Notes: generated from the letters alone by a model not told the origin. A stretch of 64,000 nt of DNA from Gammaproteobacteria bacterium (GCA_965222615.1 CBDCUI010000007.1:64001-128000), one strand, 5' to 3'; positions 1-64,000 are shown, counted from the first letter of the stretch. Numbers and translations: made by a program.

Positions 1-2
1 TT

Positions 3-140
3 TTCGACCATGGCGATGATATTAAATTTGATCATCAAGTTTTTATTGATGACAAACCGGATTATTATGAATTCGCCAATAAAACTAAAAACATGACAGG
101 AGCAGAAGTTTTTGCTCAATTTTCACCTACATCTGACTGA
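3..140 (+). CDS. GFA/Mss4-like family protein, C-terminal fragment (truncated by window edge)
   Basis: Frame from nt 3 reads FDHGDDIKFDHQVFIDDKPDYYEFANKTKNMTGAEVFAQF..*, resembling the C-terminus of GFA-family proteins. Confidence 0.6.
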   Translation, partial: FDHGDDIKFDHQVFIDDKPDYYEFANKTKNMTGAEVFAQFSPTSD

Positions 141-177
141 ATAATTATTTATAAATATTAGAAACATAAAGTTATAC

Positions 178-426
178 GTGAAAAGCAAACAAAACATTAT
201 TCAATCCCCTCTCATCTGGTTGGTGCTCAGCTTGACACTAGGATTAGCACCTTTCTTACCTGAACCTCATGTCTGGGAAAAACTTAAGTGGATTCTAGCA
301 GGTGCTAAAGGGATGCGGCCAATTGATTGGTTTGATTTCGTTTTACATGGAACACCGTGGTTGCTATTGATAATTTCTGTACTCAGTAAATTTAAATCGA
401 CTAAAACAGATTTGACTAAGGATTAA
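178..426 (+). CDS. Small conserved two-TM membrane protein
   Basis: 82 aa; LGLAPFxPEPHxxEKL...IDWFDxxLHGxP pattern of a recurrent small membrane protein family. Confidence 0.7.
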   Translation: MKSKQNIIQSPLIWLVLSLTLGLAPFLPEPHVWEKLKWILAGAKGMRPIDWFDFVLHGTPWLLLIISVLSKFKSTKTDLTKD

Positions 427-868
427 GCCAATCTTTGTATGTTGTATGAATTTCCTCGATTAAATCAGGCAAAGATTGATTAATTTGCAAGTCAAAGGGT
501 TCGCCAAAATATTGCTTTAACCGACTGACAATAAGATCTTCTTCAAGATCAAAGCACTCAGTGAGGCTTTCACTGATCCGTTTAGTACTAGGCTGAAATT
601 TAGGATCTGGTTGCACGATATTGAATAACAATTGGATCTCTCTTTGGTAAGAATTTGAGCGTTGTTTACGATTTTCTTTATCAATTTCCCTCTGCATTGG
701 ATCATCACTAGAAAAAAATTTAACCGCTATTCTTCCAGCGATTACAGTAGCAACTACAGCCACAAAAAGTAATAAATATCCCGAGCCAAGTGAATAATTC
801 TCAAACAAAAACAACAGACCAATTGTTATACCAATAAATGAGAATCCATATATAAGTACTGGATGCAT
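416..868 (-). CDS. Hypothetical membrane protein
   Basis: 150-aa ORF, two N-terminal hydrophobic segments, no recognised motif. Confidence 0.6.
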   Translation of the reverse strand: MHPVLIYGFSFIGITIGLLFLFENYSLGSGYLLLFVAVVATVIAGRIAVKFFSSDDPMQREIDKENRKQRSNSYQREIQLLFNIVQPDPKFQPSTKRISESLTECFDLEEDLIVSRLKQYFGEPFDLQINQSLPDLIEEIHTTYKDWLNP

Positions 869-945
869 AGTCGTTAGAATCTATTTCACGTTTTTTTATA
901 AAATGAGTATAATCAAATCAGTTCATCTAAAAAAAGGCATAAATA

Positions 946-1353
946 ATGCTTAAGCAATTAGTTTACCTCAGTATGGCATTATTAATTTTGTTTCAACCTG
1001 TGTTTTCAGCATCGATTAATGACTATATAGAAGCTTGTACATCAAACCAGAAAAATAATATGGGCCCCGAATTATGCGAATGCATGGCTAACAAGGGCAA
1101 GGATTTATCCGAAGAAGAATTTGACTTTTTTTACGCTATCGCAGCAAAAGATCAGGATAAAGTAAATAAAGGTCATGTTACTCTTGATGCAAATCAGAAA
1201 ATGAATGTAATGCAATTATCCATGATGGGACCATCAAAATGCACAAATGAGTTAGCGCAGAAAAAAAATAACAGCGAAACTCAAGATTCACCATCAAATT
1301 CATCTTCTTCTGCGACGTCTACAACTGAAGCAGATAGTACTCTATCACAGTGA
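946..1353 (+). CDS. Hypothetical secreted Cys-containing protein
   Basis: Signal peptide, C..CxC..C pattern, Ser/Thr-rich tail. Confidence 0.65.
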   Translation: MLKQLVYLSMALLILFQPVFSASINDYIEACTSNQKNNMGPELCECMANKGKDLSEEEFDFFYAIAAKDQDKVNKGHVTLDANQKMNVMQLSMMGPSKCTNELAQKKNNSETQDSPSNSSSSATSTTEADSTLSQ

Positions 1354-1398
1354 CGCATTATATTTTTTTTAATAGTTATTATATGCCCTCTAAATAAT

Positions 1399-2124
1399 GT
1401 GCTAACTTTATATCAGTTTCCAATCTCACACTATTGCGAAAAAGCTCGTTGGACACTTGAATACAAAAAATTAGAATATAAAAAAGTTAATTTACTACCT
1501 GGACCACACATAAAAAAAGCAAAAAAGCTAGCAAATAAGCCTTCCCTGCCAATACTCGTGCATAATGGCAAAGTTATCAATGAATCACGGAAAATAATAA
1601 CTTACCTAGATCATATATTCCCTAATAATAAACTAACACCCGAGAATGAAGATTTAAAAAAATCTGCAATGGATTGGGAGCATTTTGCTGATAAAGAAAT
1701 TGGACCTGATGTGCGTAGTTTATGCTATCACACCTTGCTTGATCATCCAGATATTACGATTCCATTTTTCACAGTAGATGGACCTTGGTATGGAAACTTA
1801 TTTATGAAATATAACTATCCAAGACTAAGTAAAAATATGCGCACATTAATGCAACTCAATGATAAAACCGTTGGACTTATTCAACAACGACTAACAAAAG
1901 CAATCAATAAGTTATATGCACATATTAAGACAAGAGAATTTTTTGTAGGCAACACCTTCACGCGTGCAGATCTTGCAATAGCATCCTTATTAGCACCCTT
2001 ATGCAAACCTGCTAAATATGGCTTAGATTGGCCCAAGCAATATCCTGAACCACTACACAGCACCATAAAAGAATATAAAGATAAACTGAACTGGGTAACG
2101 AATATGTATAACCAGTTCAGATAA
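1399..2124 (+). CDS. Glutathione S-transferase family protein
   Basis: N-terminal LYQFPISHYCEKARW, LPIL..ES motif, C-terminal FTRADLAIA. Confidence 0.9.
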   Translation: MLTLYQFPISHYCEKARWTLEYKKLEYKKVNLLPGPHIKKAKKLANKPSLPILVHNGKVINESRKIITYLDHIFPNNKLTPENEDLKKSAMDWEHFADKEIGPDVRSLCYHTLLDHPDITIPFFTVDGPWYGNLFMKYNYPRLSKNMRTLMQLNDKTVGLIQQRLTKAINKLYAHIKTREFFVGNTFTRADLAIASLLAPLCKPAKYGLDWPKQYPEPLHSTIKEYKDKLNWVTNMYNQFR

Positions 2125-2159
2125 ATTTTTACACATAAGCAGATATACAGCTCATTAAT

Positions 2160-2489
2160 ATGAGTCATACCATGTCACTTACGAATACATTAAGAATAAT
2201 AGCAATACTTTTGATATTAGCATCGGTATATCAATATATAACATTGGATCTGCTACCTATAAAAACCATCGTAGTTGCTCATATCCTTTTTATATTAAGT
2301 TTCTTTAGTGATGGTCATGCACAACGTGTTTCAGTGGTATCACTTGGACTTGCACTAGTAGTTCCAATCGGTGCATGGCGTATGTATAAAACAGGAGATG
2401 TTGCACTTGGTTTTTTTATATTTAATCTGGTAGTTTTTACATATCTTGCTTACATTGCATACAAAACACTCATTAGCAAATCTGCATGA
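2160..2489 (+). CDS. Hypothetical 4-TM membrane protein
   Basis: 109 aa, four hydrophobic stretches. Confidence 0.6.
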   Translation: MSHTMSLTNTLRIIAILLILASVYQYITLDLLPIKTIVVAHILFILSFFSDGHAQRVSVVSLGLALVVPIGAWRMYKTGDVALGFFIFNLVVFTYLAYIAYKTLISKSA

Positions 2490-2527
2490 ATAATAGTGAT
2501 GGCAGTTAACAGCCATATTTAACCAAT

Positions 2528-3505
2528 ATGAATTCAGACCCACGACTGACTCAGTTACATGAGTGGATAAGAGATATTTTAGGAAAAGTTGATTATTCAC
2601 TTATACCAGTGTCTGGTGATGCAAGCTTTCGTCGCTATTTTCGCTTTACCTCAAAACAACAGCAATTTATAGCTGTAGATGCTCCACCTGATAAAGAAAA
2701 CAATGCATCTTTTATAAATATTACACATTTATTAGAAGCTGAAGGTTTACCAGTACCTCATATTTATTTTAGTACACTAGATTTTGGCTTCTTTTTGTTA
2801 AGCGATCTTGGCGACACAATATTTCTAGACATCTTGGAAAACAACAACGCAGATTCTTTATATAGCAAAGCACTCAATGCACTAGCAGTTATTCAACAAA
2901 CATCAGCGAATAGTTTGCCAGATTATGATCAATCACTATTATTGACTGAAATGGAGCTTTTTAGAAATTGGTTTTTAAATTCGCATTTGAAAATCGAGTT
3001 ATCGAATCAGGAAAATAAATTTTTTGACCAAGTTTTTACTTTTCTCATTAAAAATGCATTACAACAACCTCAGGTTTTCGTACATCGTGATTATCACTCA
3101 CGCAACCTGATGAAAATAGATAATATGTATCCTGGTATTATTGACTACCAAGATGCTGTTCGCGGACCAGTAACATATGATTTAGTTTCTTTATTACGAG
3201 ACTGTTATATTGATTGGCCGATTTCTGATGTAGAAAAATGGGCACTTTCTTATAGAAAAAATATTATTAACAAAGACATTATTAAAAATGTAGACGAAGA
3301 AACTTTTTTACGTTGGTTTGATTTAATGGGAATTCAACGACACCTAAAAGCTATCGGTATATTCTCACGTTTAAATATTCGCGATAAAAAGTCAAACTAC
3401 TTAGAGGATATCCCACGAGCCTTAAATTACATTAAGACTATTGCCCCAAAATACCCTGAAACATGCTCTTTAGCAGAATTTGTTCATAATAAGGTATCTA
3501 TTTGA
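2528..3505 (+). CDS. amgK: N-acetylmuramate/N-acetylglucosamine kinase (APH-like phosphotransferase)
   Basis: SGDASFRRYFR, HRDYHSRNLM, IIDYQDA motifs; coupled to murU. Confidence 0.9.
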   Translation: MNSDPRLTQLHEWIRDILGKVDYSLIPVSGDASFRRYFRFTSKQQQFIAVDAPPDKENNASFINITHLLEAEGLPVPHIYFSTLDFGFFLLSDLGDTIFLDILENNNADSLYSKALNALAVIQQTSANSLPDYDQSLLLTEMELFRNWFLNSHLKIELSNQENKFFDQVFTFLIKNALQQPQVFVHRDYHSRNLMKIDNMYPGIIDYQDAVRGPVTYDLVSLLRDCYIDWPISDVEKWALSYRKNIINKDIIKNVDEETFLRWFDLMGIQRHLKAIGIFSRLNIRDKKSNYLEDIPRALNYIKTIAPKYPETCSLAEFVHNKVSI

Positions 3506-4179
3506 AAATGATGAAATGTATGCTACTCGCAGCAGGTTTAGGTGAACGATTGCGACCCCTTACTAACGAAGTACCTAAACCACTTATCAAAATTGCTGGC
3601 AAGCCTTTAATTGATCACCATTTAGATAGACTGAAGTCTGCAGGTTATCGCGAAATTGTCATAAACCTCTCGTATCTAGGAGATCAGATTCGAGAATATC
3701 TCAAAGACGGGCATCGATTTGGTCTTGATATTAAATATTCAGACGAAGGCCAAGAACCACTTGAAACAGCTGGTGGAATTATTCGAGCCTTGCCTTTACT
3801 TGGTGATCAACCTTTTTTAGTAATAAATGCAGATATTTGGTGTGATCATACACTTTCATTTCCAAAGTTAACCCAAAATAAACATGCACATATCGTTCTT
3901 GTTAACAACCCTTCTCACAATCCTGGTGGTGATTTTGTGTATGAATTTGGAAAGATCTATAACACAGGAAATCACTTTCTAACCTACAGTGGTATCGGCA
4001 TCTATAGTCCGAAACTATTCCAACAACACAAACCAGGCAAACTTGCACTTGCACCCATTTTGCGCGATGCAATAGATAAAGAGACTGTTAGTGGCGAGTA
4101 CCACGCTGGCACATGGTTTGATGTTGGAACAAAAGAGCGTTTAGATGAAGTTGAGAAGTATATTTCTAAAATCAGTTAA
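3502..4179 (+). CDS. murU: N-acetylmuramate alpha-1-phosphate uridylyltransferase
   Basis: LLAAGLGERLRPLT..PKPL, LETAGGI, WFDVGT; follows amgK. Confidence 0.9.
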   Translation: MKMMKCMLLAAGLGERLRPLTNEVPKPLIKIAGKPLIDHHLDRLKSAGYREIVINLSYLGDQIREYLKDGHRFGLDIKYSDEGQEPLETAGGIIRALPLLGDQPFLVINADIWCDHTLSFPKLTQNKHAHIVLVNNPSHNPGGDFVYEFGKIYNTGNHFLTYSGIGIYSPKLFQQHKPGKLALAPILRDAIDKETVSGEYHAGTWFDVGTKERLDEVEKYISKIS

Positions 4180-4194
4180 TTCTAGAATAGCATT

Positions 4195-4959
4195 TTAAAT
4201 CACAAAATATTTATACCAAAGTTTCCCAAAATATTCATGCAAAGCAATTTTTGTATGCCTTAGAGCGGATACTTTAGGTAAGTAATCTTGATAGTTGGGA
4301 GTATGGGTATTGCGTTTATAAAAAACGGTAGGTGCTGGTGTAGGCTCAAGCCCAACTTTTTCAAAACACCAAACTGCTCTTGGCATATGGTAAGCATGCG
4401 TTACAAGTAAAAAACTTGAAATCGAATTATCGTCGAGAATTGATTTCGAAAACTTCGCATTTTCAAAAGTATTTTTGCTTTTGTGTTCCATCCAAGTTAC
4501 TTGAACACCAAAATAAATTTCAAAAATATGCTTCATTAAAGTGGCTTCAGAACGCCTTTCATCGTTCACTGTGCCACCTACTGCCAAAATAGGAAGTTCA
4601 GTAGCTTTGGCTAATTTGGCAGCATAACGTAAACGCTGTAATGTGGTTGCATTAACCGTATCCAAACTATCATACTCACGTGCAATCGGAAGTCGGCCAC
4701 CTGAAAGTACTACAATTGCTTGGATATCGGATGGAATCTCTTTTAAGACTTCATGCTCATATTGCAGTGGATCTAAAAGCTGGCGTGCAAAATATGGAAT
4801 GCTAGCTAAATACAACAGTACAGCACCAAGCAATATACAAAATGCAGCAAATTTAGGCATTCGAAATAACCACACCAATAACCCAAGGGTGATTAAAATC
4901 AAAGGTCCCATGGGTGGTAGTAATAAATCTAGAATCGTTCTAAAGACTTCAGAACTCAT
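4195..4959 (-). CDS. YdcF/ElyC family (DUF218) protein
   Basis: IVVLSGG, SKNTFENA, LLVTHAYHMPRA, ALHEYFG motifs. Confidence 0.88.
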   Translation of the reverse strand: MSSEVFRTILDLLLPPMGPLILITLGLLVWLFRMPKFAAFCILLGAVLLYLASIPYFARQLLDPLQYEHEVLKEIPSDIQAIVVLSGGRLPIAREYDSLDTVNATTLQRLRYAAKLAKATELPILAVGGTVNDERRSEATLMKHIFEIYFGVQVTWMEHKSKNTFENAKFSKSILDDNSISSFLLVTHAYHMPRAVWCFEKVGLEPTPAPTVFYKRNTHTPNYQDYLPKVSALRHTKIALHEYFGKLWYKYFVI

Positions 4960-4962
4960 TTA

Positions 4963-5925
4963 CTAAGAATAACTCAGTGCTTGTTGTGCTTGAAGATCTG
5001 CATGATAAGAAGAACGTACCAGTGGACCGCTGGCGACATGATCAAAGCCCAAATCTTTTCCAGCTGCATGCAATTCATCAAATTCACTTGGAGAGAGATA
5101 TCGTTGTACAGAAAGATGATGTGGACTAGGTTGCAAATACTGTCCCAATGTGAGCATATTTACATCATGGTCACGCAGATCTTGCATTACGCTTAACACT
5201 TCATCGATCTCCTCACCCAATCCTAACATCAATCCAGATTTAGTTGGCACATGCGGAAGATGCATTTTATGAAGTTGCAAAAGATTTAGTGAGTGCAGGT
5301 AATCCGCTCCAGGTCGAACAAATGGATATAAACGCGGCACAGTTTCCAGATTGTGGTTAAACACATCCGCAGGGCTTTTAGACATAATTTCCACTGCATG
5401 TTCTAACCGCCCACGGAAATCAGGAACCAATACTTCAATCTTAATTCCTGCACATCGATTACGTACCTGTTGAATGCAAGCAATAAAATGCTTTGCTCCG
5501 CCATCATGCAAATCATCACGGTCCACTGAGGTAATCACTACATATTTTAAGCCCAAACGTTTAATGGTTTCAGCTAAATGCTTGGGTTCCTGTTTATCCA
5601 AAGGTAATGGCCGGCCATGTGCGACATCACAAAATGAGCACCGCCTGGTGCAAACATCGCCCATGATCATAAAGGTTGCTGTGCCACTATTAAAACACTC
5701 TGTCAAATTAGGGCAAGACGCCTCTTCACAAACAGTATGCAATTTTTGCTCTCTTAGTAATTTCTTCAGCTCTTTTACTTCTGCTGTAAGCGGCACTTTC
5801 ACACGAATCCAACTTGGTTTCAGTAAACGTGATGTAGAACTTTTAATTGCCACCGGAATTTTAGTGACTTTTTCACTGCCACGCTGTTTAACTCCAAGCT
5901 TATTAAGATGTGATTTATTAGCCAA
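4963..5925 (-). CDS. lipA: Lipoyl synthase
   Basis: [12 protein letters not shown] and CTRRCSFC clusters; RSSYHA C-terminus. Confidence 0.97.
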
Positions 5926-6556
5926 AGGTTTTTACTTCTGTAGGTTTATATTGAAGATGAGTACATAATTGTAAAAACAAGTCTTTTTGGATCTGTTCAA
6001 AATCTAGTTCTACTTCATAATTTTTTAACTGGGTGACTTCTAAGTCTGAAAACCCACATGGATTGATATAGGTAAATGGTGTTAGATCCATATCTACATT
6101 TAGTGCCACACCATGATAACTACAACCTTTGTAGACACGCAAACCCAACGATGCAATTTTAGCACTATTAACATATACACCATGTGCTTCTGCACGAGCT
6201 TCAGATTCAATACTATAACTATCCAATAATGCCACAACAGCTTGTTCTATGCCCTGCACAAATTGTTTTACACCGAAATTTTTACGACGCAGATCTACAA
6301 GTAGATACACAATGATTTGTCCTGGACCATGATAAGTAACTTGCCCACCTCGATCTGACTGTACAATTGGAATATTTGAATGCCTGAGGATGTGTTTTTC
6401 GTCAGCATTTGCGCCAAGAGTAAAGACTGCTGGATGCTGCAAACACCAAAACTCATCTGTAGTTTCTACATCACGCTTATTGGTAAACTCACGCATTCTT
6501 GCAAGCGTCAAAGAATATTCCTGCGTGCCTAATTCACGTATCAATAACTTAGACAT
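5918..6556 (-). CDS. lipB: Octanoyltransferase
   Basis: [24 protein letters not shown]. Confidence 0.97.
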
Positions 6557-6565
6557 GAATAAGCT

Positions 6566-6829
6566 TTAAAGTGCCATAATTACCCAATCACTAGCAGTTA
6601 AATCGATATAAATACCGTCTAGGTGTTTTTGACTAACTGCATTCACATGCACAGTAATACTGCAATAGTTTTTTTGCCTACTTTCTACTTCTCTTATTTT
6701 TGTTGTTTCAAAATCATCCAAATGTTTTCTTAGTATCTCGATTACTGCTTGGTGAAATCCATGATGGTTTTTCCCCATTACCTTGATTGGAAACTCACAT
6801 GGAAAAGAAAGCAGGGACTCATCTGACAT
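6566..6829 (-). CDS. ybeD: YbeD/DUF493 family protein
   Basis: FPCEFPIKVMG motif; canonical position upstream of lipB. Confidence 0.9.
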   Translation of the reverse strand: MSDESLLSFPCEFPIKVMGKNHHGFHQAVIEILRKHLDDFETTKIREVESRQKNYCSITVHVNAVSQKHLDGIYIDLTASDWVIMAL

Positions 6830-6868
6830 AGCTAAGAATCGTTGTTAATGGAGCTCTGATTATCAGGT

Positions 6869-7711
6869 CTAGACTTTACGTTGTTGATATAGAGTATAAA
6901 CCTTACGCCATAGTTCCCCTGGAACACCCGCTCCAACGGTTTTTCCATCTATTTGAGTGGCCGCTAACACCTCTTTAGTAGAGCTAGTAATCCACAATTC
7001 ATCTGATGAATACAACCATTGTTTTGGAATAGATTGCTCTGTGTATCCTATACCCAATTCGCTGAGCAGCTCTAATACAAAATCACGTGTTATGCCAGGC
7101 AGAATTAAATTATCTTTTGGATGGGTAAACACTTCGCCATCCCGTATTACAAATAAATTACTGGCCGCTCCTTCTAGCACAAATTCATCTCTCACCATAA
7201 TTGCTTCGACTGCAGATGCCTGTAGAGCATCTTGCTTTGACAAAATATTCGCTAATAAACTAATAACTTTAATATCACACCTTTGCCAACGCATATCTTC
7301 CGAAGTAATCAACGCCACACCTCTTTGCAGCTGCTCTTGTGGTATTGGGGCTAGCGGATTAGCCATGGCAAAAATGGTAGGACCCACATCTTGTGGAAAA
7401 ACATGGTCGCGAGGTGCAACACCTCTAGTGACTTGAATGTAGATCGCTAGATTTTCCTCGCTGGACTGTTCAATCAATGTTTCAACAATAATTTCCCATT
7501 CAGCACGAGAATAAGGATTTTCAATGCGAATTTCATTAATGCTGCGCTCCAACCGAGTTAAATGTTGTGCTAAATAAAAAGGCTTGCTTTTGTAGACTGG
7601 TATTAATTCATAAATACCGTCGCCAAAAATAAAACCTCGATCCAAAGGCGAAACCTTGCACTCCTGAAGAGACATATATTCACCGTTAAGAAAAGCTTGG
7701 GTTTGTGTCAC
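6869..7711 (-). CDS. dat: D-amino acid aminotransferase (PLP fold IV)
   Basis: DRGFIFGDGIYE, RWQRCDIK, ILPGITR; position between dacA and ybeD. Confidence 0.88.
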   Translation of the reverse strand: MTQTQAFLNGEYMSLQECKVSPLDRGFIFGDGIYELIPVYKSKPFYLAQHLTRLERSINEIRIENPYSRAEWEIIVETLIEQSSEENLAIYIQVTRGVAPRDHVFPQDVGPTIFAMANPLAPIPQEQLQRGVALITSEDMRWQRCDIKVISLLANILSKQDALQASAVEAIMVRDEFVLEGAASNLFVIRDGEVFTHPKDNLILPGITRDFVLELLSELGIGYTEQSIPKQWLYSSDELWITSSTKEVLAATQIDGKTVGAGVPGELWRKVYTLYQQRKV

Positions 7712-7726
7712 GAAATGCAGCGCATG

Positions 7727-8866
7727 CTAATAAAATAATTTCACAAAGAAATCCACTATACGTCGCCACAATCCTCCTGATGGATTATCCTGCAAAGTTA
7801 CGAGGGGCTTCTCAAGATAATCTTTACCACCCAAAGTAACTTTAACTGTACCAACCTGATGACCTTGCTCCACCGGCGCCATAATATCGGAATTAATATC
7901 CATAGATGCTTTTAGCAAATCGTATTGACCACGAGGTATTGTGACATTTAAATCTTCATCTACACCCAGCGGAATTAATTTCGACTCACCATTCCACATG
8001 CGCTGTTCAACTAAAGTCTCGCCTGCTTTATATAAACTATGCGATTCATAATATCTAAATCCGTAATTAAGCAATGCCTGAGTATTTACCGTACGAGACT
8101 TATCACTATCTGTACCCATCACAGCAGAAATTAGTCGCATATCATTACGTATAGCAGACGCAGCTAGACAATAACCCGCGGCTTCGGTATGCCCTGTTTT
8201 TAAGCCATCAACCGCACTATCTCTCCATAACAATCGATTTCGATTATGTTGTTTGATGTCATTAAATGTAAATTCTTTTTGAGCATAGCGTTTATATTCT
8301 TCCGGAAATTCAGCGATTACGGCTCGCGATAGCAACGCAATGTCATATGCGGTTGTATAATGATCTACATCGGGCAATCCGGTTGCATTTATAAAGTGTG
8401 TATCTTTAAGCCCTAAACGTTGAGCATGTGCATTCATGACATCAGCAAAGGCTTCTTCAGTACCGGCAACATGTTCTGCTAGCGCAACACTGGCATCATT
8501 ACCAGACTGAATAATTAAACCAAGCAATAAATCTTCAAGTAGAATTCTATTGCCGACCTCAACAAACATTCTTGAACCAATACTACGCCAGGCCTTTTCA
8601 CTAATGAGCACTTGATCAGTCAGAGAAGCATCATTGGCCGCTAAGGCATGGTAAACCACATAAGCTGTCATAATTTTGGTAATACTTGCAGGATCAACAC
8701 GCTCATGAGCATTGTATTCAGCAAGTATTGCGCCACTTGCGTAGTCCATTAATACATAACTTGAGGCATCAAACTTTGGCGGTGCAGGAATAGGTTGTGA
8801 CTCTGCGAATAGGCTTGTGTAGCCAAACATCAATGCAAAAATAAGTACAATTGTTTTAATGTTCAT
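7727..8866 (-). CDS. dacA: D-alanyl-D-alanine carboxypeptidase (PBP5/6)
   Basis: SxxK (PASITK), SGN, KTG motifs. Confidence 0.92.
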   Translation of the reverse strand: MNIKTIVLIFALMFGYTSLFAESQPIPAPPKFDASSYVLMDYASGAILAEYNAHERVDPASITKIMTAYVVYHALAANDASLTDQVLISEKAWRSIGSRMFVEVGNRILLEDLLLGLIIQSGNDASVALAEHVAGTEEAFADVMNAHAQRLGLKDTHFINATGLPDVDHYTTAYDIALLSRAVIAEFPEEYKRYAQKEFTFNDIKQHNRNRLLWRDSAVDGLKTGHTEAAGYCLAASAIRNDMRLISAVMGTDSDKSRTVNTQALLNYGFRYYESHSLYKAGETLVEQRMWNGESKLIPLGVDEDLNVTIPRGQYDLLKASMDINSDIMAPVEQGHQVGTVKVTLGGKDYLEKPLVTLQDNPSGGLWRRIVDFFVKLFY

Positions 8867-8902
8867 CTAACACTAACCTCATCAATAATTTAACTACAGT
8901 GA

Positions 8903-9817
8903 CTATTCAATCACTACACGATGTTCCTTCATGCCCATATCGCTGAGTCTGGCTACTGTGTCATCAGCTAACTGAACAGTAGACAATGGCCCAATGCGTA
9001 CCCGGTGCAATTCCTTCGCGTCTTTTACAATAGAAGATATGGAAACTATTCCTATATTTAAAGGTTTTAACTGATTGAGTAATTGATCTGCATTGGCACG
9101 ATCTCCAAATGCCCCGACCTGTACAAAAACTTGTGGACTCGCCTCAGTAGAAACAATTGTTGACTCTAGTGAATCATCAGTTTGAGAATTGATCTCTTCA
9201 GTAACAGGAATCTTTTCTTTGGCTGTAGAAACTTGCGAATCCTGTTTAGAGTTTTTAGTGACTTGGTAGCTGACTGGATCAATGGCTTGAATCTCAACCA
9301 AACCTGTGCCTTCGCTTATTATGCCAAGTTTTCTTGCCGCTGAGTAAGATAGATCGATAACACGATTTTGATGAAATGGCCCGCGATCATTGACGCGCAC
9401 GACAATTTGTCTGCCATTTTTCAAATTGGTAACTTGAACATAGGTTGGTAACGGTAATCGCGTGTGGGCTGCCGTCATCGCATACATATCATAAGTCTCC
9501 CCACTAGAAGTTCGACGTCCATGAAACTTTTTACCATACCAAGAAGCAATGCCTCTTTCAGAAAACCCATCGCTACTCGCCAGAGTGTAATAACGTTTCC
9601 CAAACACAACATAAGAACTAGGATTACCATAGCGACTACGTGGCTCAACACGTGGGGTAGCATCAGGAGGTAACTCGCGAGGAATATGTTTTGTTTCTGG
9701 CGGAGCATCCTCTACGGTTGGCTTGAACAAGGAACAAGCACCTTGCCCAATTAATAAAATGGCAAATACCCAAACACTAAATCTACGGGTAGTTTTGGTT
9801 AGATTAATTTTGCGCAA
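8903..9817 (-). CDS. rlpA: Septal ring lytic transglycosylase RlpA
   Basis: Lipobox, GIASWYG, RVNDRGPF, C-terminal SPOR domain (VQVGAF). Confidence 0.95.
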   Translation of the reverse strand: MRKINLTKTTRRFSVWVFAILLIGQGACSLFKPTVEDAPPETKHIPRELPPDATPRVEPRSRYGNPSSYVVFGKRYYTLASSDGFSERGIASWYGKKFHGRRTSSGETYDMYAMTAAHTRLPLPTYVQVTNLKNGRQIVVRVNDRGPFHQNRVIDLSYSAARKLGIISEGTGLVEIQAIDPVSYQVTKNSKQDSQVSTAKEKIPVTEEINSQTDDSLESTIVSTEASPQVFVQVGAFGDRANADQLLNQLKPLNIGIVSISSIVKDAKELHRVRIGPLSTVQLADDTVARLSDMGMKEHRVVIE

Positions 9818-10805
9818 CGTAGTCTTTGATATCTTGTTTAATCTTTTGACTTAATTGATGAACGGCCATCGCATACATATGACTATGGTTATAACGCGTA
9901 ATGACATAAAAATTATTAAATCCAGCCCAATATTCGTTTGAATTGTCATTATTTAGTTCAAGTAATGCAACTTTTTCTTGCGAAAAAGAATCCGCTTCAA
10001 CATCTATATCATATTTTGCTAAATCTGAAACAACTATTGATGGCTTTATGCCTTTATCTAGTAATTTCATATAAGCTGAGCCATTAATATTAACAGGCAA
10101 AGTAACAGGTTTATTTTCACGCCATCCGTGCCGTTTAAAATAATTTGCCACACTACCTATAACATCCTCATTACTACCCCATAAATCACGCTTGCCATTA
10201 TCATCAAAATCCACGGCATATCGTCGATAGCTACTTGAAATAAACTGACTTTTCCCCATCGCTCCAGCATATGAACCTTTAAGTTCTACCGGATCCAAAT
10301 TTTCCTCATTTGCCAATAATAAAAATTGTTCAAGCTCACTACGGAAAAACTTTTGTCGTGGCGGATAATCAAAACCCAAAGTCACTAAAGAATCCAGTAC
10401 TGGATATTTGCCCTCATATCTTCCATAAAAAGTTTCTACACCAAGAATCGCGACAATAATTTCCGGCGGCACACCAAATTCACGCTCTGCCGCAGCCAAC
10501 GTCTGAGCATTCTCTGACCAAAACTGCAATCCTTCTTTAATACGTTTGGGCGTAATAAAAATTTTTCGATATTCTTGCCAATTCTTCTTTTTTTCTGCTG
10601 GTCGCTGAATAGCCTCTAAAACTTCAGTTTGAGTTTTAACCTTATCAAATAACTTTGTTAATGTTTCTTTAGGATATTGATGTTGCTCAGAAAACTCATC
10701 AATAAAACTCTTCACATCTTTTCGATTGAGATAATTTTCGCTTGCATAAGTATTGCTAACAAACACAAATACTAAAACAAGTTTTATTAACCAAACTTTT
10801 AACAT
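9804..10805 (-). CDS. mltB: Lytic murein transglycosylase B
   Basis: GVETFYG, GSYAGAMG..QF, ITRYNHS. Confidence 0.95.
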   Translation of the reverse strand: MLKVWLIKLVLVFVFVSNTYASENYLNRKDVKSFIDEFSEQHQYPKETLTKLFDKVKTQTEVLEAIQRPAEKKKNWQEYRKIFITPKRIKEGLQFWSENAQTLAAAEREFGVPPEIIVAILGVETFYGRYEGKYPVLDSLVTLGFDYPPRQKFFRSELEQFLLLANEENLDPVELKGSYAGAMGKSQFISSSYRRYAVDFDDNGKRDLWGSNEDVIGSVANYFKRHGWRENKPVTLPVNINGSAYMKLLDKGIKPSIVVSDLAKYDIDVEADSFSQEKVALLELNNDNSNEYWAGFNNFYVITRYNHSHMYAMAVHQLSQKIKQDIKDYVAQN

Positions 10806-10809
10806 AGCT

Positions 10810-11940
10810 CTATGGTGATAATAACGACCGATGCGAATTGATAGACATTAATATTCCAAATGCCGCCATGATGGTTACAGCCGAGGTCCCACCATAACTA
10901 ATCAAAGGCAGTGGTACACCAACAACAGGAAGCAAACCACTAACCATACCGATGTTAACCAAAAAATAAGCAAAAAAAGATAAACTTAAACTACCTGCCA
11001 ACAACCTAGAGTAAGTATCTTTTGCACTGACAGCAATACTCAACCCTCGCATTACAACAAAACTATACAAAAATAATAAAAATACCACCCCTAAAAATCC
11101 AAATTCCTCGCTGAATACTGCAAAAATAAAGTCAGTTGTACGTTCTGGAATGAAATCAAGTTGAGATTGTGTGCCATTTAACCAACCTTTCCCGTAAACA
11201 CCGCCTGAACCTATAGCAATTTTCGACTGGATTATATGATATCCCGTGCCTAAAGGATCACTTTCTGGATTTAACAAAGTGAGTATCCGTTGCCGTTGAT
11301 AATCATGCAGATAGAACCAAAATAATGGCATACACGCCAATGCCAACCCACCAAAAACAGCCAATAAGCGCCAAGTAATCCCAGCTAAAAAAATAACAAA
11401 AACACCAGATAGAATAATTAAAATTGCTGTGCCCAAATCTGGCTGTAAAACGACGAGCCCAGCGGGTATCGCAATAATAAGTATCGCCACGATGATCTGA
11501 GTTAACGAGGGTGGCATATGTTTATCACGAAAATACCAAGCAATCATCATTGGCAGAAATATTTTCATTACTTCTGACGGTTGAAATCGAAAAATACCAA
11601 GATCCAACCAGCGCTGCGCACCTTTACCACTATACCCTATCGCCATCACTACAAATAACAATACCAAACCTAGCAGAAATAACCATGGTGACCAATTCGA
11701 TAATTGCTTACTTGGAATTTGCGCTAAAAAAACTAACGCAACAAATCCCAACGCGAAACGAATAGACTGGCGAGTTACAGCCGCCATTTCACCGCTAGTA
11801 GCGCTATACAATACAGTTAGTCCAATACCACAAAGCAAAATTAACGCACCCATTAATGCTGGATCAATATTTAATAAATGCCTTTCATTTTTAATAGGCG
11901 AAGACATTATTATGCCTTTGGAAGAAAATACGGTGCTCAT
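10810..11940 (-). CDS. rodA: Rod shape-determining protein RodA
   Basis: SEDS motifs GAQRWL, QPSE, QPDLGT, SYGGTS. Confidence 0.96.
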   Translation of the reverse strand: MSTVFSSKGIIMSSPIKNERHLLNIDPALMGALILLCGIGLTVLYSATSGEMAAVTRQSIRFALGFVALVFLAQIPSKQLSNWSPWLFLLGLVLLFVVMAIGYSGKGAQRWLDLGIFRFQPSEVMKIFLPMMIAWYFRDKHMPPSLTQIIVAILIIAIPAGLVVLQPDLGTAILIILSGVFVIFLAGITWRLLAVFGGLALACMPLFWFYLHDYQRQRILTLLNPESDPLGTGYHIIQSKIAIGSGGVYGKGWLNGTQSQLDFIPERTTDFIFAVFSEEFGFLGVVFLLFLYSFVVMRGLSIAVSAKDTYSRLLAGSLSLSFFAYFLVNIGMVSGLLPVVGVPLPLISYGGTSAVTIMAAFGILMSINSHRSLLSP

Positions 11941-13805
11941 GGTTTATTTGCAGCCAATAGTTCTTCTTTACTCAATAAGTAATTATCCATTACTGCTTTT
12001 GCCACAGGTGCAGCAGCACGACTACCACTACCACCATTTTCAACAATTACCGCGATTGCAATTTTGGGATCATTCGCAGGTGCAAAGGCAATAAATAAAC
12101 CGTGGTCACGCAATTTTTCTTCAATATTTTCCTCTTCATATTCTTCGTCTTCTGCCAATCCAAATACCTGCGCGGTACCAGTTTTACCAGCAATTTTATA
12201 TTTAGCGTCCTTACCTATTCTAAATGCCGTTCCATTAGGCTTATGCACAGCATCTATCATCGCAGAAATAATCTGGTCCCAATAATATTCATTGGTTACT
12301 TCAATATAGGGCATTGCGGTTGCATGCGCCATTTCTTCTACGTTACCTTGTGTGCGTATAGCGCGTAAAAATCTTGGCTGCACGCCCTGACCTCGCATCG
12401 CTAATGCACTCGCTGCTGTTGCCAGTTGCAAGGGTGTGGTTAACATATATCCTTGACCAATTCCGGTAATAATCGTTTCACCTGGATACCAGGGCTGTCC
12501 ATACATACCCTTTTTCCACTCCTGTGACGGCATAATCCCTTTGGCTTCTCCCCATGTATCTAAAGCAGTTTTTTGACCCAGATTAAATTTAGAAAGAAAC
12601 TCCGACATTCGATCAATACCGAGATCATTTGCTAGAGTGTAAAAATAAACATCGCATGACTGAGTGATTGCTTTAAACATATCAACTCGGCCATGTCCGC
12701 CTTTTTTCCAATCTCGGTATTTACGCTTATGTCCTGGCAATTGATAGTATGGCCCTGCATACATGGTTTTTTCTGCCCAAGTCACACCATAGTGCAAACC
12801 CGCTAGTGCCAACATTGGCTTTATAGTTGAACCTGGTGGATATTGACCAGTCAATGCTCGATTAAATAATGGTCGCTTTGGATTGTTGCGTAATAAAGAA
12901 TACTGTTTGCGACTGATGCCATTTACAAAAAGGTTCGGATCAAAAGTTGGAGTACTAACGAAAACTAAAACTTCACCTGTAACAGGATCCATTGCAACCA
13001 CAGAGCCATTGCGTTCCCCTAGACTATCTTGAGCAATTTTTTGTAAGCGTGCATCTAAAGTTAATACCAAGTCCGAACCTGGCGTAGGAGGTACAGTCTC
13101 TAATACACGTAATTTACGACCCTGGGCATTAATTTCAATGTGCTGATATCCTACTTCACCATGCAAAACATCTTCATAGTGCTTTTCAACTCCTAGTTTA
13201 CCGATATGCGAAGTTCCACTGTAATTTTGTTTATCTAACTTTTTTACTTCTTGAGCATTGATACGGCCAACATAGCCCAAAGCATGCGAACTAACACCAG
13301 ATAAAGGATAGTATCGATTTGCACGTGCGGTAACTTCTACACCAGGATAACGGTGACGATTTACAGAAAAACGTGCTACTTCATCTTCAGTTAAGTTTAT
13401 TTTTAAAGGAATCGATTCAAAAGCTTGTTTACGTTTAATATCGTCATAAAATTTTTTGAGATGATGTTCTTCCAGCTCCACATACTGACTGATTTCAGAA
13501 ATAGTCTGTTCAATATCATCAACTTGTACTGGAGTAATTTCGATTTGATAGCTAGGTTTATTATCAGCAAGTAATTTCAAATTTCGGTCATAAATTAAAC
13601 CCCGTATAGGTGGTGTTGGGACAACCCTAACTCTATTCTCTTGAGATAAGGTTGTGTAATGCTCATTACTAGTAATCTGCAAATAAAATAAACGTAGACC
13701 AAGCATCACTACGCATAACATCACAAACAGCGCCGCAAAATATACGCGCACTTTAAAATAACGTATTTCTACTTTTGGATTTTTTAAAAAGTCGCGCGCT
13801 GCCAC
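11937..13805 (-). CDS. mrdA: Penicillin-binding protein 2
   Basis: PGSTIK, SCD, KTGTAQ; upstream of rodA. Confidence 0.96.
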   Translation of the reverse strand: MAARDFLKNPKVEIRYFKVRVYFAALFVMLCVVMLGLRLFYLQITSNEHYTTLSQENRVRVVPTPPIRGLIYDRNLKLLADNKPSYQIEITPVQVDDIEQTISEISQYVELEEHHLKKFYDDIKRKQAFESIPLKINLTEDEVARFSVNRHRYPGVEVTARANRYYPLSGVSSHALGYVGRINAQEVKKLDKQNYSGTSHIGKLGVEKHYEDVLHGEVGYQHIEINAQGRKLRVLETVPPTPGSDLVLTLDARLQKIAQDSLGERNGSVVAMDPVTGEVLVFVSTPTFDPNLFVNGISRKQYSLLRNNPKRPLFNRALTGQYPPGSTIKPMLALAGLHYGVTWAEKTMYAGPYYQLPGHKRKYRDWKKGGHGRVDMFKAITQSCDVYFYTLANDLGIDRMSEFLSKFNLGQKTALDTWGEAKGIMPSQEWKKGMYGQPWYPGETIITGIGQGYMLTTPLQLATAASALAMRGQGVQPRFLRAIRTQGNVEEMAHATAMPYIEVTNEYYWDQIISAMIDAVHKPNGTAFRIGKDAKYKIAGKTGTAQVFGLAEDEEYEEENIEEKLRDHGLFIAFAPANDPKIAIAVIVENGGSGSRAAAPVAKAVMDNYLLSKEELLAANKP

Positions 13806-14067
13806 AATGAATCGTATTGCTAATCTGATGAATTATTATACAAAATAACCATTTGAAAATTCCTGTTATAGTGTATATTACCTGATTGCTATTGCTACTA
13901 ACATTGAGATTGTTCACTACGAAATAGGCAGAAAGCCTATATAATTGCCGCCGGTGCTGTCTGGGCTAAATATATATTTGGGTGAAGCATCAGTAACAGT
14001 CGATCAACATACAAGCTACATAAAAGCATAAAAACAACCACATTTGTGATCTTTTAGGAGAAGATTC

Positions 14068-16071
14068 ATGACAATTCATCACTTACCCATCGCTCTTGGT
14101 GTGCTGGGTCTTATTGCTGCATTCGTTATTTATCAATTTGTACTACGCTATTCGCAAGGTACTGGTAAAGTTGTCGAAATATCTGATGCGATACACACCG
14201 GCGCAATGACTTTTATGCGCCGTGAATACACTATTTTATTTATATTTGCAGCTTTCGTTGTCATTGCAATCTGGTTCTCAGATCTGGGTCAAAATACCGC
14301 GATCGCATTTATCGTTGGGGCACTATGTTCATCGGCTGCCGGTTATATCGGTATGTATACCGCTACACGTGCCAATGTCCGCACCACGGTTGCAGCGCAT
14401 GAAAAAGGTGCCGATGCAGCACTTGGTGTTGCATTTTTTGGCGGCTCGATTATGGGTCTTACCGTTGCTGCAATGGGCCTACTCGGCCTTGGCAGCTTGT
14501 ATCTATTTTTTGGCCGTGATCCAGCTACTGCAAATGTCATTCATGGATTTGGCATGGGGGCTTCCACCGTTGCGCTATTCTCACGTGTCGGAGGTGGTAT
14601 CTATACAAAGAGCGCAGATGTGGGCGCCGATTTGGTGGGTAAAGTCGAAGCCGGTATTCCAGAAGACGATCCTCGTAATCCCGGAGTGATTGCAGATAAT
14701 GTAGGTGACAATGTAGGGGATGTGGCTGGTATGGGCTCAGACATCTTTGAATCATATTGTGGTTCCATCATCGCTACGATCGCAATTGCTGCAACCCTTG
14801 CCCCGGCTATTGTAGAAAAACTCGGTGAAAAACAAACACTGATGTTTTTACCATTGGGATTAGCATCAGTCGGAATCGTATGTTCATTACTCGGCATTCT
14901 TTTAGTAAAACTTACATCTGGAAAATCTCCAGCAACGGCATTACGCATAGGTACATTTTCTGCAGCAGTATTATTTATAATTGCTGCATACTTTGTAATT
15001 AAATCACTTGGCTTAAGCACTGGTATATGGGTGTCCGTACTTGCTGGAGCCGTGGGCGGAATCATAATAGGTTTAGTTACGGAGTATTACACCGGTGGCA
15101 GTCCGGTAAGAAAGATTGCCAAAGGTGGTGAAACCGGTCCCGCTACGGTAATGATCTCCGGCTTGGCCATTGGTATGCAATCAGTAGTAGTGCCGGTATT
15201 AAGTCTTGCTGCGATTATTTTCTTTGCGAATTATTTTGCCAGTTTATATGGCGTTGGTATTGCTGCAGTTGGCATGTTAGCCACGGTTGGTATCACTATG
15301 GCAATCGATGCCTATGGTCCGGTTGCGGATAACGCCGGCGGGATTGCGGAAATGGCTGAACTCGGTGAAGATGTGCGTAAAATTACTGATGAATTAGATG
15401 AAGTCGGTAACACTACAGCCGCAATTGGTAAAGGCTTTGCAATTGGTGCCGCGGCATTGGCTGCATTAGCGATCATCACAGCCTTTCTTGCCGAAGTAAG
15501 CCATGGCAAAGAATCTATTGTTTTAGACTTAAGTGATCCTAAGGTGTTAATTGGATTATTTATTGGAGGCGTGTTTCCTTTCATTGTGGCCTCCTTGACC
15601 ATGACGGCTGTAGGAGATGCCGCATTCGATATGATTAAAGAGATTCGTAGGCAGTTCAAAGAAATACCTGGGCTTTTAGAAGGCAAGGCCAAGCCGGATA
15701 CGGTTCGCTGTGTCGATATCGCAACTACTGCAGCTTTAAAGCGTATGGTACCTCCAGGTTTATTGGCCGTGATTGCACCAGTAGTAGTCGGCTTTGGATT
15801 CGGGGCCGAAACCTTAGGTGGAATGCTAGGTGGCGCACTATTAGGCTGTGTGTTGCTAGCCTTGATGATGGCAAATGCCGGTGGTGCATGGGATAACGCA
15901 AAAAAGTATGTTGAAAAAGGCAATTTAGGTGGCAAAGGCTCCGATGTTCACAAAGCCGCGGTTGTAGGTGACACCGTGGGAGACCCATTTAAAGACACGT
16001 CAGGCCCTTCGATGAACATACTTATCAATGTAATGGCAATCGTGAGTTTGGTAATAGCGCCACTTTTATAA
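14068..16071 (+). CDS. hppA: Membrane-bound ion-translocating pyrophosphatase (K+-dependent signature; probably Na+-PPase)
   Basis: [40 protein letters not shown]. Confidence 0.95.
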
Positions 16072-16179
16072 ATATACCTAAGTATTAAAAAATTTCTTCA
16101 TTCTACTAATGCTTAACTCTCTAGGTTTAGCCCAGAACGAATTGTTATTTATTTAATTCTAATCTATTTCGTCTAAAAT

Positions 16180-17928
16180 TTAATTTGGTATTACTGGAAC
16201 CTGTATGTGAGTAGGGGTATCTACTCCAAAACAAATTTTCTGCATTGCACTAATTGGTCTAGTTTCGTAAGGAATGGGATTGCCAGTATTTGGATTTCGA
16301 TCAAATCTCGGAAAGCTGCTGCTTGTGATATGAACCCTTATCTGATGCCCTTTCTTGAAAACATAGCTTGTAGGCCATAGTTTTATTTCAATCTTATTCG
16401 CTCCTGTACAACTTTGATTTCCTAACTTATACCCTGCTCTTTTAGTACCATCAGTAACATTGTAGGAATCACCATTTTCAAAAACATCTGTAATTCTCAC
16501 AACAAAGTCTGTGTTAGTTACATTTGTTTGAACAAAAAGAATTGCTGTTATTGGGCCCGTAAGCTCTATATCTGAATCAAGAAATTCGCTTGTATAAACT
16601 AAAACATCATCTCTTATCTCAATTTCATTTTGTAGAGCGATACCAGCACGCGGACCCAGAACTACTCCACCCTTTGATGGTACTGGATCATTCGGATCAT
16701 ACAAATATTGATCAAAACCAATAATTTCAGGCTTATTCCAATTTAGTTTGCCTGAAGAGATTGATGAGTTTGCCGTTCCATTGCTAGAAATATATAAATT
16801 CCTAAATTTAGTCCTTGCTAATGGCCATTCATTTTCGTATCTCCATTTATTAATACCTAAAACAAATAATTTAATTTTTCCTGCATTACTATTTTGATTG
16901 TTTTTAGGCTTTAAAAGTTGTTTATCAAACCAATTTAGTCCTTCCTTAATACTTGTTTTTCTATATGTTGGTACTTTACTTGTACCTGGTATTTTTACTT
17001 CTCTTGCATGTGACCAAGGACCAATAATTATTTCTGATTGAGTAGAAACAGTTTTAGATTCTGATTGTTTTAATTGCATAAAATCATCAAGTTGAGAGGG
17101 TAAAAAAGGGTCAAACCAACCAGCAAGCATTTGTACAGGTGCATTAATGGATTTGGCCCTGTCTATACCATCAATATTTATCCAGTACTTATTGTTAGTA
17201 TTGTTCAGCACCCAATCGTTAAAAAACTGAATATCTTTACCAGCACGTTCATCTGCGCTTATTAAAGGGAATCCCCAAAATCCTTTTTCCATATCCTTTA
17301 TTTTAGGTTCGAAGTCTTCCTTGCCACTGCTTTGCAGTGACCATCTAAGTGCACTTTCAAGGGAAAAAGCCCCGCCAGGGTAAAACATGTCATAGAAGCT
17401 AGTACTAACGATATGTAGATGGTAAGCGCTGATATTCGGATTAGTTTGATCAGAGATTGCTAGTTGTGTGTATCCAAAGGCAGACCCTCCCCACATGCCA
17501 AGTTGTCCACTGAACCATGGTTGTTTGTTCAGCCATTGTAATGTTTCGATTCCATCTCCTCTTTCATTTATTAAAGGATAGTATTCACCCTGAGATTTAT
17601 AGCGTCCACGTGTTCCTTGGATAACAACATTGTACCCACGAGATGCCCAATATCTTGCAACTGCATCTGATTTCAAACGATTTGGAAATGTATTTGTAAA
17701 CGGAATTCTTATTAGAATTGTAGGTACCGGTTTATTGGCGACAGGTCTGTAAACATCGGAGACAAGAGTAATATTATCTGAAGTAATTAAACTATAATCT
17801 TCATGTTTAACTACTTTATATTCTCTGGATCGGACACCCTCATTCGGGAGAAAGAACTCCTGTGTAATAGTTTGACAACCACATAAGAGAAGAATTAACA
17901 AAAACGAAAGATTTTTGATAAGTTTCAT
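16180..17928 (-). CDS. CocE/NonD family hydrolase, lipoprotein
   Basis: Lipobox LLLCGC, GTRGRYKSQG, GGSAFG nucleophile elbow, GWFD, GPWSH, C-terminal SSFPRFDRNPNTG. Confidence 0.9.
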   Translation of the reverse strand: MKLIKNLSFLLILLLCGCQTITQEFFLPNEGVRSREYKVVKHEDYSLITSDNITLVSDVYRPVANKPVPTILIRIPFTNTFPNRLKSDAVARYWASRGYNVVIQGTRGRYKSQGEYYPLINERGDGIETLQWLNKQPWFSGQLGMWGGSAFGYTQLAISDQTNPNISAYHLHIVSTSFYDMFYPGGAFSLESALRWSLQSSGKEDFEPKIKDMEKGFWGFPLISADERAGKDIQFFNDWVLNNTNNKYWINIDGIDRAKSINAPVQMLAGWFDPFLPSQLDDFMQLKQSESKTVSTQSEIIIGPWSHAREVKIPGTSKVPTYRKTSIKEGLNWFDKQLLKPKNNQNSNAGKIKLFVLGINKWRYENEWPLARTKFRNLYISSNGTANSSISSGKLNWNKPEIIGFDQYLYDPNDPVPSKGGVVLGPRAGIALQNEIEIRDDVLVYTSEFLDSDIELTGPITAILFVQTNVTNTDFVVRITDVFENGDSYNVTDGTKRAGYKLGNQSCTGANKIEIKLWPTSYVFKKGHQIRVHITSSSFPRFDRNPNTGNPIPYETRPISAMQKICFGVDTPTHIQVPVIPN

Positions 17929-18665
17929 CTTGGTTTTTTTCTCTTAACACCTAGCAATCTTGCAAACCCCCATTTCCTAAAACCCAACATCATTGCAACC
18001 CCATTACGCTTGTTTGCAGGAATTTTTAAGTCATCGCTAATTAATTGGTCAAAATATCTTGCAACTTCGTCTAATTTCTCATGCATTTTATGAATCGCTC
18101 CATCAGTAAGCATTCCACCAACAAAGTGAAGTTTCTCGTCAGGATCAGAAAATTTTGTTTCTAAAAATTCAGTTAAAATTTCTTGATTGAAAAACTTTTG
18201 TACCGGACCATCATCGGACCATTTAAAGTTTCGAGCTGTTAATAAACGAATACGATTAAATGGTAATAATTCAATTAGACCAATTTTTTCAAGCTTTATA
18301 AAATGCTTGTTGAGTTCGGCTTCTGAGAAATCAAACGTATCCTTAATTTCATGCTCCTTCCAATGATTAAGAATAAGGTAGGTAACTAATAACAACCTAT
18401 GATCATTCACAAATTCTTTTTCTTGTTGCAATGTAAGTTGTGTAACTAAAGGTTGCTGTTGTTCTGATTCCAATACAACTTCTTTGATGTCTATCCCAAG
18501 CCAATTGCACAAAGTCTCTAGTCGCTTTAATGATAAGTCAGCCTTTGAGAATAAGCGCTTTACACTTGCTTCACTCAAATCAAGAATTTCGGCAGCTTCA
18601 GCATAGGACTTTCCCTTCTTACGCATGATTTTCTTCAGTGCTATATGTATTGATTTACTCTGCAT
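17925..18665 (-). CDS. XRE/Cro-type HTH transcriptional regulator with long C-terminal domain
   Basis: SYAEAAEILDLSEASVKRLFS HTH; GPVQKFF motif; stop overlaps hydrolase start. Confidence 0.85.
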   Translation of the reverse strand: MQSKSIHIALKKIMRKKGKSYAEAAEILDLSEASVKRLFSKADLSLKRLETLCNWLGIDIKEVVLESEQQQPLVTQLTLQQEKEFVNDHRLLLVTYLILNHWKEHEIKDTFDFSEAELNKHFIKLEKIGLIELLPFNRIRLLTARNFKWSDDGPVQKFFNQEILTEFLETKFSDPDEKLHFVGGMLTDGAIHKMHEKLDEVARYFDQLISDDLKIPANKRNGVAMMLGFRKWGFARLLGVKRKKPR

Positions 18666-18686
18666 AAACTTGAAGGTATCAATTTA

Positions 18687-18702
18687 TAATACTTAAGTAT
18701 TA
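18687..18702. promoter_or_regulatory. Perfect 16-bp palindrome TAATACTTAAGTATTA, candidate operator in divergent promoter
   Basis: Read directly from sequence, 22 nt upstream of the XRE regulator start. Confidence 0.45.
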
Positions 18703-18901
18703 AATATTACTAATATTTTTATATTTATTGCATTATATAATACTTTTAGAGATTCTTACACTAATTCGTAGCAATTATTGGCTATCAATCAATATCAAGG
18801 GGAGGATTATTTTGAGCCAAACACAGCTGTTCATAACTTTATTTTTGATCATTTGTCTTTCTCTACTTTGATTGAAATTTCTGAAGAGGAGTATTGGATT
18901 T

Positions 18902-19369
18902 ATGAACTCAGTGAAAGAAATAAATACTTACCAGGGAACTTACGGAGCAATTCTTTGGAGCCTACTGGGTCTATTTTGCTTCCGAGTTGTAGCGCAATTA
19001 ATTCAATCTAATTTCTCAATAGATTTCTTACCTGCATTTGAAGCTTGGCATAGTGGAGCGCTGCCATATCACTACTTAGTCATCACTCAGATTTTCATTA
19101 TCTTTTTATATAGCTACATATGCATTCGTTTTACAAGTAGGAAAGTAGTTCCCAATAGAAAACTGGGAAATATATTTTTATATTCAGGGTTAATTTATGC
19201 AGTAGCTATGTTAGCGCGATTATTAATTGGAGTATTTGGAATTTCTTCAGCATGGTTCCATGCATATTTGCCAATATTTTTTCATTTCGTACTTGCTGCT
19301 TTTTTAATTGTAGTTGGTCTGTTTCATCTGAAATTTTATAAACACTATGAAAAATTACTTCACTCATAG
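18902..19369 (+). CDS. Conserved hypothetical 4-TM membrane protein
   Basis: ATG at 18902 preceded by AGAGGAG; FRVxAQ..LPAFEAWHSGALPY motif; overlaps next gene. Confidence 0.75.
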   Translation: MNSVKEINTYQGTYGAILWSLLGLFCFRVVAQLIQSNFSIDFLPAFEAWHSGALPYHYLVITQIFIIFLYSYICIRFTSRKVVPNRKLGNIFLYSGLIYAVAMLARLLIGVFGISSAWFHAYLPIFFHFVLAAFLIVVGLFHLKFYKHYEKLLHS

Positions 19370-21935
19370 TTTATTACCATGGGTTGCATACCCGATTGGT
19401 ATTGGGATAGGAATCTACTTGCATATAGTAATGCTTTCATGGGGCATTGATCTTCAAATTAGCACATACGTTCCTATATTTTTTGCAGCCGGGATGATCA
19501 CGTTGTTTGAGCTTTATTTTCCACATTTACATCAATGGAAACCCAATATTAAAGATGTAAAAAATGATGCAATGTACATGCTTATTGTACAAACGATTTT
19601 GCCAAAAGTATTGGCATTTTTTACTGCATTAGTACTGTTACGCTATTCAAACGAAAGTAGTTTATTTAATTTAAACCTTTGGCCACATTACTTACCTGTA
19701 TGGATTCAGGCAATGATAATGATTTTAGTGGCTGATTTTTTTCGTTATTGGCTTCATGTTGCTTCTCATAAAAATAGTTTCTTATGGAGATTTCATGCAG
19801 TTCACCATTCCCCTAAAAAATTGTATTGGATAAATACAGGAAGATTTCATCCTATTGAAGAAGTCGCTCAGTTTTTATTCGATGCATTACCTTTCATTCT
19901 ACTAGGTGTCAGTGAATATGTTCTGGCATTTTATTTTGTTTTCTACGCCATAAATGGTTTTTTTCAGCATTCCAATATAAAACTGAAGTTTGGTGTATTG
20001 AATTATTTAATTAGTACTGCAGAACTACATCGTTGGCATCATTCACGTATTGAGAATGAATCAAATTCAAATTATGGAAATAATACAATTATTTGGGATC
20101 TAATCTTTGGTACTAGATACTTACCAAATAATAGAAGCATCGAAAATATAGGGCTTATCAATTCCAAATATCCGACTACATTTATCGATCAACTTAAAAC
20201 TCCATTTGTTGGAGGATTAGATAAAAAGAATTTGCCTTTACCTAGCATTAAACAGCTAATTGTGAATGGCCTAATCAAACTTCAAATGAAAATTACCAAA
20301 TATACTATTTGGAAACCCATGATGAAGGCTGCTAAAGACCCTATGCATGCGCAATTTAGTTTCCTCAAACAACTCATGGAAGAAAATGCAAAGACAAAAT
20401 TTGGAAAAGAACATCAATTTAATAACATAAATTCTTATGAAGATTATTGTAGGCTTGTGCCTATTCAAACATATGAGACGTTAAGCCCATATTTTACAAA
20501 ACAAGATAAATCAAAAGAATCTTTGATAAACAATGAGCAACCGTTTATGTATGCAGTTACAAGCGGGACTACAGGAGCATCAAAATTTATACCGATTTTA
20601 GATAAGACAATAAAACAAAATAAAAAGCACCAGAAGCTTTTTACCTATATTCAATATAGAGATAATCCTGGAACATTTAGCGGCAAAATGCTAGGAATAG
20701 TTAGCCCAGCAATTGAAGGATATACAGAGCCGGGCACTCCATTCGGCTCTGTATCTGGTGTTCTATATAAAAATATGCCTTCGATTATGAGATCGAAATA
20801 TGTACTTCCATTTGAAATATTTTCAATTGAAAACTATGAGCTTAAATATCAACTAATTCTAAGAATCGCCCTTACCTATAAAGATATTACCTATTTTGTT
20901 ACAGCAAATCCGTCAACTTTACTAATGCTTAACAAAATACTAAATGAGGATATTTCTGTATTAGCAAATGAAATTGAGCATGGAGGATTTAGAGAATACG
21001 AAGTCTTACCAAAGAGTATCCAAACATTTATTACAAAAAATTTGAAGCCAAATCCAAAACGTGCAGATGAACTACGTCAGCTAATATTTAATAAACAAGA
21101 AATTACTTTTGCAGATGTATGGCCACAGTTACAAACCGTTGTTACATGGACTGGCGGTAGTTGTGGAATCGTATTAGACACAGTTAAGCAAAAATTACCA
21201 GCCACGACAAAAATTATTGAACTAGGGTATATGGCTACTGAAGTGAGAGGAACAATAACAATTGATGCAGAAAATAATCTTGGTCTTCCTACTATTGAGG
21301 ATAATTTTTTTGAATTTGTAGAAAGAGATGATTGGGAAAATGATAAACATAATTTTCTAACAATCGATCAGCTATCTAAAAACAAAGAGTACTATATATT
21401 CATCACAACAAATTCTGGCCTTTATAGATATTTCATTAATGACATAGTTAGAGTAACTGGAAAAGTAGAAAATACTCCTACTCTTCAATTTATACAAAAG
21501 GGAAAAGGTGTTACTAGTATTACAGGTGAAAAATTATATGAATCTCAAGTTATTGAAGCGATGAAATTAACTGAGAAAGAGTTTAATTTTACAAATATCT
21601 TCTTCATTATGCTAGCAAATAAAAAATTCTCAAACTATGAATTATTTATTGAGAATTTCGATAATTTTGAACCCCCATTAGAACTAATAAGAGACTATGT
21701 TGAGTCTTGTCTTTGTAGATTAAATATTGAATATGAAAACAAACTTGCAAGTGGGAGGATTAAACCACTATCTTTACATCTTATTCAAAGTGGAACAAGA
21801 GAAATATTTAAAAAGTATTTCATCGAAAAAGGACAAAAAGAAAGTCAATTTAAAATTGTGGCTCTTCAATATAAAGATGAATTGGACTTTGATTTTGAAA
21901 ATCACGTTCTAAGATTTTTTGAAAAAGCGAGTTAA
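19347..21935 (+). CDS. Fusion: fatty-acid hydroxylase/sterol desaturase domain + GH3 acyl-adenylate-forming ligase
   Basis: His boxes HVASH, HAVHH, QHSN, HRWHH in N-terminal TM region; GH3 motifs TSGTTG..K, GYMATE, GLYRY..ND in C-terminal part; one continuous 862-aa ORF. Confidence 0.88.
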   Translation: MKNYFTHSLLPWVAYPIGIGIGIYLHIVMLSWGIDLQISTYVPIFFAAGMITLFELYFPHLHQWKPNIKDVKNDAMYMLIVQTILPKVLAFFTALVLLRYSNESSLFNLNLWPHYLPVWIQAMIMILVADFFRYWLHVASHKNSFLWRFHAVHHSPKKLYWINTGRFHPIEEVAQFLFDALPFILLGVSEYVLAFYFVFYAINGFFQHSNIKLKFGVLNYLISTAELHRWHHSRIENESNSNYGNNTIIWDLIFGTRYLPNNRSIENIGLINSKYPTTFIDQLKTPFVGGLDKKNLPLPSIKQLIVNGLIKLQMKITKYTIWKPMMKAAKDPMHAQFSFLKQLMEENAKTKFGKEHQFNNINSYEDYCRLVPIQTYETLSPYFTKQDKSKESLINNEQPFMYAVTSGTTGASKFIPILDKTIKQNKKHQKLFTYIQYRDNPGTFSGKMLGIVSPAIEGYTEPGTPFGSVSGVLYKNMPSIMRSKYVLPFEIFSIENYELKYQLILRIALTYKDITYFVTANPSTLLMLNKILNEDISVLANEIEHGGFREYEVLPKSIQTFITKNLKPNPKRADELRQLIFNKQEITFADVWPQLQTVVTWTGGSCGIVLDTVKQKLPATTKIIELGYMATEVRGTITIDAENNLGLPTIEDNFFEFVERDDWENDKHNFLTIDQLSKNKEYYIFITTNSGLYRYFINDIVRVTGKVENTPTLQFIQKGKGVTSITGEKLYESQVIEAMKLTEKEFNFTNIFFIMLANKKFSNYELFIENFDNFEPPLELIRDYVESCLCRLNIEYENKLASGRIKPLSLHLIQSGTREIFKKYFIEKGQKESQFKIVALQYKDELDFDFENHVLRFFEKAS

Positions 21936-21943
21936 CTATAATC

Positions 21944-23068
21944 GTGCGGGTTAAAAATACTATATTAAAAAAAATAGATATTCCTTTTACAGTGTCCTTC
22001 AAACACTCCTCTGCTAAACGATCACAAACTGAGAGTGTTCTTGTAGAGATGACATCTAATAGAGGAATAACAGGTTATGGAGAATCATGTCCAAGAGATT
22101 ACGTAACTTCCGAAAACATTAATAGTGTAAAAGCATTTTTCAATGAAAATATTTTCTCCTTTAAAAATGAAGTGATCAACTTATTTAGTCTAAATAATTG
22201 GATGGACAAAAATGCTAAAAAAATTGATGCAAATCCAGCTGCTATGTGTGCAATCGAAATGGCATTTCTAGATTTGCTTTCAAGAAACAATAGTGTGTCA
22301 ATAGAAAACCTAATCGGGCTACCTGAATTACACGGTCATTTTAAATATACAGCCGTAATTGGAGATAGTAGTGCAGAAATATTTCATAGCATTCTTAAAA
22401 AATATTTAGAAATGGGCTTTGATGACTACAAGGTTAAACTCTCTGGCGACATTGAAAAGGATCAAGAAAAATGTCAAATAATAAATCGTAACGTCAATTC
22501 TCCTATACGATTGCGATTTGACGCTAACAACCTATGGGATAACTATAAAATTGCGATTAACTATTTATCTAAATTAAATATAGATTATTTTGCAGTTGAA
22601 GAACCGCTTGCCCCAAATGACTTTGTAGATTTATCCAAAATCTCAAATGAGCTAAACAAACAAATCATTTTAGATGAAAGTTTTTTGAGAGTTAGTCAAT
22701 TTGAAAATCTCATTGATCATCCTGAAATGTGGATAATAAATCTTCGCATATCAAAGATGGGTGGTTTATTAAGGTCAAAGAAAATTGTCGATGAAGCAAA
22801 AGCCCACGGAGTTAAGATAATCATAGGTGCTCAGGTTGGTGAAACTAGCCTTCTCTCTAGAGCTGCTTTAGTTATCGCTAATTCTGCAAGAGACATACTT
22901 ATTGCTCAAGAAGGTGCATATGGAAATTTACTACTAAAAACAGACCTTTGTGAGCCACCAATTATGTTTAGCAAATCAGGTGTTCTCAATTCTTCCAATC
23001 TACCAATATCCTCAAATGGATTTGGATTTGAATTAAAAAATCATGATAATTTCGAGATAATTAACTAG
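21944..23068 (+). CDS. Enolase superfamily enzyme, MLE/dipeptide-epimerase-like subgroup
   Basis: GYGE capping domain, KVK, DAN, EEP, DES metal ligands. Confidence 0.88.
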   Translation: MRVKNTILKKIDIPFTVSFKHSSAKRSQTESVLVEMTSNRGITGYGESCPRDYVTSENINSVKAFFNENIFSFKNEVINLFSLNNWMDKNAKKIDANPAAMCAIEMAFLDLLSRNNSVSIENLIGLPELHGHFKYTAVIGDSSAEIFHSILKKYLEMGFDDYKVKLSGDIEKDQEKCQIINRNVNSPIRLRFDANNLWDNYKIAINYLSKLNIDYFAVEEPLAPNDFVDLSKISNELNKQIILDESFLRVSQFENLIDHPEMWIINLRISKMGGLLRSKKIVDEAKAHGVKIIIGAQVGETSLLSRAALVIANSARDILIAQEGAYGNLLLKTDLCEPPIMFSKSGVLNSSNLPISSNGFGFELKNHDNFEIIN

Positions 23069-23114
23069 GAAAATTTATTGACCATTATTGAGATTTAACC
23101 TGTTTGTTATTTCG

Positions 23115-23136
23115 TTCGGTTGAAATAGCAACCGAA
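23115..23136. terminator. Hairpin between convergent genes, possible terminator
   Basis: TTCGGTTG-aaatag-CAACCGAA. Confidence 0.4.
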
Positions 23137-23155
23137 AGTGGTTCTCCAGATGTTC

Positions 23156-26100
23156 TTATACAGTACTTGCGCGCATTTCTCTAAATCTTGAAAAAGTATA
23201 ATTACGCAAATCATCTGCAATCATGTAAAAACATGGCAATACCACTAAAATAAGCACAGTGGCAAAGATTAAACCGAATCCAAGGCTCACTGCCATGGGT
23301 GATAAAAATGCAGTTTGGCCACTGGCAAAAAAGATTAATGGCGAAATTCCTAAAAATGTCGTTACCGTAGTAAGTAAAATTGGGCGAATACGTACTCTTC
23401 CCGCATCCACTAATGCATCAAAACAAGTTGCCCCTTGTGCGCGTCGTTTTTTAGCAAAATCTATAAGAATCAAAGAATCATTTACGACTATTCCCGTCAA
23501 TGCAAGAAAACCTATCATGGATAAAAATTGTAAATTGTAGCCAAAGATTAAATGCCCAACGATCACACCTACAATTGCAAAAGGTATCGCAAACATGATT
23601 ACAAGTGGGTCCAATATAGACTTAAACAATGCTGCAAGAATAAAGAAAATAATTGCCAGTGCAATAATCAGCATGTTGCCAATATCATTGAATGAATCTT
23701 GTGATTCTTTTTTCTCGCCCAAATGTAGTAAAGAATAACCTGGATGATCCTCACTTAAATGAATGAACTCTTGATCTATAAGCTCATTTACCTCTAGTGG
23801 CGTGATTACATCTGCATCCACTTCAGCAGTCACTAAAGACAGACGTTGTGAATTACGTCGTTGTACTGCCCCAAGACCACGCCCTAACTCAATATCCGCT
23901 ACTTCGCCTAAGTAGACGGTTCCACCATTTGCAAGTGTGATCGGCAAACGTTGCAAGCCTGCACCGTCTTTACGTATCGAATTAGGATAAATTACACGAA
24001 CTGGATATCGATCCGTTTGCCAATTAACTTGCATTACCTCCAGTCCCAAATATCCAGTGCGCACTGCATCGGCAATTTGCGCTTGGGTTAAACCTAATTC
24101 TCTGCCGCGCGCATTGAGGGTGTATTGGTACTCGAGTTTGCCGGGCTCAAGATCTTGACGCACATCTCGAACACCTGGGATGCGTCGCAAAAAAGTAACC
24201 ACCTCTCCCGAAATATCAAGTAATTTATCGGTCTCATTACCAGTAATTCCTACTTCAATATCAGATCCAGCGGGCCCTCCTTGTGGCCGTAATATTGAAA
24301 AACGTTGTATACCTGGAACACTCGCAACACTAGCTCGAATTTCATCTATTATTGCTTCTGTATTGCGCTCACGTTTGCCACGCTCCTCAAAGCGTAAATT
24401 AACCAAGGGGCTTATAAAGGTTTCGATAAATCCTTCTGGCTTGGGTTTATTTAAATCTATAACAAACTGAATATAGTTACTTCCAAGTTTAAAGCGGTTA
24501 AAGTCAATTAAGGTGACTCCGACATTCGTTAGTAAGGTATCCAGTTCATCCTCTTGAAAAACTTTATTCATGCGATTCTCAATTTCAATTGCAAGCGCTG
24601 TAGTATCATCAATGCTATAAGTATTTGGAGCTTCAACATTTACAAGAAACTGACCAATTTCTACATCTCCAAACTGGTTATATGGCATTCTTGTATAAGA
24701 AAAAGCAAGTACCACACTCAACGCACCTATGGTTGCAGCTGAAATGAAATAACGATTGCGCAAGGCATACTGAATAATCGTGATATATTTCTTTAAAAAC
24801 TTACTTGAATTACTCTGCACAAAAGTGCGCCACCAACTGTTTTTATCTTTTTTGCTAACTTTTAACATTTCTGCCGAATGAGACGGCAGTACAATAAAGG
24901 CTTCTAATAAAGATCCTATTAAAGATGCAGTAACCACTACTGGAATGACTTGTATAAACAAACCTAAGGTTCCCGACACACCAAACATAGGCAAAAAAGC
25001 TGCAATAGTAGTGGAAGTGGAAGCCACTACAGGCCAAAACACTTCGCTTGCACCTCGTTTAGCAGCGGCATCTGCCACCATGCCATCTTCCATGTGACGA
25101 TAAACGTTTTCAGTAACAATAATTGCATCATCGACAATCATGCCTAGTGCAATTAAAAATGCGAACATTGACACCATGTTTATGGTGTATCCAAGATAGT
25201 GAATAATAATTACAGCCACTAAAAATGAAACAGGAATACCCAAGGCCGTAATAAATGCAACACGAAAGTTTAAAAACAAATAAAGAGATAATAAAACCAA
25301 GAAGAGCCCTACTGCACCAGATGACTTTAAAGTCTCTAAACGCGTCTTTACATATTTTGACAGATCGCTAAATAAACCAAGTTTGATGCCGCGCGGTAGA
25401 TTTTTTTGTATCTCGGCAGCGAGTTCACGCGTAGCTTGAGAAACATCAATGGTTGAAGCCTTTGCGGTTTTTGTAATGGTGAGATTTACAGACGGCTTAC
25501 TATTAAAACGCCCTAGGGTTTTAGTTTCTTCTAAGCGCAATTTAACGTTTGCCACTGCACCAAGAACAAGCTGCCCGCCATTGGCATTACTACGCAAAAC
25601 AATCTTTTTAGTTGCATCAATATCGGGAGCCGCACCTTTACCACGCAATAATATGTCTCCTTCAGAAGCTTTGAGAGATCCGCCAGGTAAATCTCTAAGA
25701 TTATTTCTTAACGCAGAAATGACGGTTCCCAAAGACACATTTCGAGCGGACATTATGTAAGGGTCTACTTCAACCCATAATTCCCAATCCCGCTCACCTG
25801 CAATACTTACACTGGCGACACCATCGATTTGTTGTAAGCGAGATTTGACGTCCTTTGCCGTTTCAATCAAGGTACCCATCGACACATCGCCATACACACT
25901 TAAACTAATAACTGGAAAACGTGTTTTTAAGCGAGTTATTTCCGACCTTTCCGATTCTTCCGGCAAATCTGTTATGGCATCAACCGTAGAACGTAAATCT
26001 CTAACAAATTCGTCAACGTCTGTATCTGGTTTCAACTTTATGACAATCTTCGATAAACCTTCATTGCTCTCAGAAGTCACTACATCGATATCTGCAAGGG

Positions 26101-26317
26101 TGTCTAACTCTTCTTCGATTGGTATGGTTATTTGAGATTCCACTTCTTCGGGTGGAGCACCTTCAAACTCGGTATTGATACGAACTTTATCAATTTCCAC
26201 GACGGGGAACATTTCCTGTGGCATACTGCGCCAAGAAATAACACCCGTGACAATTACCAGTACCAAAAATAGGTTAACGACTAGTGGGTTTTTAATAGAA
26301 AAATTAATAATACCCAT
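23156..26317 (-). CDS. RND efflux transporter permease (AcrB/AcrD/AcrF family)
   Basis: 1053 aa; GMIVDDAIIVTEN, GIVVNDSLILID, RIRPILLT. Confidence 0.95.
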   Translation of the reverse strand: MGIINFSIKNPLVVNLFLVLVIVTGVISWRSMPQEMFPVVEIDKVRINTEFEGAPPEEVESQITIPIEEELDTLADIDVVTSESNEGLSKIVIKLKPDTDVDEFVRDLRSTVDAITDLPEESERSEITRLKTRFPVISLSVYGDVSMGTLIETAKDVKSRLQQIDGVASVSIAGERDWELWVEVDPYIMSARNVSLGTVISALRNNLRDLPGGSLKASEGDILLRGKGAAPDIDATKKIVLRSNANGGQLVLGAVANVKLRLEETKTLGRFNSKPSVNLTITKTAKASTIDVSQATRELAAEIQKNLPRGIKLGLFSDLSKYVKTRLETLKSSGAVGLFLVLLSLYLFLNFRVAFITALGIPVSFLVAVIIIHYLGYTINMVSMFAFLIALGMIVDDAIIVTENVYRHMEDGMVADAAAKRGASEVFWPVVASTSTTIAAFLPMFGVSGTLGLFIQVIPVVVTASLIGSLLEAFIVLPSHSAEMLKVSKKDKNSWWRTFVQSNSSKFLKKYITIIQYALRNRYFISAATIGALSVVLAFSYTRMPYNQFGDVEIGQFLVNVEAPNTYSIDDTTALAIEIENRMNKVFQEDELDTLLTNVGVTLIDFNRFKLGSNYIQFVIDLNKPKPEGFIETFISPLVNLRFEERGKRERNTEAIIDEIRASVASVPGIQRFSILRPQGGPAGSDIEVGITGNETDKLLDISGEVVTFLRRIPGVRDVRQDLEPGKLEYQYTLNARGRELGLTQAQIADAVRTGYLGLEVMQVNWQTDRYPVRVIYPNSIRKDGAGLQRLPITLANGGTVYLGEVADIELGRGLGAVQRRNSQRLSLVTAEVDADVITPLEVNELIDQEFIHLSEDHPGYSLLHLGEKKESQDSFNDIGNMLIIALAIIFFILAALFKSILDPLVIMFAIPFAIVGVIVGHLIFGYNLQFLSMIGFLALTGIVVNDSLILIDFAKKRRAQGATCFDALVDAGRVRIRPILLTTVTTFLGISPLIFFASGQTAFLSPMAVSLGFGLIFATVLILVVLPCFYMIADDLRNYTFSRFREMRASTV

Positions 26318-26615
26318 AGCTTAAATTTTTACTAAATAGATTCCTTATCTTGCTGCGACGCTTGTTACAACAGCCTTTTTCAAATCCAGGTAATGAAAGC
26401 CACTTATTCTATAGTATAGTAAAAGTGGCTGCGATTAGACTAATTCTTGAATAGATCAAATTTAGAGATCAGCGCTACAATATAGTTCAAATGTAACTGA
26501 TAAAAATGATATCCGTGTTGAGATTCACGCAATGAATACTAGTCTACACAGCCACGTAGACAAGTTGCGGGTATTTTCAAACTAAAAAATTGTTATAAAA
26601 CCTTGCTTAAAGGTT

Positions 26616-26843
26616 TCACCAGTGTTCCCAAACCTCGAAAATTGTATATTCCCCTTTTCGATAACGTCGCAAACCCGTTTCACGCTTGATAGATTTAGCC
26701 TTTTGCAAAGCGAGATTATAAGCACGCGCACTATCACTACCCTCTCTCGATTGATAGTAAGTAACTAGAAACCAACCTTGCCTGTTTAGTATCGCACTAT
26801 CACGTTCTTTTAAATTTGTAATTTCATTTTTATCCCCAGCCAT
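26616..26843 (-). CDS. Hypothetical small basic protein
   Basis: 75-aa ORF with GGAG RBS upstream. Confidence 0.55.
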   Translation of the reverse strand: MAGDKNEITNLKERDSAILNRQGWFLVTYYQSREGSDSARAYNLALQKAKSIKRETGLRRYRKGEYTIFEVWEHW

Positions 26844-26954
26844 ATTTCATAATCTCCGTGTTTAATTTTAGTCGCTCTTATCATTTAAATTAGTTGTACT
26901 GGACGCAATATAGCGATGCTCAATGAAAATTATATTGTTAATAACTTATTGTGG

Positions 26955-27287
26955 TTACATCCCCATATTTTTAATCGACTGTACAAGCTGACCATATAGG
27001 CGCTTGCCTTTATTTGTTATCTGTATTGCTCTGGCACGACGATCGTATTCTACTAAGTCATATTCCATTAAATTCAATTCTTCTAAGTACCGCATTGAAC
27101 GTGTGATTTGCGGTTTGTTCAAAAATGCTTCATTAGCAATTTGTCCAGGTTGAGTGAATCCTTGATGTAAGTAATGCAATACTTCAAAATCTATATGAGA
27201 GAGCCGATACAGTTTTAAACTATCCTTAATCTGTCGCTGATACTGTCGCAACTCTCTCGAACTCGCCAAGTATTGTTCCAATCGCAT
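26955..27287 (-). CDS. MarR family winged-helix regulator
   Basis: ITRSMRYLEELNL...DRRARAIQITNKG. Confidence 0.82.
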   Translation of the reverse strand: MRLEQYLASSRELRQYQRQIKDSLKLYRLSHIDFEVLHYLHQGFTQPGQIANEAFLNKPQITRSMRYLEELNLMEYDLVEYDRRARAIQITNKGKRLYGQLVQSIKNMGM

Positions 27288-27448
27288 TGAATTCCCCTAA
27301 ATACTTAATCAAGGAATGTTGCCAATTGTTGATGGCAGAATCGAATGTTGTTTTCGATACAGTTTTATTTGTAATACTTACACTTGTAACTTTTTATCGC
27401 GCTGGTATTGCGGTCAAAGTCACAATAGTCACCTTCATGCATTTCTAC

Positions 27449-27477
27449 TTGCCTATATAGTACCATTATGGTACCAT
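27449..27477 (+). promoter_or_regulatory. Putative sigma70 promoter of hicAB with overlapping operator palindrome
   Basis: TTGCCT-N17-TACCAT; inverted repeat GTACCAT-T-ATGGTAC at 27460-27474. Confidence 0.6.
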
Positions 27478-27483
27478 ATTTTC

Positions 27484-27687
27484 ATGTTGCCTAAACTACG
27501 TGAATTGCTTCGAGATATAGAATCTGCGGGCTTTATAAACCGAGGCACTAGAGACGACTTCTACATTCTTCGACATCCAGATGGGGTCAACATAACTCTT
27601 GGTGGCAACCCGAATCAGGACGCAAAACAATATCAAGTCCAAGACGTTAAGCGTGCAATTGAATTAGTTACTAACAAAGATGAATAA
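27484..27687 (+). CDS. hicA: HicA-like toxin (degenerate active-site motif)
   Basis: 67 aa from ATG 27484: KLRELLRDIESAGF...HP...DAKQYQ; overlaps hicB start. Confidence 0.75.
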   Translation: MLPKLRELLRDIESAGFINRGTRDDFYILRHPDGVNITLGGNPNQDAKQYQVQDVKRAIELVTNKDE

Positions 27688-28021
27688 ACGCAAACGATAT
27701 ATGAAAGTCGTTGAGTGGTCAGAGAAAGATCAATGTTATATTGGACGAGTTCCAGGTCTAACTTTAGGGGGTGTGCACGGAAAAACCGAAATAAAAGTAT
27801 ATGAAAATCTGGCATCCTTGATAGACGAATGGATTAGAGTTTATGAAAAGGATGGAGCCCCTTTACCATCTTCTACAATAGGGAAAAAGTATTCAGGGCG
27901 TTTTAATATTCGACTAGGTGAGGGCCTGCATGAACGTCTCGCTATCGAGTCACTAAAAGTTAGTGAAAGCCTAAATACCTATTGTGTAAAAGCTCTTAAA
28001 AAGGAAGTTGACTTGGATTAA
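27680..28021 (+). CDS. hicB: HicB family antitoxin with C-terminal RHH domain
   Basis: VEWSEKDQCYIGRVPGL; YSGRFNIRLGEGLHERLA..SLN. Confidence 0.88.
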   Translation: MNKRKRYMKVVEWSEKDQCYIGRVPGLTLGGVHGKTEIKVYENLASLIDEWIRVYEKDGAPLPSSTIGKKYSGRFNIRLGEGLHERLAIESLKVSESLNTYCVKALKKEVDLD

Positions 28022-28042
28022 CGGCTTTATCAAGCTGTACGG

Positions 28043-29236
28043 CTAAAGATCTACTGCAACCTTTTGTCCATCTTGAAGTCCTGCAACATCTCGCGCAACA
28101 ATCATTTCGCCTGATTGTAGGCCCGATGAAATAATATATTCACTACCTACGCGTTGACTAAGTTCTACAGTTACATGGTTTATCTTGCCATCTTTATATA
28201 CATAAACATGGCTTTCACCTGCATTGGTGGCGACAGAAGATACCGGTACAGTAATTGCGTCAAACTGTTTAACAAGTGGTAAATCTGCACTTGCAAGCAT
28301 ACCCGACTGAATAGCCTCACTAGGCAAACGAATTCTAAGGGCATGTGTATTCGTAGTCGGATCTGGATCAGGCTGTAAAGCAATGAGCTTACCTTGTATA
28401 GATTTACTTCCAACTCGAACATCAATATCTTGATTCAGAGATAAAGCAGCTGCTACTCCCCCTCGCACGTCAAGCTGTAAATCTAATGAGCTGGTATCCA
28501 CAATGGTCGCAACGACTTCAGTAGCGGTAACGAAATCACCAACTTGTACACTCACTTCATTTACATAACTAGCAAATGGAGCAATTAAAGTTGCACGTTT
28601 TAAATTTCGTTGAGCAACATCACGATCGGATTTCTTTAATGCCAATCTGGCCTTGGAGGTCTCAACTTTATATTTCAAATCTGACACTTGAGAATCGAGT
28701 GTTAACATTTGTTGACGTGCAGCGTCTAATTGCGATGCAGATATCAAAGAATCACTGTTTAGCTGTTCATAGCGTCGCACTTCGGCCTGTTGTAATGCCA
28801 AATTATCTTGAGCTAATTTGAGCATCCTTTGATCTCGTTGAATCCCTGCTTTCTCAATAAGATATTGTGATTCGGCCTGAGTGAATTGATCTTGTAGATC
28901 CTCGTCATCGAGGATTAACAAGGGTTGTCCTAAATCAACATATACGCCGGGCTCTACTAATCGCTGTTTAATACGACCCGGAACCTCAAATTCAAGTTGT
29001 GCAGTTTTGACAGGCTGTAAACGACCAGTTAGTGACTCTTGAGGTATCAGGTCTTGTCGCTTGACTTCGACAAGTACTACCTTCAGCGGTGGCAATTCTT
29101 CCAATTTTGCCTCAGGTCCTTTTTTTGTCCAAAATAGCGCTGCCACAAGGACCACGGCTGTAATAATGGCAATTACGCTACCTGCCAGTTGCTTTGGGGC
29201 TAACTCCCGAGTATTGCTGTTAGTAGATTCAGTCAA
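28043..29236 (-). CDS. RND efflux periplasmic adaptor (MFP)
   Basis: N-terminal TM anchor, lipoyl halves flanking a coiled coil, LIAPF, GL..GE. Confidence 0.92.
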   Translation of the reverse strand: MTESTNSNTRELAPKQLAGSVIAIITAVVLVAALFWTKKGPEAKLEELPPLKVVLVEVKRQDLIPQESLTGRLQPVKTAQLEFEVPGRIKQRLVEPGVYVDLGQPLLILDDEDLQDQFTQAESQYLIEKAGIQRDQRMLKLAQDNLALQQAEVRRYEQLNSDSLISASQLDAARQQMLTLDSQVSDLKYKVETSKARLALKKSDRDVAQRNLKRATLIAPFASYVNEVSVQVGDFVTATEVVATIVDTSSLDLQLDVRGGVAAALSLNQDIDVRVGSKSIQGKLIALQPDPDPTTNTHALRIRLPSEAIQSGMLASADLPLVKQFDAITVPVSSVATNAGESHVYVYKDGKINHVTVELSQRVGSEYIISSGLQSGEMIVARDVAGLQDGQKVAVDL

Positions 29237-29330
29237 TTGTCTTTCCGTAAACTGTTAAACTGTAAATATCGAATAAATATAATAAAAACCTTCGAATAAT
29301 AATTCACCAACCATACTCTATCCATACTCT

Positions 29331-31577
29331 GTGTTGATAAAACCCCTAAGTAAACTGTGTGTGCCTATTTTCGGGTTAATGTGTCTATCTGCTTTAGCAG
29401 ATAATGAGCCCTATTCCCAATGTGAAAGTGGGCCTATATCAACTACTCAACAAGACACTACAACAATAGACCCCAATACGCCCGCAGAGTTTACTGCCGA
29501 TCGCGCCAAACGTGATGAGAAAGGCGTCTCTACTTTGGAAGGTACCGTACAAATGAGACGTGGACCTCAGACAATTGATGCCGATGTACTACGTTATGAT
29601 GAAAATAGTAAAAAAGTGTATGCAACTGGCAATGTAATTGCCGAAGACGACGCACTCTTCATCGAAAGCCAAGAAGCAGAATTACATCTTGATACCGACT
29701 ACGCTAAAACTGACGCAGCCTCATATCAGTATAAACCATTACATGCACGTGGCGACGCAAAAACAATCGAAAGGACTTCTTCTGAATTTGTTCGTTTTAA
29801 AGATGCAACCTATACCACTTGTGACAAAGGCGATGACTCTTGGCAATTATCCGCTGACGAAGTAGAGCTTGATAAAACCACGGGTGATGGTATTGGTAAA
29901 GATGTGGTTGTAAAGTTTAAAGGTTTGCCAATTTTTTATACACCTTGGATACGATTCCCAATTGATGATCGTCGTAAATCCGGTTTCTTAACGCCTACTA
30001 TTGGCAACTCTAGTGACTCTGGTTTTGAACTTGAAACCCCTTGGTACTGGAATATAGCACCTAATCGCGATGCAATACTTGCCCCACGCGTATTAGCCGA
30101 TCGCGGCCTACAGTTAAAATCAAATTTTCGATATTTGAATAAAAAAAGTTTTGGCCAGTTTGGACTTGAATATTTAGACGATCACGAATTTGATGATGAC
30201 CGCTATCTAGTATCCTTTGAACATGTAGGCTCCATTATCCCAAAGCTGAATGTTAATCTTTTATATAATAAAGTGTCTGACGATAATTATTTTGAAGATT
30301 TAGGTGATTCGCTTGGTATAACTAGTACCCAACACATCGAACGCCGTGGTGACATTACTTATAATACTAAACATTGGAGTTTATTAGCACGTGCACAAAG
30401 TTTCCAAATCGTGGATGAAAGTTTACCCAACACGAGTAGACCTTATAAACGAACACCACAAATTAAGCTTGACGGAAATTATTATAATTTACCTGGTGGG
30501 TTTGATTTCGGCACTGACACTGAGTGGGTTAGTTTTCAGCATGACGATATTATAGATGGTGATCGTTTTCATTTAGGAATCGAACTTGAACGTCCTTTTG
30601 AAAGCACAGGATATTTTTTTCGACCAGGCATACGACTCACTCATACTGAATATGATCTTAACCGTAGAGATGGTCTTGATGATAAACCAAGCCGTAGTAT
30701 GCCAAGTGCACATATAGATGCAGGGCTAATCTTTGAAAGGGATATGCAGAATGCAAAAACCATCCAAACTCTAGAACCACGCCTCTATTATTTACATACA
30801 CCATTTCGTGATCAAGACGACATTCCTATCTTTGATACTGGCGAATACGAATTTGGTTTTGATCAATTATTCCGTGACGATCGTTTCAGCAGTATAGACC
30901 GAATTGGTGATGCCGACCGCTTAAGTGTTGCCGTTACAACACGAGTACTAGATTTAGATGATGGAGATGAAAAGTTAAGAGCCAGTATTGGACGCATTAT
31001 CTACTTTCGAGATCGAAAAGTTAGGCTTCCTGGAGAAATGGTTGAACGTGATGATTCATCCGAAATCGCAGGTGAACTTAAGATTTCATTAAATGATCGC
31101 TGGGACGCAATCGCCTCAGCATTATGGGATTCTCATGATGATCATACTGAAAAAAATTCAATGCGTTTCCAATATCGATCTGAGAATGATTTTCTTCTAA
31201 ACCTGTCTTATCGTTATCGACGCAGAGATATTGAACCGATTGATCCATTAACCAATCGACGTAGAAAATTAGAACAAGCTGATATTTCTATGGTGCTACC
31301 TATTAATGACAATTGGCGAACTGTGGCCCGCTGGAACTATGATTTACGGGAAAAACGCAACTTAGAATTACTTGCTGGGGTCGAATACGATACCTGCTGC
31401 TGGAAATTACGTCTAGCTGGGCGTCGCTATAATCAAAATACAGAAGAGGACTATAATAACAGTATAGAAGTGCAGCTTGTCTTAAAGGGCCTTGGACAAA
31501 TTGGTTCGCCAATTGGAGAACTATTGGAACGTGGTATTCGTGGATATGATGATCGAGATGATGAGTACTTATTTTAA
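29331..31577 (+). CDS. lptD: LPS assembly protein LptD
   Basis: YTTC, RKSGFLTP, YWNIAPNRD, LEPRLYY, EYDTCCW. Confidence 0.96.
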   Translation: MLIKPLSKLCVPIFGLMCLSALADNEPYSQCESGPISTTQQDTTTIDPNTPAEFTADRAKRDEKGVSTLEGTVQMRRGPQTIDADVLRYDENSKKVYATGNVIAEDDALFIESQEAELHLDTDYAKTDAASYQYKPLHARGDAKTIERTSSEFVRFKDATYTTCDKGDDSWQLSADEVELDKTTGDGIGKDVVVKFKGLPIFYTPWIRFPIDDRRKSGFLTPTIGNSSDSGFELETPWYWNIAPNRDAILAPRVLADRGLQLKSNFRYLNKKSFGQFGLEYLDDHEFDDDRYLVSFEHVGSIIPKLNVNLLYNKVSDDNYFEDLGDSLGITSTQHIERRGDITYNTKHWSLLARAQSFQIVDESLPNTSRPYKRTPQIKLDGNYYNLPGGFDFGTDTEWVSFQHDDIIDGDRFHLGIELERPFESTGYFFRPGIRLTHTEYDLNRRDGLDDKPSRSMPSAHIDAGLIFERDMQNAKTIQTLEPRLYYLHTPFRDQDDIPIFDTGEYEFGFDQLFRDDRFSSIDRIGDADRLSVAVTTRVLDLDDGDEKLRASIGRIIYFRDRKVRLPGEMVERDDSSEIAGELKISLNDRWDAIASALWDSHDDHTEKNSMRFQYRSENDFLLNLSYRYRRRDIEPIDPLTNRRRKLEQADISMVLPINDNWRTVARWNYDLREKRNLELLAGVEYDTCCWKLRLAGRRYNQNTEEDYNNSIEVQLVLKGLGQIGSPIGELLERGIRGYDDRDDEYLF

Positions 31578-32889
31578 AAAATTACCTAGAATTACATTTG
31601 CTTTCATTTTTTCTATGAGCTGCATGCTGACAATGCTCAGCTATCCAACTTTTGTTAGCTCAAAAACGCTCGATAAGATTGTTGCGGTTGTTGAACAAGA
31701 TGTCATTATGCAAAGCGAACTGCAACAACGTGTACAAGTTCTTGTACAGCAATTTAACAAAAATCCAGATGCCCTACCCCCTCAAGATGTGCTTATTGAA
31801 CAAGTACTGCAAAGATTAATTGTTGAACGATTGCAGTTACAACTTGCCGAGCGACGTGGCATCAAAATTGACGAATTAAGTCTTGATCAAGCCATGCGAA
31901 ATTTAGCCAAACGTAATAATTTTACACTTGAGCAATTTCGAACAGCTTTACTTAAACAAGGACTTGATTACGTATCATTCAGAGAACAAGTACGCAATGA
32001 AATGATGCTTGAACAATTACGCAGACGTACCATCGACGAAGGCATTCAGGTAACGGAAGCTGAAATTGAAGAACTAGTCACTGAATCAAACGAAGATTTA
32101 CTAAAAAAAGAATACGAATATCATATTGCACATATTTTAATAGCAGTTCCAGAAACACCCAAACCCGGACAAATCGAAAAAGCTAAACACCGTTCTGCAT
32201 TAGTCTATGACCGAGCAGTTTCAGGTAGTAATTTCGCAAAGCTTGCTATCACGGCTTCTGATGCACAAGATGCGCTACAAGGTGGTGACTTGGGTTGGAG
32301 AAGCAAGGCACAGCTTCCACAAGCTTTTCTACCACAACTTGCGCAAATGCAACCTGGAGATGTAAGCAAAATTGCACAAAGTCCTGCAGGTTTTCATATC
32401 TTTAAAGTACTAGACCACCGTGAGATTAAAAATACTATGGTAAATCAAGTTTTATGTCGTCATATTCTGATTCGCACGAATACTTTACTTAACGACACTG
32501 CCGCAGAAATTAAGTTAAAAGACATCAAATCTAAAATTGAACAAGGTGAAGACTTTGCTAAATTTGCACGAGAACATTCTGATGATGCTGGCAGCGCAGT
32601 GAATGGAGGAAATTTAAATTGGACCACTTCTAACAACTTTGTTCCAAAGTTTCAGGAAGTTGTAGATAGTCTAGAGGTAGAAGAGATCAGTGAACCATTT
32701 CAAAGCCGCTATGGATGGCATATCGTGCAACTCCTAGATGCCAGAAAACATGACAATACACAAGAAGCAATGCGTGCAGAAGCTCGCGAACAAATTAGAC
32801 AAAGAAAGATTGAAGAAGAAACTGAGCTATGGCTAAGACAACTACGTGATGAAAGCTACATAGAAAATCGACTACATAGCTCTAATTAA
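31492..32889 (+). CDS. surA: Chaperone SurA (true start probably further downstream, near or after the lptD stop)
   Basis: DKIVAVV N-domain, two parvulin domains (GGDLGW, GGNLNW); follows lptD. Confidence 0.94.
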   Translation: MDKLVRQLENYWNVVFVDMMIEMMSTYFKKLPRITFAFIFSMSCMLTMLSYPTFVSSKTLDKIVAVVEQDVIMQSELQQRVQVLVQQFNKNPDALPPQDVLIEQVLQRLIVERLQLQLAERRGIKIDELSLDQAMRNLAKRNNFTLEQFRTALLKQGLDYVSFREQVRNEMMLEQLRRRTIDEGIQVTEAEIEELVTESNEDLLKKEYEYHIAHILIAVPETPKPGQIEKAKHRSALVYDRAVSGSNFAKLAITASDAQDALQGGDLGWRSKAQLPQAFLPQLAQMQPGDVSKIAQSPAGFHIFKVLDHREIKNTMVNQVLCRHILIRTNTLLNDTAAEIKLKDIKSKIEQGEDFAKFAREHSDDAGSAVNGGNLNWTTSNNFVPKFQEVVDSLEVEEISEPFQSRYGWHIVQLLDARKHDNTQEAMRAEAREQIRQRKIEEETELWLRQLRDESYIENRLHSSN

Positions 32890-32960
32890 CTACAGCCTAG
32901 CCTCTCTCCTAATATTGCTTTAAAACTAGCTTAGGAAACAAATAAAAATTATTTCTCTAA

Positions 32961-33971
32961 ATGCATACCCCAATACGTATAGCCATAACGCCGGGTGAAC
33001 CAGCTGGTATTGGGCCTGAACTAGTACTTAAACTTGCCCAACAAACTTTAAGATGTGAAATTATTGCCATAGCAAGTTTTGACTTATTAAAAAATCTTGC
33101 ACAGCAATTGAAGATAAAAACTGAAATTGGCTATTTTGACCTCAACACTGAAATAACAGCACATGCCGCAGGAAAGCTTTCTGTAGTAGACATACCACTC
33201 AAGCAGGCTGTAATCCCCGGTAAGCTATGTACTGAAAATTCTTTTTACGTGATCCAATCCTTGAATAAGGCAATCGAGTTAGTCAAAAACAATGTTTGCC
33301 AAGCCTTAACTACCGGTCCGGTGCAAAAAAGCATTCTCAACGATGCTGGAATTCCTTTTTCAGGCCACACAGAATTTATTGCCGAAAAAACGGGCGGATA
33401 CCCTGTCATGTTATTAACTAATGAGACACTTGAAAATCAGCAACAAAACGGCTTTAGAGTTGCTCTGGCAACTACACACTTGGCTGTTTCAGAGGTTCCC
33501 TCTCAGATTACTTCCCAACGAATTGAAACGATATTGAAAATACTACATCGAGAACTGATAGAGCGTTTCGCCATTGCCAGTCCATGTATTAGTGTTTGCG
33601 GCTTAAATCCCCATGCTGGAGAAGGTGGCCATTTAGGTAAAGAAGAAATTAATGTAATCATTCCAACACTGGAAAAATTACGTCAACAGGGAATGAATAT
33701 TGAAGGACCAATCCCCGCAGACACTGCATTCACACAACAACAATTAGTTGGCAAAGATGCTGTGCTCGCAATGTATCATGACCAAGGATTACCGGTTATC
33801 AAACACAGTGGTTTTGGTAATACCGTTAACGTAACTCTTGGCTTGCCAATCATTCGAACTTCCGTAGATCACGGTACAGCATTAGATATTGCTGGACAAG
33901 GCATAGCGGATGTAAGTAGTTTGCATACTGCGGTATCCTTGACAGCTAAACTTGTTAGTAACAGTAGTTGA
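32961..33971 (+). CDS. pdxA: 4-hydroxythreonine-4-phosphate dehydrogenase
   Basis: GEPAGIGPE, GHTE, NPHAGE, MYHDQGL, RTSVDHGTA. Confidence 0.96.
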   Translation: MHTPIRIAITPGEPAGIGPELVLKLAQQTLRCEIIAIASFDLLKNLAQQLKIKTEIGYFDLNTEITAHAAGKLSVVDIPLKQAVIPGKLCTENSFYVIQSLNKAIELVKNNVCQALTTGPVQKSILNDAGIPFSGHTEFIAEKTGGYPVMLLTNETLENQQQNGFRVALATTHLAVSEVPSQITSQRIETILKILHRELIERFAIASPCISVCGLNPHAGEGGHLGKEEINVIIPTLEKLRQQGMNIEGPIPADTAFTQQQLVGKDAVLAMYHDQGLPVIKHSGFGNTVNVTLGLPIIRTSVDHGTALDIAGQGIADVSSLHTAVSLTAKLVSNSS

Positions 33972-34042
33972 CTTACATGTAAAACTAAACTAGAACCTAT
34001 TCACAATTTTTCGATGGGTTCAAGAAACTTTGGAAAATACAT

Positions 34043-34420
34043 ATGGCTAAACTCACTTCAGAAGCACTGCAAGCTTGGGAGCAACATGATGAACGTATGG
34101 TGCTCACTACCTGCAACACAAATAACATCCCAAACTCAATATGGGTAATTTGCGTAAAGCTCATTAACGACGAGCAATTTGTAATCGCAAATAACGCATT
34201 TCACAAAACCTTAAAGAATATAAATTCGGGAAGTAAAGGATCATTACTTTACATCGCCCCCGAACGTGAAGCCTATCAAGTAAAAGGTTCACTTGAGTAC
34301 TATACCAGCGGACCTGTTTACGATGACATGAAACAATGGCTCGATCCAAAGTTTCCTGGCAAAGGTGCATTAGTCTTAAATATTGAAGAAGTGTTCTATG
34401 GAGCCAATCAAGTAGTCTAA
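34043..34420 (+). CDS. Pyridoxamine 5'-phosphate oxidase-like FMN-binding protein
   Basis: LTT...PN, KTLKNI, YQVKG, IEEVF pattern of split-barrel FMN proteins. Confidence 0.78.
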   Translation: MAKLTSEALQAWEQHDERMVLTTCNTNNIPNSIWVICVKLINDEQFVIANNAFHKTLKNINSGSKGSLLYIAPEREAYQVKGSLEYYTSGPVYDDMKQWLDPKFPGKGALVLNIEEVFYGANQVV

Positions 34421-34432
34421 AACCTGTACACT

Positions 34433-35014
34433 ATGAAAAACCGAGTCTTTTTATTCTTTGCTTTCCTATTAGTGATATGCGGCCAAGTAAATACTTATGC
34501 TGCAGGCTTAGAAAATCGTAGCATTAATATTTCTAGTAATGAGAGATTTAATTTTATCAATGGCAGCAGTATTCAGTTCAAATTTAAACCACTATCTGAT
34601 AAGGCTCGAGAACTAGAAATAACAAGGAATGCTTCATCCTTAGGAGTTGCCTACCTGGGACAAATTCAACTAAAAGAAAACATCACAGCTTTGTCAGCTT
34701 TACGATCTATCGCCGATCAAATCGGAGAAAGTTTAAACCTGAGTTTTGGTGTAATCGCAGATTCTAATACTTCTGAAGCACTTAAATTAAATGAATTATT
34801 ATTATTATATCATCCTGCTATCACGGTAACACTTGTATTGGCAAGGCCTAATGAAGAAAGCAATTATGAAATCATATGTACCTATGCATTAAGAGATTTA
34901 AAAGAAGAAAACGCAAGAGACAAACAAACTATATCTCAAGCACAGGGAACAAACCAGGCATCTGAAAATCCAAAACCTCAAGTGAACAAGCAGGAAGAGG
35001 CTGTAAACCAATAG
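34433..35014 (+). CDS. Hypothetical exported protein
   Basis: 193 aa with signal peptide; no motif recognised. Confidence 0.6.
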   Translation: MKNRVFLFFAFLLVICGQVNTYAAGLENRSINISSNERFNFINGSSIQFKFKPLSDKARELEITRNASSLGVAYLGQIQLKENITALSALRSIADQIGESLNLSFGVIADSNTSEALKLNELLLLYHPAITVTLVLARPNEESNYEIICTYALRDLKEENARDKQTISQAQGTNQASENPKPQVNKQEEAVNQ

Positions 35015-35126
35015 GTCACTACCACAAGTATTGGACGTAATTTATATAAGTTTTATCAAAAATAATTGATCAGCCATTTATCAACTGTGTAATAGTAAAA
35101 CGCTGTACCCCATTCACCACAATAAG

Positions 35127-35915
35127 GTGCTATTGGTGACCAAAAAACTTCGTAAACGTTTTGGACAACATCTACTCACAGATCCAAATACGATTACCGA
35201 TATCATTCAAGCTATTAACCCTTCTCCACAAGAAAATATTTGTGAAATAGGGCCCGGGCTAGGTGCAATTACGATCCCTGTACTTAAGCAAGTAGGTATA
35301 ATGCACGCGATTGAAATTGACCGAGATCTATCTAAAGAGTTACTAATAAAATGTAAAGAAATTGGTAAACTAGAATTACATCAGTCCGATGTCTTGAAAT
35401 TTAACTTTAATGATATAGCTAAACCAGATCAGCGCTGTCGACTGATAGGCAACCTCCCCTATAACATTTCTACTCCACTTCTATTTCATTTGCTTCAATT
35501 TTCTACTGTTATAGAAGATATGTATTTCATGTTGCAAAAAGAAGTTGTCAATCGTGTTGTTGCTAAACCCGACGATAGTGCATACAGTCGATTAAGTATA
35601 ATGACACAAAGTCACTATCAAGTAGAAAATTTATTTGATATTGCACCAAATATGTTTTCTCCGCCTCCGAAAGTAACCTCTAGTTTTATACGACTACTAC
35701 CAAGTGATATTGTGCTTAAAAAAATTTTAGACCGTGAGTTATTCAGTAAAATCGTTAAATATGCTTTTCAGCATAGGCGTAAAACAATAAAAAATAACCT
35801 AGCATCAATTGCTTCTGAGAAACATCTGGAAAAGGCATCTATAATTCCTAGTCAACGCCCGCAAGAAATTTCTATAGACCAATACATTACACTTACAAAT
35901 CAACTCACGAATTAA
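35127..35915 (+). CDS. rsmA: 16S rRNA m6,2A1518/1519 dimethyltransferase
   Basis: RKRFGQH, EIGPGLG, GNLPYNIS, PPPKV. Confidence 0.96.
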   Translation: MLLVTKKLRKRFGQHLLTDPNTITDIIQAINPSPQENICEIGPGLGAITIPVLKQVGIMHAIEIDRDLSKELLIKCKEIGKLELHQSDVLKFNFNDIAKPDQRCRLIGNLPYNISTPLLFHLLQFSTVIEDMYFMLQKEVVNRVVAKPDDSAYSRLSIMTQSHYQVENLFDIAPNMFSPPPKVTSSFIRLLPSDIVLKKILDRELFSKIVKYAFQHRRKTIKNNLASIASEKHLEKASIIPSQRPQEISIDQYITLTNQLTN

Positions 35916-36060
35916 GTACTTTTTTGACAACTCATTGAATTTTTTACAACTTAAGTTGCTTAAGTATTAACGCTAAGAAACAAAATGGTTAATTTTTACA
36001 CCATAATACAAATGTTAGCTGCATCTGAGTTTTTTATAATTTTGTAGGTATAATACGCAT

Positions 36061-36444
36061 ATGGATGAGTCACAAGCCCACAATATAGATGTAAGCGTAG
36101 ATAGTACCTTTATCGAAGGTCAATCTGACGAAGAACAAAACCGTTTTGTGTTCGCATATACTGTAACCATACATAATACCGGTTTGGTACCTGCTAAACT
36201 GATTACTCGCCACTGGATCATTACAGATTCTAATGGCAAGACCCAAGAGGTAAAAGGTGAAGGTGTAGTCGGTGAACAACCTTATTTACGCCCTGGTGAA
36301 GCCTTTCAATATACTAGTGGCACAATGCTAGAAACACCAGTAGGTACAATGAAAGGCAGCTATCAAATGGTTGCAGATGACGGTACTGAGTTTGATGCTG
36401 AGATTAATGTATTTACATTAGCAGCTCCTCGCGTCCTGCATTAA
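36061..36444 (+). CDS. apaG: ApaG protein
   Basis: RHWIITD, GEGVVGEQP, YTSG. Confidence 0.96.
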   Translation: MDESQAHNIDVSVDSTFIEGQSDEEQNRFVFAYTVTIHNTGLVPAKLITRHWIITDSNGKTQEVKGEGVVGEQPYLRPGEAFQYTSGTMLETPVGTMKGSYQMVADDGTEFDAEINVFTLAAPRVLH

Positions 36445-36554
36445 ATTATTTAATCAACTATCGTATTAGAATTAGCTTTAATTAAAGCTAACATGCGATT
36501 TTGAAAATAATTTTTTGTAAAATGCGCATACTATCTATGTATACAAACTAAAGC

Positions 36555-37391
36555 ATGGCAATTTATGCAGTTGGAGATGTACAAGGCTGTTTTGACGAAT
36601 TACAAGAACTTGTAGAGTACATTTCCTTTAAACCAAAAAAGGATCAGTTGTGGTTCGTAGGTGATATTGTCAATCGCGGACCAAAGTCTTTGGAAACATT
36701 ACGCTGGGTTAAATCTCTTGGCAATGCTGCCGTAATGGTACTGGGCAACCATGACCTACATTTACTCGCAGCTCATGCTGGCGTTAGAGAAACTAGCACG
36801 AGCAGTAGTTTATTCCCAATATTAAAAGCCGATGACGCGAATGAATTAGTTGACTGGCTTAGACATCAACCATTAATACGCTTCAACAAAAAATTTGAAT
36901 TTGCCATAGTACATGCCGGCCTACCACCCCAGTGGAACATACAAGATGCATTTCGTTATGCAAAAGAAGTAGAAACCGTTTTAAAGTCAAAAAAATATAA
37001 AAACTTTCTTTATAACATGTATGGAGATACACCCAATCAATGGAATAGCAAATTAAAAGGCTGGGATCGCATGCGTATAATCACCAATCTCTTCACGCGT
37101 CTACGCTATTGTACTCCCAAAGGAGTGATGAGCTTTGAAGACAAGGGCCCTCCTGGTACACAAAGCGCAGGAATGAAACCTTGGTATGAAATTAAATCAC
37201 GTAACAGTCAAGACACGACTATTGTTTTTGGACACTGGTCTACACTTGGACATATAAATAATCATAACGTGATTGCAACGGATACCGGCTGTCTGTGGGG
37301 AGGACGTTTAACTGCGATCAGAATAGGTAAAGACGAGCTCACAGTTTATCAAGTCAAATGTGAAGCTAAACAAGCTATTCCAACTATTTAA
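36555..37391 (+). CDS. apaH: Symmetrical bis(5'-nucleosyl)-tetraphosphatase
   Basis: GDVQGC, GDIVNRGP, LGNHD, FGHWS, DTGCLWG. Confidence 0.96.
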   Translation: MAIYAVGDVQGCFDELQELVEYISFKPKKDQLWFVGDIVNRGPKSLETLRWVKSLGNAAVMVLGNHDLHLLAAHAGVRETSTSSSLFPILKADDANELVDWLRHQPLIRFNKKFEFAIVHAGLPPQWNIQDAFRYAKEVETVLKSKKYKNFLYNMYGDTPNQWNSKLKGWDRMRIITNLFTRLRYCTPKGVMSFEDKGPPGTQSAGMKPWYEIKSRNSQDTTIVFGHWSTLGHINNHNVIATDTGCLWGGRLTAIRIGKDELTVYQVKCEAKQAIPTI

Positions 37392-37551
37392 ACTAACAAT
37401 CCAAACAAAAACTGGTCATTTCATTTAGATGTGTTAAAAAAATTTAGCATGGATTTTCAATAATTAGCTACTCAAAATAATATTGAAATTTAACCTCTGC
37501 ATGTAACCACTCATCGGGAAATTTGGCACGCATGGATTTACTTATTCCAAA

Positions 37552-38016
37552 ATGAGCCATTATTCACATGAGTTTTATATAAGTATTGTTATGGGCAAGT
37601 TGGACACAATAATAAAAAAAATCATCGATGGTACAAATATATCTAAACAAAATAGAGCTAACAAAAAACCTGGCACTTCAAACAAGGTCGTACAAACACG
37701 ACATCCCTTGTCAGTCCCTGAGCTCAAACAAGACATTCACGAGCTGGTAAGACAATGTAGAGAAGAGATTCAGAAATCAGAAGATTCAGGAATCATGCCA
37801 GCACCAACTTATTTTGAGCAGGTTGCAATTTTATCTAGAAAAGAGAAGAAATATGAAAATGAAATTGCGATATGTGAAATGTATATCGACCTTATTAATC
37901 AATATGCTGAGAGAGAGAAACTAACGAAAGACGAAATATCAACCAATCTTTTACCTAATTGCACTCCATTTATGAAACGTCTGCATAATGCAAAAATAAT
38001 GATCAGTCATGAATAA
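37552..38016 (+). CDS. Hypothetical protein (helical, TPR-like segment)
   Basis: 154-aa ORF; PAPTYFEQVAILSRKEKKYENEIAICE segment. Confidence 0.55.
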   Translation: MSHYSHEFYISIVMGKLDTIIKKIIDGTNISKQNRANKKPGTSNKVVQTRHPLSVPELKQDIHELVRQCREEIQKSEDSGIMPAPTYFEQVAILSRKEKKYENEIAICEMYIDLINQYAEREKLTKDEISTNLLPNCTPFMKRLHNAKIMISHE

Positions 38017-38110
38017 TATCATCTTTTGTGATTAAAAATCGTAAACGATAAACACATTACATAAACAGTTTGATAATTTCTAGTTTGCGCATTGAAGAGC
38101 AAATTAATGT

Positions 38111-39064
38111 TTAGTCAACAGTTGATGATGATCGATGGTAACGCATAATGATATTAGGATCGGGCAATAAATTAATAGTAGTATCCTTACCCTCGTAATC
38201 ATAACTTGAAAGGACATAACGAATGCTTTCCAGGCGTGCACTCTTTTTATCGTTAGCTTGCACAATGATCCACGGGCTGAAGGTTGTATGAGTATTACTA
38301 AACATCATCTCTTTGTATTTAGTATATTCATCCCATAACTTCTGCGCGCGCCCATCAATAGGACTCAGTTTCCATTGTTTTAGTGGATTCGTTTGACGTG
38401 ACTCAAAACGCTTGAGTTGCTCTTTCTTGGAGATAGAAAACCAAAACTTAGTTAGGTCTATACCATCTTCATACAGCATATGTTCAAACTCCGGCACTTG
38501 ACGCATGAATTGCTTATACTGCTTCTTCGTACAAAATTTATTGACTGGCTCAACTACTGCACGGTTGTACCAACTACGATCAAAAAAAACAATCTCACCC
38601 TTGTTTGGTAATTGTTTGACATAGCGCTGAAAGTACCATTGGCCCACTTCATCATCACTTGGCTTAGGCAATGCGACAATACGCATTGCGCGTGGATTCA
38701 TATGTTCCACGAAACGTCGAATTGTCCCACCTTTTCCAGCAGCATCACGTCCTTCATAGACAATTGCTATGCGACGTTGCTGTTCTTGCGCCCAACGCTG
38801 TAACTTTACCAATTCACCTTGCAACAAACGTAGATCTTCTTCATATGCTAATGCTTTCTTGAATTTTTTGAGGTTAAAGTCCTTTTTTCTTAGCAGTCCA
38901 AAAAAATCGCGCGACGATTGAAGCTCGATAAGTTCTTCTTTTGTCAGTATATCTTCGGCAGAATTCATCATCATTTCCGCCGAATCGTTTATATCTGGTG
39001 CAACTTTAAGCGCGTTAATAGCAATGCCATCCTTACTTGCTAGCTTTACTTTTTTATTAGTCAT
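38111..39064 (-). CDS. ppk2: Polyphosphate kinase 2
   Basis: EGRDAAGKGG, WYFQRY, FDRSWYNR, WKLSPID. Confidence 0.95.
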   Translation of the reverse strand: MTNKKVKLASKDGIAINALKVAPDINDSAEMMMNSAEDILTKEELIELQSSRDFFGLLRKKDFNLKKFKKALAYEEDLRLLQGELVKLQRWAQEQQRRIAIVYEGRDAAGKGGTIRRFVEHMNPRAMRIVALPKPSDDEVGQWYFQRYVKQLPNKGEIVFFDRSWYNRAVVEPVNKFCTKKQYKQFMRQVPEFEHMLYEDGIDLTKFWFSISKKEQLKRFESRQTNPLKQWKLSPIDGRAQKLWDEYTKYKEMMFSNTHTTFSPWIIVQANDKKSARLESIRYVLSSYDYEGKDTTINLLPDPNIIMRYHRSSSTVD

Positions 39065-39335
39065 CTTAAACCCTTAATCACAGGTTAGTTTTGAAAATGC
39101 TATATCTAAAAATAATATCTTTATCAAGCTGCCTAGGACTCAACTAAATCATAACTACGATGAAAGCAAGGGTTATGAGCAATTTTCCTGACCTAGCACA
39201 AGAAAATAATGGTTTCTCGTTAGAACCTTGAAAATTGAGCATAAACATATGACCTCGATTTTTGAGAAGCCACTTGGGGCCGTAACCTGCTATTCGATAG
39301 AATATTGATCCAAATTTAGTGCCAATAGAATACTT

Positions 39336-39809
39336 ATGAAATCAATCGCTATTTTTGCAGATGTACAAAATATTTATTACACCACTCGTCAAGCTTATGA
39401 CCGCCAATTTAATTATAGGAAAGTGTGGCAACAAATCAGTAACCAAGGAGAGATTATTTCTGCAACTGCTTATGCAACAGATCGTGGTGATGATAAACAA
39501 CTTAAATTCCAAAATGCTCTAGAACATATCGGATTTACAGTAAAACTCAAACCTTATATTCAGCGTAGTGATGGATCGGCGAAAGGTGATTGGGACGTTG
39601 GTATTACAATTGATATTATGGAAGCAGCAAAAAACGTTGATACTATTATTTTATTATCTGGTGATGGTGACTTCGATTTATTACTGCAGAAAATCAAAAA
39701 GGATTACGCAGTCTGTACCGAAGTTTATGGTGTGCCAACACTCACAGCCAACTCACTTATTGATTCTGCTAGTATCTACCATCCTATTGAAGAAAAATTA
39801 TTATTATAA
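39336..39809 (+). CDS. NYN domain (LabA/DUF88, PIN-like) protein
   Basis: FADVQN, KGDWDV, SGDGDF acidic motifs. Confidence 0.9.
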   Translation: MKSIAIFADVQNIYYTTRQAYDRQFNYRKVWQQISNQGEIISATAYATDRGDDKQLKFQNALEHIGFTVKLKPYIQRSDGSAKGDWDVGITIDIMEAAKNVDTIILLSGDGDFDLLLQKIKKDYAVCTEVYGVPTLTANSLIDSASIYHPIEEKLLL

Positions 39810-39873
39810 GAATAAATGAAATTTAGTTAAAATTTAAATGGATACGATAAGTTATATTAGCCATTTAAAATAT

Positions 39874-40356
39874 TTATTTAATTCGTATATATTGAATAAA
39901 CTCCATATCAAATTTATTTTTCTCATCTTTGTCTCGATATTCTCTCTCTAATTCTTTCCATTCATGTTTATTCCATTTTGGAAAATAGGTATCACCTTGC
40001 AAATCTGCATGCACAATCGTTATATATAAATGTGTTGCGAGCGGTAAAGCCAATTTGTAAATATCTGCGCCGCCAATCACAAAGGCCTTACCTAGTACTA
40101 ACCTGGCAACGTGACCCCAATTATTGGCGATTTCACAACCCTCAGCTGTGAATTTTTTATTGTGGGTAAGTACAATATGTTGTCTCCCTGGCAATAATCC
40201 AGGAAGAGACTCAAAAGTCTTACGCCCCATTATTATGGGATGCCCCATAGTAATTTTTTTAAAGCGTTGTAAGTCGGCCGGCAGATGCCATGGAATTTGA
40301 TTATCTTTACCAATTAATCCCTGTGGGGTCATCGCAACGATGATTGCAATTTGCAT
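39874..40356 (-). CDS. folA: Dihydrofolate reductase
   Basis: IPWHLPADL, MGRKTFES, LPGR, IGGA, GDTYFP. Confidence 0.96.
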   Translation of the reverse strand: MQIAIIVAMTPQGLIGKDNQIPWHLPADLQRFKKITMGHPIIMGRKTFESLPGLLPGRQHIVLTHNKKFTAEGCEIANNWGHVARLVLGKAFVIGGADIYKLALPLATHLYITIVHADLQGDTYFPKWNKHEWKELEREYRDKDEKNKFDMEFIQYIRIK

Positions 40357-40381
40357 ACCTAATTCGATTAGACTTGTTTAT

Positions 40382-41176
40382 TTAGACTGCTACAGGAGCC
40401 GAAATGTGCTCATGGCATTGATAATTTTGTAATTCAAAATCCTCGTATTTAAATTCAAATATCGATTTAACATTTGGATTGATCCACATATTCGGCAATG
40501 CATAAGGTGCACGACTTAACTGTTGTTGTGCTTGTTCGATATGGTTTTTATACAAATGCACATCACCAAAGGTATGCACAAACTCTCCGGGTTCATAGCC
40601 CGTAACATGCGCTACCATTTGCAGCAACAAAGCATACGAAGCAATATTAAAAGGCACGCCTAAAAATACATCGGCACTACGTTGATACAACTGACAAGAA
40701 AGCCTGTTTTGCGCTACATAAAATTGAAAAAAGGCATGGCAGGGCGGCAAAGCCATGTTGTCAATTTCACCAACATTCCATGCACTTACGATATGTCTTC
40801 GAGATAAAGGATTTTCTTTGAGCTCAGTAATTAATTGGCTGATTTGGTCAATACATTTACCATCTGCAGTTTGCCAACTACGCCATTGTGCCCCATATAC
40901 CGGACCAAGTTCTCCGTTTTCATCAGCCCATTCGTCCCAAATGGATATACCATTTTTGTGCAAGTAAGAAACATTAGTTTCACCGCGCAAAAACCATAAC
41001 AGCTCATGGATAATTGATTTGAGATGCAGCTTCTTCGTGGTTAACAATGGAAAGCCATTTTGTAGATCAAAACGCATTTGATAACCAAACACCGATACTG
41101 TACCAGTGCCGGTTCGATCACCTTTTTCTACGCCATGTGTCATGACATGATGGAGTAACTCTAAATATTGTTGCAT
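40382..41176 (-). CDS. thyA: Thymidylate synthase
   Basis: [27 protein letters not shown]. Confidence 0.98.
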
Positions 41177-41179
41177 GTC

Positions 41180-41977
41180 TTATGTTTTATCAGGTATTCC
41201 AAATTTATTATAAGCCAGCCATATGGTTACTAAACCAATGATTACCATCGGTATGGTCAACAACTGTCCCATGGTAAGCCAATCAAATGCAATAAAATTT
41301 AAGTGTGCGTCTGGTTCGCGTACAAATTCAATAACAAAACGGAAAATACCATAAAGCAAAACAAATAAACCGCAAACAGCACCAACAGGCCGTGGTTTTT
41401 GCGCAAATGCCCATAACACAACAAATAACACCAAACCTTCAAGAAAGGCTTGATACAACTGTGATGGATGCCTAGTCAAATCGCCAGCTTGAGGAAATAC
41501 CATACTCCATGGCACATCAGTTACACGGCCCCAAAGTTCTCCATTGATAAAATTACCGATTCTGCCTGCGCCTAGACCAATGGGTACCATAGGCGCAACA
41601 AAATCACACAAACGCAAGAACCCATATCCTTTAGCGCGTTGATAGATCCAAAGGGCAAAAACCACACCGAGCAACCCGCCATGGAAACTCATACCCCCTT
41701 CCCAAATCTTAAACAGATAAAGCGGGTTTTCTAAAAACTGGGAGAAATTATAAAATAACACTGAACCAACTCTACCCCCTATAATCACACCTAACATTCC
41801 ATAGAATAAAATATCACCCACATCTTCGGGCTTAGCTACGGTATGCTGTTTCTTTGCATGGATACGGCCCAGCCACCAAAATGCAAGAAAGCCGATGGCA
41901 TACATTAAACCATACCAACGTAACTTTAGTGGACCGATAGAAAAAATTACCGGATCAATTTCAGGAAAAGTCAGCAT
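41180..41977 (-). CDS. lgt: Prolipoprotein diacylglyceryl transferase
   Basis: RWYGLMY, GGMSFHGG, GRIGNFINGELWGR, RHPSQLY; start set at MLTFPEIDP. Confidence 0.96.
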   Translation of the reverse strand: MLTFPEIDPVIFSIGPLKLRWYGLMYAIGFLAFWWLGRIHAKKQHTVAKPEDVGDILFYGMLGVIIGGRVGSVLFYNFSQFLENPLYLFKIWEGGMSFHGGLLGVVFALWIYQRAKGYGFLRLCDFVAPMVPIGLGAGRIGNFINGELWGRVTDVPWSMVFPQAGDLTRHPSQLYQAFLEGLVLFVVLWAFAQKPRPVGAVCGLFVLLYGIFRFVIEFVREPDAHLNFIAFDWLTMGQLLTIPMVIIGLVTIWLAYNKFGIPDKT

Positions 41978-42048
41978 ATTTACACTATAGCAACAGTTAG
42001 GCTCAGTTAATAACAAACCAACATGTGTATAAAATTTAAACACCTAGT

Positions 42049-44145
42049 ATGAACCAAGCTAAAAATCACCTCGCCAATCAAACCAGCCCTTATTTGCTCC
42101 AGCATGCAGACAATCCTGTGGAATGGTATCCATGGGGAGAGACCGCGCTGCTACGTGCAAAAAATGAAAACAAACCTATTTTGCTTTCAATTGGGTACTC
42201 TGCATGCCATTGGTGTCATGTAATGGCGCACGAGTCATTTGAAGATGAAGCCACAGCTAAGTTAATGAATGAATTGTTTATCAACATTAAAATTGACCGC
42301 GAAGAACGCCCCGATATCGATAAGATATATCAAACCGCGCAGTTTTTGCTTACTCAACGTAGCGGTGGTTGGCCACTCACTATGTTTTTAACACCTGAAA
42401 ATCAAATGCCTTTTTTTGGTGGTACTTATTTCCCTAATGAAGCTCGGCATGGCCTACCACCCTTTAAAGATTTATTGCAGCATATCTCAGACTTTTACCA
42501 AACACGGCGAGAAGAGATCGATAACCAAAATCAATCCATGCATAATGCGTTACAACAAATTTATGCGCCTACTTACACGGAAGTAAATTTACCTACAAAC
42601 ATATTAAAACGTTGCACTCAACATTTGGAACAAGCTTTCGATGCTGAACATGGGGGTTTTGGAAATGCACCAAAGTTCCCGCATCCTCAAAATCTCGAAC
42701 GCCTATTGCGCTATTACGCACAAACGAGGCTTATTGATGAAGATAACCCTCGTGCACTACACGTTGCAATTTTCACCTTAGAAAAAATGGCGGCAGGAGG
42801 AATTTACGATCATCTAGGCGGTGGTTTCAGTCGTTACTCAATAGATAACTATTGGATGATTCCGCATTTTGAAAAAATGCTGTATGACAATGGCCCGTTA
42901 CTTGCCTTATATGCTCAAGCTTTTGCCTTAAACTATGCAGAACAATTTAAACAAGTATGCGAAGGCACTGCTGATTGGGTAGTACGCGAAATGCAATCAC
43001 CTCAAGGCGGATATTATTCCTCTCTAGATGCAGATTCTGAAGGAACCGAGGGTAAGTTTTATGTGTGGACGCAATCTGAAATTCAAAATGCGCTCACTGT
43101 TGAAGAATATGCAGTTTTTGCCCAATATTTTGGTATCGATCGCACTGCTAATTTTGAAGGGAGTTATCACCTTCATACCTTTGTAAGTGAGGAAGAGTTA
43201 TGTCTTGCACAATCACTTAACTCGAAGGAGTTTAATGAACTACTAGCTAGCGCTAAACAAAAATTATTTGCCTTACGCGAACGACGTATTCGACCGGGGC
43301 GTGATGACAAAGTCCTTACCAGTTGGAATGCCTTAATGATTCGTGGCATGGCAATAACTGGACGGATTCTACACCAACAAGAATATATAGATTCTGCCGA
43401 ACAAGCGTTGAATTTTTTACACCAAACTATGTGGGTAAACCAGCGTTTGTTTGCAACATATAAAGATGGTAAAGCTCATCTGGATGCATACCTCGATGAT
43501 TATGCATTTTTGTTAGATGCAATATTGGAAATACTGCAAGCTCGATGGCATACAGAGTATCTCAATTGGGCGTGTGAATTAGCCGATGTAATACTGGAAC
43601 AATTCGAAGATCAAGTCTTGGGAGGCTTTTATTTTACCGCAAGCGACCACGAGCAACTCATTCAACGACCTAAAACGTTTAGTGATGAAGCCACACCCTC
43701 TGGTAACGGTATCGCTGCTATGGCATTAGCACGATTAGGTTATTTATTAGGGGAAACAAAATATATAGACGCTCGTGATCGAGTTATAAAATTTGCCAGC
43801 CAAGTAATCAGTCAATCGCCTATGGGACATGCTAGTTTACTGCACGCTTATGAAGAACAAATAAACCTCCCACAAATTATTATTCTGCGCGGCCAACAAA
43901 ATGATTTAATTAAATGGCAACAAGCATGTACACATAGCTACGCACCTCATCGTTTAGCCTTTGCAATAACAAATGATACAGAAAATTTACCGCCTTCACT
44001 TGCAGAAAAAAAACACAAAAAATCGAGTCAGCAAAGAGTAACGGCATATGTCTGTCAAGGCATGCAATGTGATGCACCGATCGAAGAGTTTGAACTACTA
44101 CAAGAAGTATTAACTAAAACAAGTATTCATCCATCTAGCCATTAA
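42049..44145 (+). CDS. YyaL/SSP411-like thioredoxin-domain protein
   Basis: [31 protein letters not shown]. Confidence 0.93.
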
Positions 44146-44150
44146 ATTCT

Positions 44151-44912
44151 ATGAATAGTGCCCCAATGAACACTGGCCGAGGCATATTGCGATTATTGCA
44201 TTTAATCGCGCATATCTTTAAAGGTTTATTTGTATCGTATACTCGATTACATGGTACACAGAGTCATGACCTCACTGATGCGCAGCATGAAATTATTCAA
44301 ACTTGGTTACACCGTTGTGCAGAAATTATCGGTATCGATATTCAAGTTCACGGTGAACCTGCTACCCCACCTGCATTTATTGTTGCCAACCACATTTCTT
44401 GGTTAGATATTTTAATTATCTCTTCGGTGTTACCGGTTTCATTTTTATCTAAGGCCGAGGTACGTAACTGGCCTGTAATAGGTACACTTGCCGCCAAGGC
44501 CGGTACTTTATTTATCCATCGTGGCTCTAAAAACGGGGCTGCTGAAGCAATTGAATTAATGCAGATTAAATTAAAAGCCGGACATAGCGTAGCTTCCTTT
44601 CCGGAAGCTAAAACCACTCACGGCACTGAAGTGCATACATTTCACCCACGTCTGTTCGCTGCTGCAATCGAAACAGACACACTTGTACAGCCTGTTGCCT
44701 TACGGTATCCACATGACAATGACGGCGCACACCCACATGTACCTTACATCGACGAATCAAATTTAATCAGACATGCGTTTCAGATTATGTGTGCAGACAC
44801 AACTGCGGCAGAAGTAACCTTGTGCACACCCATTAGTAGTGTTGGAAAAATGAGGAAACAATTATCGCAGTCCGCAAGAGCTACAATTGCTGACGTTGTA
44901 GTAAAAAGCTAA
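44151..44912 (+). CDS. Lysophospholipid acyltransferase (PlsC family)
   Basis: NHISWLD, FIHR, FPE motifs. Confidence 0.9.
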   Translation: MNSAPMNTGRGILRLLHLIAHIFKGLFVSYTRLHGTQSHDLTDAQHEIIQTWLHRCAEIIGIDIQVHGEPATPPAFIVANHISWLDILIISSVLPVSFLSKAEVRNWPVIGTLAAKAGTLFIHRGSKNGAAEAIELMQIKLKAGHSVASFPEAKTTHGTEVHTFHPRLFAAAIETDTLVQPVALRYPHDNDGAHPHVPYIDESNLIRHAFQIMCADTTAAEVTLCTPISSVGKMRKQLSQSARATIADVVVKS

Positions 44913-45409
44913 CCTAAGGCTTGTAGTGCTGCCTCATAATCTGGCTCATGGGCAATCTCATCTACAAGCTCGGTATACACAACGGAATTGTCTTGGTCTA
45001 ACACAACGATTGCACGTGCAGTAATGCCTGCAAGTGGACCATCCTCAATAAGCACACCGTAATCAGTAGCAAAATCTTTACTACGCATTACAGATAACGG
45101 AATTACATTTTCTATCTCTTCTGCACCACAAAAACGTGACATGGCAAAAGGCAAATCTGCTGCAATAACTAAGATAACAGCATCCTCATGTTCATTTGCA
45201 TAATCCTCAAATTTTTTAGTAGAAGTTGCACAAACAGGTGTATCCAAACTTGGAACAATACTTAATATTTTTTTCTTGCCAGGGAAAGATGAAAGCGAAA
45301 CATTTTCAAGATCTTTATTTACTAACACAAAGTCAGGAGCAGCCGCACCAATTTCAGGAAGGTTCCCATTAGTGTTAATATCATTTCCCTGTAATGTAAT
45401 TGTCGCCAT
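44909..45409 (-). CDS. tpx: Thiol peroxidase
   Basis: PSLDTPVC, DLPFAMSRFC, EPDY. Confidence 0.95.
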   Translation of the reverse strand: MATITLQGNDINTNGNLPEIGAAAPDFVLVNKDLENVSLSSFPGKKKILSIVPSLDTPVCATSTKKFEDYANEHEDAVILVIAADLPFAMSRFCGAEEIENVIPLSVMRSKDFATDYGVLIEDGPLAGITARAIVVLDQDNSVVYTELVDEIAHEPDYEAALQALG

Positions 45410-45534
45410 TTGTTATTCTCTGAAGATAAAGTTTATTTTCTGATCATTTAAATTTTAAAAAACTATTTGTATGCACAAAGTATGTTACTAACATCTTTGC
45501 TTAATCGAGTTGTTAGTGTTGTGTATCACATAAG

Positions 45535-45915
45535 CTAAATATAAGAGTCATATTGGCTTGCATTCATCAGGCTGTCAATTGCCGATTTATCATGTATAGC
45601 AACTTTACATATCCATCCGCCCTCATATGGTACACCGTTAATTAGTTCTGGAGAATCGGGTAAATCTTCATTAATTTCAATGACTTTTCCACTTACAGGC
45701 ATGTGGATATCCGATGCGGTCTTGACTGATTCCACCACCGCACACGCTTGTCCAGCTTCATATTCATTATTTAATTCAGGTAATTCTACATAAACAATAT
45801 CGCCTAATTCAGATTGGGCATAATCTGTCATTCCTATCTTGGCTATATTGTCTGATTCCAACAATAACCAGATATGTTGCTCTGAATAAATACGATCGTT
45901 TGGAGTTTCGTTCAT
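45535..45915 (-). CDS. gcvH: Glycine cleavage system H protein
   Basis: GMTDYAQSELGD, VESVKT lipoyl lysine. Confidence 0.93.
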   Translation of the reverse strand: MNETPNDRIYSEQHIWLLLESDNIAKIGMTDYAQSELGDIVYVELPELNNEYEAGQACAVVESVKTASDIHMPVSGKVIEINEDLPDSPELINGVPYEGGWICKVAIHDKSAIDSLMNASQYDSYI

Positions 45916-46009
45916 GTTGTTATCCCTTTTTTAGAATTTTATTTATGTAAAGAATAATCAAACGAATTACATTATAATTTAGATGATAATTTTTTATAAA
46001 TACAAAATA

Positions 46010-46444
46010 ATGCATAAAAAAATATTTATATTAGTAATTGTATTGCTCACATCATGTACACAAGAACAACCTAGTGAAATTATTATACAAGATGCTTGGA
46101 TTCGTGAAGCCCCCCCTAACGCATCAGCAATGGCTGGTTATTTAACAATCACTAACTCAACTGAACAAGATCGTATTCTAACTTTTGCTAAAAGCAACCA
46201 TTTTAATGCAGTTGAAATCCATCGCACTATTGTCAAAGATGGTGTGGCAAAAATGCGTCGCTTTGACGAGCTCACTATTCCTGCAGGAAAATCGCTTGAG
46301 TTTAAACCTGGTGATTTTCACTTAATGCTGATGAGTCCCAAGGTTAAGCTCAAGATCAACGATGAAGCCACCGTAACACTTTGTATTTTAATGGATGACA
46401 AAATTGAAGAATTTGATGTTGTCATGCCGGTAAAAAAACCATAA
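46010..46444 (+). CDS. PCu(A)C copper chaperone, lipoprotein
   Basis: DAWIRE, AGYL, EIH...KM...PG.FHLML; lipobox LTSC. Confidence 0.88.
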   Translation: MHKKIFILVIVLLTSCTQEQPSEIIIQDAWIREAPPNASAMAGYLTITNSTEQDRILTFAKSNHFNAVEIHRTIVKDGVAKMRRFDELTIPAGKSLEFKPGDFHLMLMSPKVKLKINDEATVTLCILMDDKIEEFDVVMPVKKP

Positions 46445-46559
46445 ACCGAGCCTTAACCTTAATTATTATCTGGGTATATTCATCTCTAAGACCTTCTAAA
46501 TCCTGTATCATTCGCCTAAAGAATAATTCACATCTGAATCATGCAGTAATTGCAACTGC

Positions 46560-47291
46560 TTGATTAAAAATCGATTGGTGCATGCCTTGAATGATTTTTC
46601 ACAAGCTTTTCTAAAAGCGTTTCAACTTATTGTGCAATTGGACCCAAACCTTTTAGAGATCATTGGGCTATCACTGCGGGTCAGTTTAACTGCGGTTGGT
46701 ATTGCTAGTTTAATTGGTTTGCCATTAGGGGCAGCACTTGCTTTGTATAAGTTTCCAGGCCGAGGATTGATTGTGGCATTGCTAAATGCCTTTATGGGCT
46801 TACCGCCAGTAGTAGTAGGGCTAGTAGTATATTTAATCTTGTCGCGTTCTGGACCACTTGGAGTGCTTGGGTTGTTGTTTACCCCAACAGCCATGATCAT
46901 TGCGCAGGTGTGCCTAATTACTCCCATTATCGCGGCCTTAACCCGTCAAACCATTCAAGATGCCAATCAAGAATACCATGAGCAACTCCGTGCTTTAGGC
47001 GCTAAAGCTTCTCGCATGATGAAAACGCTGTTGTGGGAAACGAGGTACAGTTTAATGACCGGAGTATTTGCAGGTTTTGGCCGCGCTATTGCAGAAGTCG
47101 GCGCAGTATTAATCGTTGGCGGCAATATCAATCATGCAACACGTGTAATGACGACCGCCATTGCTTTAGAAACACGCAAAGGTGATATTGAATTAGCCTT
47201 AGCACTTGGCATTATTCTAATAACAATTTCATTAATCGTAACTTCACTTGTAATGAGTGCTAGACATGCTGCATACCAGTTTCACAGTTAG
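46560..47291 (+). CDS. tupB: Tungstate ABC transporter permease
   Basis: MGLPPVVVGL, FGRAIAEVGA..IVGGNI..TRVMTTAI. Confidence 0.9.
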   Translation: MIKNRLVHALNDFSQAFLKAFQLIVQLDPNLLEIIGLSLRVSLTAVGIASLIGLPLGAALALYKFPGRGLIVALLNAFMGLPPVVVGLVVYLILSRSGPLGVLGLLFTPTAMIIAQVCLITPIIAALTRQTIQDANQEYHEQLRALGAKASRMMKTLLWETRYSLMTGVFAGFGRAIAEVGAVLIVGGNINHATRVMTTAIALETRKGDIELALALGIILITISLIVTSLVMSARHAAYQFHS

Positions 47292-48021
47292 TACTAACGA
47301 TATAACTGCACTACCCTTGCATGTGAGTCAGCTATATGTTTCCAAACAAGGAAACATATTGTTAAATGATATCAATATCTCTATTGAATCAAATGATATA
47401 ACGGTAATACTGGGGCCAAATGGTGCAGGTAAAAGTCTACTGTTACGTGCCGCCCACGGTTTAGAGTCACCCAGTAAAGGTTCTTTACTATGGAACACAC
47501 ACATCCCTCAGCCACAACAACCTTGGCGTGCCTATATTTTTCAAAAACCGATATTATTACGCCGCAGCGTGCGCGCCAATCTTGAATATGTGTTGTCCTT
47601 ACATGGCAAAAATAAATCTAGCTACTCTTCCCTAATTAGTGATGCATTAGAACACACAGGTTTATCACAATTGGCTGAACGTAATGCACGCGTTTTATCT
47701 GGAGGTGAACAGCAACGCCTCAACATCGCTCGCGCCTGGGTACTGCAACCCAAAGTGATACTGTTTGATGAACCCACGGCCGAACTCGACCCAAATGGCA
47801 CGGCGGCAATAGAATGCTTGATCGAGACAATCGCTCAACAAGGCACTAAAATAATCATGACCACGCATGATTTAGGCCAGGCACATAGACTTGCCAATGA
47901 CATATTATTTTTACATCAAGGAAAAGTAGTAGAGTACACATCTGCTAAAGTATTCTTTGAACAACCACAAACTAAAACTGCAGAAAATTTTATAGCAGGA
48001 AAATTATTAAACGGAGAATAA
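47257..48021 (+). CDS. tupC: Tungstate ABC transporter ATPase
   Basis: GPNGAGKS, LSGGEQQR, DEPT; between tupB and tupA. Confidence 0.85.
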   Translation: MLDMLHTSFTVSTNDITALPLHVSQLYVSKQGNILLNDINISIESNDITVILGPNGAGKSLLLRAAHGLESPSKGSLLWNTHIPQPQQPWRAYIFQKPILLRRSVRANLEYVLSLHGKNKSSYSSLISDALEHTGLSQLAERNARVLSGGEQQRLNIARAWVLQPKVILFDEPTAELDPNGTAAIECLIETIAQQGTKIIMTTHDLGQAHRLANDILFLHQGKVVEYTSAKVFFEQPQTKTAENFIAGKLLNGE

Positions 48022-48027
48022 AAAAAA

Positions 48028-48870
48028 ATGAACAGGATTTCGTTAATAGTTATTACTCTATTGCTTTGCTTAAGTATGAGCACTGGATTTGCAGAAGAAC
48101 AACCTTTTATCACTCTTTCTTCTACTACTTCTACTGACAACTCAGGCCTGTTGGAGTATTTAATTCCTAAGTTTCGCAATAAAACAAGTATAAATGTGCG
48201 CGTAATTGCTGTCGGTACCGGACGCGCATTGAAACTTGGTGAACGTGGAGATACAGACTTGGTCCTGGTGCATCACAAAGCTTCAGAAGAAAAATTCGTA
48301 GAGAAAGGCTTTGGTATCGACCGCCGCGACGTGATGTATAACGATTTTGTAATCATCGGCCCAAAGAATGACCCGGCTAATATCAAACCTCTTATTAAAG
48401 CGGTTGAGGCTTTTAAAAGAATACATGCCCATCAAGTACCTTTTATTTCACGTGGTGATGACAGCGGTACTCACAAAAAAGAGCTTGAATTGTGGTCGTT
48501 AGCCAAAATAAACATACAACAATATAGCGGCACGTGGTACCGCGAAGCCGGTGCCAGTATGGGAGCTACTCTGAATATCGCCAACGCTATGAATGCTTAC
48601 GTACTTACCGATCGAGGCACTTGGTTATCCTTTAAGAATCGCGATGATCTCAGCTTACTTTTTGAGAATGATCCACCTCTATTTAACCAATACGGTGTCA
48701 TTTTAGTAAACCCTGAACGCCACCCACACATAAAGCACAAAGAAGCTAAACTATTTTCCGATTGGTTAGTTTCTAGTGAAGGCCAACAAGCCATTGCTGA
48801 CTTTACCTTAGAAGGCCAACAACTGTTCTTTCCAAATGCAAATCAAAATATCGCCGTCACACACAAATAA
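48028..48870 (+). CDS. tupA: Tungstate ABC transporter substrate-binding protein
   Basis: STTSTDNSGLL, GTG.AL, SRGDDSGTH, DRGTW. Confidence 0.9.
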   Translation: MNRISLIVITLLLCLSMSTGFAEEQPFITLSSTTSTDNSGLLEYLIPKFRNKTSINVRVIAVGTGRALKLGERGDTDLVLVHHKASEEKFVEKGFGIDRRDVMYNDFVIIGPKNDPANIKPLIKAVEAFKRIHAHQVPFISRGDDSGTHKKELELWSLAKINIQQYSGTWYREAGASMGATLNIANAMNAYVLTDRGTWLSFKNRDDLSLLFENDPPLFNQYGVILVNPERHPHIKHKEAKLFSDWLVSSEGQQAIADFTLEGQQLFFPNANQNIAVTHK

Positions 48871-48875
48871 CTTTT

Positions 48876-49469
48876 ATGTGGGAACCGAGATTAGAATTCT
48901 CTGAAACCAAGCATCTATGTAAAGTAACCATCAATCAAAACAACCAGCCCATGACCTTCAGCGAAGTTTTAGAGAGTTGGAAGTCCAATGCTGAGTTTAG
49001 AGAATTTTACATTTTGTTACTCAGCGACATGCCTTATGCAGCAGTGTTTTGGGAAATCCCGCCAATCACAAAAGCGACGATCTCAAAGCCTTACGAATTT
49101 GTTGCAGCGGATAGTCCAAGCCTTGTAGGTGTCCCACCCAATTCAACCGCGTTTGAACAATATTTTAAAACTGCAACAAACCATGAAACCGTTGTTAGCT
49201 TTGCAAACTTAGGTAACGATGCTTGGCTAATCGCGCCATGCCCCATAGACTCGCATAACATATACACACACTTAGTTAAGTTCCTACGCGAAGCCCCAAA
49301 CGAACAATGCCATGAATTTTTTTGTAAACTAGGAATGGAAATTGAGAATAAATTAAGCGATGAACCATTATGGATCAGCACCTCCGGCCTAGGCATCTAC
49401 TGGCTCCACGCAAGACTCGATTCCTATCCGAAGTACTATACCTATTCACCTTACAAAACATTTAAATAG
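48876..49469 (+). CDS. Conserved hypothetical protein (DUF6940-like)
   Basis: FANLGNDA.LIAP, WISTSGLGIYWLHARLDSYPKYY. Confidence 0.65.
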   Translation: MWEPRLEFSETKHLCKVTINQNNQPMTFSEVLESWKSNAEFREFYILLLSDMPYAAVFWEIPPITKATISKPYEFVAADSPSLVGVPPNSTAFEQYFKTATNHETVVSFANLGNDAWLIAPCPIDSHNIYTHLVKFLREAPNEQCHEFFCKLGMEIENKLSDEPLWISTSGLGIYWLHARLDSYPKYYTYSPYKTFK

Positions 49470-49481
49470 CTTGTCCCAAAT

Positions 49482-49562
49482 CGCAAGAAGTGGCAGATAT
49501 GCTCCTGCAATTTCTGCATTCCCACCTTCCGTAGTGGTCGAACGTTCAGTTCATTAAATAAC
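49482..49562 (+). repeat. Partial copy of the RT-flanking repeat end, interrupted by a 48-nt palindromic insert
   Basis: CGCAAGAAGT[48 nt]GAACGTTCAGTTCATTAAATAAC versus CGCAAGAAGTGAACGTTCAGTTCATAAATAAC at 51108. Confidence 0.75.
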
Positions 49563-49563
49563 C

Positions 49564-49589
49564 GCGAAAAGAAGTTTTTTCGCTTTTTT
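49564..49589 (+). terminator. Intrinsic terminator-like hairpin
   Basis: GCGAAAA...TTTTCGC followed by TTTTTT. Confidence 0.55.
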
Positions 49590-49719
49590 AGAAGCTGTCA
49601 TTGAATTGATCATTAGACATATGTCCAAAATTAAGGATATTGACCCTATGTAGGCTATAAATTTCGAGCATTTGCCCTAACTTCTGTAATAGAAATTTAA
49701 TTTTTATAGGAGAAGGCAA

Positions 49720-50283
49720 ATGAACGAAAACGGATCAAATTTTCCAATTTGGGTCAAATGGACTCATCTTGGGTTAGCTTTTTTTGGCATCATCGCATAC
49801 CTTACAGGCGAATTAGCAGAATACTCAAATAGCTATGGTTATTTGTTACATGCCTATTTAGGCATGACTCTATTACTGTTTCTAATAAGTAGATTCCTAT
49901 ATGGCTTCTTGGGTCAAAACATATACCGATTTTCTAATTGGTTCCCTTATAAGTTGTCATATTTAGTTTCGATTAAGGAGGATTTACAGGAACTCGCAAG
50001 GTTTAAGTTACCAAAGCGGCAAGACCATCGTGGCCTGGCTGGTTTAGTCCAAGCATTTGGATTGGTAATATTCAGCTGGATGGCCATTACTGGAACCATT
50101 ATGTTTGTTACTAATGCAAATGATGATTCCGCCCTGTCTGAGCTACACGAGGTAGGAGAAGGACTTATTCCTTTGTTTTTAGGACTTCATTTGGGAGCAG
50201 TTGCTCTACATGTGATTTCTGGCCACAATCTTTTATCCAAAATATTACCCACGCGTAACAAAAAGAAAGAAAGCACCACTTGA
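49720..50283 (+). CDS. Cytochrome b/b6-like membrane protein
   Basis: Four TM helices with heme His (WTH, LLHAYLG, ELHE, LHLGAV); AGGAG RBS. Confidence 0.85.
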   Translation: MNENGSNFPIWVKWTHLGLAFFGIIAYLTGELAEYSNSYGYLLHAYLGMTLLLFLISRFLYGFLGQNIYRFSNWFPYKLSYLVSIKEDLQELARFKLPKRQDHRGLAGLVQAFGLVIFSWMAITGTIMFVTNANDDSALSELHEVGEGLIPLFLGLHLGAVALHVISGHNLLSKILPTRNKKKESTT

Positions 50284-50753
50284 GTAATTGGCAGTCCTCT
50301 ATAAATTACATACCGGCTGTAGTGCTGGGGATTGCTAGTGCATTTTTCTTATATGACATTATTACTGATGTGATGAAAGGTAATGAGAGCACCACTCATT
50401 TAGTTATTGAAGGTTTTATATTTTTAGCAACCTCAGCTGTTCTCACTCATGAGGTGTTAAGAGTAATACAACTAAAAAAAAATTTAAGACAGGAACAAAA
50501 TAAAGTTGCACGACTCTCAGGTGAATTAAGTAGTGTTATTCAAAAAGATTTTAGAGACTGGAAGCTTACTGAGAGTGAAAAGGAAGTGGCCATCTTGCTA
50601 ATTAAAGGGTTATCGATGAATGAAATTGGGCAATTACGAGGTGTAAAAGAAAAGACCGTGCGTCAGCAAGCAACAAGTATCTATACAAAATCAAAGTGCC
50701 CAAATCGGCACGAATTAGCAGCTAAATTCATTGAGGATTTGCTAAATATATAA
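50280..50753 (+). CDS. Membrane-anchored LuxR-type HTH regulator
   Basis: Two N-terminal TM helices, then LTESEKEVAILLIKGLS..EI...R..KEKTVRQQ. Confidence 0.88.
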   Translation: MSNWQSSINYIPAVVLGIASAFFLYDIITDVMKGNESTTHLVIEGFIFLATSAVLTHEVLRVIQLKKNLRQEQNKVARLSGELSSVIQKDFRDWKLTESEKEVAILLIKGLSMNEIGQLRGVKEKTVRQQATSIYTKSKCPNRHELAAKFIEDLLNI

Positions 50754-50838
50754 ATCTCAATAAGCCCGCTATTGGCCGAATAGCAGACATTAACTATCAG
50801 CTTTGTAAATTACTACCAGTCTCAAACAGAATATATTA

Positions 50839-50940
50839 CTACTGATTCTTTTCTTTTTTCTTCTTAGCAACAAACATCCAAACCGTAATAACAAATCCTA
50901 CGAGTATGAGATAAATAGTCCACTCAATTATTTCAGCCAT
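50839..50940 (-). CDS. 33-aa single-TM peptide (below ORF-track cutoff)
   Basis: MAEIIEWTIYLILVGFVITVWMFVAKKKKEKNQ*, preceded by AGGAGGGGTT. Confidence 0.6.
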   Translation of the reverse strand: MAEIIEWTIYLILVGFVITVWMFVAKKKKEKNQ

Positions 50941-51107
50941 AACCCCTCCTCTTAGCTAAGGCATTACTTTAACATATTGCAAATTCTTCGATTAATACTA
51001 TTTCTCAATGATCAAATTAAAGAAAATGCTAGATGCTTGTTTTTGCAACGAAAAGGGATCAGGTCCTTTTTCCACTTTATAAAAAATTTGAGTAGTTTAC
51101 TCCAGAC

Positions 51108-51369
51108 CGCAAGAAGTGAACGTTCAGTTCATAAATAACATTCATCGGGTTTATTTGTTCATTTTCTTTGCTTGTCCAAAGCCTTAATTAAATGAACTAG
51201 GGGAACCAAAAGAAAAGACACCCTACCAACTTGTCCTTCGGATTCGTTCACGACATCGAGTAACGTTGGCCGGCATAATGACGCCATCCAGGCGCAACAT
51301 GCCTAAAACGACCATCCCTGGTCGTTTTACCTATTGTTCCTTTCGATGTCACTCACCAAGTTGGATGGG
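51108..51369 (+). repeat. Structured ~260-nt intergenic element, left copy
   Basis: Shares GCAAGAAG.GAACGTTCAG, GTTCATTTTCTTTGCTTGTCCAAAG and GAACCAAAAGAAA.GACACCC with the reverse complement of 53272-53519; nested stems with ATCC loops. Confidence 0.85.
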
Positions 51370-51554
51370 AGGATCTAAGAGCTGCTATATTTAGATTTCT
51401 ATGATCACTAATGACCCAAAAGCATACATAAACTAAATACAGTTTATTGTGAGTAATGAAGAAATATTTCTGAAAGGAAACCGGCTCAACGAGGCTGGAT
51501 AGTTTGATAAAGATTTATCAATGTTTTTAGAAGAACTAAATCTTCTTTTGTAGT

Positions 51555-53069
51555 ATGAACGATAAAGTTACAGAGCCTAAGTCAGTATTGAGTCTTTCGC
51601 ATGAAGAGGCGAAAGACTTTTTCCTAAAGCACGAAAGCTACTTCAATGCTGATTTGCCACCTTACTTCCGTTTTGACCAAATATTAAGCGAAGTCGCAAG
51701 TGAACTTGCCGAAAAACCTTTGAATGGGCTCATGGCAGATACCAAAGCTAAGGATTGCGATGGAGTAAACCATGTAATTATTTCCAATAAAGACGGAATG
51801 CTTTCATGGCGGCCTTTGGAGCTTATTCATCCAGTTCTATATGTAAACCTTGTGCGAGAAATGACGAGAGAGGATAAGTGGCAACAACTTAAAGATAGAT
51901 TTGCGCTGTTAAATGATAATGTTTTTATCAAGTGTCTTAGTATTCCTATTGTTGCCTCAAGTGATACTAAAGATCGTGCTGAGCAAGTTTCGCAATGGTG
52001 GCAGGAAGTAGAGCTTCAGTCTGTTGAATATTCCTTAGATTATGAGTATATGTTTGAGACGGATATTACAGATTGCTATGGCTCTATTTATACGCATTCG
52101 ATTGCGTGGGCAGTTGAAGGTAAAGAAAAGTTTAAGAAAAAAGAAAATCGTAACAACACTAGTTTATTAGGCGTGTTTATTGATAAGTCAATACAAGAAA
52201 TGCAGCATAGCCAGACCAATGGCATTCCTCAGGGCTCTGTTTTGATGGATTTTATTGCGGAGATATTGTTGGGCTATATTGATAATGAACTTTCCCAGAA
52301 GATAAACGAGCATGAGATCAGTAGCTATCGGATACTACGTTATAGAGATGATTATCGAATATTCGTTAATAATCCTGAAATGGGTGAGCGTATTCTAAAA
52401 TTATTATCTGAGGTTCTAACAGAATTAGGTCTGCGTTTAAACCCAAATAAAACAATATTCAGCGATGATGTTGTAAATGCGTCCGTCAAAGATGACAAAA
52501 AATCATGGTTAGCTAGTAAATCCTACCATAAAAACCTATTTAAGCATTGCTTGATTATTAAGAAGCACTCAGATCAATTTCCTAATTCAGGAAGCTTGGC
52601 AACAGCTTTGAGTAAATTCTATAAAAGGATTTTAAAACTTAAAGAACTAGATTTATCAGCTAAAGCAATTATCAGCACAGTGATTGATATTGCCTATAAA
52701 AATCCAAGAACATACCCAGTTAGTTTTGCGATTATAAGTAAATATATTTCACTAATGGATGATAAGGAAAAACTTCCATTAATTATGAAAATAAAAAAGA
52801 AGTTTACTAAGCTTCCTAATGTGGGTTATATGGAAGTTTGGTTTCAACGTTCAATTAAGGAAAAAATTAGTGAAGTTGAATTGAATGAGCCACTTTGCCG
52901 AGTTGTAAAAGGAGAGAAAGTAGTAATCTGGAATTCGGAATGGATTGGATCAAAAACACTTAAGAAAATTGTAGAATCAGTATCTGTAGTGGACAGTAAC
53001 AAATTGGCAGAGGCTGAGCCTGTGATTGATTCACTTGAGTTTGATTTATTTCCACAAGGTTCTGGGTAA
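51555..53069 (+). CDS. Reverse transcriptase of the UG/Abi (AbiK/Abi-P2/DRT-like) type with helical C-terminal domain
   Basis: DITDCYGSIYTHSIAWA, TNGIPQGS, RYRDDY, GLRLNPNKT; 504 aa; no maturase, Cas1 or retron VTG signature seen. Confidence 0.9.
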   Translation: MNDKVTEPKSVLSLSHEEAKDFFLKHESYFNADLPPYFRFDQILSEVASELAEKPLNGLMADTKAKDCDGVNHVIISNKDGMLSWRPLELIHPVLYVNLVREMTREDKWQQLKDRFALLNDNVFIKCLSIPIVASSDTKDRAEQVSQWWQEVELQSVEYSLDYEYMFETDITDCYGSIYTHSIAWAVEGKEKFKKKENRNNTSLLGVFIDKSIQEMQHSQTNGIPQGSVLMDFIAEILLGYIDNELSQKINEHEISSYRILRYRDDYRIFVNNPEMGERILKLLSEVLTELGLRLNPNKTIFSDDVVNASVKDDKKSWLASKSYHKNLFKHCLIIKKHSDQFPNSGSLATALSKFYKRILKLKELDLSAKAIISTVIDIAYKNPRTYPVSFAIISKYISLMDDKEKLPLIMKIKKKFTKLPNVGYMEVWFQRSIKEKISEVELNEPLCRVVKGEKVVIWNSEWIGSKTLKKIVESVSVVDSNKLAEAEPVIDSLEFDLFPQGSG

Positions 53070-53271
53070 ATTTCAATATTGTAACGGATAAGTTATTTCG
53101 TGATTACGGAAGACCTGCTCGAACTAGCTCACGATTAATTCATAAGCTCTAGTTGAATGACTGCACTCCTCCTTATTCCATATTTTAAGTTGAAGTGTTG
53201 CTTCCACCAATTGGGGTCGCCGCCGTAAGCAGACATCCTGTACGTGCAAGTTCAGAGTCTTTCTTAGACTT

Positions 53272-53519
53272 CCCATTATTTACTTGACGAGCAAGCAGAT
53301 AAGACTGCTGACAAATGAATATGGATATTCATTTGAGGCACGCAACGCATGGATGCGTTTCGGGCCGACAGCAAAGTCGTTCTGTGCAGCGAGTGAACCC
53401 TGTAAGGGCAAGTAAATTTGGGTGTCCTTTCTTTTGGTTCGTTTTCTTTGGACAAGCAAAGAAAATGAACAACCTAATTTGATGACTTTAAATTAATGCT
53501 CTGAACGTTCCCTTCTTGC
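53272..53519 (-). repeat. Structured ~250-nt intergenic element, right copy (inverted)
   Basis: Reverse complement aligns with 51108-51369; hairpin GTTCGTTTTCTTTG-GACAAG-CAAAGAAAATGAAC at 53437-53470. Confidence 0.85.
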
Positions 53520-53544
53520 CGAAGTAAAAAATGATTCGTTTACT

Positions 53545-53568
53545 GGATTGCTTCGCTATGCTCGCAAT
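53545..53568 (+). repeat. REP-like palindrome (left part), split by IS insertion
   Basis: GGATTGCTTCGCTATGCTCGCAAT continues as GAC after the IS; the reconstructed empty site is GATTGCTTCG...CTCGCAATGAC. Confidence 0.65.
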
Positions 53569-54649
53569 TGTATAGGTTACGTAAATCGTTGATGAAAATC
53601 ACTCATCCGATAATCTTAGATAAGTGTCTAAGCAACTCGGAACAGGAGGAGAAGCCATCATGCGAATCAACAGTCGAGATAGCACGTTAAAGAAGAACTA
53701 CATTCAGAAATATCAATATCTAATAGCTGAATACGAACAAGTTAAAGCCAAGCAGCACCCGCAGTATCGCCGGGTCAAAGACTTCTATGCGGCCCACGGT
53801 ACTTGTCCTCAAACGTTTTTAAAATACTACGCACGCTATCGTCAAAGTGGTAATGTGGTTTCTTTATTACCCGCCAAACGTGGGCCGAAATGGCGTACTC
53901 GACGCACTTGTCCGCAGATCGAAGCGCAAGTCCTCAAAGCGCGTGCGCAAGGCAATAATCGCTATGAGATTCATCTTATCTTACAAGCGAAATTAGGTCA
54001 GAATACGCCCTCGCCATCATGTATCTATCAGATCTTCAAACGTCATGGAGTGAACCGATTAAGGCCTGCTATGCAAGAAGAAAAACGCCGCATTATTCGA
54101 GAAAAGGCAGGCGAGCTCGCCCATATAGACTGTCATCACTTGAGTAAGGATATGATTGCCAATGAATCCAAGCGTCGCTATTTAGTGTGTGTGGTGGATG
54201 CCTACAGTCGTATTGCCTGGGCGCAAGTGGTCGAGGATATTCAAAGTCTAACGGTGATGTTTGCTACGCTGCGTTGTTTCAACTATTTATCGAGTCAATA
54301 TGGGATTCAGTTTGCAGAAGTCCTGACAGATAATGGACCGGAGTTCGGAGTCAAAGAGTCGAAACAAAAACCCAAACATGCCTTTGAGCGCATGTTACTA
54401 GAGATGGGCATCAAACATCGCTATACAAGACCTTATCGTCCACAAACCAATGGCAAAGTGGAACGCTTTTGGAGAACCTTGAACGAAGATTTGATTGATG
54501 GTACTTACTTTACCTCAGAAAAACACTTTGCAGATGAACTGAGTGCCTACTTAATTTATTACAATGAAGCGAGAGCCCATCAAGGTATTGATGGCAAAAC
54601 TCCCGCTTCCATGCTACAAAATCTATCAACGAATTAGATAACACATACA
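53569..54649 (+). mobile_element. IS481-family insertion sequence (1081 bp)
   Basis: TGT...ACA ends; 25-bp imperfect IRs (TGTATAGGTTACGTAAATCGTTGAT / TGTATGTGTTATCTAATTCGTTGAT, 20/25); 5-bp direct repeat GCAAT at 53564-53568 and 54650-54654. Confidence 0.92.
53660..54637 (+). CDS. IS481-family DDE transposase (rve integrase core)
   Basis: AGGAGG RBS before ATG 53660; HID, LTDNGPEF, PQTNGKVERF; stop lies inside right IR. Confidence 0.93.
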   Translation: MRINSRDSTLKKNYIQKYQYLIAEYEQVKAKQHPQYRRVKDFYAAHGTCPQTFLKYYARYRQSGNVVSLLPAKRGPKWRTRRTCPQIEAQVLKARAQGNNRYEIHLILQAKLGQNTPSPSCIYQIFKRHGVNRLRPAMQEEKRRIIREKAGELAHIDCHHLSKDMIANESKRRYLVCVVDAYSRIAWAQVVEDIQSLTVMFATLRCFNYLSSQYGIQFAEVLTDNGPEFGVKESKQKPKHAFERMLLEMGIKHRYTRPYRPQTNGKVERFWRTLNEDLIDGTYFTSEKHFADELSAYLIYYNEARAHQGIDGKTPASMLQNLSTN

Positions 54650-54707
54650 GCAATGACAAGTACGGTGGGTTACCAAGTATTGTATATAACGACAAGATAA
54701 ACGAAGT

Positions 54708-55949
54708 TTATCTTGCAAAAGCCGGTCTATCCTTATTCAACCCCATCGCATGCGTCATAAAAAACTTTTTAACCGGTTGAATTTTATCTGCTGCATTTAA
54801 TGCAACATTACGTGCAGTGACAACTGGTTTTGCGGTAGATCCAAATGCTGCCACAAATGCATCCATGGCTTTTTGCATAATTTGTGTCTCCCCTACCCGG
54901 GCACGTTCATATTTGCGCAACACTTTATAACTACCGATATCACGCTCCCTATTAATAGATGAGCGTGCCAATACATCTGCCAGCACTGCGGCATCGGTAA
55001 ACCCAAGATTGGCCCCTTGGCCGGCTAGTGGGTGTATGGCATGTGCAGCATCACCTACTAATGCGATACGTGGTTGCACCATGCAATCGGCATGACCCGA
55101 CACCAACGGAAAACCTGCACACTTGGAACGTAAAGTAATTTCACCCAGTTTGGATTCACTGGCTTGGGCTAAGGCATCTGCAAATTTATGCTCATTCAAC
55201 TTCATGAGTTCATCGGCATAATCATCACTTACCGACCACACAATGGAACACTCCCCATTGTTTAACGGTAATAACGCCAATGGACCGGTATTTAAAAATC
55301 GTTGCCATGCAGTATCTTCATGTGCACGTTCGGTTTGTACACGTGCGACTAGACCTAGCTGTTGATAACTTTTTTCGGTGTAGGAAATATCTGCAAGACT
55401 ACGAACCGTGGAACGATGCCCGTCTGCTCCTACGAGTAATTTAGCAATTATGACTTGATCGTTATCAAGTATGACTTCTACATTGTCCGCATGCGTTATC
55501 ACTTTGTTGATGGTTTTATTTAAGTACCATTTAATATTGGGTTGTTGTTGCAAAACCTCATGTAAACTAGACTGAATCACGATGTTCTCAACGATGTACC
55601 CAAGATTGGCTTGGTTTACGTCGATGGCATTGAAACTAATGTTTGCATTACCGGCTTCATCCCAAACATGCATATTTGTATAAGGCGTAATACGCTTTGA
55701 CGCCATAGCAGACCATGCATCGATATATTCAAAAATGGCTTTAGATCCAGGACTTACTGCAGTGACCCTTGCTTCCCACTCTTGTTGTGAATCAAATGTA
55801 TGTGGTTCTGCGCGATCGATAATAGCAAGTGTTTTGCCTTGTTTAGCTAACAGGTTCGCAAGCGTAAGACCTACCATGCCGGCTCCTACGATAACTACAT
55901 CAACAGTTAGGTGCTCAGAAGCCAAAAGAAGCACCTCTATATAAACCAA
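54708..55949 (-). CDS. ubiI: UbiI/VisC-type FAD-dependent ubiquinone biosynthesis hydroxylase
   Basis: GAGMVG, GADG, GDAAHAIHPLAGQGANLG; downstream of ubiH. Confidence 0.85.
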   Translation of the reverse strand: MVYIEVLLLASEHLTVDVVIVGAGMVGLTLANLLAKQGKTLAIIDRAEPHTFDSQQEWEARVTAVSPGSKAIFEYIDAWSAMASKRITPYTNMHVWDEAGNANISFNAIDVNQANLGYIVENIVIQSSLHEVLQQQPNIKWYLNKTINKVITHADNVEVILDNDQVIIAKLLVGADGHRSTVRSLADISYTEKSYQQLGLVARVQTERAHEDTAWQRFLNTGPLALLPLNNGECSIVWSVSDDYADELMKLNEHKFADALAQASESKLGEITLRSKCAGFPLVSGHADCMVQPRIALVGDAAHAIHPLAGQGANLGFTDAAVLADVLARSSINRERDIGSYKVLRKYERARVGETQIMQKAMDAFVAAFGSTAKPVVTARNVALNAADKIQPVKKFFMTHAMGLNKDRPAFAR

Positions 55950-55964
55950 TATATAAACATGTAC

Positions 55965-57179
55965 TCATGAATTGACTGCCTGGCCCCGCAACAAGCTTGC
56001 GCTTGAACCCAAAGTACCTAAATTTTGTTTAACGACACGTTCTTCCAATATCGGGATTGCACCAAGTAATGCCAAACCTAAACCGCGGGAACGCGACAAC
56101 AAGGGATAATCTGCATTGAAAATAAAATTAAGCCGGTCGGTGAACCGAACGGTCTTTTCAATATCCGGTTGGCGCTTGGTTTCATAGGCTTGTAATTTTT
56201 TCTCGATCGATTCAACGTCATTTTCATTTTTTATTAAAATTTCGCTCAGTTCTGCAATATCGCGCAAAGCCAAATTTAATCCCTGTCCGGCCACAGGATG
56301 TAAGGTTTGCGCGGCATTGCCAACTAATACAGCGCGACCCTGTACACGTTGCTCACTCACGGTGAGTGTAAGGGGATAGGCAAATCGTTTGGTTACATTT
56401 GAAAAATGTCCAAGGCGAAAACCAAATGCTTGCTGCAATTTATCCAAGAAAACCTGATCAGAGAGGTTTAAATATTTTTCGGCAGTAGCGTCTGGATTCA
56501 TCCAGATAAACCCGCAACGATTTCCTCTGCGAGGTAAAAGTGCTAATGGCCCATTTTCTGTAAAACGTTCATAAGCCGTATATTGATGATGATTTTCTGT
56601 GTCAACGCAACCAACAATGGCAGTTTGTTGATAAGATTTTTCCTTGAAAGGGATATTTAACTTATCGCGTATAAAAGAACGCGCCCCGTCTGCAGCAACT
56701 AATAATTTCGCAGTGATTGACTCGCCGTCACCATGAAATATGACTTGATCGCCCTGCGCTTTAACATCAGATACCTTATACGGCTGTAGGCGTTGAATAT
56801 TCTTTTGTTGTTGTAAGTGTTGTTGTAAGGCATTGCTTAGTTGTTCTGCAGGTACCAGATAACCAAAACACTCTACCTCATAGCGCGCGCTGTTCAGACG
56901 CGTAGCACCAAAGCGACCTTGATCAGAGATATGAATCTTTTTAATGGGAACAGCTTCTGCATCGAGTTGCTGCCACAAACCTAAGACGGAATACATTTTT
57001 TTCGAGGCTAAGGCTAAAGCAATGCTTCTACCGTCTTGATTAGTTGTTGCATGATTAATTTGCGGGAGTGGTTGGCTATCAACCAATGCAATTCGATACT
57101 TTGTTGCAGACAATGCACAGGCTAAGCTGCTGCCTACTAGACCGGCACCTACAATCGCAATATCAAACTGACCTTGCAT
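55965..57179 (-). CDS. ubiH: 2-octaprenyl-6-methoxyphenol hydroxylase
   Basis: GNAAQTLHPVAGQGLNL, AYERFT; follows pepP. Confidence 0.92.
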   Translation of the reverse strand: MQGQFDIAIVGAGLVGSSLACALSATKYRIALVDSQPLPQINHATTNQDGRSIALALASKKMYSVLGLWQQLDAEAVPIKKIHISDQGRFGATRLNSARYEVECFGYLVPAEQLSNALQQHLQQQKNIQRLQPYKVSDVKAQGDQVIFHGDGESITAKLLVAADGARSFIRDKLNIPFKEKSYQQTAIVGCVDTENHHQYTAYERFTENGPLALLPRRGNRCGFIWMNPDATAEKYLNLSDQVFLDKLQQAFGFRLGHFSNVTKRFAYPLTLTVSEQRVQGRAVLVGNAAQTLHPVAGQGLNLALRDIAELSEILIKNENDVESIEKKLQAYETKRQPDIEKTVRFTDRLNFIFNADYPLLSRSRGLGLALLGAIPILEERVVKQNLGTLGSSASLLRGQAVNS

Positions 57180-57193
57180 ATCACGAGAAAATG

Positions 57194-58504
57194 TTAATGC
57201 ACAGAAGCTGACATCCAGGCCTCAATGTCATCGGGTTCTCGAATAAGCTTTTCAGTCAGGACCTTGTTGCCATCTTTGGTGACCAGCACATCATCTTCGA
57301 TACGAATACCAATATTCCAAAATCGCTTTGGTACACCACGTGCTTTGGAGATGTATAAGCCTGGCTCTACCGTCAAGGTCATGCCTGGCTCAAGTAAGCG
57401 CCATTCCTCATCAAAACGATAATCTCCCACATCGTGTACATCCAGTCCTAACCAATGGCCGGTGCGATGCATATAAAACTGACGATATTCTTCATCTTTA
57501 ATAAGTTTGGCAGGCCTACCTTTTAATAGGCCCAGGCTCACTAAACCCTTGGTAAGTACCCTTACTGCTTCATTATGTGGATCATTCCAATGGTTGCCAG
57601 GTATTACTTTTTTAATCGCTGCAGTCTGGGCTTCAAGCACGAGTTCGTAGACTTCACGTTGCACTTTGCTATATCTACCATTCACCGGAAAGGTGCGCGT
57701 GATATCACTGGCGTAGCCTTGGTATTCTGCACCCGCATCAATCAATAACAAATCTCCGTCATTGAGCACTTGATTGTTTTCGATATAGTGCAAAATACAA
57801 CCGTTTTCACCGCCTCCCACAATACAAGGATAAGCCGTTACACAACCCACCTTTCTAAATTCGTAAATAAGCTCTGCTTCGATTTCATATTCATACATGC
57901 CTGGTTTACAGGTTTGCATGGCACGTAGATGACCTGCAATCGCAGCCTTTGAAGCCTTACGCATGAGCGCGAGTTCACTGCGTGATTTATACAAACGCAT
58001 ATCGTGCAAAAAGTAATCCAACGATAGCAATTCATGCGGGACATGTTTTGAAGTTCTAGATGAGCCCCTCGATTTGTTGACCCAATTGATTACTTTGCGA
58101 TCAAAATTTACATCGCGTCCCATTGGATAAAAAATGCGCTCGCGATCAGATAAAAACTTAGGTAATAATTCATCCAACTTACTAATCGAATATGCCTTAT
58201 CGACTAAAAAGTTTTCTTCCGCCCCTTTTTGTCCCGCTCTGCGACCGTCCCATACTTCCTGTTCAGGATTGCGGTCCCGACAAAACAATATGTATTGACC
58301 TTCTGCATGTCCTGGTAGCAATAGAGCTAAAGAATCTGGCTCATTAAATCCCGTAAGATATAAAAAATCACTGTCCTGACGAAAGATGTAATCGACATCC
58401 CGATTGCGAGAAATGGAACTCGCCGAAGGTATGATCGCAGCACCATCGCTACCTACCATGCGCATCAACGTCTTACGTCGCTTAAGCAGCTCTTTTTGGT
58501 TCAT
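57194..58504 (-). CDS. pepP: Xaa-Pro aminopeptidase
   Basis: FRQDSDFLYLTG, DAGAE..YASDITR, GHWLGLDVHD, EPGLY, IRIEDD. Confidence 0.96.
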   Translation of the reverse strand: MNQKELLKRRKTLMRMVGSDGAAIIPSASSISRNRDVDYIFRQDSDFLYLTGFNEPDSLALLLPGHAEGQYILFCRDRNPEQEVWDGRRAGQKGAEENFLVDKAYSISKLDELLPKFLSDRERIFYPMGRDVNFDRKVINWVNKSRGSSRTSKHVPHELLSLDYFLHDMRLYKSRSELALMRKASKAAIAGHLRAMQTCKPGMYEYEIEAELIYEFRKVGCVTAYPCIVGGGENGCILHYIENNQVLNDGDLLLIDAGAEYQGYASDITRTFPVNGRYSKVQREVYELVLEAQTAAIKKVIPGNHWNDPHNEAVRVLTKGLVSLGLLKGRPAKLIKDEEYRQFYMHRTGHWLGLDVHDVGDYRFDEEWRLLEPGMTLTVEPGLYISKARGVPKRFWNIGIRIEDDVLVTKDGNKVLTEKLIREPDDIEAWMSASVH

Positions 58505-58524
58505 TATTTGTTCAGGATAGCGGC

Positions 58525-59073
58525 CTATTGAATAGTGATTGGACTATTCATAGGTTGTAATTCTTCATTGATGAGTAGAATACCCATCCTTACATATTCC
58601 AGGATATCGTTGTAAGCGACTTCATTCATTTCATCCTCCTCATCCTCTTCGGATGCCTGTGAAATTGTCACAATATCTTGTAGGACTTCAAATGAATCTT
58701 CTGGAAGTTGAGACAGATCATTGACACCAGCAAGCGCTAATCCAAACAAAAAGCCTTCGCACCATTTCTTTAAAGCCACCACACGTCCACTTAAGCTATC
58801 GATGTCTTCAGGTATTAGCAATGAAAAGTCAAGTAAAGCGTCGTTAAGTTCTTGCTTAGTGTGTTCATACAATGCCTGTAATGTGTCACGTTCTTCCATG
58901 ACATTTGATTGGTTATGCGGTGTATGTGTACAAATTTCATCCAACCAGCGATTACACCGCAATGAATTATTCACAATTAACATTGCACACAACATGCCGT
59001 GACAATCTTCCGGAGAGTAAGGGGACTCTACCCTAGATAAAGCATCTTCGATTTGCTCGTATTTTGGTGTCAT
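58525..59073 (-). CDS. ygfB: UPF0149 family protein
   Basis: DCHGMLC, WCEGFLFG, EYVRM; canonical position before pepP. Confidence 0.9.
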   Translation of the reverse strand: MTPKYEQIEDALSRVESPYSPEDCHGMLCAMLIVNNSLRCNRWLDEICTHTPHNQSNVMEERDTLQALYEHTKQELNDALLDFSLLIPEDIDSLSGRVVALKKWCEGFLFGLALAGVNDLSQLPEDSFEVLQDIVTISQASEEDEEDEMNEVAYNDILEYVRMGILLINEELQPMNSPITIQ

Positions 59074-59220
59074 TTGAATTCGATTTTAACATTTACTGAA
59101 ACAATCACCCTATCTAGTTAGTGCAGTCATATGCATAGTACCCATAATTCTATTAGTGGTTTTAAACTTATTTTGTAGATTAGTATTGACGATACAGCTT
59201 CTACAGCCTACCATTTTGAA

Positions 59221-59454
59221 ATGGACAAGCCAGAATCAGGAAAACTCGATGAGCAGGTTTTAAAAGGATTAGAAATCCGTGTGGGGGAACTTATTAGAAC
59301 TTGCGAAGAGCTCAAAAAAGAAAACCGCCTTTTAAGATTACAACAAGACACATATACGACTGAGCGTGCAACTTTGATAGATAAAAATGAGCAAGCACGT
59401 AAACGAGTGGAAGCTATGATTACTCGACTTAAGTCTATGGAAGTTACTGTATGA
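59221..59454 (+). CDS. TIGR02449/ZapB-like coiled-coil protein
   Basis: LxxENxxLR...KNEQARKRVEAMITRLKSME; upstream of zapA. Confidence 0.88.
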   Translation: MDKPESGKLDEQVLKGLEIRVGELIRTCEELKKENRLLRLQQDTYTTERATLIDKNEQARKRVEAMITRLKSMEVTV

Positions 59455-59765
59455 CTTCGAATGAGCCTCCTGTAACCCTTAATATTTTAGACAAAGAATA
59501 CCGTGTGGCCTGCCCAGTAGGCGAAGAAGAATCATTGCAGGCTTCTGCACACTTATTGAATACTCGCATTCAAGAGATTCGAGATCGTGGTAAGGCCATC
59601 GGGGCCGATCGCATTGCTGTGATGGCTGCATTGAATTTAGCCAATGATTTTATTCATCAACAAAATGAGCACAATCGTACTAACAAATCTTTCTCTTCTC
59701 GCATTCGTACCCTGCAAAACCGTATAGACGACGCCTTAAAAGATTCCCAACAGCTAGAACTGTAG
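59451..59765 (+). CDS. zapA: Cell division protein ZapA
   Basis: ILDKEYRVACP, RIAVMAALN. Confidence 0.93.
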   Translation: MTSNEPPVTLNILDKEYRVACPVGEEESLQASAHLLNTRIQEIRDRGKAIGADRIAVMAALNLANDFIHQQNEHNRTNKSFSSRIRTLQNRIDDALKDSQQLEL

Positions 59766-59872
59766 GAAACTTCTAGTTTATACATACCTTGAATCTGAAA
59801 ATTTTTGCTCGTCGTCCACTTCCTCCAGAATAAATTATAGACCCCTTAAAAATCTGCTACAGTTTGGTAAGT

Positions 59873-60064
59873 CGGACACCTCTATGATACAGGTGAGCTA
59901 CCCGGTATATCCCTTGAGCCTATTTTTTTATACCGGGGGCAATACTATAGAAGTGTTGATGCGCATGTCCGAAAAATCGGAAAGCCTAATGCACTTCTTG
60001 GTGCTCCCACTTGAACCTTTGGTTCAAGGACAACGGTTGCCACGGTAATTATGGAGTGTGTCCG
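59873..60064 (+). ncRNA. ssrS: 6S RNA
   Basis: Directly after zapA; terminal pairing CGGACAC/GTGTCCG; CCTTGAGCC, GAAAGCC, CTTGAACC..GGTTCAAGG elements; ~190 nt. Confidence 0.85.
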
Positions 60065-60125
60065 CATTCCATAATTCAAAATCATAAAAATTTTAATCAA
60101 TTCAAACTATGGCGGGAGGATAATC

Positions 60126-60578
60126 ATGCAGTACTGGTTAATGAAATCAGAACCCAGTGAATACAGCATTGATGACTTAAAGCGTGACAAGATTGAACAC
60201 TGGGATGGTGTACGAAACTATCAAGCACGCAATATGATGCGTGATGATATGAAAAAAGGTGACTTAGCCTTTATGTACCATTCCAACTGTGACGAAATTG
60301 GAATCGTTGGCATTATGACTGTCGAGCGTGAGAGCTATGTCGATCACACTGCTTTTGATAAAAAAGACAAGCACTATGATCCAAAAAGCAACCCAGATAA
60401 TCCTCGCTGGTTTATGGTAGATGTACGCTATAAACGAAAACTTAAACGAACAATTACTCTCAAAGAGCTCAAACAATACAAAAAATTATTTGATTTGCAG
60501 CTGTTAAAGCGTGGAAATCGACTTTCTATAATGCCTGTTAGTAAAAAACATTGGGATTTCATTCTCAGTTTAGAATAA
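60126..60578 (+). CDS. EVE domain protein
   Basis: YWLMKSEP, WDGVRNYQARN, RLSIMPV. Confidence 0.94.
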   Translation: MQYWLMKSEPSEYSIDDLKRDKIEHWDGVRNYQARNMMRDDMKKGDLAFMYHSNCDEIGIVGIMTVERESYVDHTAFDKKDKHYDPKSNPDNPRWFMVDVRYKRKLKRTITLKELKQYKKLFDLQLLKRGNRLSIMPVSKKHWDFILSLE

Positions 60579-60926
60579 AAAAAATAAAATTTTTCAAATT
60601 TTTTTTTTCATTTAAAAACATAAAATGTATTTTAAACATTGCTGCTGTTTTACTTTTTTGCGCAATATTTTTATAAAATTAGGCTAAATTCACTAAAAAA
60701 ACAGCGAATTCTTGTTGTTATGTTAAATATTTAACTATAAAACAGGTTTTATACATCATCACTTTCCAATTTTTTTTATTTTATAAACGCAAATTTTTAA
60801 AAAAAATTTAAAAACATTCTCGATAGAAAGTTTAAAAAACATTACAAAAAAACTAGTATTTATTTAGTAAATGTATATACTCTGGCGCGTCTATAACTCA
60901 ACGTTTAATGTTTGGAGGGAGTATTG

Positions 60927-61400
60927 ATGGCCATCAAACGTAAAGCTACCACCAAAAGGAAAGCTAAACGTCGCACTACTAAGCGTAAGGCGACAAGACG
61001 TAAATCTACGGCTAAACGCAGAACGGCTAAGCGTAAAACAGCGAAGCGTAAGACCAAACGCAAAACCAAGCGTAAAGTTAAGCGTAAGACCAAGCGTAAA
61101 GCTAAGCGCAAAACCAAGCGTAAGACCAAACGCAAGACGAAGCGTAAAGCGAAGCGTAAGACCAAGCGCAAAACTAAGCGTAAAGCGAAGCGTAAGACCA
61201 AGCGTAAAGCGAAGCGTAAGACCAAGCGCAAAACTAAGCGTAAAGCGAAGCGTAAGACCAAACGCAAAACCAAGCGTAAAGCGAAGCGCAAGACCAAACG
61301 CAAAACCAAGCGTAAAGCGAAGCGCAAGACAACCAAGCGCAAAGCGAAGCGTAAGACGAAGCGTCGTACAACGAAGCGTAAAGCTAAACGTCGTAGATAG
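60927..61400 (+). CDS. Histone H1/protamine-like basic repeat protein
   Basis: GGAGG RBS before ATG 60927; 157 aa, 109 K+R, no D/E; followed by terminator. Confidence 0.85.
   Translation: MAIKRKATTKRKAKRRTTKRKATRRKSTAKRRTAKRKTAKRKTKRKTKRKVKRKTKRKAKRKTKRKTKRKTKRKAKRKTKRKTKRKAKRKTKRKAKRKTKRKTKRKAKRKTKRKTKRKAKRKTKRKTKRKAKRKTTKRKAKRKTKRRTTKRKAKRRR
61044..61331 (+). repeat. 24 tandem 12-bp units encoding KRK(T/A/V)
   Basis: AAGCGTAAAGCG / AAGCGTAAGACC / AAGCGCAAAACT units with synonymous variation and a partial 36-bp higher-order period. Confidence 0.92.
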
Positions 61401-61422
61401 CGTTAGGATTAAACATCCGCTC

Positions 61423-61453
61423 AAAAAAGGGCTCTTTTTAGAGCCCTTTTTTT
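61423..61453. terminator. Bidirectional intrinsic terminator
   Basis: AAAAAAGGGCTCT-TTTT-AGAGCCCTTTTTTT between convergent genes. Confidence 0.88.
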
Positions 61454-61477
61454 ATGCTATTTGAGGCATAAAATCAC

Positions 61478-63016
61478 TCAACCAAGGAAAAGTTTGTAGG
61501 CAGGATTCAAGGATTCTTCCCAATATCGATAACCTAGTTCTGCAAGAAATTGATCAAAGCGTTTGCGATCTACATCCGGTACTTGTATACCCACTAACAC
61601 TCGCCCATACGCTGCACCATGATTGCGATAGTGAAATAAGCTGATATTCCATTCATGCCCGATTGTTCTTAGAAATTTGAGCAATGCCCCCGGACGTTCA
61701 GGAAATTCAAATCTGAATAAAATTTCATCTTGTAATTGTGGACAACGACCACCTACCATATGGCGCAAATGCAAAATTGCCATCTCATTTTCTGAGATAT
61801 CTAGTGTCTGGTAACCTGATTTTTCTAAGCTTTCGAACAACTCATCTTTTTCAGCGTCCGCATCGCCCACGTTTACACCTACAAATATATGTGCAGTTCT
61901 AGCATCTGCATATCGATAGTTAAATTCAGTAATCCCTCTTGGTCCCAGCAAACTGCAAAACTCTAAAAAACTCCCAGGCCTTTCAGGTATCGTAACTGCA
62001 AATAGACACTCTCGTCGCTCACCTAGTTCAGCCCGTTCAGCTACATGACGCAAGCGATCAAAATTAATATTGGCTCCACTATTAATCGCCACCAAAGTTT
62101 TATCTTCGAGCTGATTGTTTTCAATATATTGTTTAATTCCGGCATAAGCGAGTGCTCCAGCAGGCTCGGACAAAGTACGTGTTTCGTCAAAGATATCTTT
62201 GATCGCAGCACATATTTCATCGGTGGAAACCAATAACACCTCATCGATAAGATCCTTAGCAATTGCAAAAGTCTTTTCACCAACTTGTCGCACGGCTACA
62301 CCATCCGCAAAAATGCCCACTTCATCCAACTGCACTCTTTGATTGGCCTGCAACGCTGCATGCATCGTTGGGGCATCTTGTGGTTCAACCCCAATTACCT
62401 TAATCTCGGGACGATAGTGCTTGAGGTAAACTGCCATACCGGCAACCAGTCCACCACCGCCAATTGGAATGAATATTGCGTCAATTTTGCCTGGATGCTG
62501 ACGTAGAATCTCCAATGCAATAGTGCCTTGTCCTACGATAGTATCTTCATCATCATAAGGATGCACATAGGTGTATCCTTGCTGTTGCGCTAGTTCTTGT
62601 GAATGTGTAAAGGCCTCATCGTAAGTATCCCCAAATAATACAGCTGTCGCACCTAAAGCCTTCACAGATTCTATTTTGATACTTGGCGTCGTACGTGGCA
62701 TCACAATGGTAGCCTTGATACCAAGTTTACTCCCGGCAAGGGCTACACCTTGTGCATGATTACCAGCAGAAGCGGCAACTACTCCCCGCTTACGCTCTGT
62801 CTCGGACAAGTGTGCAATTTTGTTATAAGCCCCTCTCAACTTGAAGGAGAATACACATTGTTGGTCCTCTCGTTTCAAAAATATTCGATTAGATAAACGT
62901 TTGGACAAAGTTTGCGCAAAATCAAGCGGTGATTCTTCAGCAACTTCATATACTTTGCTATTTTCTATTCTTTTTATTAGTTCTTGATTCACAATATTTA
63001 AGCTCGCATATTCCAC
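61478..63016 (-). CDS. ilvA: Threonine ammonia-lyase, biosynthetic
   Basis: FSFKLRGAYN, SAGNHAQG, two C-terminal ACT-like repeats (PERPG). Confidence 0.97.
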   Translation of the reverse strand: MEYASLNIVNQELIKRIENSKVYEVAEESPLDFAQTLSKRLSNRIFLKREDQQCVFSFKLRGAYNKIAHLSETERKRGVVAASAGNHAQGVALAGSKLGIKATIVMPRTTPSIKIESVKALGATAVLFGDTYDEAFTHSQELAQQQGYTYVHPYDDEDTIVGQGTIALEILRQHPGKIDAIFIPIGGGGLVAGMAVYLKHYRPEIKVIGVEPQDAPTMHAALQANQRVQLDEVGIFADGVAVRQVGEKTFAIAKDLIDEVLLVSTDEICAAIKDIFDETRTLSEPAGALAYAGIKQYIENNQLEDKTLVAINSGANINFDRLRHVAERAELGERRECLFAVTIPERPGSFLEFCSLLGPRGITEFNYRYADARTAHIFVGVNVGDADAEKDELFESLEKSGYQTLDISENEMAILHLRHMVGGRCPQLQDEILFRFEFPERPGALLKFLRTIGHEWNISLFHYRNHGAAYGRVLVGIQVPDVDRKRFDQFLAELGYRYWEESLNPAYKLFLG

Positions 63017-63080
63017 AATACCATCTCTATATATTGGTACACTGTGGGCATAATTTAAGTAATACGGGTCTATTCATACA

Positions 63081-63734
63081 ATGTCTACAGAAAAAAAGAA
63101 ACAAATAGCTGCCGATGCGGCCTTGGATTATATAGAAATTGGCGATGTTGTCGGGGTTGGAACTGGATCTACTGCAAATTATTTCATCGATGCCCTAGCC
63201 ACTATTAAGGGAAAAATTGATGGCGCTGTCGCCAGCTCAGAAGCAACAGCACAAAATTTGAAACAACAAGGCATTCAAGTCTTAGACTTAAATGCGGTAT
63301 CCATTCTACCCGTCTATGTGGATGGCGCCGATGAAGCCACACAGCATAAACATTTAATCAAAGGCGGAGGTGGTGCATTAACACGTGAGAAGATCGTCGC
63401 TGCAGTAAGTGAGAAATTTGTCTGCATTGCAGACGATTCTAAGCTAGTGGATGTATTAGGTACATTTCCCTTACCTATAGAAGTCATTCCTGTGGCAAGA
63501 AGCTATGTGGCAAGACAGTTGGTCAAATTGGGAGGCGTTCCTGAGTTACGCGAAAATTTCACTACCGATAACGGTAATCTCATTTTAGATGTGCATAACT
63601 TTGAAATCCTCAACGCAGTAGCAATGGAACGCGATTTAAATAATATTGCAGGTGTTGTGACTGTGGGAATATTTGCCCTACGACCTGCTGACGTGCTCAT
63701 TCTTGGAAAAGAAGATGGTGCCAAAATAAGTTAA
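63081..63734 (+). CDS. rpiA: Ribose-5-phosphate isomerase A
   Basis: [23 protein letters not shown]. Confidence 0.97.
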
Positions 63735-63746
63735 ACAATTCTGTAT

Positions 63747-64000
63747 ATGCCTCAAAATCAAGAATCGACAAAAAACTTTCGCAATCGCCTTATTGATGGC
63801 GAGCTGCTGTTAAGTACACTTGTTTCTTTGCCAAGTGCAGAGGTAGTCGAACTTTTATCCAAACTTGGATTTGATTGGTTATTCATCGATGGTGAACATG
63901 GCCCATTTGAAACACTACAGATGCAAGCTATGTTACAAGCCGCGTCTACACAATGTGCATGCATTATTCGCGTGCCTAGTCATGATGCGGTTTCTATCAA
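63747..64000 (+). CDS. HpcH/HpaI aldolase family protein, N-terminal part (runs off window)
   Basis: Frame from ATG 63747 reads ...LGFDWLFIDGEHGPF...IIRVP. Confidence 0.85.
   Translation, partial: MPQNQESTKNFRNRLIDGELLLSTLVSLPSAEVVELLSKLGFDWLFIDGEHGPFETLQMQAMLQAASTQCACIIRVPSHDAVSI

Follow-up and report, generated by a model that had tools for sequence, protein, structure and literature searches.

An Abi-P2 polymerase gene, probably a recent arrival, between two inverted and likely resident TwoAYGGAY repeats of a gammaproteobacterium

Repeats of the REP, BIME and REPIN type are mosaic, extragenic elements that lie at gene 3' ends and between convergent genes, attract insertion sequences and form inverted doublets. 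The repeat described here shares all of these features with them, but it is much longer and branched. For the TwoAYGGAY motif (Rfam RF01731; Weinberg 2010, PMC2864571), a 2026 preprint (Li et al., bioRxiv 10.64898/2026.09.22.753630) describes an extended form in Pseudomonadota that carries a 5' array of 5-6-nt repeats and is multi-copy, with 68.4% of the pairs being divergent doublets (median 249 bp, grouping limit 2 kb). On the side of the enzyme, Abi-P2 of the E. coli P2-like prophage EC30 (PDB 7R08) has been found to prime DNA synthesis in vitro from its own Tyr61, without a template (Figiel et al. 2022, PMC9508834). In case of DRT2, DRT3 and DRT9, a UG/Abi RT lies beside a structured non-coding stretch, as at the locus described here, but their RNA is described as conserved beside most homologues and as needed for defence. 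The survey by Mestre et al. (2022, PMC9226505) describes ncRNAs for UG2, UG3+UG8, UG28 and UG27; AbiP2 is not among the groups it names in this context, and it allows that further UG/Abi groups may have ncRNAs.

The window, i.e. the whole stretch of 64,000 nt that was analysed (GCA_965222615.1, CBDCUI010000007.1:64001-128000), contains a gap between two convergent host genes that is occupied as follows, with positions counted from the first letter of the window:

48876..49469, plus strand: DUF6940 gene (Pfam PF22086), the left host gene; an orthologue lies at the same place in relative G001, and the left elements face its 3' end
49483..49555, no strand assigned: terminus-only repeat copy with two extra hairpins, 14 nt past the DUF6940 stop; a similar variant occurs in G002 (L176)
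49720..50753, plus strand: cytochrome b561 and LuxR module; 5 other family genomes have it at different loci, there without the long element
50762..50790, no strand assigned: PAL28, a 28-bp palindrome (19.7 bits), which bounds the b561/LuxR module on the right, as it also does in G437 and G433
50839..50940, minus strand: 33-aa peptide module, with PAL28 on both sides in G433 and on one side in G022
51073..51108, plus strand: decayed duplicate of the DUF6940 3' end (last seven codons) with spacer, 25/36 identical, directly before L
51109..51369, minus strand: element L, extended TwoAYGGAY of subfamily 1, folded strand antisense to the RT gene; 36.2 bits against RF01731
51401..51429, no strand assigned: worn PAL28 between L and the RT gene (13.2 bits)
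51555..53069, plus strand: RT gene for an Abi-P2 family protein-primed DNA polymerase of 504 aa, with Y37, D170 and YRDD at 263-266
53209..53236, minus strand: broken PAL28 between the RT gene and R, one arm (15.8 bits), the full site not intact
53272..53519, plus strand: element R, extended TwoAYGGAY of subfamily 2, folded strand sense to the RT gene
53569..54649, plus strand: IS481-type insertion sequence of 1081 bp with TGT..ACA ends, a 5-bp duplication and a transposase gene at 53624-54637
54708..55949, minus strand: conserved FAD monooxygenase gene, the right host gene, whose 3' end is faced by R

The right host gene is presumably ubiI-like. As the original prediction had stated, the RT gene is the only long ORF between two inverted homologous elements, and in the ORF list it is the sole one of at least 70 aa there. 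Its assignment to the UG/Abi RTs proved correct as well: the PADLOC AbiP2 profile scores 643.5 bits (protein 7-501, profile 3-485 of 489), compared with only 177 bits for the runner-up family, and the match to the structure 7R08 is full-length (6-495, E 1.3e-88). Y37 corresponds to Tyr61 of the EC30 enzyme in an alignment that is gap-free from its start, and Y37, D170 and the YRDD at 263-266 are invariant across 36 homologue sequences. Judged by its sequence, the ORF is an intact Abi-P2 polymerase that has kept the catalytic aspartates and the priming tyrosine, and it would be predicted to act against phage by protein-primed, template-free DNA synthesis. RT and helical C-terminal region, priming tyrosine and YRDD are common to the EC30 enzyme and the one found here, and both are encoded by stand-alone genes in variable, horizontally acquired regions, but the gene described here is chromosomal with host genes on either side, whereas EC30 Abi-P2 resides in a prophage; the ORF list of 44-62 kb around the RT contains no prophage genes. 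The GC content of the RT gene is 0.356, as compared with about 0.39; the gene was not found in any of 55 other family genomes, and of the 399 other class genomes that were scored, one has it. We infer that it was gained recently by horizontal transfer. Ahead of its start ATG there is no clear ribosome-binding site, and the promoter scan gave 2 sites versus 8.9 in shuffles, i.e. fewer than expected. The closest Abi-P2 homologues with context (L036 and L037, 66%) adjoin genes that we take to be type I restriction-modification-like.

L and R are inverted relative to each other, with the termini GCAAGAAG.GAACGTTC pointing outward, and the predicted structured bodies are borne out by folds that are better than those of shuffles (z -2.4 for L and -3.7 for R) and by covariation of the two GGA-loop hairpins (double changes in 14 of 23 pairs, 0 of 500 shuffles), a count that has to be read in light of the structure being derived from the same alignment and the copies being related. 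The loops are AUGGAU and AUGGAU in R and AGGGAU and CUGGAU in L, and for 13 of 14 copies the better fold is that of the Rfam strand; the exception is L, where the two strands nearly tie. The motif thus has what characterizes TwoAYGGAY, namely adjacent GGAY-loop hairpins, a common basal stem and covariation. The match of L to RF01731 (E 0.0046, minus strand) lies below the gathering score of 43 bits; R itself has no Rfam match, while its subfamily sister C9:799874 matches RF01731 with 41.5 bits. Paralogues reach 44.0, 41.5, 41.1 and 39.0 bits, one of the five matches being above the 43-bit cut-off, and such matches occur in both subfamilies. The homology that had been claimed for the two elements is real, but they do not match closely, as the identity between L and R is just 66% (55% for the body alone), whereas each of them is 82-88% identical to copies at other sites. 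They fall into separate subfamilies with a split support of 100/100, each subfamily spans several genera, and L and R stem from these two old subfamilies.

The genome of 3.1 Mb holds 19 repeat matches by profile search, about ten of which are full length, plus terminus-only copies, and this confirms the original caveat that the repeat might be a dispersed one. The bracket of two elements is likewise confirmed, although L and R are not the only copies in the gap, with a third terminus at 49483-49555. Repeat matches occur in 12 of 55 family genomes and in 17 of 150 class genomes; the terminus is family-specific, with matches in 2 of 401 class genomes, one of them being the genome described here. 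In phages the element is absent, six large plasmid-collection records contain only a 44-54-nt hairpin match, and the 17-nt terminus has two isolated matches in viral contigs, where the element body is absent. In G002, a mosaic copy that is longer and rich in GGA-loop hairpins (L216:260-640) points to a modular growth of the family. By sequence comparison, the flanking elements are identified as extended TwoAYGGAY repeats, copies of a known dispersed family. Multi-copy occurrence, 3' extension and divergent doublets, as given in the preprint, are all found here, and L and R are one such divergent doublet. The elements of the preprint and those described here both have a long basal stem with two GGA-loop hairpins as well as a 3' extension, and both include variants in which the 3' end carries additional GGA hairpins. 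The doublets of this genome differ in that they span 1-2 kb and enclose genes, compared with the median of 249 bp in the preprint, the main text of which does not mention the stop-codon polarity, the PAL28 neighbour or the triplex tract that we found here.

This triplex-compatible tract lies at 53428-53470 in R. Of 59 copies examined, 37 were parsed, and in 28 of these the pyrimidine tract that precedes the TTTCTTTG..CAAAGAAAA hairpin is a perfect parallel match to the purine strand. The third strand co-varies with the purine strand across four purine variants, which is what a triplex of the pyrimidine motif calls for (Holder et al. 2015, PMC4666352), and the parallel register beats the direct-repeat register 22 to 4. 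The 3'-end hairpin is compatible with an intrastrand triplex of the pyrimidine motif. BoxC/PIT/TMECO have been described as potential intrastrand triplex elements that are tied to rearranged loci (Holder et al. 2015, PMC4666352). They resemble the tract in R in combining an intergenic hairpin with a third strand, but TMECO is a 37-nt stand-alone motif without strand bias, whereas the tract described here belongs to the parallel pyrimidine type and is one module of a 250-nt element whose polarity is strict.

What determines the orientation of the copies? In 18 of 20 copies of this genome and 20 of 22 family copies, the terminus points at the 3' end of the closest gene on the opposite strand, shared sites not being independent in these counts, and 10 of 16 termini sit 13-34 nt past a stop codon. 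The same polarity is seen in 12 of 15 low-GC class copies, a count that stands at 14 of 23 on all class loci and that was made after 13 of 28 loci had been dropped for high GC or short flanks. If two facing genes carry one repeat copy each, a divergent, terminus-outward doublet results, and divergent doublets would thus arise where genes converge, since the 3' terminus of the element faces host gene 3' ends. Only the IS481 intervenes between R and the ubiI-like stop, and L sits 14 nt after the decayed duplicate of the DUF6940 end, which matches the terminus spacing behind the live gene. This duplicate has 25 of 36 positions identical and transitions at 10 of the 11 mismatches (binomial p about 1e-6), and it suggests an entry of modules via recombination at gene end and terminus. 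Four of four multi-copy sites in the genome are inverted terminus-outward pairs that enclose lineage-specific genes, so that the architecture recurs with unrelated cargo. Three of these four are flanked by convergent genes, and so are pairs in G161 and G144; a site at C7:788-791 kb with co-directional genes and one site in G100 do not fit the polarity. The GC comparison of 5'-side and 3'-side neighbours is weak for the copies of this genome (14/20), absent in the family (13/22) and lower at class loci (10/14). A heterotypic left-arm/right-arm rule was rejected, as it relates to two pairs only and is not significant.

In G002, which belongs to another genus, the gap lacks the RT, but a terminus still follows each of the two flanking genes, at distances of 20 and 14 nt. 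These termini are the arms of a 57-nt palindrome at contig ends (L043 of C54, L217 of C85), the join of these contigs being deduced from synteny and from 41 nt of overlap in which one position differs. In G001, G006, G007 and G014 the gap is occupied by other cargo and lacks the element, and across five relatives the cargo between the convergent host genes differs. This palindrome at an RT-less site of a related genus and the terminus polarity to host gene 3' ends are the new observations of this study.

PAL28 is a family of 20 sites of at least 18 bits in the genome, compared with 0-1 in shuffles, and most of the sites are far from long elements. The b561/LuxR and peptide modules end at PAL28 elsewhere (G437, G433, G022), and the long element is absent at 7 of 7 loci of these modules in family genomes. 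As these neighbouring modules move alone and are bounded by PAL28, the gap is a stack of modules. Most simply, the RT would be one more palindrome-bounded module in it, although its own PAL28 borders are worn and few homologue loci have the palindrome (only 3 of 87, none on both sides). Sites of PAL28 lie 15-45 nt from the element 5' end in 5 of 22 copies of this genome and 5 of 22 family copies, far above the 0.8% of 998 control windows, which links PAL28 to the long element. PAL28 is often paired at a distance of 82-83 nt with two distinct cores (C7:818943-819053, C9:82089-82199 and C9:833017-833126 in G000, the genome described here), one site following a gene end and the other preceding a gene start. 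The 33-aa peptide ORF is membrane-like and has a strong ribosome-binding site. Further to the right in the window (60912-61400, minus strand), a histone-like Lys/Arg/Thr repeat protein of 162 aa is encoded, the length of which varies in relatives (at least 105 aa in G002).

The insertion sequence to the right of R has five near-identical copies and is independent and recent. As part of the RT unit it is ruled out by its own ends and its own duplication, and the original statement that the unit contains no transposase therefore stands. No target duplication abuts the L-R pair, as had also been noted. All five IS481 copies lie at the same short motif in a small REP-like hairpin (here 53545-53570 and 54650-54660), and for three of the five the distance to an element copy is about 110 nt or less. 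A classification of the long repeat as an IS1182-type non-autonomous element or as a RAYT-linked REPIN was rejected for lack of a link to either enzyme: the one Y1_Tnp gene of the genome has no element in its 3.3-kb locus, and in the five genomes searched, IS1182 has no match in G000, while the two in G019 do not match the element model. As a guess, the long repeat may be moved by an enzyme that acts in trans on the folded single strand without target duplication; that this enzyme is of the HUH/RAYT type is conceivable but doubtful.

In comparison with G001, lineage-specific ORFs that do not belong to insertion sequences were found in 9 of 16 element-bearing intervals (p 0.0009 by stratified permutation); the comparison covers about 78% of G001, and 2 of 23 listed copies are without an orthologous interval. 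Such ORFs are present in 6 of 7 element-bearing co-directional gaps versus 70 of 1031 others, and in 3 of 9 element-bearing convergent gaps versus 50 of 159 without an element. After a recount, in which one site was moved to the convergent class and a tRNA-linked case and a fragment case were dropped, these numbers became 3 of 4 for co-directional gaps (p 0.001; p 0.02 against gaps of at least 60 nt) and 4 of 10 for convergent gaps (p 0.4). The cargo is mostly unrelated to defence: PADLOC matched 1 of 15 cargo proteins (OLD/GajA-like, at a copy abutting a tRNA gene), and Pfam gave no defence family for 12 further cargo proteins from other genomes. The gene concerned encodes a 593-aa OLD/GajA-like ATPase-TOPRIM protein beside a tRNA gene and an element (G000:C9:952324-954105, L016) and is a candidate defence gene. 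At L003, L218 and L354, i.e. in three genomes of two families, an element is found at the 3' end of one shared gene with different neighbouring cargo; we assume this gene to be fatty-acid-desaturase-like.

What do these data say about the relation of the repeats to the enzyme? A transcript of L or R could in principle template, prime or gate the RT as in DRT2, DRT3 and DRT9, and the original prediction had considered such an RNA partner, with a sense element upstream and an antisense one downstream. The strands are the reverse, with L being antisense and R sense. The covarying folds of both copies, the position of R in sense 200 nt past the RT stop and the openness of the survey to ncRNAs in more UG/Abi groups (PMC9226505) are in favour of an RNA partner, but the element is present at 0 of 99 Abi-P2 loci (nhmmer and a covariance model built here), in contrast to the RNAs of DRT2, DRT3 and DRT9. 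These loci were drawn from genomes, metagenomes and viral contigs after exclusion of 8 distant viral loci (L147-L154), 2 other distant ones (L020, L021) and own-genome and duplicate loci; they are 33-66% identical to the RT, with the 82% homologue P0002 lying outside the sample. The best element-model match among them (22.8 bits, L112) lies inside the RT frame. Rfam scans of RT-homologue loci found the element in 0 of 20 and 0 of 11, blastn found none either, and the flanks of the RT in the window gave only two weak matches of E 0.06, of which the one checked is within a gene. The scattered copies in this genome and their absence from the homologue loci are outcomes that the original prediction had named as speaking against it. 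Another open frame lies at most 250 nt upstream of the RT at 64 of 83 homologue loci. As Abi-P2 self-primes from its own tyrosine independently of a template in vitro (PMC9508834), as the ncRNAs of the survey are not assigned to AbiP2 (PMC9226505), and as the repeat is present in 12 family genomes without the RT, an RNA partner is highly improbable, L and R are likely not partners of the enzyme, and an RT-RNA system is unsupported. A local side effect on the RT would be compatible with resident repeats and does not compete with them: read-through from the RT gene into R would give the mRNA a folded 3' end, of which the CsrA-type GGA loops and the triplex could alter stability or translation. 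The sense orientation of the folded strand of R with its two AUGGAU loops, the presence of csrA in the genome and the triplex-compatible tract in most parsed copies agree with this idea, but a sense gene is found on that side in only 9 of 20 copies, and the binding of CsrA to TwoAYGGAY has been proposed as a hypothesis and not as a result (PMC4333381), so that we regard such regulation as improbable.

The other possibility considered originally, a non-autonomous composite cassette of which L and R are the ends that move the RT, draws on the outward termini, on the minimal two-terminus palindrome of G002, on the inverted pairs with cargo at all multi-copy sites and on both complete pairs joining one copy of each subfamily. 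It is weakened by the higher identity of each end to copies elsewhere and by their origin in different old subfamilies, by each end being tied to a host gene end and most copies being single, by the missing target duplication, by the RT unit being seen once and by neighbouring cargo that moves without long elements. Moreover, phages lack the element, the plasmid-collection records contain its hairpin only, and no joint that skips the RT was found in the contigs of four sequencing runs, which show presence only and of which the best run may be the source sample. A cassette is therefore very unlikely. A long element plus PAL28 could alternatively act as an integron-like docking site, with the element docking antisense behind a host stop codon and the integrase-free platform catching gene modules, including this Abi-P2. 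The adjacency of PAL28, the lineage-specific ORFs in element gaps, the reuse of the same host genes (desaturase, symporter) across genera with different cargo and the cargo-bearing divergent pairs of G161 and G100 point in this direction, but convergent gaps are not enriched, most PAL28 sites are away from long elements, four relatives hold cargo in the same gap without elements, one cargo case is tRNA-linked, the numbers are small and an enzyme search found none; we thus consider such a platform unlikely. As the repeat is dispersed and missing at the loci of RT relatives, the pairing likely reflects a hot spot of gene insertion, and the RT is probably a recently acquired one-gene Abi-P2 module in a repeat-marked gap, the flanking dispersed repeats being resident and likely not its partners. 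One repeat copy would have settled behind each of the two facing host genes, giving the inverted terminus-outward doublet; palindrome-bounded modules, the RT included, would then have inserted into this neutral gap. On the left, the entry of the b561/LuxR and peptide modules would have produced the duplicated gene end, and the IS481 would have arrived last. Resident repeats in a neutral gap do not predict from polarity the inverted pair with cargo between co-directional genes (C7:788-791 kb), nor do they account for the cargo-rich element-bearing co-directional gaps or for PAL28 being linked to the element 5' end, while the RT's own PAL28 borders are worn.

The original interpretation is therefore partly supported. 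As a system the locus is ordinary and not the undescribed one that had been proposed, since a known defence polymerase lies beside a known repeat in an insertion hot spot, but the side results are relevant to the nature of TwoAYGGAY elements. The polarity to host stop codons offers a simple, testable cause for their divergent doublets, and if the docking platform existed, this polarity rule would explain the published excess of such doublets. A triple helix at the TwoAYGGAY 3' end is suggested by the third strand and its covariation, and the link to PAL28 module borders opens a route to ask whether these repeats help to acquire accessory or defence genes.
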